A stretch of 64,000 nucleotides of DNA, from positions 66,650,001-66,714,000 of the forward strand of contig NC_042997.1 of NCBI RefSeq assembly GCF_006345805.1, read 5' to 3'. The position numbers and the translations under genes are program-made. Source of the DNA: Octopus sinensis (taxonomy: Eukaryota). Below, in pieces: positions 1 through 64,000 of the stretch (position 1 is its first letter; the number at the start of each line of letters is the position of its first letter). The notes under the pieces were generated by a model. It had not been told where the DNA came from, made no database searches, and saw nothing but the letters and a program-made list of their open reading frames with translations.

Positions 1-2460
1 GAATTAGTCCTCTGCCACCATTCTTTCTTTTCATATAGTCTGTTTACGTTTGCTTTAGTGTGTAGGACCCAATGCAGCATCATCAACTTTCTCATCCTGC
101 TATCCAGTCTTGATATTTCCTCCTTAGTCCATTTGAGGATGGACGCACTGTATCTGACCACCGCAACTGCCCAAATATTCATTGCAGTAATCAATTTTTT
201 TGCATTCAGGTTGGATTTCAACACCATCTTCACCCTTTTTTGATATGCCTTGCTGACCTTGACTTTCATTTTTCTGTGTAGAATGTCATCCAACTCCAAA
301 ATCCCTAAATATCTATACCCACTACCATCAGGTTCATCCATGGTCTATCCTGATGATAACCGCAATCCTCTGCAGGCTGCTTTCTTCTCTCATTTCATAT
401 TAAGTACTGAGCATTTGGTAATCCCAAATTCCATACCAATGTCCCTACCACACTTCTGGACTGTTTTGGTTAAGGAATCTATCTGTTTTTCAGATTTCCC
501 AAACAATTTCAGGTCACCCATAAACAGAAGATGGTTCATGATGGGCCTTTCTTCCCACATCGGTAACGAATCTTAACTTTCCCAAGTGTCATTGTTATGG
601 GTATTAGTGAAATTACAAATAGTAACGGAGAAAACGAGTCACCTTGGAAGATACCCCTTTTAATATTAACTTCTCCAAGGAATACATTACTTGAGTACAA
701 TTTGGTTTTCCACTCTTTCATGCTATATATCAGAAAATTTGTGATGTTGTCAGCAACATCAAACATCTGCAGGCATTCAACGATCCAAGAAAGAGGCATC
801 ATATCATATGCCTTCTTAAAGTCAATCCAAGCCATGTTTGTATGATGTTTTTTATAATGCTTCAAAACTGTTTTATCAATGACCAGGTGATCCTTGGTAC
901 CCCGAGAACTCTTCCTACATCCTTCTAGTACTCTTGGTAGTATTTCTTCCTGCGCCAGGAAAGTGTATGTCTTTGCCACACATATTCCAGTGAGTATCTT
1001 CCAGATTATGTTTAGCATGCTATGGAACAGTACTTTCCCACAGTATTTCCCTTTCTTCTGTCTTTCATTACAAGTGGTGTCCTCCCAGTCACCATACACA
1101 CAGGGACTGTACCTTCCTGGACACACTCATTCAATTGGGCTGCTAGTCTTTCATGCACCGCATGGCATCTCTTCAGCTAGAAGCCATGTATCCCGACTGG
1201 TCTGGGTGCTTTCCAATTAGGCACTTTACCCACTTGTTTCACATCACCCGTGCTTATGACAATATTCCTTTGTTTCTTTCCTTTTATGCACCACATTGTT
1301 TCCCCATAATCTGCTCCAGAACTCCTTGGCTTGAGTTACATCAGGAGTAACATTTTCCCCATTGTCTCCTAATGTTTGGAATAATTGCTTTGGATTATTT
1401 TTGAACAATCTGTTCTCAAACTGCTTCTTTCTGTTCACAAACTTTCTGATCTTCTGGCTTTTTGCCATGATCCTCTGTTTTAACTACTTTATTACTGCAT
1501 CAAACCCGTTCTTCCGTATTTTATATTTCTTCTCTAATTTTTCTCAGTTTGTCTTTTTCCTATTATTCCAGTTTCCTCTTAACCATTGCTCAATCTGTCC
1601 TAGATCTTGCCTTGCCTGCATTATGTCCTTTTCAATGTGTCGTTTCCTCCACGGTTCTTTTGCTCCACCATTTTTTGTTTTCAGATGTAATTTCTCCTCA
1701 ACAAGTAGTGCAATAGCTCGGACAAGATTCCTTGTTTGTGCTATGTCCTCCATCTGGATGTATGGTATGACAGTATTTATCTTTTGTGTTACTTTATTTA
1801 TGATACTCTTATTTACACTTCTCATATTCATAGGGATTTTTTCTTCTGGAGCATTCATCAAGTCGGTGAGTCATCCGTCTTTGAATTTCAAGCAATTCAA
1901 TATCTAGTTGGTTCTTTTCCCCTGCATGTCGACCAACCACAGTATCAGGGTTCACTGTAATAACATTCCTATTCCTCATCCTTAACAGCCCCATCACCAT
2001 TTCCCTGTTCCTCCAGTCTATTCTTCTCCTTGCTTTCAACTCCGACCATCCTTTGTAGCCCATCTGCAGGGTCTCTCAGACTCTCACTAATCCAAGATAT
2101 TTGTACTCCACTTAAGTAACCCTTCCTCCTAATCACTCATTTGGTTCATTAGTTTATTTTCTGACACTGGACACATGTCCTTTTCCATCCAAAATTTCAA
2201 GGTACATTGGCCTACTCCATGACTTCTTTCCAGCTTTCAATAAATGTATCATACTCTTCCTTTGTCCTCTTATGTTTGTTTTTCTGCACACCGTGTATGT
2301 GATCTGCCCTTGATGTGGGTGGTGTTGGACATGCAATTTGGGAAACCTTCACCATGATCAGCTATAGCTTCATTCATGCCGTTAATTCTTTCCTTGTTGT
2401 GTTGCTTCATGATTTCATGAGTCATTCGAGGGGTTCCCGCGAGAGTTGTTATCTCTCTCT
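1..2460 (-). mobile_element. R4/Dong-clade non-LTR retrotransposon, frameshifted, running off the window start
   Basis: Collinear minus-strand ORF pieces: EPWRKRHIEKDI (1544-1861), QFENRLFKNNPKQLF...KEFWSRLW (1244-1468), RT motifs AWIDFKKAYD and RGIFQGDSFSPLLF (536-1126), and the post-RT motif ANVNRLY..K.NGGRGL at 1-60. These match the Dong/R4 ORF layout. Confidence 0.85.
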
Positions 2461-2619
2461 TCCTCTCTTTATTTGTATACACACGTGCACATATATGTAC
2501 ATACACATATATGTACATACACATATATATAAATAACATGCTTGAGGTGTGTTGCCTCCATAACCAAAGTGATTAGCATTACCAACATCATTCTACCTAT
2601 AGCATTTAAAAATATCAAT

Positions 2620-2775
2620 AATAATATAGGTCCCGGTATATTGCAGCAGATCTTCGTCACTATTTATTAAATACTTGGCAAGCGTTCTCCTTTCACTCCT
2701 TCTACAATGGTCTATACTAATCAGTCATCTGCCACCATTCTTTCTTTTCATATGCAGTCTGTTTACGTTTGCAGT
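2620..2775 (-). mobile_element. Second short fragment of the same R4/Dong family (post-RT region)
   Basis: 2728-2773 is nearly identical to 11-52; translates ANVNRLHMKRK.NGGR*LISIDHCRRSERRTLAKYL. Confidence 0.7.
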
Positions 2776-3139
2776 TAACACTTATTATTACTATTATCAC
2801 CACCATTACTACTACTACTACTACTACTATTTCCATTTCTTATTAAAAGCTATTATTAAATGTTGTTTAGTTTCAACTTTTGCCTTGTACATGAGATAAT
2901 CATTAATATTTGAGTGTTGAAGGGAATAGTAGGAGGAAGAGTAGCAGTTTGGTCAATAGACCAAATGCTACAGGTCTGTAAATAGATTCCACAGATGGTG
3001 AGGAAGTTAATGGACATTCCTCTCTGATAAAGAGACAAAAGAAGCCTCACACCTTTTGGGTCAGCAGAGGTCAAATCTGTTTACTACTACCAGTGATCAA
3101 TGAGAGCGCTGACCTTGGCCTTGAAAAGAAGCAATTCAC

Positions 3140-3505
3140 CTTGTTCTATTATCATGGAGCTGAATTGGGCCACGCTGATTCACCAATGCAGTAATGTTCT
3201 GATTAGCTTCCAGAAAGCTGTAATGGACAGCACCAATTGCACCCCATAATCACCATAATCTTTTATGCAACTTTAGCTTTGGGAAATGTCTGGAGGACTC
3301 ATCACAATCAAACCATTGACCTGATCATTTGCAGTTATCATAAAGGATCCACTTTTCGTCACAAGTAACTATTCAATCAAGAAAAGGATCATTGGTGTTT
3401 AAAACACTGAATGTTTTGATTTTCGATGAGCTTATTGTATGACACCAAGTGCATGAGACATTTCTCTGATGTGGGTTTTGTTCAACAATTGTTCATTGTA
3501 AAGAC
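3140..3505 (-). mobile_element. Mariner transposase relic, internally deleted
   Basis: Reverse strand reads NDPFLD*IVTCDEKWILYDN...HFPKLKLH...VHYSFL...LHDN, i.e. the first two catalytic-Asp motifs of mariner. Confidence 0.8.
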
Positions 3506-3533
3506 TGCATTTTAATATACTCTCTAGCCTTAA

Positions 3534-4145
3534 TCCTGGGGAAATTTCAAACCTGGGTATTTTTCAATGTTGTTGTTATTATTATTATTATTCAGGTCAC
3601 TGAATTGAACTTGGAATCTTGGGGTTAGTAGCCTACGCTCTTAACCACTACGCCATATTCCCATGGGCAATTACGGAGTGAATTTTAGTGCTTATAAATC
3701 TAATATTTTCCTATCCTTCTTTAATACCAGTTCCCATATGCTACTCATATCTGCACTCAGTCTGTTTAGGAGGTTATTATGTCCGAGCATATGTGCTGCT
3801 TCTTTTAGTTTTTGTATTTTCCAGTGGTGTTCCTTGTCTATTATTTTAACTTCAACCCACAGGGGGAGGTGGTATCCATTTTCTCTTACATGATCAGCTA
3901 TACCCGATTTATCAATATCTCCTCGTGTCACAGCATTGCGATGTCCCTCATTTTGAAGGGGTGGCATGTTTCACCTTTGTATAACCTACCACAGCTGCAT
4001 GGGATGGAGTACATACTGCCTTTGGTCATATTCTCTTCTATTGGTGGTTTTACTTGAAGGAGATATATGTGAAGTGTTGTATTAGTCTTGAATACTGTCC
4101 TGATGTAATATAGGCTACATATCTTTTGTATCTTTTTGGAGAGGT
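3534..4145 (-). mobile_element. Penelope-like element 3' part (GIY-YIG endonuclease), degraded
   Basis: KGSMYSIPCSCGRLYKGETCHPFK..R then EGHRNAVTRGDIDKSGIADHV...KIIDKEHHWKIQKLKEAAHM (ORFs 3928-4326 and 3692-3967): PLE-type GIY-YIG with CxC and EH/H motifs. Confidence 0.85.
3596..3660 (-). promoter_or_regulatory. tRNA-derived segment with Pol III A and B boxes, just downstream of the PLE ORF
   Basis: Minus strand TGGCGTAGTGGTTAAGAGCG (A box), CTACTAA loop, CAAGTTCAATTC (B-box-like). No complete acceptor stem, so not a tRNA gene. Confidence 0.65.
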
Positions 4146-4318
4146 CCACTGTGTGACAGCTTGGGCAACTGTCTTGCACTATGGCTCCAGACCAACCTGA
4201 GCCTTGTGAGAGGACTCCAACAGTGAATCTTAAAACATGAAGCTTTGTACTATATATATTAACCTTGATAGCAGTTGATTTATTCCCATCCTTCTTAAAG
4301 TACCCTTCATTTGTTCCC
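4146..4318 (+). repeat. Diverged direct duplicate of 5362-5530 (partial SINE head plus non-SINE sequence)
   Basis: Both copies share the same chimeric junction ...GCCTTGTGAG(A/T)GGACTCCAACAGTGAATCTTAAAACATGA...CCCTTCATTTGTTCCC. Confidence 0.85.
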
Positions 4319-4415
4319 CAAGACACCTGATGAAGGCTGGATAATATATCAGCTGAAACATTGTGTTAACAACAAACAAGATGAGGACAAATATCCATCA
4401 AATGTAAATAACGTA
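4314..4415 (+). ncRNA. PLE pLTR fragment with a degenerate minimal type-I hammerhead ribozyme (4322-4367)
   Basis: GACAC-CTGATGA-A-GGCTG-loop-CAGCT-GAAA-CAT-T-GTGTT; stem I GACAC/GTGTT, stem II GGCTG/CAGCT. Confidence 0.6.
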
Positions 4416-5202
4416 CTTTTTTGTCATGTTCATATTTAAGGGCACCTATGCTTCAAGAAAATTATTAAAGAGCATACATCAATTATTAAGTATGTTGAAA
4501 TTCACCTATGATATAATTAAAATACTATGATAAAATTGTGTTTCAAAACACAACACTTAGAGCGGCCATTATTTACGGAACAACCTAATACCAGTGAGAC
4601 ACTGGGATCAATGTGATCAACTAGGCCCATCCCCAAAAATTTCAGGCCTTGTGCCTTTCGCAGAAAGGATTATTATTACTATTATTAAGGTAGTCAGCTG
4701 GCAGAATTGTTAGTATTCCAGACAAAACACTTATCAGCATTCTGAATTCAAATTCTGATGAAGTCAACTTTATCTTTTATCCTTTGGGGATCAATAAAAT
4801 ATGTACCAGTTGATATAATTGACTAGTTTGCTCCAACAATATTTCAGGCCTTGTGTCAATAGTAGAAAGGATTATTATTGTTGTTGTTATTGTTGGTCAA
4901 TATTTTATTTCAGATATATCATTTTATATCCAGTGATAGAAATGGGTTTTTGAAACTAATGATAGGCTTAGGTCTGTGAGGCTGAGGTTTGGAAATACTA
5001 TAAGTCTCCTCCCTTTCTCACCCCTAGTGAGCTGAAAAAGTAGGAAATGTTGTCTCTTATGTACTCTTGCACTTCCATCACTGTTTCTATCCAAACATTT
5101 CTCTCTAATATTCCAAACTTATGAAATATTCAGTGATGAAATATTTTGTTAATGTCAACAACCCCTATTTTCTAAATATTTGTTTATAAATTATTTGTAC
5201 AT

Positions 5203-5261
<59 letters not shown>

Positions 5262-7298
5262 ATATATACATACATACACATATATAATATACATACATAG
5301 ACACAGCCATGGCTGTGTAGAAAGAAGTTTGCTCCCCAACAACATGGTTCTGGGTTCAGTCCCACTGTGTGATGTCTTGGGCAACTGTCTTGTACTATGG
5401 CTCCAGACCAACCAAAGCCTTGTGAGTGGACTCCAACAGTGAATCTTAAAACATGAGTCTTCCTACTGTAGGAAGGCTTGATAGCAGTTGATTTATTCCC
5501 ATCCTTCTTAAGTACCCTTCATTTGTTCCCTTAATTACCATCAACTTCAATCCCACTACTGTTCCCTATGCTTACACTTCCAGTCCTTTTATAATTATCT
5601 TTCTTAAAAATAAAAAAAAAATAATAATTGCTTCTCAGTCTTATGTTATTTTCTTCAGATTTACATTTCATAGAGCAGATCATACTCTAGCTTGTGTTGG
5701 GATAGAATCTTCAGTGCTTATATTTCATGATACACTGCACTGCACAAATTATACACTCTCCACTGAGCAAGATTTTTTTAATGGAAATAAAAAATGTTTT
5801 TTGTTATAAACTAAAATAAAAATATTGGTTTCTATTTTTGGCACAAGGCCAGCAATTTTGAGGGAGAGAACAAGTCAATTACATCATCCTCAGAAATCAA
5901 CTGGTACTTATTTTATCAAACCTGAAAGGATAAAAGGAAAAGTCAACCTTGGCAGAATTTGAACTCAGAATGTTAAGATGAATGAAATACCACTAAGCCT
6001 TTTGCCCAACATGCTAATGATTCTGCCAGCTCACTACCCTAACTAAAGTAGAAATAGTAACCAGTGACTGGGCTATTCATAACCCCAATAATAGCACCAA
6101 TGAACAGCTTATATACCAAACTACTCAATACTGCTTGTGAAGAGTCAACAAAGGAGACTCTACAGAGTTTTTTATCTACTAAAAATTGTAGCCATTTCAT
6201 TCCTTACTATCTTACAAAATGGAAATGATGAACACTCATCAAAGATGACATACCAGTGTTCAGCCTTTTCCAAGTGACCTGCACAAATGGTTTGTTTCTA
6301 GTGATCAAATGTATGTGCCTTACATTAGTTCACTCCCTCCATAAAATCGATGTTGCCTGAACAGTTGCACGGTGTACCACACATCAGGTGTTAAAGTAAC
6401 TGCAGAGCAATGTGAGATGGAGTGTTTTGCTCAAGAACACAACTCACCACTCAGTCTAGGAACTGAAATCCTAACCACTTGGCCATGTTTCCTTTCAAAT
6501 GGAAGCACACACTAGATAATGAATAGAAACATATATCAGAAAAGATAAAAAGGAAAAAATAATTATTACAGTTGGAAAGCTTTTAATCATAGAACTGCAT
6601 AATCAAAGCTATCCTGAATAATAGCAATAACATACTGAGTATGACTGTATATTAACAAACTACTCGAGACTACTTTACAGAATATGCTTTTAAATTAAAA
6701 ATATATTCTATAATTAAATATATCTTCAGCCAAAAATTTTATCAGAGTTTTCAGTAAGAACTTGTTCTGTTCCAGATGTTACTATATTACACTAGTAAAC
6801 AAGGATTTGGTATACATTCACTAAGTGCTTCCAAAATCTTGATTATTTTGGAAATTGACTGAAATAAACAGGCAATGTGTCTGTTTCTATGAATATGGTT
6901 TGCAAAAGGTTAAATAAGTCAGAAATATACAGAGTTTAACACGTTGGCAGTTCACTGTTGCTTGAGATAAGGAAACATCTTGAGCAGCAAATTAAGGAGG
7001 AATTTACTGGGCAGTCAACTGAACTATAAGAAATAGCAACTAAATATCCATCAAATGCACAGTCATCACCTTAAAAAGGAAGGGCATATTAAATAATGCC
7101 ATCAATGGCATATTATGCCTGAAAAATAAGCTGGACATAGTGAAATCTAGGATCTGTCGCCAAATCTAGAATCTGTTAGGGTTATCTTTTTAAGATAATA
7201 GATAAACTACACATACATATATATGTGTGTGTGTGTGTGTGAATGTGTCTGTGCGTGAATGTATGTGCATATGTATATGTATGTATATATATATACAT

Positions 7299-7683
7299 CT
7301 TTTATCTTTTACTAGTTTCAGTTATTGGACTGCATCCACACTGAGGAACCACCTTGAAGGTTTAGTTAAACAAATCAACCCCAGTACCTATTTTTTAAAG
7401 CCTTGTATTTATTTTATCAGTGTCTTTTTGCTGAACTGCTATGTTACAGGGATGTAAACAAACCAACATCAGTTGTCAGGTAGTTGCAAAGGACAAATAC
7501 AAATGCAAAGACACACACACACACACACACATACATGGCAGGCTGCTTTCAGTTTCTGACTACCAATCTACTCACAAGGCTTTACCTCAGGGCTATAGTA
7601 GAAGACACTTGTCTGAGGTGCCATGCAGTGGGACTAAACCAGAAACCATGTAAAGCAAACTTCTTACCACACAGCCATGCTTG
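7299..7683 (-). mobile_element. tRNA-derived SINE, family A, near full length
   Basis: Head GGCTGTGTGGTAAGAAG...GGTTCAGTCCCACTGC, internal (GT)n, tail CTGAAAC(A/T)AGTAAAAG. Many other copies in the window (5309, 16601, 18035, 45555, 45850, 51700, 57070, 63440). Confidence 0.8.
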
Positions 7684-7719
7684 TGTGTATATATATGTAT
7701 ATCTAGCAACTAGAAGAAC

Positions 7720-7769
<50 letters not shown>

Positions 7770-9749
7770 AAAAGAAAAATAATATAAATGAGATATATGT
7801 ATGAGAGTGAGAGAGATGATCCTTTCTGTTGGTCTCACATTGGTGCATATATACTAATATTTATTCCATTCAGCTATTTTTTACCCACAGCTGGATGAAA
7901 GCCTCAGCATGTCATTGTCAGCATATATAACATGTCCATGCAGGCCAATTGCAGGATGAGTGGAGTGTTTCTATGACTAGATGATATGCCAGAGCCATCA
8001 GCACCTAGGTGGAATTTGAACTCAGAAGGCAATGAGCTAGAACGGATACTCCAAGACATTTCAACTAACTCAGTAATAATTCTACCTGTACACCACTCCG
8101 GACTGGTATTTTATTTACTGATCCTGAAAGAATGAAAAACAATGTTGACCTAAGCAGAACTTGAACTTCCAACAGAGAGCCAGAATAAATGTCAACACCC
8201 TACTCTAACAACTGCCAATTCACAGCCTTAACGCAAATGTTATTTACATTAAGATCTTCACAGTTAATTCAAGCACTCTGCAACAGTTGTTGCTAACTTG
8301 TTTGTTGTTGCAAATGTAGTATTCAACAACAGCAGTTTGCAATGATAATGCAATGTTAGAAAAGCATTTGTTGCTGACTAATCATGCAGTATTCATGCTG
8401 ATAGCTAAATATACAGTGCTAGACAATAAATGGTTGCTAACTAGCTAAGCAATGTAACAATAGAATTCTTGCTAACTTGAATATGTAGTGTGACGTTATA
8501 GTCATTGCAAACCAATTTGTGTGCAGATATAGAGTAGCTGATGCTCACTAATTACAAAGCAAATAGATCGATTGTAGCTAATTACTCAGAATAGCAGAAC
8601 AACTGATGGCATCCATATATGGTAGACAAATGCAGCTCTTATTGTGAAAATGTCTTTCCTCACAGATGCCATGCATCATGCACAAATAACTGGATCGACT
8701 TATCCTCATTATTACCGCATGTGGTCCCATTAATTTATTTGTGGTATAGCTTCTTGCACAATAATTCTCTTCTCAGTGCAGTCCATCTCTGGAAACAATG
8801 TAAACTTGACAATGACCACACCGATCTGAATGTCAGCATTTGCCCAAGAGACAGCTTCTATTCAAACACACACACACAATATATATATATATATATATAA
8901 ACACACACACACACACATACATATACATATACGTATATACATACACACACACAGACATATATCCATCACTTTTTTATTAATCCTCCCCTCTCACCTGTTG
9001 ACATTTATAAATCTCTCTCCCTGCCTCTCTCTTTCTCTCTCTCTCCCTATCTCTTCTTTTATTCTTTTCTGTATCACTCTTTGCCATACTTTTTACAGAA
9101 GTTAAATTCATCCCTCTTGATTATTGATTAAAACTCTTCCAAAGTTAGTTTTAAATTTTATTACTCATCAGAAGATAATCAATAAGATAATGTTTCAGAT
9201 ATTTGTATGACAAGTGGAGGACACAACCTAAAATTATCACAAACTGATAAAAAAAAAATTCCTTGTTCCCAGATAAGTCTTGCAAATCCCATGAATAGAA
9301 AATCTCCAGATATTGTTTTGTTTTTCAAATTTTAGTTATGTTATTACTGACGATGCCAGAAGTACTGATAACTACAGTGATAACCAATTTTGGCACTTGT
9401 TTACCGAGCAGTACTGCATGCATGATTGTACATCATGAAAATCAATTACCATCTTTGTTGTTGAGGTCTCAGTGATAAAGTCAGTATTTTTGCCCTTCAA
9501 ACCTGCTCTACATTCTTTGTAGTTGTCATTATGAGATGTAATAAAATTGTTTGTGTCTGAAAGAACAACGTACATAGAAGTTAGGCAAAACTAGAACAGC
9601 TTTTGCTGAAGGCATGTTAACCAAACACACCGACATTTTAGTCTTCAACCACATATGGCAATCATAACTGGTCAATTGTTTTATCAACTAAATGTACTCA
9701 TGTGATAATGATTAATTTAGCATATGACCTCAACATCCAGGTCTCTGAA

Positions 9750-10085
9750 AATAGAGTCTTGGTCTTAGTCCCTCCTATACAATTGACCTGTATATTGGTC
9801 CACAAGATATCTCCAATAATTCTAGTTTTGAGCTTAAATGCCTGCATCTTTCCAGGTGATGATAAGCTGCTTCAGGCCTTCTTTGAAGGAGGCATACCTT
9901 GTCTTCTTGAGTTTCTCTTTCTTCACCCCTCTGGTGGTACCCATTGTATAGCTAGCTGTTTTGGGTATTTATTCTCCTGGCAACCAGAAAACATGTCCTG
10001 CAAGTCTCCCTCTTGATTCTACGATAATCTCTTGCAGGAGATTGTATTCATCCTCTAAACCATCTTGTCCGTGATTTTCCAAGTT
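9750..10085 (-). mobile_element. RTE-clade LINE 3' relic
   Basis: Reverse strand RGRLAGHVF...KTAIQWVPPEG*RKR... resembles the C-terminus of the RTE ORF. Confidence 0.6.
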
Positions 10086-12340
10086 TCTCATGCAAAAAAC
10101 TGCCTAAACTCAAAGTGCAATTTTAATCAATACGAATAATCAGTTTTGAGATTTATAAAATAATTCACATATAATCAGGTATAAATTAAGTTATCTCCAG
10201 CTCTCGTATATGAAACAACAGCTGAAAATTGGATGTATAAAAGACTTAATCCCTCGGCAGATGCCTCTGCTGGTTACAGAGATCCTTCAACTACATATAG
10301 GTCAATGTAATGCATACAGGGGATGACAATGTAATTTATGTGGTAGAGGATGATTTAACATATACAGTGCAGATCAAAATCATACAAGAAAAGTTCTGTA
10401 ATTATTCAAGATGAAAAATACATTTGTTCTAATGGTGTGAGCAATTATGGAAGTACCATTGACTTTTACAAAGCTCCTAAACTGATGCTGGAGAAGAAAT
10501 AGATTTTCAAGTGCTGCTTTAGTAAGAAGCAGTACATCAAAATATCATATCATTTTCAGACTAGAAAACAATTCTGAATGTTTGCAACAGAGTGGACTAT
10601 ACTAAAAGCACTTCAAAAGGTAATGGACTGGATCTATCACTGAAATCATAGCAAAAAGCTATGAAAGAAATCTTAAACATTACACATCAAGAGTTTCATC
10701 ATAAAATGCATTAAAAATGCACTTAAATCAACAGGTCACATACTTCCCTATAAAATCCAAAATAACTGAAATAAATAAAATAAAATTAGGAGAAAGAGTG
10801 TAGCTAATTTGACTAACCCAATTATTTGAGAGTGTATACTTTCATTATCCCAGAAAAATGAAATACAAAGTCCACCCTGGAGAGATCTGAACTCAAAATG
10901 TAAAGTATTATAATTTGATAATGACAATATGGAGGTTTTTGAATTGGAAGCATACTGGGTGTATAAGTCACTATTCATAGTATTGGGGCAAGATATGAAT
11001 GTCAGAACATATCACTCTTCTCGAACAATATTCAAGGCCTTTCTTTGTGCAAAGAAAACATGTAAATAAAAACATATGCAGCATAGAGACACACATCACC
11101 AACACAAAAGCAATAATAAATCATTCTCAGGTCTAGAAAAAAGAGGTGTGGGAGATGTTAATACCATAAAACTATGTCATTAATAGCAAATTGGTGAGAT
11201 GTTAATCTCAGAGTAAATAATCATCACGCTTTTTATAATACTTTGAGCCTTGTTCTTAAGGATAGCCAAAGGCATTAAAAGGGAGGTAGAAGGAGACATA
11301 GAGAGGATGGGGAATATATATATTTAATTTATAAGAGGAGCAGTATGACTGAATGTTTAAGAAGTTTGCTTCACAACCATGCGGTCCTAGGTTCAATCCG
11401 AGTGCATGGCACCTTGAAGAAATATTTTCTTAAGCCTTGAGTTAGCCCATATGTTGAATGGAATTGGGTACACAGAAACAATATGGAAGCTTGTTAGGTG
11501 GATTGTGTCTGTAATACTATAACACTGAATGTTTGCAACAGAATAGATGATGCTATAAGCATCTCAAAAGCCTTGTCATACACACTGTGCGATGCTGACC
11601 TTGCCTGAGAATTATGTTACGGATACACATTTCAAAGGAATGCTCAGCCTCTTACATGTTTACTCAGGAACAAATCATTCAGTTGATTAAACAACTGAAT
11701 CTTCGCCATTAAATGATACATTTGTGTGTGCATGTGTAATTTGCATAGATCTGCTCTATGAAGATCAGCTTTGAGAAAACAAACCTATGATCAAAAGATA
11801 TTCCAGAAATGACCATCAACTTTATTATGCTTTCTTAGATACTGTTGCATGTACTTCCTATTTTGTCACACATGTCCTTTTCTTTTTTAAGGAAATAAGG
11901 TATGTGTTGAGAGAATTTGGCTGCAGGTTAAGTGACCATGTTGAGACTTGCTCATGTAACAGCTGCACTGAGCATAAAAAGCAAATATTTAAAAGTTTTC
12001 TCATTGCTTCACAGATCACAATCTGGCTGAAAATGTTATTTGAATCAGTAAAACAGTAATTGAGAATACTCGAAACAGATGTATTCCAAGAAAGACTTGG
12101 CATAACATATTTACATCAGGTACTAAAATATGTTCGTTTTAAAATAAAGGAAAAGAGCACTGTAGCAGAATGAAAAGATACACTATTGTAAAGAACTCAT
12201 ACTGTTAATATCTACAGAGATAAATCTGATCATTTCTGTCCTTATTGTCTCATGACAGTGATGTAATCAACCGAACATTTAGTGTAAACCGCTTTGCCTA
12301 ATCATGTGTTAAGGTCATCTCTACAAATTTTCTATAGAAA

Positions 12341-12409
12341 TTATAGCCAGCACTGATTTTGTTATGATGTTTTGTATCCAAGGCATAATAAAATCAGTGC
12401 TGGCTGTAA
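12341..12409. repeat. 26-bp inverted repeat with 17-nt loop (hairpin or mini-MITE)
   Basis: TTATAGCCAGCACTGATTTTGTTATG ... CATAATAAAATCAGTGCTGGCTGTAA; two transition differences between arms. Confidence 0.9.
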
Positions 12410-12931
12410 TTTCTTTAAAAAACCTGTAGAGATGATCTTAACACATGATTTAAGCGCACTGCTAACACAGAAGTACATGGTATCTCTTATTATAAAAGGC
12501 AGATTTTATCTGCCTCCCTTTGGGAGTTATACAAATCTACAATATAGGATTTCTTCAATTACAATTTACCTAGAATTTTTAAGAGTACAATGCATCGCGT
12601 CATGCCAGGTCCAGTTTTTAAAATTTAAACTCCAATTAAGCAAAATTTACAGAAAACTCACATTCTGGTGTGTGTGTGTCAAATGCTTTTATTAGTCTGG
12701 TTTACACCACACGCAAATGCACACACACAGTGGGCAACGAATAAAATAGCGACAGTGATTTGAGGAAGACTAAAGTGAAAGTATTCTGTCTATGACGCTG
12801 ATAGATACATGAGTAAAATGTATGGGAAGCTAAGAGCTAAGAGTGAGTGAAAATGTTCTTGGAAGAGAGTAATTAGTAATAAAGTAAACATACACTCATA
12901 CATACATACATACATACATACATACATACAT

Positions 12932-12964
<33 letters not shown>

Positions 12965-13249
12965 TACCCACACACATACATACACACACACATACATACA
13001 TACACACATACATACATACATACATAATTACATACATACATATACATACATACATACACACACACATACACACACACACAGTATTGAAGCTTGAGAACAA
13101 TCAGATACATTTGCAACACATCTGTTGAAAATATTATTGTTCACACACATACATATACATATAACATACAGACAGACAGACAGATAGACACCACACACAC
13201 ACCCACACACATGATCCAGCATGGCCACAACCTCAAGGCTGAAACATAT

Positions 13250-13625
13250 AAAAATAACAGAATATAAATGTGTGCAAAGTACAAGAAATATTAATGCAGT
13301 ATATGGGGATTGGACAATAAGCGTAAGGCAGTGTCAATGGGGGTTCCAGAAATCCCGAGCCATAAACTACAGCCTAGAAGACGAGCCTCATCCTGAAAGA
13401 TCTGTAGAACTCGACAAGGACATCCTGAAAACCCTGGTGGAACAAAATATCATCGTAACTGTTGAGGAACTAGCAGAGAAGCTTGGATTTGGTCATTCAA
13501 CCATTCATTGACCCTGTGTGCTATCGGAAAAGTCAGCAAATTGGGTCAATGGGTTCCTCACGAACTTTCCGAGTCTAATTGCATGCAGAGAGTGAATGTA
13601 TGCTTTTCTTTGCTGTCATATCTCA
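13250..13625 (+). mobile_element. Mariner transposase N-terminal fragment inside Helitron unit 1 (duplicate at ~14975-15355)
   Basis: RNINAVYGD.TISVRQCQW.F...LEDEPHPERS...LAEKLGFGHSTIH...KLGQWVPHEL; same family as 35810-37026. Confidence 0.9.
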
Positions 13626-13645
13626 CCACTACTGCGCTATGTATA

Positions 13646-14278
13646 TCTATATATATAAAACTGTAGTTGTGTGAGTGTCTGTCCCCTTTGATTTAGATTC
13701 CTAACTACTCCCACATTTTGCGGTACAGTTTAACCAAATTCGGGTAGCTTATAGTCGTGATTCATATCGAGCCCGTCTGAATATTAGCGCGCGTCTACGA
13801 TGAGTCTACGATTTTAAAAATAATTTACATCATTTTTTATTCCATTTTAATGCATAATTTTTCTGTGTCGATGGCGGCGGAGTTGGCGTCCACTCACACC
13901 TGCACCTGTGGGGAAGGGAGTGTAAGGAAATCAACGTCGTAATGCGTTGTCAAGGAGACCAGTGTTCTTTTAGAACAACGACTTCATGGCTTGAAGACAC
14001 CAAAACAGAAATGGCTAAGAAAGCGTCTACATGAGTCTCTACGATTTAAAAAAAAATTTACCATCGTTTTTTTCCATTTTAATGCATTTTTTCGCTATTA
14101 TATAAGGGAAGTAACTCTCTAAAAATGTCTACGATGAGTCAACGATTTAAAAAAAAATTTACCATCATATTTTTTCCATTTTTAATGCATTTTTTGCTAT
14201 TTTTTTGCTATAACTCTCTAAAAATGCTTATATAGTTTTTCCCTTACAAACCCGAGCAACGCCGGGCGATACTGCTAG
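13646..14278 (+). mobile_element. Inner non-autonomous Helitron (duplicate at 15375-16009)
   Basis: A|TCTATATATATAAAACTG 5' end, GTGTCTGTC motif, three internal subrepeats (GTCTACGATGAGTC..ACGATTT..AAAA), 3' hairpin plus CTAG|T. Confidence 0.85.
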
Positions 14279-16009
14279 TCTCTTATTATAAAAGGCAGAT
14301 TTTATCTGCCTCCCTTTGGGAGTTATACAAATCTACAATATAGAATTTCTTCAATTACAATTTACCTAGCATTTTTAAGAGTACAATGCATCGCGTCATG
14401 CCAGGTCCAGTTTTTAAAATTTAAACTCCAATTAAGCAAAATTTACAGAAAACTCACATTCTGGTGTGTGTGTCAAATGCTTTTATTAGTCTGGTTTACA
14501 CCACACGCAAACGCACACACACAGTGGGCAACGAATAAAATGAAAGTAAATAGCGACAGAGTGATTTGAGGAAGACTAAACTGAAAGTATTCTGTCTATG
14601 ACGCTGATAGATACATGAGTAAAATGTATGGGAAGCTAAGAGCTAAGAGTGAAAATAGCGAGAGAGAGAGTGATTTGAGGAAGACTTTCATTAAATAACC
14701 GTAGTGGCTTGTGTTAGTAATAAAGTAAACACACTCATACATACATACATACATACATACATACATACACACACACACATACATACACACACACATACAT
14801 ACACACACAGTATTGAAGCTTGAGAACAATCAGATACTTTGCAACACATCTGTTGAATATTATTGTTCACACACATACATATACATATATACATAGACAG
14901 ACAGACAGATAGACACACACACACACACACACACACACATGATCCAGCATGGCCACAACCAAGGCTGAAACATATAAAAGAATAACAGAATATAAATGTG
15001 TGCAAAGTACAAGAAATATTAATGCAGTATATGGGGATTGGACAATAAGCGTAAGGCAGTGTCAATGGTGGTTCCAGAAATCCCGAGCCATAAACTACAG
15101 CCTAGAAGACGAGCCTCATCCTGAAAGATCTGTAGAACTCGACAAGGACATCCTGAAAACCCTGGTGGAACAAAATATCATCGTAACTGTTGAGGAACTA
15201 GCAGAGAAGCTTGGATTTGGTCATTCAACCATTCATTGACACCTGTGTGCTATCGGAAAAGTCAGCAAATTGGGTCAATGGGTTCCTCACGAACTTTCCG
15301 AGTCTAATTGCATGCAGAGAGTGAATGTATGCTTTTCTTTGCTGTCACATCTCACCACTACTGCGCTATGTATATCTATATATATAAAACTGTAGTTGTG
15401 TGAGTGTCTGTCCCCTTCGATTTAGATTCTTAACTACTCCCACATTTTGCGGTGCAGTTTAACCAAATTCGGGTAGCTTATAGTCGTGATTCATATCGAG
15501 CCCGTCTGAATATTAGCGCGCGTCTACGATGAGTCTACGATTTTAAAAATAATTTACATCATTTTTTATTCCATTTTAATGCATATTTTTCGTGTGTCGA
15601 TGGCGGCGGAGTTGGCGTCCACGCTCACACCTGCACCTGTGGGGAAGGGAGTGTAAGGAAATCAACGTCGTAATGCGTTGTCAAGGAGACCAGTGTTCTT
15701 TTAGAACAACGACTTCATGGCTTGAAGGCAACCAAACAGAAATGGCTAAGAAAGCGTCTACATGAGTCTACGATTTAAAAAAAAATTTACCATCGTTTTT
15801 TTCCCATTTTAATGCATTTTTTCGCTATTATATAAGGGAAGTAACTCTCTAAAAATGTCTACGATGAGTCAACGATTTAAAAAAAAATTTACCATCATAT
15901 TTTTTCCATTTTTAATGCATTTTTTGCTATTTTTTTGCTATAACTCTCTAAAAATGCTTATATAGTTATTTCCCTTACAAACCCGAGCAACGCCGGGCGA
16001 TACTGCTAG
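14279..16009 (+). mobile_element. Composite Helitron, unit 2 of the tandem dimer (1731 bp)
   Basis: Begins TCTCTTATTATAAAA directly after the CTAG of unit 1; ends CTAG at 16009 followed by T; near-identical to unit 1 apart from microsatellite lengths, scattered substitutions and indels. Confidence 0.8.
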
Positions 16010-16600
16010 TTGACTTATAAAAATGTTTAATATACTTTGTAGCATGTTATGTTTGCATAACAAAATACCGTGTGCCTACAAGGCATTAATCTTTGTCTAA
16101 TGAAGCAAGAAAGGAGCTTCTTAGTGCTCACTCAGCCTACTGGAAACAGCAACTAAACAACACTCAAACATCTTAAAAGTGAAGGGTATATTATAGCCTG
16201 GAAATACACTGTCTGGAAAAAAAAATGTCAAGATGATGCCAATGGATCCTTGATTAATAGATACCTCTGATCAAAGGTTTGCTTGTTTAAGAGCTAAACA
16301 CCAATAAAACACCTTACTCATCTGGCAATTCAGATATTCCAGCTTTCATGGGACGTTATGCATACTGCCATAAAAGCTAACACAAGAACTTCAGTGTAGT
16401 CAATCAAGCTACTTCACATACAAGCCAAAATTTCCTTAAATATCTTTATGACATTCTCCTGAAATATGAAACACATGGGAAAATATCTAAAGATAAATAT
16501 ATTGAGAATTGATGTTGTTTCGCTCCGGCTCAACACAGATCCACTTGACCAGCGGTTCTCAAACTTACTTTGATACAAAATTCATTCTTTTATCTTTCAC

Positions 16601-16814
16601 CTTTTACTTGTTTCAGTCATTAGACTGTGGCCATGCTGGGGCACCACCTTGAAGAATTTTTAGTTGAATGAATTGACTGCAGAACTTATTTTTCTTTAAG
16701 CCTGGTACTTAGTCTATTGATTCCTTTTGTTGAACTGCTAAGTTACAGGGACATAAATATACCAACACTTGTCAAGCGATGGTAGGGGACAAATACAGAA
16801 ACAATTACACATAC

Positions 16815-16870
<56 letters not shown>

Positions 16871-17018
16871 CAGGCTTCTTTCAGCTTCCATCTACCAAAT
16901 CCACTCAGAAGGCTGGTTATAGTAGAAGACACCTGCCCAAGGTACCATGCAGTAAGACTGAACTTGGAACCATGTGGTTGGGCAGCAAGCTTCTTACTAC
17001 ACAGCCACACCTGTGCCT
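16601..17018 (-). mobile_element. SINE family A copy
   Basis: Head, internal (TA)n and tail all recognisable. Confidence 0.8.
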
Positions 17019-17853
17019 TATATGGTTTTCTAAAAGTCATGAAAGACATACACCAATATATTATGGACAACTTTCATCCACTGCCAACCTTATCTTAATA
17101 AAACACTTAAATGAAATAAAACTTGTTTTAGCAAGAGAATTCATTCATATAAAAAATATATCTATATGAATAAAATTGGTCTGGTAAGATTGAAGTGTCA
17201 GTCTGCTACAGTCACTACACCCTCCTCCTTCCTCAAATAGCCCTACAAAGATTTTAGCCTCCCAATAAATAATAAATAAATGAAAAATATGACGCTGATT
17301 GTCTCCTGGTATCTGTGTGTGTGTGTGAAACAATAACTGAATGTGTACGTTGGAATCTGTATGTTTAACACACAGACTGCATGTACAATGTCTGTTGATA
17401 TCTGTGTGTGTGGTGGGGGGGGGGTGTTAGTTGTTATTTGTGTATGTTTGTGTAAAAATATAAAACTGATATCTGTGCACATGTGTGTGTGCTTATATAT
17501 GTATGCATGTGTGTATGTATAAAAGGAATAGACTGTGTGTGTACGTAACATGTGACTGTGTTTGAGTGTGTATGTGCATACGTCATTATCTGTGTATGTT
17601 AGTGTAACAACAGGTGATTATACAATTGTCAGCTGGTATCTACTGGTGTTTGGCTTAGAAGTTAGGGTATTCGGCTCACAATCGTGAGTTCAAAAACCAG
17701 CAGCACATTGTTATATGGTACTCCTCCAGTCCTCTCAGCTGGAAAAAGTGAGTTGTACCTGTAATTCAGAAGCCTTGTATATAATAATCTATTACTTTCA
17801 AAATGGTGAATGGTGTTTATTTTATAAAGTATATTCTTATTAAATTTCATTAA

Positions 17854-18474
17854 CCCTTCAGTATTTAAACCAGCCATATCTGGCTCAAATATTCTACCTG
17901 CTTTATGTTCAAACAGTCCAGATCTGTCTCTCACACTTACCCTACAATGTCATTCTAAAAATAAACAGTTACATCATAAAAATTTTGAAGCTATGAGATA
18001 ATACATGATTAATTCAAAATAATGTGAATAAATATAGGCACAGGCATGGCTGTGTAGTAAGAAGCTTGCTTCCCAACTACATGATTCTGGGTTCAGTCCC
18101 ACAGCATGGCACCTTGAGGAAGTATCTTCTACTATAGCCTTAGGCCAACCAAAGCCTTGTGAGTGGATTTGGTAGGCAGAAACTGAAAGAAGCACATCTT
18201 ATAGATGTATATACTTGTGTGTTTGTGTTTGTCCCCACCCCCACCCAATCGTCACTTGACAACTGATCTTGGTTCGTTTACATCCCTGTAACTTACCAGT
18301 TCAGCAAAAGAGATCAATAGAATAAGTACTAGGCTTACAAAGAGTAAGTCCTGGGTTCTATTTCTTTGACTAAAACCCCTTAAGGTGGTGCTCCAGTATG
18401 GCCACAGTCAAATGACTAAAACAAGTAAAAGAATAAGTATTACACTTGACAAGAGTAACCTAAAAGCTGAAGGG
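17854..18474 (+). mobile_element. piggyBac-like MITE with a nested family A SINE (18035-18437)
   Basis: TTAA|CCCTTCAG ... CTGAAGGG|TTAA termini; an uninterrupted opposite-strand relative lies at 21924-22114. Confidence 0.75.
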
Positions 18475-19371
18475 TTAAAGAACATCTTATTTCATGGAGC
18501 CCCAGAAATGTTTCATGAGATCTTTTATGAAACAATATACTGGACTTATGACCAAAGACATTCCAGCTATTGTTTATGGAGTTGGTTGTATTGGGTGTAA
18601 TAATCCTTCCTACAATAGGCTCAAGGCCTGAAATATTTTAGGGGAGCAGGCTAGTCAAATAGATCAAACCCAGTGCACAACTGGTACTCATTTCATTGAC
18701 CCCAAAAAGGTAAAAGGCAAAGTTGTTCTTGGGAAAACTCAGAATGTAAAGATGAATGAAATGCCACAAAGCATTTTGTCAAGAATGCTTACAGTTCTGC
18801 CTTTGGTAGATGTAATAATGACGACTTCTAACTTAGTAATATATTTCCCCACTAATAAATGAGAAGAAAGAATCCAAGATTATAAAAGTAAATGACCATT
18901 TAATTTGCAACTAAAATGTCAAGTGTCCATCAAATATATACACAAGTATTAAGACCCTAAAGGTCAAAAACTCAGATAATTGATTCATCAAAAATTCTGA
19001 GATAATATTTGAGTAAATAGTTATAACTATTCAAAAATTCCATATTAATTATTTGATATTAAAAAAAAAAGAAAAAGGATATTTAAAACAGGGGGGTAGA
19101 ATCCTACCTCAACCATTTGTTAATCCATACCTACATAAAACACTTATGTGCCTCATGTACTTCAAAACAAAATCAACCATGATACAAATGCAACTATTTT
19201 GCCAATTATAATTCAAGATTAGAGTAGTATTTCAAAATCCAATAAGTAGCTTAAGGGGGATTATATTGATTATGATTATTATTATTTTCATTTTTTATAT
19301 ATATTTGTATTTTTGTTTTTATTATATCTTATTTATCATATTATTATTATTATCATCATCATCACCATTGT

Positions 19372-19578
19372 TAAGGCAGTGAGCTGGCAGAATTGTTTGC
19401 AAACTTAGCAGCATTTCTTCCAGCTTTAAGTTCTGACTTCAAATTCTGCCGAGGTCAACTTTGCCTTTCATCCTTTTGGGGGTCAAGAAAATAAGTACCA
19501 GTTGAGCATTGGAGTCGATGTAATCAATTGGTCCCCTCCCCAACAATTTCAGGCCTTCTGAATATAGTAGAAAGAATC
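19372..19578 (+). mobile_element. tRNA-derived SINE, family B, with a Nin/Deu-like central domain
   Basis: GGCAGTGAGCTGGCAGAA head, GACTTCAAATTC B-box-like motif, GCCTTTCATCCTTTTGGGGGTCAAGAAAATAAGTACCAG resembling the Deu/Nin domain. Other copies near 4690, 5840, 18620, 24580, 51235, 58775, 61200. Confidence 0.65.
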
Positions 19579-21923
19579 ATCATCATTATTATTATTATCT
19601 ATTTTTTATTTACCAATTTATTTATTTATTTACCTGCAGCTTAAATAAAGTGAACAGACGACAGTATATAACTAGTATCCCATATCCCTATACACAAAAT
19701 ACTATTTGTTATGAAATAATAAGCACACATGGTTACCAGTCACTCTGAACACCTTTAGATTAACAATTGCAAAGAACAATTAAAATCTGGGAGACAATGA
19801 GTGCAAGGTTTAGCAGATTTGAGACATAGCGAGGGTGGTGCAAAAAGGAGAGAAAGATATGGGAGGAGACGAAAATGAATGAGCTGAGAGAAGATGGTAT
19901 ACAACTAGCTAGCTCAGGGGAACAGAGGCCAATATAGTAGCAACAGAATGGGCAAAGAGAGGTATCAGCACATATATGTCAGCCAGATATTGTAGAATGT
20001 TGGTGAGTGAATTTTTCTCAATCAGTCAGACAGCCTTCTTTTGGATATGTCTATCTACATCAAGATGAAAAATGTTCTGAACATATATCCTTTAGTATAT
20101 TTTCATAAAAACATGAGCAAGAAATGTATTCTAGAATCAATTAAATCAAATATAGTTCTTGGACAGGGATGAGGCCTAACTGAAGTGAAAAGAAAGAGTC
20201 AATTAATAGATGACTGAATTGATGAATATTATTAACAGCAATATGGTATCATCTTCTAAACATAAAAGTGTTGTAAAAAGCTGGCAGCATCCCCAAAAAA
20301 CTGAGATAACTAGGTCTCACTTTAATCTCTCTATAATGACATACCAAGACAGATGCAGTAGGCTGGATCTAGAAGGTGTTGACCTACCAGTTAAAGAATT
20401 CATTATCATTATTTTACATCTGCTTCTATGCTGGTATGGGCTGGATGAGAAATTACCAGCTCATATCCATCATTTGTTCCAGTCCATAAGGAATGCACAG
20501 TCACATGATTAAGGAAGCCTCTATATAGCTACAATAAAATGATGAAATGACTATGGCTACATCTTTGGACATAGATCTGCTTGATCTGGACTGGCCTGGA
20601 GTTAAACAAAATCATCAGCATTGACACTATTTCACTGACAGGTATTTTATCTGCTTATGGTACTAAGCTCAATGGTACAACTTCTCATAGGTATAGCATG
20701 AAGAATGATAAGCTCTAGTATGGTGTCTACCCCAAGATAAACTATTTGATAAATCTTCAGTAATGCTTCAACATGCCAGTAGATTATGACATTTTGATAC
20801 CATTTAATGACGTAAGTAAAACTTTTCTTAAAGAGATACGAAATTTAATATCAAAAGACATTGATAACAAAGAATTTAAAAACCACCACAAATATTGATA
20901 ATCATAAACACTAAAAACAAATCTTGGGAGAGTAAAAATATACATTATCAATAACATTCATTCTTCATGCTGGTAAAGATGGATAGGTCTACCATAGATA
21001 TTACTGCTACTTGTTCTCTTTTCACAGAAACCTGACCTGAAATTTTAACAACTAACCACCTCATCTCATGTCTTCTTCAATCTTTCTCTGCCTGAAGGAC
21101 TTTCCATGAACACACATTTCTTAACCCAGCCATCATATGACCATACTACCAGTCACCTTTCCTACATGCAGGTACATAATGACTTCAATATTCAGCTAGT
21201 GTCTACCAACAATGTCAGAAACATGATTTATTGGATTTGTAATACCCAACAAATCATGCTACCTTCATTTTTCCTTAATCTCAACAGATCTCCCACAATC
21301 AGTACCCTAGTCTCCTTATCAAACAGCAGACAGGCACAGATGTTAATGACATGATTAATGCTAATACACCTGATAACAGCAGATGTAGAATAACCCTAAA
21401 AGTTGTGCTATAAATAAAGTATTACATTTTGGAACATAATGGTCTAGATTAGAAAAAGTTATAATATTCTCTAGTTTAGTGTTCTGTTTTTACCAAGAAC
21501 AAAATATTAAGCAGTTGACAGTCCATCCCTTCAGTATCAGTAATAAACTAGGGCTCCATACATCCTTCTTATAATTACAAAGGCTTTGGTATTTAGATCA
21601 ACAAACATGTTCAATGCTGTGTTAGTTTATATACTAACAGCAGTAATGTAACAGAAAATAATTCTTCAATCTTTATCTAATCTATAAACAAGAACTTTTC
21701 TCTCTTCTTCAAAACCAACTTTGCCATAACTTTGCATTGCTTCCTAGATGTAATCTTTGCTACATTACAAGGATTTTTTTTTAAATTCCCAAATGCACAC
21801 ATACTTCTTTTTAGAAGTAATGTCTGTTAACCCTAATAAATTCTAATAAAGAAAACTCATAATTCAGGAATAACTAATCAAATAATTGGTGGTAACTCAC
21901 AAACTTAACATGCAAAACACTAA

Positions 21924-22114
21924 CTCTTTAGCATTCAGATTACTCTGTCAAATGTAATGCTTATATTTGTCCACATTGTTTTCAGTTAATCATGCATTAT
22001 CTCATGGCTTAGAATGACATTGTAAGGCTTGTGCAAGAGACTGGATCTGGCCAGTTTAAACATAAAACAGGTAGAATATTTTTGCTAGATAGGGCCAGTT
22101 TAAATGCTAAAGAG
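21924..22114 (-). mobile_element. piggyBac-like MITE, same family as 17854
   Basis: CTCTTTAGCATT ... AATGCTAAAGAG terminal inverted repeats; body aligns by eye with 17854-18030. Confidence 0.7.
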
Positions 22115-22182
22115 TTAGATGATATGCATTTTATTGATACAAGGATGGGGGCAAAAGACTTTGAAGTTAGAATTAAAGTTCT

Positions 22183-22636
22183 GCCACGTCCAGAGACGTG
22201 CAACCAAACACATACCCTCCATCAGACACCTACCATATTCTGAGCGCCTTGTTTCCCTGGGCATGGATTCACTGAAGCTCCGGCGTCTGGCGACAGACTT
22301 GGTAAACACCCACAAAGTTATCAACCACCTCACCAACAACAACACTGAACACCTTTTTGATCTCCATGTGTCTAACACACGTGACATGCCTACAAAGTCA
22401 GAAAACAACACAGCTCCCATGACTTTCGGAAACATTTTTTCACGCTCAGAGTTGCTGAAGCATGGAATAAACTGCCTGCGTCAGTTGTTGACTGCCATGA
22501 CACTGCATCCTTTAAGGCCCTCATGCTTTCCGAAATCCGCCAAAACTACACCTGATTATATATACACTTTAGATGAGTTGTAGTGCACCTGAGCACTGTA
22601 CACAATTATTATTATTATTATATTATTATATTATTT
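22183..22636 (+). mobile_element. CR1-type LINE 3' end, 5'-truncated
   Basis: VQRRATKHIPSIRHLPYSERL...SLKLRRLATDL, then frameshifted FRKHFFTLRVAEAWNKLP, then an (ATT)n tail. Confidence 0.85.
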
Positions 22637-23942
22637 AAATGCTGAATTATACTTGCTACAATTTATTATGTACTTGAAGAATATATATTACACATTCCAC
22701 ATTTGAGTAGAGTTAAGAAGGATATAAATATATGTTTGGGCCAATGAATGAATGAGTTACTACAATAATGGTAGAAGAGGTACTATGAGTGAAGTGGTAC
22801 AATGAGTGAAGTGGTACTATGAAATCAGGCCCTGTCACCAGACTTTAGCATGTTGGAGTGTTTCAAAATATTCTGAGTGGGCACTAATTTGTAATAATGC
22901 TGAAGTGGAGTTTTGAAATAAGTGAATCACTGAAAATCTAAGGGTGCACCATTGAATAGACAGGGAGAACAGTGCCCTCCAGTGTATCCCCCACTTAGCA
23001 ATGGCCATGTATGAGGTGATGGGAGAGGATATACACAATAAAGAATACACATGGTTCTCACAAGTGAGGTAACATAGGATCAAGATGCACTGGAAGTTAA
23101 GAAATTGCAGACCCATCTAACCTACATTAGCACAGAGAAAAAACCAAATATCACAGTAATAATGATAATGCCAATGTTATTGCTACTGTTGTTAGTCTAT
23201 GATCAAAAGCCTTCTAGTTGTGACCATCACATCTTTTAATCAAATACAGTGCATCCGAGACCAAATTACCAAAACCATTCTTCTTTAAGACAGAAGGGTG
23301 TGATTTGAGGGAGGTTTAGCTGCTTTCTATTGTAGCTCAGAAGACTGTGTAGAGTCTGTGTAGAGTCAGTAGTGATCGTCATATAATCATTATTGTAAGT
23401 TTCCCTCCCAATTCAAAGCTGAATAGATTTGTAACACTTTAGCTCTCATAAGGTCTATCTTAAGTGCATATATATATTTGGTCTATCTCCAAATTAAGTT
23501 AGACCAACAGCAAATAACCACATACTATACTCCCTATAATGCACATTTAGTTTCAGTTTAACTTCTGTATTTTCCCAGGCAATTAAATACACATCATAAT
23601 TAATTTTTCACTGCAGTTTTATCAGCCAAATCTTATCACATGTTCCGAATTCCACAAAATTTACATTCAAAGAAAGAATCATTTAATCATTTCAAAGGTT
23701 AAAAGTATTGCTACTGGTATATTCCTTTATCAAAGCATTGTATTCATGCAACACTAAAACAAAATTTTACATTCAACACAAGGCAAATATGACAATAAAA
23801 ACAATGCATTTTTATTGTGTGTGTGTGTGTGTGTGTGTACTTTTTTGGGGGGTTTTGTTTCAGACACATTTTTGTATCAGGGTAAGGATGAGAGGTGGAG
23901 GGAGAGTATTGTTAGGAATTTTAAAAATATGTTTCTACATAC

Positions 23943-24109
23943 GTCTGAATGGCATTCAAACCAGCAGCTTTCATTTTAGACAATCTGTCGTGCCAATAGT
24001 AGTTAGGTGTACGGAAGTAATGCATACTGCCAGACACATATCTAAATGGCTTGCCATCTTTAACAAAGGTGTTGTGCTCGTAATCGATTGTAAATGAACG
24101 ATTTGATGA
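23943..24109 (-). CDS. GLB1: Beta-galactosidase (GH35, GLB1-type) exon 2
   Basis: 167 nt, ttgtctcgttttag| ... |gtatgt. Translates [55 protein letters not shown](T), matching human GLB1 exon 2 (FEIDY...KDGQPFRYISGSIHY.R....[16 protein letters not shown]) including the phase-0 start and phase-2 end. Confidence 0.97.
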
Positions 24110-25084
24110 CTAAAACGAGACAAATAAATAAGAATAATCAGCATTTATTTAACGAACGGACTTAGAACAAGTTTTAGAAAATCAGGATTGGATTCACACT
24201 TAACAAATTGGATTATCTGTTCATTGTTTCGAGTTTTTCTTTGGTTATTTTCAGAAACAGTGTAACCCAAGAGTACATTATATAAAATGCCCTTTATTTA
24301 AAACAACAAAGGTGATTTGACTGTAATTCCTAGTACAATGTGTGTGTGTGTTCATGTGTGTATGCGTGCATATGTGCACACATGTGTGCATGTGTGTTAT
24401 TACCATTATTTAACATCATCTGTGTTTCAAGCTGACATGAGTTGGAAAGTTGAACAAGATCCTACAAGGCAGAGGAATGTATAATGCTCCAATGTCTGCT
24501 TAGGCATGGCTTCTTATTTTCATATTTAATGCATTTGTGTACATTTGGATGTAGAAAAACCTTTTGCAGTTGAAATATTGGTTTCAAATTTTGGCACAAG
24601 GCCAGCAATTCCAGGAAGTGGGCAAGTCAATCATATCGACCCCAGCACTCAACTGGTATTTATTTTATCCACCCCAAATGGATAAAAGGCAAAGTCGACC
24701 TCAGCAATATCTGAACTCAAAATGTAAAGACAGATTAAATGCCATTAAGCATTTGCCCAGTGTGATGAGGATTCTGTCAGATAGCCACCTTTTGCCATTG
24801 AAATATTCTCAAGAGAAATTATTCCTCATAGACAATACATGTGAAAACACACTGAGCTGTGAATGACATCCGTAGATCTTAGGATACATGTGTTTCTGCA
24901 TTATGGCACAACATATTAAAAATGACTGTATTTGTGCATTTTTTATTCAACACTGCTTTCTGCAACTCTAGTTTTGTTTATTCCAGCTTAACCATGCCTT
25001 ACACAATTCAGCAAATATACTATCTAATATTCTTATATATATAAACTATTGTTCTTATAGGACTGTGAAAGACAGATTCCGTAT

Positions 25085-25131
25085 TCATAGCTGACGATGT
25101 GCAAGAGCACAGAAATGCATGTGTCCTACAA
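25085..25131 (+). ncRNA. Minimal type-I hammerhead ribozyme relic (PLE pLTR type)
   Basis: TAG-CTGACGA-TGTGC-AAGA-GCACA-GAAA-TGCATGT-GTC-CTA: intact core, perfect 5-bp stem II, GUC cleavage triplet. Confidence 0.7.
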
Positions 25132-25176
25132 TCTAATGACAACATTCACCGCTCAATAAGTTTCCACACATATTGT

Positions 25177-25202
25177 TTCTTAGGAGAAATTTCTCCTAAG
25201 AA
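25177..25202. repeat. Perfect 26-bp palindrome
   Basis: TTCTTAGGAGAAATTTCTCCTAAGAA equals its own reverse complement. Confidence 0.95.
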
Positions 25203-25303
25203 TATTTTAGCAACGAAAGGCCTTCCCACACTGACAAGTATCTTTTAATATAGCGGCTGGCTGGTCAACTGAAACTGAAAGTAACCCATCACATATATAT
25301 ATA

Positions 25304-25813
25304 CCGTAAATCCTCGAGTATAATCTGCATTTTTTTCCTAAAATTTAAAGGTCAAAATCTCTAGTGCGTACTATATACAAGGTTAAAAATGATAATTATT
25401 TTCTAAACAATGTCCGTGTCTCTATTTGCTGTCCGGCAATGTTTATTCAGACGCATTTTGTGATGTCGGGCACGAAAATACCTTCAGCTAAGCCTGAAAG
25501 CAATGAACCCATAAAAGCATAATCCATAACTTACAGTAAGCAACATTTATTAAACGTTATAACTGTTATTTCTTTATTTTCTGCAAACAAAATGCACAAA
25601 AAAGCTACACGTTTGCATTATGTTATATGTACAATAATAATAAAGAACGTTACCATATGTTTTTACAAACCTAGGACGTTATATAGACCTCCTTGACTCA
25701 AGTTAGAGAAGGGGTGCATCTTATACACAAAGTTTAGGTTTTTCAGAGGTACAGTCCCCTAAAAATCCCCTGCATATTATACTGAAGAGCAGGCTATACT
25801 CGAGGATTTATGG
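25304..25813. mobile_element. pogo/Tigger-like MITE
   Basis: TA|CCGTAAATCCTCGAGTATA ... TATACTCGAGGATTTATGG terminal inverted repeats. Confidence 0.75.
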
Positions 25814-26081
25814 TGTATATATATAAATATATATATATACACATACACACATATACATACATATATATATATACACACATATACATACATATATATATTT
25901 ATACACATATACATACATATATATATATATACACATATACATATATATATACATATACATAAATATATATACATATATATATATACATATATATACATAC
26001 ATATATATACATATATATACACACATATATATACATATATATATACATACATATATATACATATATATACATACATATACA

Positions 26082-26127
<46 letters not shown>

Positions 26128-26150
26128 AAAATGTATTTGCCAACATAAAC

Positions 26151-26285
26151 TGGCAGTCCTGATTAGGATGATGTTACTACTTTGTTCAAGGTATAAGGAC
26201 ACAGTTGTGTGTTGGCAGCCAAATGAAAATGATGTTTTCCTAGGGTTAAAACAAGGTAATAACATCATCCTGATCAGGACTGCCA
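26151..26285. repeat. 36-bp inverted repeat (fold-back or MITE relic)
   Basis: Arms 26151-26186 and 26250-26285 differ at 3 positions, all transitions. Confidence 0.85.
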
Positions 26286-26813
26286 ATTCACATTGGAAAC
26301 AGAGTTTACTCTGTAGTACAGTTACCACTTACTTCTCACTCAGATATTTAAAACTGTTTTCCGCTTTGTTGTGTGTGTGTGTGTGCGCGCGTTTGTTTTT
26401 GTGTCTGTGTTTGTCCCACCACTACTTGACAACTAGTGTTGATGTGTTTACTTCCTTGTAACTTAACGATTTGACAAAAAGAAACCAATAGAATAAGCAT
26501 CAGGCCTACAAAATAAGTACTGGAGTTAATTCATTCAACTAAAAATTCCAAGTCGTATCCCAGCATGGCTACAGTCTAATGACTGAAACAAGTAAAAGAT
26601 ATAATTATATATATAGTTACTCCAAACATAAACAAAGAGAAAACACAACAACGCGAGGATGTGGAACAAGTATAGTGTTAGTGGATACTCAGGGAAGGAA
26701 AGAAAGAAGGAGGACTTAACGTTTCGAGCAGAGCTCTTTATCAGGAACATAGAAAAAGGAAAAGTCCAAGGAAGGGAAGACGGAGAAAGAAAATCGCCAA
26801 CGATACACGATTA

Positions 26814-26859
<46 letters not shown>

Positions 26860-27247
26860 CATCATCATCATCATTTAGTGTCTGTTTTTCATGTTACTAT
26901 GGATAAGACAGTTTGACTGGTGCTGGCAAGCCAGAGTTGCACCAGATTCCAGTCTGCACCAACTTAGTTTCTAAAACTGGATACCCTTCTTAATAGCAAC
27001 TACTCCACAGAGTGTACTGGGTACCTGTCACATGTCATTAGCATGGGTGCCTTTTACATGTCACCAGAACAAGTACCTTCTTCATGTCACTGGTACAGGT
27101 GCCTTTTATATGTCACCAAAATGGGTGCATTAATGTGTCACTGGTATAGGTGCTTTTTGTGTGTCACTGACACAGGTGCCTTCTATATGTCTCTGGCAGG
27201 TGTCTACTGGCAAAGGGTCTTTTATATGTCACCATACATACGTATAT

Positions 27248-27347
27248 NNNNNNNNNNNNNNNNNNNNNNNNNNNNNNNNNNNNNNNNNNNNNNNNNNNNN
27301 NNNNNNNNNNNNNNNNNNNNNNNNNNNNNNNNNNNNNNNNNNNNNNN
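27248..27347. other. Assembly gap (100 N)
   Basis: Run of N between an RTE-tail VNTR and a (TA)n array. Confidence 1.
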
Positions 27348-29527
<2,180 letters not shown>

Positions 29528-32500
29528 TTGATTGATTGATTGATTCCAGTTTCAGCTCATGAGCTGTGGCCATGCTGGGGCACCGCCATTTGGTGTTGCT
29601 ACTTGGTTTCACTTCATGGAGGCTTTCTAGCAACTGCTATTTGGTGCATGAGAGAGTTCGATGCAGCTGCCCTCATCTGCCCCTCCTGCCGTGAAGTTGG
29701 TTCATCTGGGACACCTGACAGGAAGAGATCCAGCTCCATTTTAAAGACATCTGTATCCACCCCATGCAGGTCTCTCAGGTTCATCGGGAGGATATTGAAG
29801 AGCTGTGGGCCTCGGAAGCCCAGGCTATCACAGAATCTTGTCCTACATCTTGATGGCAAGTTTGGAGTCCTAGGCACCACGCAGTGGCGCCCAGTTCTGG
29901 CGTTTTCGTAACTCTCGATGCCAAGTTCAGGACACTTCCCTCCAGGATTTCCAGATGTATATTATGGCATATCTTTCCCGCCTACGCTCCAGGGAATATA
30001 ATTTTAATCTCTTGAGTCTTTCCCAGTAGCTTACATTCTGCATAGAGGCTATCTTCTTCGTGTAGCTTCGTTGGATCGCCTCAAGTTCTGTGATCAACTT
30101 GACACTGGATGGTGACCATAGCTGAGAGCAATAGTCAAAGTGACTTAGGACAAGTGTCTTCCAGAGGACCATCATGTTTCTTGTTCTCTTGTTCTAAAGG
30201 TTTCTAAGAATCCATCCAGCCAGGCGTCTGCATTTCACTGTCAGTTTAGCAACATGTACATGAAAGGTCGCGTCATCACTCATGTGAATACCCAGGTCAC
30301 GCACTGATTGTGCCTCTGGGATTGCAATCCCTCCGGGTCCAGTGTATTCCTTGGGTATTGCATTTAATTTTTGCATGCTGATAGTATAAAGCTTGAAACT
30401 TTTCAGCATTGAACTGCATGCTATTCTTTTCAGCCCACTTGTATATTTCGTCCAGCTCATATTGCAGGTGCCTAGTGTCTTCAGGGTTCTGTATTGCCTG
30501 TGAAACTTTTGTATCATCTGCATAACTTGTGATCGTGGCTCTCCGCGTGGCTGAGGGCATGTCTGAGAGGGCCATTATGAACAGTAGTGGTCCCAAAACA
30601 GTGCCCTGTGAAACACCGCTCACTATTTGCGTGCTAATGGAAGTGGCCCCATTGGCTACTACCACCTGACTTCTATTCTTCAGAAAGTCGTGAAGCCATT
30701 CTCCTAGTTTTCCAACTATGCCAAGATCACGCAGTTTGTGACATATCATTCCATGATCGACTTTATCGAAGGCCTTTGCGAAGTCGAGATATATGACTTC
30801 CACATTTGAGTGGTTGAGCAGTTGTTTCAGCACCCAGTCATAGTGCTGCAGGAGCTGAGTTAAGCAGCTTCTCTTCCTGGTCGGAAACCATGTTGGTGTC
30901 AGGCAGCAAGTCATTTTCTTCAAGGAAGGTGATTAGTTTCCTTCTGACTATTCGTTCCATGACCTTGCTGATGTGTGAGGTCAGAGAGATACGTCTGTAG
31001 TTCTTGGCCTCCGCTCTGCTACCTCCTTTATGAATAGGGCATATTTTTACCTTCCTTCAGTTTTCTTGGAAGTTTGCCAGCTGCAAGGAAGCTCTGAAAG
31101 AGGAACTGCAGTGGTCTTGCTAAGACTCTCTTACATACTTTTAGGAGGATTGCGGGAATCCATCGGGGCCAATAGCTGAGTCTATTTTCATTTCATCTAT
31201 AGCCTTTATTACATCATCTTCCTTATATCGATGTAATTTAACGTCGCCGCCTCTGATTCTATATCTGCAATGGTAAAAAAGTCAGTTGGATTGCTGATTT
31301 GGAAATGCCCAAGGGGTGGAGTGAAAACACTCTTGAATTGTTCATTCAGTATTTCACTTACCCTCATTGGTTTTCCTGTGAGTGTGCCATCCTTTTCAAG
31401 GAGTGGCCCTATCCTACAGTGCACCGTAGCTGTTTCTTTGGCATACCTGTAGAAAGCTCTGGGGTTAGTTTTTATGTTGTCTATAGCCCAGGCTTCTTTG
31501 TCTGCTCTTTCCTTCTCATGGGAGAGTTGCAGACAATTTTCAATTTCCAACAGTTTTATTTTCAGGCGGGACTTTTCACTGCTTTCAATTTGTTTGTTTA
31601 GGCGATTTGAGATTTTGTGCGCCGTCTCATTAAAATTTTTCTCTCTCTGGGGATTTTGTTCTTGTGTACAGTGGCCTTTCTCTCTGGGACACATTTGTAG
31701 CATATGGCTTGCATTACAGACATGAATTGTTGAAGTATCATGTCGATGTCCGGCGAGGAGAGACATTCAGGCCAGTTTTGTTTGAGGATCTCTTTCTCAA
31801 TTTGTTTCCAGTTTGCCTTATTGAAGTTCAAGCTGGAAAGACTCTGAGGGTTTCTTGTAGGCTGCATGTCCGTGCTCTCTTTTGGCCCGTACATGGTCAG
31901 CTCTACCATGTTGTGATCCGAGAGTAGTGTCGGTGTCACTTTCACATTATGGATGAGATCCATATTATTTGTGAGCAGAGATCCAGTGTGTTACCCCTCT
32001 GGTTGGTTGGAGTATTACTTGCTCCATGTACAGGTGTTGGTGAGGTTCAGGAGGGACCTCGCCTGTCCTCGTTCACATCTTGTCATTCCTGGGAGAGAAA
32101 GGCCCTCGGGCCATCTGACATTCGGTAGATTGAAGTCTCCCATGAGAAGTACACTTATGTGTTGTTCTAATGTGGTTAGAACTTCTTCTATTTTTAAAAG
32201 GCAGTCCTCAAACTTTGCCCATATGACTTGGGGCATCTGGAGGGCGATATGTAGCACACACAACTACATCAAGTTGCCTTATGTGTACAATTAGTGTGTC
32301 ACACACCGAGTTTGAGTATGACAAAAGGACCTGGGGTGAGGTCCCCACGGATGTACATAGCAACTCCTCCATGACTTCTTTCTTTCCTGTCGGTCCTAGT
32401 ACAACATACTGTGGTATGTGTAATTCCGCATCTGCTATGTCCGGTTTCAGATGCGTTTCTGTGAGTGCTATGCATAAGGCTTGATTGCATGCGACAAAGT

Positions 32501-32534
32501 CTCTCAGGAACGGGACTTTTTGGCATTTTATCTG
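29528..32534 (-). mobile_element. CR1-clade LINE, nearly complete ORF2 (APE endonuclease plus RT), frameshifted
   Basis: [84 protein letters not shown]; (TCAA)n tail at 29528. Confidence 0.93.
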
Positions 32535-32561
32535 ATATATATATATATATACGTACATATA

Positions 32562-32599
<38 letters not shown>

Positions 32600-32602
32600 A
32601 AC

Positions 32603-32679
<77 letters not shown>

Positions 32680-32785
32680 TACATATATATATACATACAT
32701 ATATATACATATATACATATATATATACATACATATATACATATATATATATATACATATATATATACATACATATATACATACA

Positions 32786-32837
<52 letters not shown>

Positions 32838-33008
32838 AATATATATATACATATATACATATATACATACATACATATATACATACATACATACATATAT
32901 ATATATATACATACATACATATATACATACATACATACATATACATACATACATATATACATACATACATATATATATACATACATACATATATACATAC
33001 ATACATAT

Positions 33009-33039
<31 letters not shown>

Positions 33040-33156
33040 CATACATACATATATACATACATACATATATACATACATACATATATACATACATACATAC
33101 ATATATACATATATACATATATATATATACATATATATACATATATATATATATAC

Positions 33157-33253
<97 letters not shown>

Positions 33254-33411
33254 TATATATATATATATATACATACATATATATATATATATACATACAT
33301 ATATATATACATACATATATATATACATACATATATATATACATACATATATATATACATACATATATATATACATACATATATATATACATACATATAT
33401 ATATACATACA

Positions 33412-33451
<40 letters not shown>

Positions 33452-33496
33452 CATACATATATATATACATACATATATATATACATACATATATAT

Positions 33497-33563
<67 letters not shown>
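32535..33563. repeat. ~1 kb compound (TA)n/(TACA)n microsatellite
   Basis: Direct reading. Confidence 0.95.
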
Positions 33564-33566
<3 letters not shown>

Positions 33567-33851
33567 AACCTTTACATAAATAAATAACATGAAATATACG
33601 AAGGGACAAACAAAAAGACAAACGGGTCATTCAAAGCCTTCATTCTTCAGTCAGAAACTGATCCCTCATCGCAGACTTCGGCTACAAATGAGTGTAACAG
33701 TAGAGATCCAGGTGTCACTACATACACTGCATGAATAGCATTTGGTTGGTACTTCTGCACCAAGTTTGATATTTACATATATTGCTGTGTATGCATGTTA
33801 TTTCAACCCAAGGAGGTTGAAATTTAAGAACCTAATTCAACTGAACCTTAG

Positions 33852-33923
<72 letters not shown>

Positions 33924-34951
33924 GTTGTGTGTTACTGTTACTTTGCTTTGACATCACATGTTAGTTGTAAGCTAGTGTCACTATCATGCAAACATTTATT
34001 TCCAGTCTTCCAGGAAAACATGTCTGGACATGGGAAATATTATCTTACTCGGAAATAAGGATTGGTGAAAGCAAGGGCATCCAGCAGTAGAAAAACTGCT
34101 TTAACAAATTCCATCTGACCCATGTGACCATGGAAAAGTGGATACTAAAATAATGGTGTGTGTGTGTGTGTGTTTGGGTGGGTGAGGGTGTGGTGTGTGT
34201 ATATGTATACATATTTGTGGGTGTGAGAGAGAGAGAGTGTGTGTGTGTGTGTGTGCATGTAGGGGTGAGTGTGTGTGTTTGTGGGGGATGGTGAAAGTGT
34301 GTGTGTGTGTGCATGTAGGGGTGGGTGTGTGTGTTTGTGGGGGATGGTGAAAGTGTGTGTGTGTGTGTGTAATTTAGGGAGTGATTTTGAAATATTACTG
34401 CAGTGTCAGATAAAATGCCATTTTCCCTCTGTATTTCAATTGCACCAAACTTGATTCAGCCTTTCATTATTTCATTTATTCAGGTTCAATAAAATTAACA
34501 CAAGTACTCAGGTTGACCTAATCAACTGTTTTCTCACTGCTGAAGAAATCAATAGGGTTAGTCATTTTTTGATGAGTAACACAAATAAGAAGTTAGGAAA
34601 TTAGCCACACTAATTTGTAAATGAATACATAGCAATTTTACATATACATGATGGTCTCTCCCACTGAAGATGACATATGGATATTCATCTTTTGCCAAAT
34701 GACCTACACAAATTAATTATTTATAGAGATCAAATGTATATGCTGTACGTTAGCTCACTCCCTCCATCAAATCAACATTATCTGAACTGGTGCATGGTAT
34801 ACCATGCACCAGGTGTCAAAGTGATCTCACAGAAACGTGAGATGATGTTTTGCCCAGAACACAATGCACCACCTGGTCTAGGGATTGAAATCACAATCTC
34901 ATGGTTCTGAGTGCAACATCCCAATCAGTAAGCCATGAATCCTCACATGTA

Positions 34952-35797
34952 CAGGGTACATTGAATATATTATCGTCTAAATTACACAAAAATGACAATG
35001 ACACTGACATCTCATTTTAACAGATATATTTACCAAAATTACTTTAAAATATCTTGAAATACTAAAGAGTAAATTTATACAATAAAATTGCCATACTATT
35101 TTCAACCACGGCCTCCAGATGACTTTGGAATCCCCTGCAACTCTTCTGGTGAATGCTGCCTTAATCCTTGCTTTCAGTTCATCTTTGGTGTTGCAAAAAG
35201 TTTTGTTGGTCTCTCGCTCAACTTCACCTCACGCATAATAATCAAGGGGTTTACAGTCTGGGAAGTTAGGTGGCCAGATGTTAGGGTTGGTGTGGTCACA
35301 GAAATTGTCTGACCGCCATAGCTGGGTTCTCCTGCTTGTGTGGCATGGCGTAGAGTCCTGTTGCTAGACATAGGGTCTTCCAGCAGCCACCCTCTTAAGC
35401 CAGGGCAACACTACCTCCTCCAGGCACTTGAAATAGGCCTCCATGTTCAGTCTGAGGCTGTGTGAGAAGATGAATGGAAGCATAATGTCACCATCACTAG
35501 TGATCACTCCAAACACAATGATGTTGACTGGATGCTTGATTTTTATAGTACATGCACTATCCTCAGATTGGCACCCAAACACTCTGAAATGTTCATATTG
35601 GAGCATCTGATGTGACTGCCAAGCAGTAGAGCATGTCGTTTCCAAAGTTCTGGCAGAGTGAATTGTGTTATGGTGTTGTTTTTCCACAGACAGTGATCAA
35701 CTGACCCTACTATACTGTGTAGACAACAAAATCAAAAGCAATGCGCATGTGCAAAATTAAAAGTATAAAATAGTGATAAGTTACCCATCACACCCTG
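34952..35797 (-). mobile_element. Tc1/mariner maT-like element, internally deleted
   Basis: CAGGGT...CCCTG termini; VFGVITSDG, VAAGRPYV, WPPNFPDCKPLDY motifs; second copy at 42064-42928. Confidence 0.75.
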
Positions 35798-35809
35798 CAT
35801 ATATATATA

Positions 35810-37020
35810 TTGGGTCACCCCATATATAATGCAGTATTTTTATACTCCTTTTATTTTTCAAAATTAAGATAAAGTTCTTTTTTAATCTATAATATACTCT
35901 CCATTTTCTACAATGCTCTTCCATCTAACAGGTAAACTTGCAAGGCCCCTCTTCCAAAATTCACTTGTCTGTGATGAAAAATATTCCTCCAGTACTTTTC
36001 TGACCTCATCTACAGAATTCATATTTTTTCAATTCAAATGATTTTGAAGACTGTGGAATAAATGATAATCAGATGGGGCAATGTCGAACTGCTCCAACTT
36101 TTGGAATGTCATTCTCATTGTATGTGGCTGAGCATTATCCTGATGGAAGAACACCTTCTGTCTTGAAACCAAAGATGGTTGTTTTTCTTCTAACACCAAC
36201 TTAACCTGTTTAAGCTGCTCACAGTAGATCTCATTTGTTAGTGTTTGCTTTGGATTTAAAAGTTCAAAGTGAACTAAACCTTTCATATCCCACCTAACAG
36301 AAAACAACACCTTATGTGGGTGAAGACCTTCTCTAGCCTGAGGTATCGGTGTTCCTCCTTTCCCTACCCACTGTCTTCAGTGCTTGACATTTTTATAGAG
36401 GACCCATTTCTCATCACAAGTCACTATTCAGTCCAAAAAAGGTTCATTTGTGAGACGTGACAGCAAAGAAGAGCACACATTCACTCTCTGCATGCAATTA
36501 GACTCAGAAAGTTTATGAGGAACCCATCGACTCAATTTGCTGACTTTTCCGATGGCACGCAAGCATCAATGAATCCAAGCTTCCCTGTTAGTTCCTCAAT
36601 AGTTACAATGGGATTTTGTTCCACCAGGGTTTGCAGGATGTCCTTGTGCTCTATAGATCTTCCAGGACAAGGCTCATCTTCTAGGCTGTTGTTTCCAGCT
36701 CAGAATTTCTGGAACCACCATTGACACTGGCTTATGTTTATTGTCCAATCCTCATATACTGTATTAATATTCCTTGCACTTTCCATTGCACTGTTGCCTT
36801 TATTGAACTCATAAAGCAAAAAATGCCGAATATGTTCCTGTGTCACTTCCATTATAGCTTTGAAAAAATAACTGTTAAAATCAAACTGCACTCATCAAAA
36901 CTTGAATAAGAACAAGGTAAAATTACTACATGCTTTCATAGCAAGTTGATGCCGGTAGTTTCCTATCCCCCTCTGACTTTTAGTTCATGCAATTGAAAAA
37001 ATGGCATTATCTATGGGATG

Positions 37021-37026
<6 letters not shown>
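35810..37026 (-). mobile_element. Near full-length mariner (1217 bp), decayed
   Basis: Imperfect TIRs TTGGGTCACCCCATATATAATGC / TAGGGTCATCCCATAGATAATGC with TA flanks; HIRHFLLYEF, QWWFQKF, HQDNAQPH, IAPSDYHLFHSLQNHL. Confidence 0.92.
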
Positions 37027-37110
<84 letters not shown>

Positions 37111-37926
37111 ATGTATATATATATATGTATGTATGTATGTACATACATATGTATGTATGCATGCATATATATTATGTGGTAATGCTTTAACAAGTAGAAA
37201 AGCACTCAATCAGCCAAGAGAGTAAAGATAATCTTAAACTAAAAACCACAAATCTTGCAATAATAGCTACCCATGGTTTCCTTGTTGAAATGATAATTCA
37301 TTCCACCATTTATCAAGCTGAAAACAAGACCATTTGTCAATTGCCTTTTGAGCAGATGACGTTATCTTCCTAAGTCACATAGACTCATAAGGCCAGTTTC
37401 TTGGTTTCTGAAGCATATATATTCCCCATTGGATGGGATGCTGCTCCATCACAGAAATACTCATTTTTGCCAGCTAAGTGAACTGGAGCACTGTGAAATA
37501 AAGTGTTATGCCGAAGAACATAACACATTACTCAATTCAGGAATCAAAACACCAAGCTACATGCCTCCATGCTTCCACTATGTGTATGTATATAAATATA
37601 TATAGGTGTCATGTAAAAAGCACCCAGTAAATATGCATTGTAAAGTGGTTGTCATTAGGCAGGGCATCCAGTTGTAGAAACCATGCCATAGCAGATAATA
37701 GAGTTTCGTGTAGTCCTCTGGCTTATCAGCTCCTGTTAAACTGTCCAACCCGTACCACCATGAAAGATGGATGTTAAATGATGAAAAGAACAGTATGTAC
37801 ATATATATGTATACGTGTATGTGTGTATTACTATTGATAACAAAGATGGTAGTAGCAGCAGCAGTGACAACAATAATAACAGCAATTATAAGAAGGGAGA
37901 AGAAATACAAGTAACTTACAAAGCAG

Positions 37927-38779
37927 TATCAAAGAGTTCCTGAAGTAGTTATGTTTAATAAAGAAATAACTTATTTACAGAAGTTTTAACATCAACTCCT
38001 TCAAAGTAGTCACCTTGTGCAGCAATACACTGGTTCTAGTGTTCTTGCCACTTCTGAAATCCGGCCTGGAAGTTGTTTTCCGTAAGTGAGTCAAGGACCT
38101 CCTGTGATTCGCTCTTGATTTCAACAATGGTGTTAAAACAGTAGCCTTTGAGCAGCATTTTCATCTTGGGGAAGAGATGGAAGTCTGCAAGTGCCAAATC
38201 TGGCGAATAAGGCAGGTGTGGAATTGATAGCATGCTGTTTTTGGCAAGAAATTCATGAGTGAGGAGAGCTCAGTGACAGGGTGCAATCTAGACATTTGGA
38301 TTGCCTGTACTCACCGATACAACAGACCAGTAGTGTTGTCAATTGTCCTCTGGTGATCATTACGCACAAGTTGATTTTCTTCACATTTCCAGGGGTGATA
38401 CTTGTGGCAGGTCTTCCAGATCACTCATCATCTTCCAAGGATGTTTCTTCTGCTTTTGAAGCACTTGTCCCACTTGAAATATTGTGCCTCATTGCCGTAA
38501 TCTTGCTGAAGCATGCTCAATGTCTCTGTAGCAGACTTCCCAAGTTCAACACAAAATTTCAAGTTGTCTCTTTGTCCCAACTTCCTGTCCATGATAAACA
38601 TTGCAGACTACAGCATACACGTGATCACAAAAACACAAATTTCACAGCTTGAGAAGTAAACACAGCAATATCACCTGCCACACTGCCTCATGAAGGTCAT
38701 TGCCAGCTCTCATTGCACACACAACTGTGTGCTGCCACCTGCTGGTGCACTACAGAGCTAGTCTGGGAACTTTTTGATA
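37927..38779 (-). mobile_element. Second mariner family (irritans-like), internally deleted
   Basis: N-terminal KFCVELGKSATETL, C-terminal HLPYSPDLALADFHLFPKMK; TIR-like TATCAAA(G/A)AGTTCC at both ends. Confidence 0.8.
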
Positions 38780-38835
38780 CATGAATGGCAATGAAAAATA
38801 AAGAAAAAGAGAGAGAAAAACAGAAAATCTGTGCA

Positions 38836-38892
<57 letters not shown>

Positions 38893-40684
38893 AAGGCAAT
38901 CCAAAACAGATCTGGTGAGAAATTGTTCAAATGAAACATAAGAATATTCGGTTACACAGATGGATCTATAAGGGATCACAAATCATGAAGAGATACTGCA
39001 TTACACAACTATGTAATGGAGAAATAAAAAGAGAAACAAAATGTTATGATGATGATGATGATGACGACGATGACGACGACATTGTAACTGAAAAAACAGT
39101 TGGTTCAACTTTGGTTGTATTTGATACTTCATGACTGTAAAACCACAATAAGCATGAAGAAAAAAAAACAGACCATGAAGAAAAAAAAAAAACAAGAGTT
39201 AAATCATTATATATTTCAAATTTATGTGACATTAAGGTATAGGATTACAAATGATATGGTTATAAGTTGAAGATCTTACTAGTAAAAAAAAACTTATAGC
39301 AATTTGCTCTAGTTTTACCAGCCTAACAAAATCAAATTTCTTACTTCTACTCACAAATATTAAAAAAAAAAAATTAAAATGCAACAAGAACAACAAAACC
39401 TATGCCATGGAAAGTTCAAGTAAAACAGTAACTTAAAATATCACGAGATAACAACTTGTATTTATGAAAGCAAAGATTTAAGTACAAAGTTAAATGACTA
39501 TAGTTCAAAATAGTTGTATAAAAAAAAAAATCAGGCTTTTACTAACTGGTGCATACAAAAATAATTAAATAAATTACTTATCTCAGTCACATGAGATAAA
39601 GTAAAGAAAAAAATAGAAAGTATGAAATAAAAAGCAAACATCTGAATCCACCTCCACTTATTATTTATTTTTTTAATATAACCAGGAAACAGGAAAGGCA
39701 ACTAGTAATGAATATGGAGGAGGAGAGTTGAGTAAAATTGTGCCAAGCAATACACATGAAAGGAATAAGAGGAAGACACGAGCAGAGGTGAGTGGTGGTG
39801 AGGGGTGAAAGCTGATCTGAAAGGCTGAACCTTACAAAGGAAACGATAGTGGACACCAACAAATGGTGAGACACTGTGCTAAAGATCTAGCCAACCCATG
39901 AAAATATCGGAAAGCAAACACAGACTGATGACAATGATGATGATATTAGTGGTAGTGGTGGTGACAATGATGATGATGTCAATTTTCACAGGTTGATGAT
40001 ATATGATGAAAATGCTTTGTCATCATCATCATCAACATTTAACGCCCATCTTCCATGCTGGCATAGGTTGGAAGGCTTGACAGAAACTGGCAAAGCCAGG
40101 GGCTACACCAATTTCCATAGTCTGTTACAGCTCGGCTTCCACAGCTTGATGCCCTTGCTAACACCAACCATTTTACAGAGTGTACTGGGTGCTTTTTATG
40201 TGGTGCCAGCATCAGTGCTTTTTACATAGTACCAGCACCCACACCAAAACTTTTTATATGGCACTTTGGTTTTAGGATCTCAATTCTGTTATTGTTTTTG
40301 CAAAGACACTACTGCTATAAGTAAAGCAAATCCAAGTAATAAGTTTGGCTTTCTGAGTACTTAATCTCAGATGCTATTTTCCAATAATATTTCTTATACA
40401 ATGCAGCAATGATTTTTGAAGCTTTACATGTCACAGAGTCCAATATGCAGCAAAAAATCATTTAGATCAGACAACTGCTCTGAAAAACTTTATATTTTGG
40501 TACACTGCATTCTACCACAGGAAACCATGGATCATAAATATAAAGTTACTTTCTTGAGTTATATCAACTCAAAAGGGTCGATTTCTGGATTTAATGATAT
40601 ATATGTTCCCTGACTGGAACACAGGATTATTCATTTTGCCAGTTGAGTGGTAGGAGCTGCCTCACCTAGCTCTTACAACATTAT

Positions 40685-40925
40685 GACTGAATGTTGAGGC
40701 AGTTACTTAACTCAAATGTGGACATAATATACCTTGATTTTGGAAAAGCTTTGGATAAAGTCGATCATGGTATATGCCACAAACTGTATGATCTCGGCAT
40801 AGCTGGAAAACTTGAAGAGTGGTTACATAACTTCCTGAATGATAGAAGTCAAACAGTAGTGGACAATGGAGCCATCTCAATGAAAACACAAATAGTGAGC
40901 AGTGTTTCACAGGGCACTGTCTTGC
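40685..40925 (+). mobile_element. CR1 RT internal fragment, same family as 29528-32534
   Basis: QLLNSNVDIIYLDFGKALDKVDHG...SSVSQGTVL. Confidence 0.85.
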
Positions 40926-41016
40926 TTGCCAGTAGAAGACACTTTCCACAAAGTGCCATGCAGTGGGACCAAACCCAGAACCATATGTGGTTGGGAAGCA
41001 AGCTTCTTACTACACG

Positions 41017-41077
<61 letters not shown>

Positions 41078-42003
41078 GACCACTGGCATATTAGACGCAC
41101 CCTCATTTCAGCAGGTCAAATTCAGGAAGTTTTAAGTGTATTTAAGCATATATTGTTGAAAGCAGTCTAGCAGCACATTACAAAAGCAGAAAACATTGCT
41201 GTATAAAAGCAAGCATACAAAAGGAAAGCATACAAATTACAAATTATTGTAATTTGTATCATCTTTTTAACTCTCATCAAGCACCCACGTTTTTATATCA
41301 TCCTCAAGTTCTGGCCAATGTGGGGCTGGGTAACGAAGGTTATGTTTACCTTTATGTGCTCTCATCAGCTGCTCTTCTTGCTGTCGCCAGACACGTATCA
41401 TTTTTTCTGTAGGTGGTGGCCCAAAAACCCTTGCTGCTGCTCTATTTCCATGCTCCTTGGCATAATCTACCACTCGTAGTTTGTAGGAGATTTTGTAGCT
41501 TGATTTTTTGCTGCCATAGCCATGAGGGTACTTGTACTGTTGTAGTGTATTTTGTTATGATCATAAACTTTGTTGTACCAAGATATCCAACCTACCTCCG
41601 TATATACACGAACTCGCAACGATCATGTGCATTCCGTAGTTTTACTCCTCACCGTCAGATGGCATCGAGTTAGGGTTCCGATCAGCTGATATTAGTAAAC
41701 GTGTGTCATGGATCGCAGCCTAACAATTTACGGTAGATTGCTTTGATTTTTACGATAATTCGTATTTTAAAGTAATAATACTGGTAATAATAATAATAAT
41801 AGCAATAAAATAATGATGCATGAGTACGGAAAATATCATTAAGGCGTTAGCATAGGTAGAAATACTTATCGTAAGCTAGGTTAGTGAGCATCTGGGAGAA
41901 AATTAGCCTACGGGAGGGTCTTGGCTTCGCATATTAGACGCAGGGCGATTTTTTGAGCCAAATTTTTTGGAAAAAAGTGCGTCCTATATGCCGTCAAATA
42001 CGG
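41078..42003 (-). mobile_element. pogo-family element, internally deleted (Brinker-type/CENP-B-type DNA-binding domain relic)
   Basis: VDYAKEHGNRAAARVFG...EKMIRVWRQQEEQL...WPELEDDIKTWV; degenerate TIR GGCATAT(T/A)(A/G)GACGCAC. Confidence 0.75.
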
Positions 42004-42004
42004 C

Positions 42005-42055
<51 letters not shown>

Positions 42056-42063
42056 GAGAGGTA

Positions 42064-42928
42064 GGGGTGATGGGTAAATTGTTGCCATTTTATATTTTTA
42101 ATTTCACATATGAGCAGTGATTGTTTTTGATTCTGTCAACTACACATTATAGTAGGGTCAGTTGGCCACTGTCTATGAGAAAAACAGCACCAAGACACAT
42201 TTCACTCTGCCAGAAATTTGGAAATGATATGCTGTACTGCTTGGCATTCACACTGGAAGCTCCAATACAAACATTTCAGAGTGTTTGGGTGTCAATCTGA
42301 GGACATGTACTGATAGTGTTAAAAATCAAACATCCAGTCAAAATCATGGTGTTTGGAGTGATCAGAAGTGACAGCAACGTTATGCCTCCATTCATCTTCC
42401 CACATGGCTTCAGACAAAACAAGGATGCCTACATCTAGTGCCTGGAGGAGGTAGTGCTGATCTGGGTCAAAAGGGTGGCTGCTGGGAGACCCTATGTCTA
42501 GCAACAGGACTTTGCACTATGCTACCCAAGCAGGAGAACCCTATCATGCCTGTCAGACAATTTCTGCAACCACATCACTCTTAACATGCGGCTGTCTAAC
42601 TCCCCAGACTTCAACCCTTTTGATTTTTATGTGTGGGGCGCAGTTGAACAAGAGACCAACAAAACTCCTTGTAACACCAAAGATGAACTGAAGGCAAGGA
42701 TTATGGCAGCATTCACCAACTTAAAGAAAGAGACCGTCCAGAAGAGTTGCAGGAGATTCCAAAGTCATCTGGAGGCCGTGGTTGAAGCCAATGGTGATTT
42801 TATTGAATAAATTTACTCTTTAGTATTTCAAGATATTTTAAAGTAATTTTGGTAAATATAACTGTTAAAGTGAGATGTCAGTGTCATTTTCATTTTTGCA
42901 TAATTTAGACGACAGTTTATTCAATGCA
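42064..42928 (+). mobile_element. maT-like element, second copy
   Basis: Aligns by eye to 34952-35797; SNSPDFNPFDFYVWGAVEQETN. Confidence 0.78.
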
Positions 42929-43113
42929 TATATATATATATATTCCATTTCTGTAACATGTCCATACAGGACACTAATCAAACTCTTTCTTAATTTACAT
43001 ACTTTCAGCACTTTTTATTATTTAACACTGCATACCCAACAGACCATGTTTAATTCGAATCATTACCTTCATATTTTTTACATTATTACATTTTCTGTAG
43101 GTCTTACATTGTC

Positions 43114-43184
<71 letters not shown>

Positions 43185-44276
43185 GTGAAAAATAAACCCC
43201 TAATTGTCAACAACAGTAATCATACTTTAAATGCCTTCCAGCACAACTCCTTCAACTTAAGCTGCTATGCTATCACTACGCATACCTGCCAGGTAACAGA
43301 ACTTATTGACAACTTCCAATGAGCCATGTGAATATTTCATGGTTGTTATAGTTACCTGAGTGCAGCTGGTGCACTATCATCATAAATCAATAAGCATTTC
43401 TATTAGTTTTATTTTGTTTTACTTGTACATGTGCTGTTTACTTTATTTTGGTTATTTTGGTTATTTAACATCCAGCGGAGAATAAAACTTCTGGAGAGGA
43501 TGTTACCTACAACACACTCACAAATGATTAAACATCTTGTGGAATTCATGTAGAACTGAGAAAGCCTCTACATGTTGCTCAACCAACTAGAAATAGCAGT
43601 CTCATTTCTTTCAAAACATACCCATCCTACAATTTTAAAAATGCAAAGAACACATTTGATAATGTAGGCCTGGAATGTCTGTGATTAGATGTTTGCACAC
43701 TCAAGGTTGACATGGGCTTAAAAAACATTTCATGCAAACAAATTCACACACCACAATTCAAGAATGATTCGAATATTTAACAAATACCTTTTTCATAAAG
43801 ATAATGTCATTGATCCTAAGTCTGCTCAATCAAGGCTGACTTCAAAAATTGGTTGTTAGTCTCAGATGAATCCTGATTGAACAGATCAATAATCCAGTGT
43901 TTCAGCCACGACTAGTTTCTGTACTTCCTTGTACATTAAGAACTATATTATTTAATGATTTTTTTCTTTTTTGCTTGGCAGGCCATAATGAACCCAGATT
44001 ATGTTACAATAGAAAGTTACATTACTTTTCAGGAGTGCACACAACTAATTTTATTTTAATTTAAGCTACTTGCTATTAAACTGTAACTAAGCAAATTAAA
44101 ATGCATCTACAGACAACCACAAGCACAAATGTGGCTGTGTGGTCAAGAAGTTCATTTTGAAACTACATGGTTTCAGGTTCAGTCCTATCACATGCAGTAC
44201 CTTGGCTAATTGTGTTCCATTACATGCCCAGTCCAACCAAAGTATTGTGAGAAGAAAATGTGAAGAACATTAAACG

Positions 44277-44328
<52 letters not shown>

Positions 44329-44416
44329 GAGAGAGAAAGTTGGCTATGGGTCAGTGATGAATTTAGTGTATAGGTAGGTCTCCACCAAAAGTTGGTCTTC
44401 CGTCCCCTCCTACTTA

Positions 44417-45540
44417 CCATCGTCCTTCAGGCCCTAACAAAGTAATTTAAGACTGGAAGCCCATAAGAACTACTACTATATGCTGATGAACTTACCCTCA
44501 TAACAAAATCTGTAACAGAATTAGAAAAGAAATTCTAGATGTGGAAACAGAACCTGGAATCCAAGAATCTTAAAGTAAACTTAGCAAAGACCAGGGTCCT
44601 AGTAAGTAAGAAATCAGACAGGACCCTTCCAGTAAATGGCCCAACTTGATGCGTAGGAAGGATGTGGGTAGAAATCCCATTTGGTATACCCAGTGCAAGG
44701 TATGGAAACACAAGAGATGCACTGGACTATTAGGAAGATTATCAGAGAAAGTAATGTTTGCATGTAGAAGATGTATGGAAACCATAAAAACCACAGATAC
44801 AAGGGAAACTGATTTCAAAAAAAATGTCCAGGTGGCTCTCTGGAAGTTATAGATAATTTTTGTGACCTAGGTGACCTAATTAACAGTGGATAGGATTGTA
44901 CAGAATCCTATAGGACTGTATTGTTAAAATAAGAATAGGATAGGGAAAGTTCAGAGAGCTTTTACTTCTGTTGGCAACCAAAATTCTCTCTCCAAGTGAA
45001 GGGAAGATTGTATGATACTTGTGTATGAACTGTGATGCTGCATGGTAGTGAGATGTGGGATTTGAATGCAGAGAACATGTAAAGGCTGGGGAAGAATGAA
45101 ACTGGTATGCTTTGCTGGATGTCTGATGTCAGTGTGACAAAGCGCTGGTGTATTGAGAGAGAAGTTGGGCATAAGAAGAAATATATGCAGTGTGCAAGAG
45201 AGAGGCCCAGGAAGACATGGGATGAAGTGCTGAAGGCCGATTTCAAAGTACTGAGCCTTATGAAGATGACATAAGACCAAGATAAGTGGCGCATTGCTGT
45301 ATGCAAGAAGACCTGCCCACCACAACAGAATGGAAATCTGAAAACCAAGGTTCCACATAATAAGCATTGGTGTGGGTGCTGGTGCCACATAAAAAAACAC
45401 TGGTGCTGATGCCACGAAAAAAGCACTGGTGATGGGGCCACAGAACTTGGTGTGGCTCCTAATTTTACCAGTTCCTGTCAAGCCATCCAAACCATACCAG
45501 CATTGAAAGCAGACATTAAATGTTGATGATGATGATGATG
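44417..45540 (+). mobile_element. RTE-clade LINE 3' half with (GAT)n tail
   Basis: LLYADELTL, LKVNLAKT, Cys-rich TQCKVWKHKRC insert, KFRELL.LL, KGRLYDTCV.TVMLHGSE.W; the 3' UTR also occurs as reverse-strand fragments near 26870, 40020, 52490, 59340, 62560. Confidence 0.85.
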
Positions 45541-47832
45541 GGGGAGGGGGCATAAGCATGGCCATGCAGGTAAGAAGTTTGCTTCCCAACAACACAACTT
45601 CAAGTTCAGGCCCACTGCATGGCAAATTGTCTTCTACTATAGCCTTGGACAGACAAAAACCTTGTGAATTGATTTGGTAGAGAGAAACTGAAAGTAGCCT
45701 GTTACATAATCATTTTAACATCCATTTTTCTATGCTTGCATGGGTCAGATGGAGTTTATTGAAGCAGAGTTTATATGGGCAGATGCCCTTCTTGTTGCCA
45801 ACTCTCACCTGTTTCAAAGCAAAGTAATCTTTACCCAACACGCACACACACACACACACAACAGGCTTCTTTCAGTTTCCATCTACCACATTCATTCACA
45901 GGGCTTTGGTTGGCTTGAGGTTATAGAAGACATTTGCCCAAGGTACCGCACAGTGGGACTGAAACTGGAATCATGTGGTTGGGAAGTAAACTTCTTACCA
46001 CACAGCCATATCTGTGCCACCATGTGTGTGTGTGGGGGGGGGGTATGAGTAGGTATATGTATGTATCTATGTGTACATCTCCTTGCTTTGACGTTGATAG
46101 TTGTAATCAAGTGCCATTGTCATGCTAGCAGTGTGCTTTGTGTCCAATCTTGAATGAAAACATGTCAGATCATTGGGAACTATTACCTTACTTGGAATCA
46201 GGTCAGGGTTAGCAACAGGAAAGGCATCCAGTTATTGGAACATTCATCTCCACAAATTCAATCTGACTCCTGTGAGCAGAGAAAAGTGGGTGTTAAAATG
46301 ATGATGATATAGATCACTCTCTCACTGTATCGATTAAACTCTCAGATGTTGTTATACATCACTGATCACAATGCACTTCCAATTCTTTCTTGGTTATGCC
46401 ATTCTTTTCTATCTTGGCCCAAATCATTTAACTGAATCGTTTCTCCATCATCATGGAGGATTTCCAAGTGGTCTTTCTTTGAGCCATTGGATACCGTTTG
46501 GCAACTGCACAGGTCTACATGTTGTCTGTGTAACTTGCATCATGTCTGGTCCAGCAAAATTTATGCTTTTGGTATTCTATAATCATGTTGTTCACTTTGC
46601 CCTGTTCTTGCTTGAATTTTCTCATTTCAGATATAGTCTCACAATGATATTCTTAGCATGTGTGAGTGTATATGTATGTGTGTCTTTATGTCTGTCCTAC
46701 CAACACCACCACTTGACAACTGGTGTTGGTTTCTTTTCCAACCCCTTAACTTAGCAGTTCAGCATAAGACACCCTAGTACAAAAAACAACTACTGGAGTC
46801 AGTTTGGTCATCTAACCCTACAAGGTGGTGCACTAGCATGGCTGCAGGACAGTGACTGAAACAAGTATATATTTTTTTATTTACTAGCAAAATTATTTGA
46901 TTTGAGATATTTTGAAATACAACCTGCTACTTTCTGAAAATTTTATGCTACTCAAAAAAATTTTTCCCTACAAATTTCTTTATAATTGTAATCTATGCCA
47001 TTTGAAAGGTATTTGTATAAACTTTCATTAAAAGACACCCATTTTTCTGACAGTCATGAGGGAAAAAATTGGATCGTGTGAATTTTCTGAAAGTCCTCTC
47101 CCCACCCCCAGTTCGTTTGCACAAATTTTGGTTTTCAGATTCGTTTACAACACATTTTTTGACACCTGTTATACTTCTTTTCTATTTCGGTGGCCAGGTG
47201 TTAAACTAGATATTAATCTTTTTTTCTTTTTAAGCCACATAGAAAAATTGAGATTACGTATCTTAAATAATTTTTTAAAAAAACTTTTCTTAAAGAAACA
47301 CTCAAATCCCAAAAAAAGAAACACTCAACCTCCAACCATCACCTCTGAATGTTTCACTTTTAACTCTTTTGAAATCAGGAAAGTTTTTCCAGAAATGTCA
47401 TTTAACCGTTGTTTCTAGCATGTTGGTTTTTCTGGTGGTGGGCTGATATTTATAACATCTATTTCGGTAGAATTCTATGCATGTGTGAAACATCTGACAA
47501 AAGTGAAACATTCGGAGTTTTTAGCTTTTTGAAAGTGGGGAGGTGATGGGTGGGCTATGTGGGGGAAGGAGCATTGAGTGTTTCTTTAAGAAAAATTAAA
47601 ATTTCTAAAAAATTCCTAGATTCATAATCTCTATATTTTTCTCTGTGGATTAAAAAAAAAATGTGAAAAAAGTTTAAAATTAAGAAATTGGGGATAGGGG
47701 GAATTAAATTTTGAAAACATGAATTTTGTGCAAAATCCAACAATGTGTCCAACTGGCAGAAACTGTTTCTGTTCCCCCGCATCTCTCTCCATGTGCACAA
47801 TGTGAAATAAGGCTCCCTTACATCCTCTCTCA

Positions 47833-48087
47833 GTGGAGGCACATGGCCTAGTGGTTAGAGCAGTAGACTCGCAGTCAAGGGATCATGGGTTCGAATCTCA
47901 GACCAAACGATGTGTGTGTTTATGAGTGAAACACCTCAGCTCCATGCAGCTCTGGCAGAAGGTAATGGCGAATTTCTGCTGACTCTTTTGCCACAACTTT
48001 CTCTTACACTTTCCTCCTGCATCTTGCAGCTCACCTGCGATGGACCGGCGTCCCATCCAGGTGGGGAACCTATGTGCCAAGGAAACC
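47833..48087 (+). mobile_element. tRNA-derived SINE with V-domain-like core, 3'-truncated
   Basis: TGGCCTAGTGGTTAGAGC (A box), GGGTTCGAATC (B box), CTGCGATGGACCGGCGTCCCATCCAGG resembling the V-SINE core. Confidence 0.65.
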
Positions 48088-49670
48088 TCTTTTTCAGTGA
48101 CCAAATCATCACCTCCATCTCGAGTTCAACAGGGGCAACTCACTCAGGCCTGCTCTTGTCACACTGGTCATTGATGACATCACGAAGATGAGCATTGCAC
48201 TGGACCGCAAAGTCTAGTATCTTGATGTTGTTTGTTTGGGGAACCTCCAGACTGGGTTTTTGCCATTGCAAACATGATGGTTGGGGAGCTTGGCCACTGG
48301 GGTCTCCAAGTAAACGGCTCCAAATGTGAGCTCTGGATCCTCAACCACCAGGCTTCTCAACATCAACCAACTATTGACCTTTTTGAAGAGTCCTTCCCTT
48401 TCATTGCAGTCTCTCTCCCATTGGCTTGGTGCTCTCTAGGTGCCCCAATCACTGACCTTGCCTTTAAGTCCATCTTCCAGTCAAAGGTGGCTGTCCTTGA
48501 GCAATTGCTGAAAAATATTGAAGCTATCAAACCCCATCAAGGTTTTTTCATACTTAGGAATTACTTCTTGATCCCTTAAGCTTCTATATTTGCTCAGAGA
48601 CAGCTAATCTTACCGATTCCCATTGTGCCTCCAATGCTCCGACAACCTAATCTTTGAGACTCAAATGCTTAGTCAGGCTGCACTTCCCAAGTGATTTGGA
48701 GGTCTTGGTCTTCGTAAATGTTCGTCCCTCTCTCTCCCCTGCTTCTTTTCTTCCACCTATGCCTGCTCCACACTAGTGAGCAACATCCTCTCCTCTCTAA
48801 CATGGACCAGTTCCAACAGGGAGTTGGATGAAGCTCTCCAACACTGGAGGGAATTAGGCTCGTCTGCTCCTGTGAAAGTGGAGGACTGTCAGAGTCAGAA
48901 AGCTTGGAACAACATAATTTCAAAGGCCATCTTCGACTCCCTCTTCATCCAGTCGGACCAGTTTTCAAGGTGCCACTTACTGTCTGCTAGCACCAAATAC
49001 TCAGGTGATTGGATTGATGTCATCCCTGTGGCTAATGTCGGTGGCCTACTCAGCTTGGACGAACTTCGTGTTCCCTTTGCCTTTAGAGTGGGAGCTGACG
49101 TATGCACGGGTTTGATCTGTTTTTCTGGCAGGCTCCTCGACTCCACAGGCCTCTATGGCCTTTCTTGCCAGCTGAATGCTGGTCACTTCGCATGTCATAT
49201 GGAGTTGAACCTGATACTCAAGAGGAGCTTGACCCAGGCAAACATCCCCTCCATGTTGGAACCATCTGAATTGTCCAGATGTAATGGGAAGAGACTTGAC
49301 AGCCTCACCCTGTGTCCCTGGTCACAAAGCAGATGCCTTGTCTGGGATGTCACAGTTATCGACTCCTTTGCTTCTTACAATCTGGATGCTGTAGTCAGGG
49401 CAAGATCCACAGCTTCTGCAGCTGAGCAGAACCAAATCCTGAAATACGACGATCTGTCAGCCAACTACATTTTCCATCCTGTGGCATTCAAGACGTTTGG
49501 TGGGGTCATATCACTGACTGCGAGATTCCTGTCTTCACTAGCAACTCATCTTGCAGAGGTAACTGGTGAGGCTCATGAGGGTGCTTAGCTGTTCCAGCGT
49601 ATCAGCCTTGCCATCACCTGCAGCAACGCTGTGAGCATGCTGGCGTCTCAATAGCCATTAGAAAGGTTGC
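48088..49670 (+). mobile_element. CRE-clade (restriction-like endonuclease) non-LTR retrotransposon, 5'-truncated and decayed
   Basis: Frameshifted VQQG..LFxLVIDDI, GLQVNGSKCEL, LGAPI, PKLLYLLR, SQKAW, SGDWIDVIP, GLSC..H, LEP..L.R.NGKRLDSLTLCPW....LVWDVT, KY, FHPVAFKTFG, LFQRISLAI..NA: the order seen in CRE/Cnl1-type elements. Confidence 0.78.
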
Positions 49671-50698
49671 CCAGCGCCCCCAACTTTTCAACCTAAGGTG
49701 GTGAATTTCGTTTTTTTTTTTTTCATTTTTTCTCTTTTTTTCTTTTTAATTTTTTCCATTGTGCTCTCTATTTTGTCCAGTTCTCTAGTTTGATTTTGTA
49801 AAACGGTAAACACTGTGAAGGCAATAAAAAATTCCCTATCCTCCTGAATCAAAAACAGAAATCCGAAAAAATTTTTAGAAAAACAAAAACACCAGAAATG
49901 GGTGTTGTACACGCTCTTTACCTTTGCCCATTAACACCTCCCCGCCGGCACAGAACTTTTTTAAAATGTCGAATGTCTCTCCAATAAGCCTCGCATATAA
50001 TTTCTTAGACCTTCCCCCTTACTGGTATGATATTGAGATAAACCGAGGGTAACTTTCTGGTGTCAGTAAAAGTTTCGTACAAGAGTGTGTTGATCTCCAG
50101 TTGGTGCTGAAGTTCTCCTTAACAGCCAATACTATTCTGGTTATATTAATCTGAAGACAGACTAAAAAAATACCTCACTTAAATTATTAAACTACTGTTT
50201 TCCTAAAAGTACATATATGTGCTTGGAAGAAGGAAAGGCTGGGTGCAGCTTTCTTGTTCCTTTTCTATTTACCGCTCTCTTTCGTATACGTTGTCTTTCT
50301 GATTTTGTTTTTTATTATTTCTAACAAGGACGAACTAAATAAGTGAATAAGCGCCAAAGTAAATATCTTAGGACATTAATTTCTTCTCTCACTTTTCAGG
50401 TTCAGATTTCAGCTAGGTCTACTCCTTCAATCATTCTTTCGCAATCGTAACCTAGACTTAACAGAAAAGTGACTTTTCAGAAATACAGAAATAAAGTGAA
50501 TAAGCAAACATTAATATTCATATAAATATATAATTAATTATTCGTTACATTAATCAGTTGTCTAGTTGATTTTGTTATTAAAGGAAGTAAACATTATAAT
50601 TACAATACACGCACATACAAACACGGATGTACATACAAATATACATACAAGTGGAGAGGTGTATGTGCATGCACGTGGAATAATAAAATGGTACGAAC

Positions 50699-50761
50699 CT
50701 GGCTAAAAACGGGAACAATTGAAAGCGACAATAGCAAAGACGTTAGGATTATTGCAGTCAT
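50699..50761 (-). CDS. GLB1: GLB1 exon 1, coding part (signal peptide)
   Basis: gaaATG ACT GCA ATA ATC CTA ACG TCT TTG CTA TTG TCG CTT TCA ATT GTT CCC GTT TTT AGC CAG|gttcgt = MTAIILTSLLLSLSIVPVFSQ. Hydrophobic core, small residues at -3/-1 (V-F-S), phase 0 as required by exon 2, in a non-repetitive CpG-retaining region. The donor is non-consensus at +3/+4. Confidence 0.85.
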
Positions 50762-51010
50762 TTCGGAGGAATATCGAATATCATCAAAAATTTACAAAGG
50801 GACGTAAGTGTTGTAGTTTGGGAAAGCACATAGCAGACTGCAAAACATTCAAATCTGGTAGCAGTCGGGCTAATATAGTTATTTGCTGTTTTTCACTTAT
50901 TCAGAATGAACTGGTTTATGCTCTTATCAATAAATTTTGAGGCAGATAAACAAATATGAGAAAAGTAAACAGAAAACAACTGATGACGGAATAATCATGT
51001 GTTTGACATT
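50762..51010 (-). promoter_or_regulatory. Probable GLB1 5' UTR and proximal promoter
   Basis: Unique sequence directly upstream of the ATG; 50200-50950 retains many CpGs relative to the CpG-depleted introns. TSS not determinable. Confidence 0.5.
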
Positions 51011-51699
51011 CCTGCCCTCTCTCTTCCTTCTTCTATGCGTGCGTGTATATGTGTGTGTATGCATGCATGCATTCATGTATGTATGTCTATCTATCTAGCT
51101 AGCTAGCGTGTATAGTAAAAAAAAAGGAAAAAAAGGTCATTTGCCTGAACATTTGTTAATCAGGTGGGTCCCAAGATCGTCTATATGCCTGCAGGCATTT
51201 GGGAACATTTGATTATTATATTGTTTATGTAAGGTGGCGAGCTAGCAGAACTATTAGCATAGCAGCATTTCGTTCGTCTTTACACTCTGAGTTCAAATTC
51301 CACCGAGGACCACTTTGCCGTTCATCCTTTCCAGATTCGATAAAATTAGTAGCAGTTGAGCACTGGATCGATGTAATCAACTTACCCCATCCCCGAAATT
51401 GCTGGCCTTGTATCAAATATATCTGCACATCGAAGTTGAATATCTTATTTTGTAAGTCTGGTACTTAATCTATCGGTTCTTTTTGTCGAACCGCTAGTAA
51501 CGTAAACAAACCAACAACAACTGTCAAACGGTGGTAGAAGGAACACATTCACGTACATATGTTGAAATATATACTAGTGGATCCCATTGGAAATTTCACA
51601 GAAAGAAAAAGATTAAGAGAAGCTATTTAAGAAAGTCACAATAATATGATTAAAAAATTTTCTTCCCTCTTTCTCTCTACTTCTTCAACAAGATTTTTA

Positions 51700-52097
51700 A
51701 CTCTTTTTTACTTGTTTCAGTCATTTGACTGTGGCCATGCTGGAGCACCGTCTTTAGTCGAGCAAATCGACCCCAAGACTTATTCTTTGTAAGCCTAGTA
51801 CTTATTCTATCGGTCCTTTTGCTGAACCGCTAAGAATCGGGGACATAAGCACACCACCATCGGTTGTCAAGCGATGTTAGGGGGACAAACACAAGACATA
51901 CAAACATATACACACACACATACACATATATACGACAGGCTTCCTTCAGTTTCCGTTTACCAAATCCACTCACAAGGCTTTGGTCGGCCTGAGGCTATTG
52001 TAGAAGACACTTGCCCAATGTGTCACACAGTGGGAATGAACCCAGAACCATGTGGTCGGTAAACAAGTTACTTACCACACAGCCACTCCTGCACCTA
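51700..52097 (-). mobile_element. Young, full-length family A SINE
   Basis: Complete head to tail with many CpGs retained. Confidence 0.85.
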
Positions 52098-52106
52098 ACA
52101 AAATCT

Positions 52107-52235
52107 TAGACGGCTCGATTGGTCTTTCGCCCCTACACCAAGTTCCGATGATCGATTTGCACGTCAGAGGCACTTTGGACTTCCACCAGAGTTTCCTCTG
52201 GCTTAACCCTGACCAGGCGTGGATCGCCATCTTTC
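52107..52235 (-). pseudogene. Dispersed 28S rRNA fragment (~130 bp)
   Basis: Reverse strand GAAAGATGGCGATCCACGCCTGG...AAGCCAGAGGAAACTCTGGTGGA...CTGACGTGCAAATCG...TAGGGGCGAAAGACCAATCGAGCCGTCTA matches the conserved eukaryotic LSU core segment; no other rDNA nearby. Confidence 0.92.
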
Positions 52236-52910
52236 AACATTTCTCTCTTTCTTTTCACTTCTCACTTCCACTAACCACATGAGTGACTGCATAATGCATC
52301 AACAAGCTATCTGCTCCCTCACTCACTCTCACTTTCCGTCTTCCTATCTCTCTCTCTCCACTTCTGCCACCTCCTCTTGAACAAATTAAGGTGTAAAATG
52401 TGAATGAACAGGTAGAAGAATAATATAGATTTAGTTCAATAAAGAAAATACTTTTCCTTATCAACACACCACCACCACCACCACCATCATCATCATCAAC
52501 ATCATTGTTTAACGTCCACTCTCCATGCTAGCATGGGTTGGACGATTTGACTGAGGACTGTAGAACCAGATGGCTGCATCAAGCTCCAATCTGATCTGGC
52601 AGACTTTCTACAGCTGGATGCCCTTCCTAACGCCAACCACTCTGAGAGTGTAGTGGGTCCTTTTACGTGCCACCGGCAAGGGGGCCAATCAGGCGGTACT
52701 GGCAACAGCCACACTCAAGTGGTGTTTTTTATGTGCCACCTGCACTGGTGCCAGTCCAGCGGCACTGGCAACGACCTCGCTCGAATGTTTTTCACGTGCC
52801 ACCGGCATATCATCATCTCTATAGTTTTCAGTAACAAAGCTCATTTCATTTCAGTCCTGCAGTTTACTTTTTCTTGCTATCCCTCTATCTCTATTCTGAC
52901 AATACAAATG

Positions 52911-52943
<33 letters not shown>

Positions 52944-54714
52944 AATGTAACTGCCTCCTCTGTCCATCTCTCTCTTTCTGTCTTTCTTTTACCTCACCAC
53001 CAGAACATCACCCTCTGCTAAATATTGTATCCTTATATATCGCTTTCTCTTTACCTTTCCCTCCCCCACCCCGCTGTACATTGTTAACACTTCTCTCTTC
53101 CTCTTTTCTCTCACTGTCATTTTCTCTTGCTCTTCACCTCACCCTTCAACTAACCACATGATGCATATGGCCTTATTATACATGTTTTTATACTTTTTCT
53201 TCACTTCTTTCTTCTATCCTCATACTTTTCCCCTCTCTCACTTTTACTCCACCTCACACTCACTCCACTTCCAACTCTCTAACTAACTAAAGTATAATGG
53301 GTGAATGAACAAGCAGATTATTATATAAGTATATATGTATATTGGAAGTTGAGCCTTATGGCAGAGATGACAAAGGACTGAGAAGATTGGTGATTTGCTG
53401 TGCTTGAAAAGACCCATCCACCTAAGTAAAATTTAGGCTCTCAAAGCATATGGCTTATCTCTGTACCGTGCACCCAATCTGTCCCTGATGAGTCCCCCAA
53501 TCACCCATCCACATAGACACAACTCATCTTCCTAACATTTCTCCTGCAACTCATCTTCTTAACATTTTCCTTTCTATCACTTTTCTGGCTATAGCACTAT
53601 TCACTCAGTTGATGTTTATGTTTAGAACTCATATTTCAACCCCCTACTGCTCACCCATCCTGGAACCTCTAACTTTTCATTACAAATTCTCACTTTTATC
53701 CCTTATCATTTTATTTTCCACTGAATGCTTCTTTCATCTCCTTTTTCCCCTTCATACCCTACATTTTGCCAACAGTAGCCCTCCTCACATTACCTTGACT
53801 TAGCTTGTAGCCAAATTTTAGAAAGTGCTTCTTGTATATAGTTATACTTACTTTCTTTGTACTGTAAAACATAAACATGTCTAAAGATGAATTTTTTAAG
53901 GTTTTTATGATGTGTAACTGAATGGTTACCAGAATGTAATGGTTGTTGTCTATGTTGAAAGCAAATATGATGATGGTGACTTCAGGAAAGAAAGACACTA
54001 GCTGAAGTTGTAGATAACATATTTATTTTTCTATTACATATAATCGTTTCCTAACCAGGACGGGCAGGTGTGCATAAAAAATTAGTCGGCAAGTATGCAA
54101 GGTAAAGAGAGTTATATTTTCATGTATGAATGTTGCTGTTTGCATGTTTAACTACTTGATGATAAAACAGGGATCAGAAGAAGATAGAGTGAATTAAGTT
54201 GAACAAATGGATAGCATAAGACTTACATGTCCTGGGTCATTTAAGCAGCAGACAGAGACAGGGTGATGTTGTCGAAACAAAAGTGAGTTAGTGAGAAGGT
54301 AAAGTAAGAGAGTAGTGGTCGAGACAACAGCATCATTGGTGAATTCCATAGTTGTCCCTCTGTGACATTTCATTCAGCTGGTCAGCTTCTTCTCTGTTGG
54401 TCACTCTCACTAACTGATTTTTCCTTGTAAACTGCTAGTACTTATAATGATACAGACTAGCTAGAAAAATGGATATACCGTTTTAACTGTAGCTAAATTA
54501 ATATAGTTCACACTTATTTACTTAAACACTCTATGATATAGCAATGTCATGGGTCAAACGGAAAATGCATTAATCAGCATTCCCTTTTGACAGAACAATA
54601 GGTTGTATGGCCAGAGAGAATTTCTAGATTCGATTTCAAATCTCAGGCAGGCCAAACAGGGTCTCTACAGATGTATAAAACTTGAAACTGAGTTTACTGT
54701 TCTGATCTCATTCT

Positions 54715-55701
54715 AGCTTCTCCACCCTTCTTGTCTCCTTTTCTTGTCAATGGTCCTTTACCATGTGGTTCTAGGATGCCCTGATGCTCTTTTCCATTTA
54801 CTTTAGTCCCACCATACAATCACTTTCTCAGTCTTGTCTGAAGACATATCCAATCCAGTTCCAGCATCTGAGTCTTATTTCATCACTGATCCTGTTGATG
54901 CGCATTGTTATCTCAGTTGTCATTTCAGACTCTCTGCAGCCACTTGATATCAAGTATTCTCCTTGAGCATGTGAATTGGAAGATGTCCATTGTTTTTTAT
55001 TCTTTTTTGTCACTTTCTTGTTTTCACATCCTTAGAGTAATTCTGGTAGATCAATATCTTGAACAGCTTCAGCTTCCTTTTGAGGCCTATACCTTTGCCT
55101 CATCATACCTTTGTCAAATTGTAGAATGCTCTTTGGGCTTTATATCTTCTGTTCCCCCTCTGTCTTTCTTAATTGCTGTTCCAAGCTAAACAAATTCTTT
55201 GATAACTTCCACCTCGTTGTTGCCAATTCTCACATGAATTTGTTGTCTGGCATTATTCTTTAGTGTTTTACATTTTTCTGAGTTGTGTTTAAGGCAATTC
55301 TGTGAGGGTTCTCTGCCAGTCGGTGTGTCTTGCTCTGGATGTATTTATAGGTGGATGATAGAAATACTATGTCATCTGTGAAGTTGAGAGATTTGTGTGT
55401 GCTTATTAGGTTTCATTAATGCCATTCCTATACCTTTCTTTTGTTCTTCACATGACCCAGCCTACTGCCAAAAGAAACAAGAAGTCTGACATAACACATC
55501 CCTGCTTGACTCCAGTTGTGACCTTAAATCACTTCATCTTGTCCCCATTGTCCACTACTGTGCATTCAAGTTTGTTATACATGGTCTGCACCATCCTTGT
55601 CAGTTTGTCAGGATATTTGCTTCTTTGACTTTGAAAAAGCCTTCGACTCAGTCCACTGTGAAGGACAGTGGAAAATAATGAGATCATATGGCATTACTGA
55701 C
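54715..55701 (-). mobile_element. RTE-clade LINE RT fragment with an inverted 5' piece (55622-55701, plus strand)
   Basis: Minus: PDKLTRMVQTMY...FKVTTGVKQGCVMSDFLFLL. Plus piece: FDFEKAFDSVH...WKIMRSYGITD. Confidence 0.8.
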
Positions 55702-56831
55702 ATTTGCAACACATAAAACAGAGTCAATTGTAACAAATGTGTTTTATTCAGCAAGAGATCTGGGGTAGACAACATTTCTTCTGCAGTTTGAAACTCTCAA
55801 GAAAGTGTATCTGCTTAGCCCAGCATATTAGCGAGTAACATAGAGCTGACCATGAAAGAACATGAACTTGTCTGGCAAACTTAGTAATGTTACTCAGGCA
55901 TATCAAGCAACTACTCTCAGGTCATTGAATGAGGTTGGATTATAAATATTGTGCCTGAGATTAAAATAGGTTATTAAAATTATTCATTTAAAAGTCATGC
56001 CTTGAAAAAGATAGCATGCAGTTTCAGGCAATGGACTAGACTCTTATTCATTGGAGTGTCTTGTATTCCCAGCCAAAAACAAAAGTAAAATGGAAGAGAT
56101 ACAGAGTTAAAAGTCCCCTTTCACATACGCACATATATGCATGCACACACACATACATGCACATGCAAAAATTACTATATAATTTATTCTTTCATTGTTT
56201 CAAGTTAAATTTTCACATATATATGTAATTATCAGATCATGTTTACTTACAGTTTTCTACCAATATCTGTAAAATATTGAGAAACAATTACATTTCAAAC
56301 ACATGAAGAGAGTATATAGTGGCACATTGTCTCTAATAAAATTATTTATCTATAAATCATATCTTCAGAAAATTAGTAGAAATTCATATGTATGTATGTG
56401 TATTTATGTGGGTGTATGTGTGTGTGTGTATGTATGTATGTATGTATGTATGTATGTATGTATGTATGTATGTATGTATGTATGTATGTATGTATGTATG
56501 TATGTATGTATATATATATATATATATATGCATGCATAGATTTATATTCATATAGATATACGTATATGCATATAGTTGATTGAAGCTAAATTTTTTTATC
56601 TCAAGTTTCATGCACAGTCACATGGTTTAAGTCATAAGACAAAAATTAAATAAACTATGTGTATATATTTATATGGATATAAACATATGCATATATACAT
56701 AGTGATTGCTCTGTCTTTAATGACGATTCCCATCTCTCTGAGCTTCTTCATTGGCAGTGACATTTCTGACATTCTGTCTATGACCTCTTAGATGACTATT
56801 CAGTGCTGCTGCAGATCAGCATGGTCTAAAG

Positions 56832-57625
56832 CAGTGGTTCTCAACTGGGGTCCATATAAGATTTTTGAGGGTCCATGTAACAAAATAGTAAACTGGTAAA
56901 CTGGGGACCTGCAATAGTATTTTAAGGGCCCTGAAAAAATTTAGTTTTAGGTGTATGTATCAGTATGAATTGTAAGAAACAGCTACGCTTCTTTATCTAA
57001 CATTTTACTTAGTTCAACCTACACAAGTTAATGTGTGTAAAACAAAATAGGAATTTTGAAAGAAGTTTTCAGGAGTGGCTGTGTGGTAAGTAGCTTGCTT
57101 ACCAACCACATGGTTCCTGGTTCAGTCCCAATGCATGGCACTTTGGGCAAGTGTCTTCTACTATAGCCTCAGGTCAACCAAAGCCTTGTGAGTGGATTTG
57201 GTAGACGGAAGCTGAAAGAAGCCCGTCATATATATGTATATATATATGTGTGTGTGTGTGTTTGTGTGTCTGTGTTTGTCCCCCCAACATTGCTTGACAA
57301 CCAATGCTGATGTGTTTACGTCCCCCATAACATGGCAGTTCAGCAAAAGAGACCGATAGAATAAGTACTAGGCTTACAAAGAATAAGTCCTGGGGTCAAT
57401 TTGCTCGACTAAAGGCGGTGCTCCAGCATGGCAGCAGTCAAAATGACTGAAACAAGTAAAAGAGTAAGAGTAAAAGAGTTTTTAAACATCAAATGGCTAT
57501 GGAGGTCCACCAGAATAAAATAGTAATCAAAGGGGTCCACAGGTAAAAAAATGGTTGAGAAAAAAATTGAGGAAAATGGTTGAGAAAAAATAGTAAACAA
57601 AGGGGTCCATGGGTAAAAAATGGTT
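56832..57625. mobile_element. hAT/Charlie-like MITE with a nested family A SINE (57070-57479)
   Basis: CAGTGGTTCTCAAC left end; duplicated, degenerate GGTTGAGAA right-end motifs. Confidence 0.6.
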
Positions 57626-57689
57626 TAAAGCATAAGTGACAGATGAAAGTTGTAACTCTCACTAGATTAATTGGATCACTCTGTGAAAT

Positions 57690-58075
57690 ATGAACCTTAC
57701 GAACCACCATGTGTAACTTCAGGCCCAAAATCAACTTGCAAGCCCTTTCACACACTACAAATATCAAATCAACTGATCTAGGAGGAAGTCATTGCATACA
57801 GTTGATCTTTATGGGACTTCAGATGATTGGCATACCTGGCCTTCAAAGGGAGTATATGGCCACATATTTCACACCTCCAGCCCTGTATGTTCTCAATGAG
57901 ATCCTGATGAGAAGCCCCTCTGAAGCCAGTGTTTTAGGCTTTCAAGCTCAAGGTAACCCTCTTCAAAAGTTTTATGACCTTCCTTTATACACTTCCTTCA
58001 CTCAGTACTTTCCAAAGCTAGTTCTTCCCAACTCTTTACATTGACCTGCAGTTCCTTCAGCTCATCTTTTATGCA
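57690..58075 (-). mobile_element. RTE (BovB-like) C-terminal zinc-finger relic
   Basis: WRCEICGHILPLKARYANHLKSH and VCERACKLILGLKLHMVV. Confidence 0.6.
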
Positions 58076-58155
58076 GTCTTTGTACCTTTTTCGTGGTTTG
58101 TGTTATGGATACTTTTCAGTGCACAACTCACCATACAACAGTTACTTTATCATGT

Positions 58156-58186
<31 letters not shown>

Positions 58187-58297
58187 CACACTCTGTAACA
58201 TATATTAAGCACACCTCTTTCATTCATTCAACATAAATCAGTATTCATATCAATGCACACATGCATGTGTGTGTGTGCATGTGTGTGTGTGCATGTG

Positions 58298-58343
<46 letters not shown>

Positions 58344-60451
58344 GTGTGTGTACACTTACATATGTAGGTAAAGGATGTCCTTGTTTATAATAGCAAGGGT
58401 ACTAATAGACAAAATAAAAAGCTTGATACTTCAGGAAGTAGAGTTAAATATATTAATTTATTTAAGTATTAGTAGTTTACAGGCTTATAAATCTTTTTCA
58501 GATCAAAGCAGACTCATGCATTTATGCATACTCATAAGTGGCCTTTGGCAGAGCCATTAAATTGTTGGTTAAAATGCATTGCACATACTCATCTGACACT
58601 TTCGTGTAGACTTACCATGCATTTGCAACAAAGGGATATCACAAAGCATAACACAATAAAACAAAATTAGATAGGAAAATAATTGACGATAATATTTACT
58701 CTATAAAATTCCTCACAAAATTAGAAGATTAATCATGGAAACCATACTCATATTGCAATATAATCCTTTCTACCATAGGCACAAGGCCTGAAATTTTGGG
58801 GGAGGGTGTTAGTTGATTACATCGACCACAGTGTTTCACTGGTACTTAATTTATTAACCTCAAAATGATGAAAGGCAAAGTCAACCTTGGCGGAACTTGA
58901 GCTCAAAATGTAGCAACAGGCAAAATACCAGTAAGCAATTTGTCCAGCATGCCAACGATTCTGCCAGCTCACCACCAAAGTAAACATGCAAACATTATAC
59001 ACATAGGAAAAAATTAACATGTAGCTACTAATATAAATAGGTAGTGGTAAAAATTTAACCAAAACAAACAAATCAATATGTGACTGGTGCTGGATGAGAC
59101 TAATAATCAAGAACCTTTGGCAGGTAAGTCTCTAGATGAATTTAACTAGTATATTAGAAACAACACAGATGCCAAGTATATTCATTTCTTGTAAATGTAA
59201 CTGAATGAAACATCGAATATATTTGTAGCAACTTTATCATTCAAAATTAAGAGTAAAAAAATATAGAAAGTTTAAAACAAAAGAAATAAAACTTGAACAC
59301 AGTTGTGCTTTTTAATGAAACTTATACATATATATCATCATCATCATCATCATCATCATCTTTTAACATCCATTCTCCATGCTGGCATGATTTGGATGGT
59401 TTGATAGAAGTTGGCCAGCTGGAGAGCTGCCCAGGTTCCATTTGTCTGTTATGGTATGGTTTCTGCAGCTGAATGCCCTTCATAATGCTAATCCCTTTGC
59501 AGAGTGTACTAAGTGTTTTTTACATGGCACAATCATGAGCCCTTTTATGTGACATCAGCACAACTATTTTTATGTGGCAGCAGCATGGGCACTTTTACAT
59601 GGTATTGATACAGGTGCTTTTATGTGACACTAGTGTGGGTACTTTTACATAGCACCAGCACACAGGAGCTTGCAAGACTCTGCTGAGAGAGAGGGATGTA
59701 GAAGAAATGCAGGTATGCATGGACAGCCATGGTTTTACTCATCTTAATGTGTCTTTTCAAGCACAGCAAACTGCCAAAAGTTTCAGTCCCTCGTCATCTC
59801 CTCTGTGAGGTCTAATGTCTAAAGATCCTTTCTCACCACTTCATCCCACATCTTTCTGGATCTACCCCTTCTGCTGATTCTCTCCACAATTAACAATCAG
59901 CATATCTTGATGCAGTTGTCCTCATCCTATATATATAACCCTAACCCATACCAGCACAGTCTTCTATCACGCACACTACATTTCATGCCTTACATACCCA
60001 GTTATCCTGTTAAATCATATACACTCTATTGTACATGCAAGTTGACATTACCCATCCAGCAGAGCATGCTGGCTTCATTTCTTTCGAGCCTTCGCATGTC
60101 CTCAGTAGTCACAGGCCATGTGGCTGGTCATGCACAGGCATCATATAATCTGCCTTTTACTCTGAGGAAGAGGCCCTTCGTTACCAACAAAGGTAGCAGT
60201 TCTCCAAGCTTTGTCCATATATATAATGGATTCTCTCATCATGAATGACAAATGAGGGTTCTGTAAAATAAAGTGGTAATCATGTTCTATAGACATGGAT
60301 GTCTCTTGAGGCTTGCTGGTGCCTTGGAAATCTTTTGGTGAATGGAGCAAGTTGGTGACTCAGTTTACTATGTGTTTTCTGATCTTTGCCCATATACGTG
60401 TGTGTGTGTGTGTGTGTACAGAGTGTTTGAAGTGGTGTACAGATATTATAT

Positions 60452-60886
60452 ATTGAAAAAAAGGAGGCAGTCAGAATATTGGATAATCCTTTATTAGTGC
60501 TTTCATTCGTTTACGAACCGGACAAGACAAAATCAAAATCAAAATAGTAAAAACAGAATGTTTCGTTGTTCATTTATATGAATGGGATGTTTTTTGTTTT
60601 TCTTTTTTGTTTAGAAGAGAATATTGTTTTTGGTTTTTGGGAAAAAGGAAAGAGAGAAAGAAAGAAATGAAAAGCAGTGGAGGTGGGTGAAATAGACAGA
60701 GAGATGGTTTTTAGGACAATCAAGAAAGAGGAGAAAAAAAAAATAATAATAAAGGATGGGGTAAGGATAGATGAACAACGGAATGGTTTTTTTTTATCAT
60801 TTTGATTTTGTCTTGATGAGTTCTTAAACAAATGAAAGTGCTAATAAATTATTATCCAAAAGTCTGACTGCCTCCTTTTCTTCAAT
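60452..60886. repeat. Fold-back element with ~120-bp inverted arms
   Basis: 60452-60573 aligns by eye to the reverse complement of 60771-60886. Confidence 0.85.
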
Positions 60887-61183
60887 GCCCAGTGGTTAGG
60901 GCAGCGAACTCGCGGTTGTAGGATCGCGGTTTCGATTCCCAGACCGGGCATTGTGAGTGTTTATTGAGTGAAAACACCTAAAGCTACAGGAGGCTCCGGC
61001 AGGGGTGGGGGGAGGATCCCTGCTGTACTCTTTCGCTGCAACTTTCTCTCACTCTTCCTTCTGTTGGCCTGCTCGCTTAGCCAGTGGGGTGGCATCATTT
61101 GAAGGCTAAAACAATGCCAAGCGCATTGTGACCAGCGATGTGTAGCAGCATCTGATAACCTGGTCAGTCATGTGATCACGTGA
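60887..61183 (+). mobile_element. tRNA-derived SINE, fourth family
   Basis: CCCAGTGGTTAGGGCAGCG (A-box-like) and GGTTTCGATTCCC (B box), followed by a non-tRNA body. Confidence 0.6.
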
Positions 61184-62509
61184 AATATATATATAGTTTC
61201 AAATTTTTGCACAAGGCATACATTGGCCCAAGTTTCAACTGGTACTTATTTTATCAACCCTGAAAGAATTAAATCTCTGTGAAATTTGAATGCGGAAAGT
61301 AAAGAGTTAGAAGAAATGCCACTAAGCATTTTGTCGGATGTGCTAACAATTCTGCCAGCTCACCTTATATATCGTGTGTGTGTATGTGTGTGTATTTATA
61401 TATGTATGTATATATGAGTGTATGTATATGTACATGTATTTATGTACATATGAATAAATGAATATGTGTGTGTGTATAGTTACATAAACATATATATTTA
61501 GGCATGTGTGGTGGTGGTGGGTAGTCATATATTCTAATTTTTCATTTGTCCTCATTTAACATTTACTATCGTTTGACCTAATTTCACTGGTATATTTATA
61601 TTTTTACCTCTATTACTCAATCCTACAGTGTTTTCCATTGATCAAAATACAGGATCAATACAATTGTGTATTCACAGGAGAAGAGACCCACTATATGTTT
61701 GCTTGACCAGTAGGAAATAGCAGCCAAATCTAATCTCAACTCATACTACACTACTTTTAAAAATGAAAGGACAAATTAAATAATGTTGTCCATAATAGTC
61801 CATGCAAGACATTTCTGATCCAAGGTCAACTAAATCAAGATTACCATAGAGTTAAACTTGTAAAACACACACATTATATATACATACACATATAGCTGTG
61901 TGTGTGTGTGTGTGTATGTGTACATGCACTTATATATTTCATGTAATGTTCATTTATACAAAGGCTAAACAACCAATCTGAACCATGATTTCATTCAGTT
62001 GGTTTTTTGCTGACTTGTAAGTGTTAGCAGATTGAGCTCATATATGCCATTGAACCATCCACCCAATACTCTCTCTCTCTCTCTCTTTACAAATATGTCA
62101 TCATCATCATCATTTAACATCTGCTTTCCATACTGTCATGGGTTGGATAATTTGATAGGAGCTCATACAGCCGAGTGCCACACTAGGCTCCATTGTCTGT
62201 TCTGGCATGGTTTCTATGGCTGGATGCCCTTCCTAGCAGCAAATATATATGCACATATATCTGTGTGTGTGTGTGTGTGTGTGTAGTTCAAATTTCCAGA
62301 AAACAAAAGACGAAAACAGGTGTAAGAACAACAAGCAGGTGTATTAGTTTAACACTCAGGAAGAATGGAAAAGTCTTTTATGTTTTGAGCCTACTTTTAT
62401 CCTGTTTTGACAGACAAGATTAAGAGGAAAAAGAAAGGAGAGAGAATGGAAAATAACAGGGAGAAAAAAATGTGTAGGGATTAACAGTCCAACATGATGA
62501 AATAGATAA

Positions 62510-62557
<48 letters not shown>

Positions 62558-62559
62558 CA

Positions 62560-63140
62560 TTATCATCATCATCATCGTTTAGCGTCCGCTTTCCATGCTA
62601 GCATGGGTTGGACGGTTCAACTGGGGTCTGGGAAGCCAGAAGGCTGCACCAGGCCCAGTTTGATCTGGCAATGTTTCTACGGCTGGATGCCCTTCCTAAC
62701 GCCAACCACTCCATGAGTGTAGCGGGTGCTTTTTACGTGCCACCGGTACAGGTGCCAGACGAGTCTGGCAAACGGCCACGATCAGATGGTGCTTTTTATG
62801 TGCCACTGGCACGGGGGCCAGGCGAGGCTGGCAACGGCCACGAACGGATGGTGCTTTTTACATGCCACCGGCATGAGGCCAGTCGGGGCGGCGCTGGCAA
62901 CGGCCACAAATGGATGGTGCTTTTTACGTGCCACCAGCACGAAGCCAGTCGGGGCAGCGCTGGCAACGGCCACGTTCAGGTGGTTCTCTTACGTGCCACC
63001 GGCACTGGTAACTCAGCTGCAATTTCCATTGATCGATTTCGATTCTGATTTCCACTTGCCTCAACAGGTCTTCACAAGAAGAGTTTTGTGTCCCAAGAAG
63101 GGAAGGTATGCATAAGTATGCAGAAGGCCACGGGTTATGG
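62560..63140 (-). mobile_element. RTE 3' UTR fragment with an expanded GC-rich ~60-66 bp VNTR (62725-63010)
   Basis: (CAT)n tail, CGTCCGCTTTCCATGC end motif, about 4.5 units of GGTGCTTTTTACGTGCCACCGGCA...CTGGCAACGGCCAC. Confidence 0.7.
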
Positions 63141-63416
63141 TTATATATATATATATATATGAATAAATGAAAGAACGGAGTCGAACAAAGATGTTAACAA
63201 AATTCTTTCATTTATTCATATACAACACACAAATTTCTGTTAACAAAATTCTTTCATTTATTCATATACAACACACAAATTTCTGCACATGAACCCGGAG
63301 TTTCTACCCTTGACAGGTCGCTTCAACCATGTTTCTGACGTGAATTTGCTACCCAGGTTTCAGTTAAATGAATTTTCCATGCTGACGATAAACATAGGAT
63401 AATTCATTCACCTACT

Positions 63417-63448
<32 letters not shown>

Positions 63449-63625
63449 CACATTCTTTTAGTCTTTTACTTGTTTTAGTCATTAGACTGTGGCCATATAT
63501 ATATATATACACACAACAGGCTTCTCTCAGTTTCCATCTACCAAAGCCACTCACAAGGCTTTGCTCGGTCTGAGGCTACAGCAGAAGACATATATGCATA
63601 CATACAGCCATGCCTGTATGCATGC

Positions 63626-63658
<33 letters not shown>

Positions 63659-63664
63659 TATATT

Positions 63665-64000
63665 TCAGGTCACTTTCGAGTGCTACTGGTAACATGTAAT
63701 CCAGTACAACCTGTTGCATGGTCGGGTTGGCAGCGACTAAACCGGCAACCCCACCAAGCTTGCTTGGTGAGGAGGGTGTTTATTGAACACCTTACGGGAT
63801 GATGAACAAAACCCGTCAAAGGGCGGAGGAACTCTTGAGAGTCAACTGCCATCCAATAAATGTCTTAAGGCTGCATCATGTGCGGGGACATAGAAATAAT
63901 CGGACTGAATACCCGATCGCACGGTTAAAACATTGGGAGTGAAGGACTCCTAGCCTTTGTTAGGGCATCCTTCTAGGAGAAGGTAACTCAGGTAACTGGG
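63665..64000 (+). mobile_element. Probable RTE LINE 5' UTR running off the window end
   Basis: CpG-retaining sequence ending GGGCATCCTTCTAGGAGAAGGTAACTC, resembling the RTE 5'-UTR motif CTAGGAGAAGGAAAACTC. Confidence 0.45.

What the first reader, a model, noticed from the sequence alone, without database searches (positions are those of the whole stretch)
12483..16009. Exact head-to-tail dimer of a Helitron: signature of rolling-circle amplification
Seen: the duplication breakpoints coincide to the base with Helitron termini. Left flank A|TC (12482/12483), internal junction CTAG|TC (14278/14279), right flank CTAG|T (16009/16010), no target-site duplication, and each unit ends in a GC hairpin 8 nt before CTAG. 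Established: Helitrons insert between A and T, have TC...CTRR ends, and form circle-junction and tandem products. An assembly or haplotype artefact would not be expected to break exactly at both termini. The units also differ by substitutions and one replaced block (about 12855-12875 versus 14657-14715), suggesting real divergence. Inference: a two-round rolling-circle insertion in GLB1 intron 2.
Basis: partly seen in the sequence, partly recalled or inferred. Interest (0 to 1): 0.8.

Follow-up and report, generated by a model that had tools for sequence, protein, structure and literature searches.

The report
Head-to-tail Helitron dimer in an intron
Two copies of a small non-coding rolling-circle transposon (Helitron) sit end to end with a seamless junction inside a long intron of a beta-galactosidase-like gene; the arrangement is real in the sequence, but it is a kind already described in bats, maize and flies, and it does not by itself show how the pair formed.

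Summary
Unit 1 is 12483-14278 (1796 nt) and unit 2 is 14279-16009 (1731 nt). The flanks and junction read A|TC, CTAG|TC and CTAG|T. There is no target-site duplication and no terminal inverted repeat. A bulged GC hairpin ends 8 nt before each CTAG. Random duplication boundaries would show these contexts about once in 10,000 cases.

"Exact" applies only to the junction. The units differ by 13 substitutions and 7 small indels in 1,237 non-repetitive positions (JC 0.0106). They also differ by a 67-nt microsatellite length change, a 12-nt indel and one replaced block.

Each unit is non-autonomous. It carries a 355-nt internal piece of a mariner transposase gene, a SINE scrap, microsatellite and three 3' subrepeats. 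It has no Rep/helicase.

All structural hallmarks of a canonical Helitron are met. Family copies and an empty site could not be found in any collection available here.

Seamless Helitron head-to-tail junctions are already described. The literature also offers a second origin: insertion of a second copy at the end of a resident one. Nothing here separates that origin from a two-unit rolling-circle product. This is a new member of a known kind, of low interest.

The parts
12482..12482 (+). Host A immediately 5' of the dimer
   Evidence: Direct reading.
12483..14278 (+). Helitron unit 1 (1796 nt), TC...CTAG
   Evidence: It aligns over its full length with unit 2.
14279..16009 (+). Helitron unit 2 (1731 nt), TC...CTAG
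14275..14280 (+). Seamless head-to-tail junction CTAG|TC, with no host base between the units
16010..16010 (+). Host T immediately 3' of the dimer
12497..12515 (+). 5' subterminal hairpin AGGCAGAT-TTT-ATCTGCCT of unit 1. The same hairpin is at 14293-14311 in unit 2.
   Evidence: -7.4 to -7.9 kcal/mol, z -3.1.
14251..14266 (+). 3' subterminal GC hairpin of unit 1 (6 GC pairs, one bulge, loop AAC), 8 nt before CTAG
15982..15997 (+). 3' subterminal GC hairpin of unit 2, identical to that of unit 1
12888..13078 (+). (ACAT)n/(AC)n microsatellite inside unit 1. The unit 2 counterpart at 14729-14809 is 67 nt shorter.
12847..12880 (+). Divergent block of unit 1. The unit 2 counterpart at 14653-14722 is longer and repeats the motif AAATAGCGA..AGTGATTTGAGGAAGACT found 109 nt upstream.
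   Evidence: (D12).
13273..13626 (+). Internal fragment of a mariner-like transposase gene (HTH_48 region, with stops, no inverted terminal repeat) carried in unit 1
   Evidence: 83% identity to the mariner copy at 36450-36785 on the minus strand. Pfam HTH_48 on the unit 2 copy.
15001..15355 (+). The same mariner fragment in unit 2
   Evidence: PF17906, E 3.7e-07. Homologues carry PF17906.
13800..14194 (+). Three roughly 60-90-nt subrepeats (GTCTACGATGAGTCTACGATTT-A(n)-TTTACC...CCATTTTAATGCAT) in the 3' third of unit 1. The same three are at 15529-15924 in unit 2.
   Evidence: (D5).
23939..24100 (-). Context: an exon of a GLB1-like (Glyco_hydro_35) gene on the opposite strand. The dimer lies 7.9 kb into the following intron, antisense to the gene.
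   Evidence: translation; all hits carry PF01301.

Best explanation
This is a genuine head-to-tail dimer of a non-autonomous canonical (HLE1-type) Helitron. It occupies one A|T site, antisense, in a long intron of a GLB1-like gene. Its junction was made by Helitron transposase chemistry, not by general duplication.

The most likely route is that two units entered as one piece. Strand displacement started at a 5' TC end, ran past the first 3' terminator (hairpin plus CTAG), and stopped at the next identical terminator. That happens when the donor is a circular intermediate with joined ends, or is already a tandem copy. The product was pasted between host A and T.

The pair then aged in place. 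It accumulated about 1% substitutions, small indels, microsatellite length change and a local rearrangement in the low-complexity 5' third.

Shown: the anatomy and the seamless junction. Inferred: that the element is mobile and has a family, the one-event origin, and the order of later changes.
For: - Termini and flanks are exact: A|TC, CTAG|TC, CTAG|T, with no target-site duplication and no inverted termini.
- The chance of such boundaries for an arbitrary tandem duplication is about 1e-4. The hairpin adds a further factor of about 0.04.
- Both units have the same orientation and the same family architecture: mariner piece, SINE scrap, microsatellite and three subrepeats.
- They are 98.9% identical in non-repetitive sequence and identical over the first 65 and last 42 nt.
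- Helraiser makes covalently closed circles with a precise end-to-end junction. Head-to-tail junctions and tandem Helitron arrays are reported in bat and plant genomes (PMC5876387) and on a Drosophila pseudoobscura Y chromosome (PMC9248874).
Against: - No other copy of the element, no empty site and no reads could be examined. The window has no other copy of either terminus. Public collections gave nothing.
- The units were not identical when sequenced. The replaced block and the 12-nt indel are more than simple point decay, and could mean that the two units came from different source copies.
- The few differences that can be polarised against the independent mariner copy or the internal subrepeats are mostly derived in unit 1: about 3 to 1. 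That is not significant, but it is not the symmetry a one-event origin predicts.
- The 3' hairpin is weak.
Confidence: 0.45

Rival explanations
1. Two successive insertions of closely related family members. A second copy was pasted either between the host A and the 5' T of the resident copy (a canonical A|T target, making unit 1 the newcomer), or at the resident's 3' CTAG|T cleavage site (making unit 2 the newcomer). The resident ends are the very sites the transposase nicks, so they could be preferred targets.
For: - Du et al. 2008 set out exactly this alternative. They showed by PCR across maize lines that two adjacent, unrelated Helitrons with a G/T junction arose by consecutive insertions (PMC2267711).
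- The units here differ by structural changes, a replaced block and a 12-nt indel, on top of about 1% substitutions.
- The polarisable differences are skewed towards unit 1.
Against: - The skew is not significant.
- The structural differences lie in a repeat-rich, slippage-prone part and can have arisen in place.
- Hitting one particular dinucleotide requires strong end-targeting, which was not tested here.
- The right flank does not resemble the element's 5' end more than 3-21% of other A|T sites do, so there is no sign of 5'-end-like target preference.
Confidence: 0.3
2. A single Helitron inserted, and the host later duplicated it in tandem by replication slippage, end joining or unequal exchange, without any transposase.
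For: Tandem duplications of 1-2 kb are common. There is one base of microhomology, T at 12483 and at 16010 (D14).
Against: The duplication would have to start and stop exactly at the element's two ends. The boundary contexts alone have a chance of about 1e-4. There is no homology between the left flank and the element's 3' end to drive unequal exchange.
Confidence: 0.07
3. Assembly artefact. Two alleles of one heterozygous insertion, or a collapsed or expanded repeat, were laid down in tandem.
For: About 1% divergence plus microsatellite length differences is the range of allelic variation in many marine invertebrates (general knowledge). The scaffold has a 100-N gap at 27248-27347.
Against: The gap is 11 kb away. 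No flanking sequence is duplicated. A CTAG|TC join needs reads that contain it. Allelic mis-joins would carry flank sequence between the copies.
Confidence: 0.05
4. Not a Helitron. It is a two-unit stretch of another repeat, such as a long-period satellite or a tyrosine-recombinase or other circle-forming element, whose ends merely look like TC...CTAG.
For: Structure-only Helitron calls have a high false-positive rate (PMC11417382). There is no family, no empty site and no Rep/helicase in the window.
Against: Five independent hallmarks coincide with the repeat boundaries: 5' TC, 3' CTAG, the subterminal hairpin, the flanking A and T, and the absence of a target-site duplication or inverted termini. 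The patchwork interior is typical of non-autonomous Helitrons.
Confidence: 0.05

Closest known systems
Perfect head-to-tail Helitron junctions and tandem arrays: Helibat in Myotis lucifugus (Pritham and Feschotte 2007, as cited in PMC2267711, PMC5876387 and PMC9248874); Helitron-1_DPe arrays on the Drosophila pseudoobscura Y chromosome (PMC9248874)
   Same: Same-family copies in the same orientation, with CTAG joined directly to TC and no host base between. The outer flanks are A and T.
   Different: There are only two units here. They are about 1% diverged and structurally different in one segment. The element is a short non-autonomous one in an invertebrate intron. No genome-wide count of junctions was possible.
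[quoted passage not shown] 2008, PMC2267711)
   Same: The same G/T junction (CTAG|TC) at the join and the same outer A...T flanks.
   Different: The maize pair are unrelated elements with different captured genes, shown to be separate insertions. Here the units are one family, nearly identical.
Helraiser circular intermediate with a precise end-to-end junction (PMC5876387)
   Same: The internal junction of the dimer has the same structure as the circle junction: 3' end joined to 5' end.
   Different: That junction is on an extrachromosomal circle in cell culture. Here it is chromosomal, and no circle was observed.
Helentron/HLE2 non-autonomous elements carrying satellite-like arrays in oyster (PMC7492417)
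   Same: A mollusc-type host (if the host guess is right), rolling-circle elements and tandem repeats.
   Different: Those arrays are short internal repeats inside HLE2 elements, which have inverted termini and insert at T|T. Here whole HLE1-type elements are repeated, at an A|T site, without inverted termini.

Membership tests
Canonical Helitron (HLE1) | 5' terminus TC | tested here: met
   12483-12484 and 14279-14280 are TC. Definition from PMC11417382 and PMC2267711.
Canonical Helitron (HLE1) | 3' terminus CTRR | tested here: met
   CTAG at 14275-14278 and 16006-16009.
Canonical Helitron (HLE1) | Short hairpin 10-15 nt upstream of the 3' end | tested here: met
   A 16-nt bulged GC hairpin ends 12 nt from the 3' end. 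It is weak (-4.5 kcal/mol, z -0.5) but in the best 3.6% of CTRR|T sites in the window.
Canonical Helitron (HLE1) | Insertion between host A and T without target-site duplication | tested here: inconclusive
   The flanks are A (12482) and T (16010), with no duplicated flank. No empty site could be found, either orthologous or paralogous.
Canonical Helitron (HLE1) | No terminal inverted repeats | tested here: met
   No inverted repeat joins the two ends. The termini were read directly.
Canonical Helitron (HLE1) | Multi-copy family whose copies end at the same bases, sharing ends with a Rep/helicase-encoding partner | not testable with these tools
   The host genome is not in any collection available here. 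No other copy is in the window. No Rep/helicase ORF was seen among the ORFs checked in the unit or window.
Helitron2/Helentron (HLE2) | 12-16-nt terminal inverted repeats and insertion between T and T | tested here: not met
   The flanks are A and T, and there are no inverted termini. Definition from PMC11417382.
Helitron head-to-tail tandem (Pritham-Feschotte type junction) | 3' CTRR of one copy abuts 5' TC of the next with no host nucleotide between, copies of one family | tested here: met
   CTAG|TC at 14278|14279. The units align end to end.
One-event rolling-circle concatemer | Units identical at birth: all differences private to one unit, and both units always present together | not testable with these tools
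   This needs family copies, other haplotypes or sister species. The polarisation possible inside the window is too thin: about 3 differences derived in unit 1 against 1 in unit 2.
Ordinary segmental tandem duplication | Breakpoints unrelated to element ends | tested here: not met
   The breakpoints coincide with TC and CTAG and with flanking A and T. The chance is about 1e-4.

The most novel reading that the evidence does not exclude
The pair is itself a mobile composite: a two-unit Helitron whose internal terminator is regularly bypassed. In that case the differences between the units pre-date this insertion, and the same dimer, with the same unit-specific variants, occurs at other sites in the genome. 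That would be a natural record of terminator read-through creating a new, longer Helitron family. It would also point to recently active Helitrons in this (probably cephalopod) lineage.
Probability: 0.12. Interest if true: 0.4.

Novelty: new member of a known kind. Interest (0 to 1): 0.2.

Why it matters
Seamless Helitron dimers are one of the few genomic footprints that bear on how eukaryotic rolling-circle transposition ends and restarts. A well-resolved pair with diagnostic differences between its units could, with the rest of the genome in hand, separate concatemer integration from end-targeted reinsertion. As it stands, this is one more example of a described arrangement. It lies deep in an intron, antisense to the gene, and no effect on the gene is evident.

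Tried and rejected
- **Other copies in the window.** BLAST of the whole unit and of its four parts, and mismatch-tolerant searches with both termini, found only the independent mariner copy and SINE or microsatellite scraps.
- **Public DNA collections.** A 3' end 22-mer and a 5' end 24-mer gave no match in metagenome contigs or prokaryotic genome contigs. The 3' 22-mer also gave none in viral contigs.
- **Protein route to other loci.**
  - The ORF spanning the left flank and the 5' end is not on record.
  - The mariner-derived ORF has no relative above 76% identity.
  - The GLB1 exon has no hit above 91%, and that hit has no contig.
  - So neither this species nor a close relative is available, and no orthologous empty site could be fetched.
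- **Paralogous empty site.** The joined flanks match nothing else in the window except the downstream SINE and the flank's own palindrome at 12300-12450.
- **Does the right flank mimic the element's 5' end?** This would hint at end-like target choice. The similarity is not significant: 3-21% of A|T sites score as well.
- **Internal 5'-end-like site.** A|TCTATATATATAAAAC at 13646 and 15375 lies where the mariner homology stops. It matches the real 5' end at 11 of 18 bases, but 25 of 1783 A|TC sites do as well, so this is only a weak hint of a chimeric origin.
- **Polarising the differences between units.** The mariner copy and the internal subrepeats were used as outgroups. Too few sites were informative.
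- **RNA genes.** Rfam and tRNA scans of 12000-16900 found nothing above threshold. There were only hairpin- or microsatellite-driven miRNA-like scores far below the gathering cut-offs.
- **Literature.** A search for the SINE core sequence, to name the host, found no paper. Pritham and Feschotte 2007 is not held and is cited second-hand.

Full report
**What is in the sequence**

Reading 12300-16200, the repeat finder and a global alignment agree. A 1796-nt unit (12483-14278) is followed directly by a 1731-nt copy (14279-16009).

- The left flank ends in A (12482).
- Each unit begins TCTCTTATTATAAAAGG and ends GATACTGCTAG.
- The internal join is CTAG|TC with nothing between.
- The right flank begins with T (16010).
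- No flank sequence is duplicated and the two ends are not inverted repeats.
- The repeat phase is ambiguous by the single T at 16010 (D14). That is what a host T next to an element starting with T would give.

**Is it more than chance?**

In this window the context A|TC has frequency 0.015 and CTRR|T has frequency 0.0038. An arbitrary tandem duplication would therefore show both with probability about 1e-4, counting both orientations.

The subterminal hairpin CCCG(A)GC-AAC-GCCGGG lies at 14251-14266 and 15982-15997. By itself it is weak: -4.5 kcal/mol, no better than shuffles. It is nevertheless among the best 3.6% of the 443 CTRR|T sites in the window that could be folded.

A stronger hairpin sits 15-33 nt from each 5' end (12497-12515; z -3.1).

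**The dimer is not exact**

- In the 1,237 positions outside low-complexity sequence there are 13 mismatches (JC 0.0106) and 7 indel events. The first 65 and last 42 nt are identical.
- The (ACAT)n tract is 67 nt longer in unit 1.
- Unit 2 has 12 extra bases at 14548-14559.
- The block 12847-12880 of unit 1 is replaced in unit 2 by a longer block, 14653-14722. That block repeats a motif lying 109 nt upstream.

**Anatomy of a unit**

1. A unique 5' part of about 180 nt.
2. A repeat-rich stretch with microsatellite.
3. A 38-nt scrap of the window's abundant SINE-like family, in reverse orientation.
4. A 355-nt internal piece of a mariner-type transposase gene. It covers the HTH_48 region, carries stops and a frameshift, and has no mariner end. 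It is 83% identical to a decayed mariner copy at 36450-36785 on the other strand.
5. A 3' part of about 640 nt with three related 60-90-nt subrepeats and the terminal hairpin.

Rep/helicase is absent from the ORFs of the unit and from the larger ORFs of the window that were checked. Those gave only reverse transcriptase and mariner domains. No RNA gene is carried. This is the patchwork expected of a non-autonomous Helitron.

**Context**

A GLB1-like exon (Glyco_hydro_35) lies on the minus strand at about 24100-23939. No later GLB1 exon was found at lower coordinates. The dimer therefore sits 7.9 kb into an intron of at least 24 kb, antisense to the gene.

The host is not identified. The SINE-like repeat and microsatellite load remind me of octopus genomes (memory only). 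A literature search for the SINE core found nothing.

**Membership**

The defining features of canonical (HLE1) Helitrons are 5' TC, 3' CTRR, a hairpin 10-15 nt from the 3' end, insertion between A and T without duplication, and no inverted termini (PMC2267711, PMC11417382). All that can be read from one locus are met.

The HLE2/Helentron definition (inverted termini, T|T target) is not met.

What could not be tested is the evidence that makes a Helitron call secure: other copies ending at the same bases, an empty site, and an autonomous partner.

- The window has no other copy.
- The metagenome and prokaryotic collections hold neither terminus, and the viral collection does not hold the 3' one.
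- The protein collections contain neither this species nor a close relative.

**How the pair arose**

General duplication is very unlikely given the boundaries. A haplotype or assembly artefact would be expected to carry flank sequence between the copies, and the only gap is 11 kb away.

That leaves transposase chemistry, with two routes already in the literature.

- **One event.** Helraiser forms closed circles with a precise 3'-to-5' junction. Head-to-tail junctions and tandem arrays in bats, plants and a Drosophila Y chromosome are read as rolling-circle products (PMC5876387, PMC9248874). Read-through of the first terminator on a circular or tandem donor gives exactly this structure.
- **Two events.** Du et al. 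2008 noted that a second Helitron inserted between the host A and the resident's 5' T, or at the resident's 3' G|T, also gives a seamless junction. They demonstrated consecutive insertion for two unrelated maize Helitrons.

Both routes fit the data here.

- About 1% divergence says only that both units are fairly young. If the host is an octopus, and the calibration of PMC13282606 applies (JC 0.09 to consensus is about 25 My), the age is on the order of 1-2 My. That estimate is conditional and rough.
- The structural differences lie in slippage-prone sequence and can have arisen in place.
- Differences that can be polarised against the mariner copy or the subrepeats are about 3 derived in unit 1 to 1 in unit 2. 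This is not significant.

I favour the one-event route (0.45) over sequential insertion (0.30), mainly because same-family seamless tandems are recurrent in other genomes. This is a prior, not a result from this window.

**Verdict**

The specific claim of a two-round rolling-circle insertion is plausible but not shown, and "exact" is wrong for the units. The arrangement is a known kind, so this is one more member. Interest is low unless genome-wide analysis shows the dimer is itself mobile or that the family habitually forms arrays.

Noticed in passing
window 12300-12450: A 151-nt near-perfect palindrome (67-nt arms, 90% complementary, 17-nt spacer) ends 32 nt to the left of the Helitron insertion site. 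It is single-copy in the window and draws only sub-threshold miRNA-like Rfam scores (best 36.8 bits against a cut-off of 74). It could be a MITE-like or foldback element.
   Followed up: partly
window about 35360-36790, minus strand: A decayed mariner-like element (Transposase_1 domain at 36029-36310, HTH region at 36450-36785). It is the closest relative in the window, at 83%, of the fragment carried inside each Helitron unit.
   Followed up: partly
window 13646 and 15375: An internal site, A|TCTATATATATAAAAC, resembles the element's real 5' end (11 of 18 bases). It lies just where the mariner homology stops. The unit might be a chimera of an older, shorter Helitron of about 635 nt and a newer 5' part. 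The match is weak: 25 of 1783 A|TC sites do as well.
   Followed up: partly
window 16600-16800; also 7297-7501, 18244-18431, 26399-26598, 51706-51893, 57265-57477: A SINE-like family of about 200 nt has at least eight copies in the window at 74-80% identity (the core reads ...TTTCAGTCATTAGACTGTGGCCATGCTGG...). At least the 16600-16800 copy runs into a microsatellite. A 38-nt scrap of it lies inverted inside each Helitron unit.
   Followed up: no
window 27000-29600 and 32200-33600: Kilobase-scale TA/CA-rich microsatellite tracts. A 100-N scaffold gap at 27248-27347 lies inside the first one.
   Followed up: no
window 536-1126 (-), 30297-30923 (-): Reverse-transcriptase (RVT_1) fragments of non-LTR retrotransposons. 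The intron is largely made of transposon debris.
   Followed up: no
window 23939-24100, minus strand: A GLB1-like exon. The closest protein in the public collection is only 91% identical and has no contig, so the host species and its close relatives are absent from the searchable collections.
   Followed up: partly
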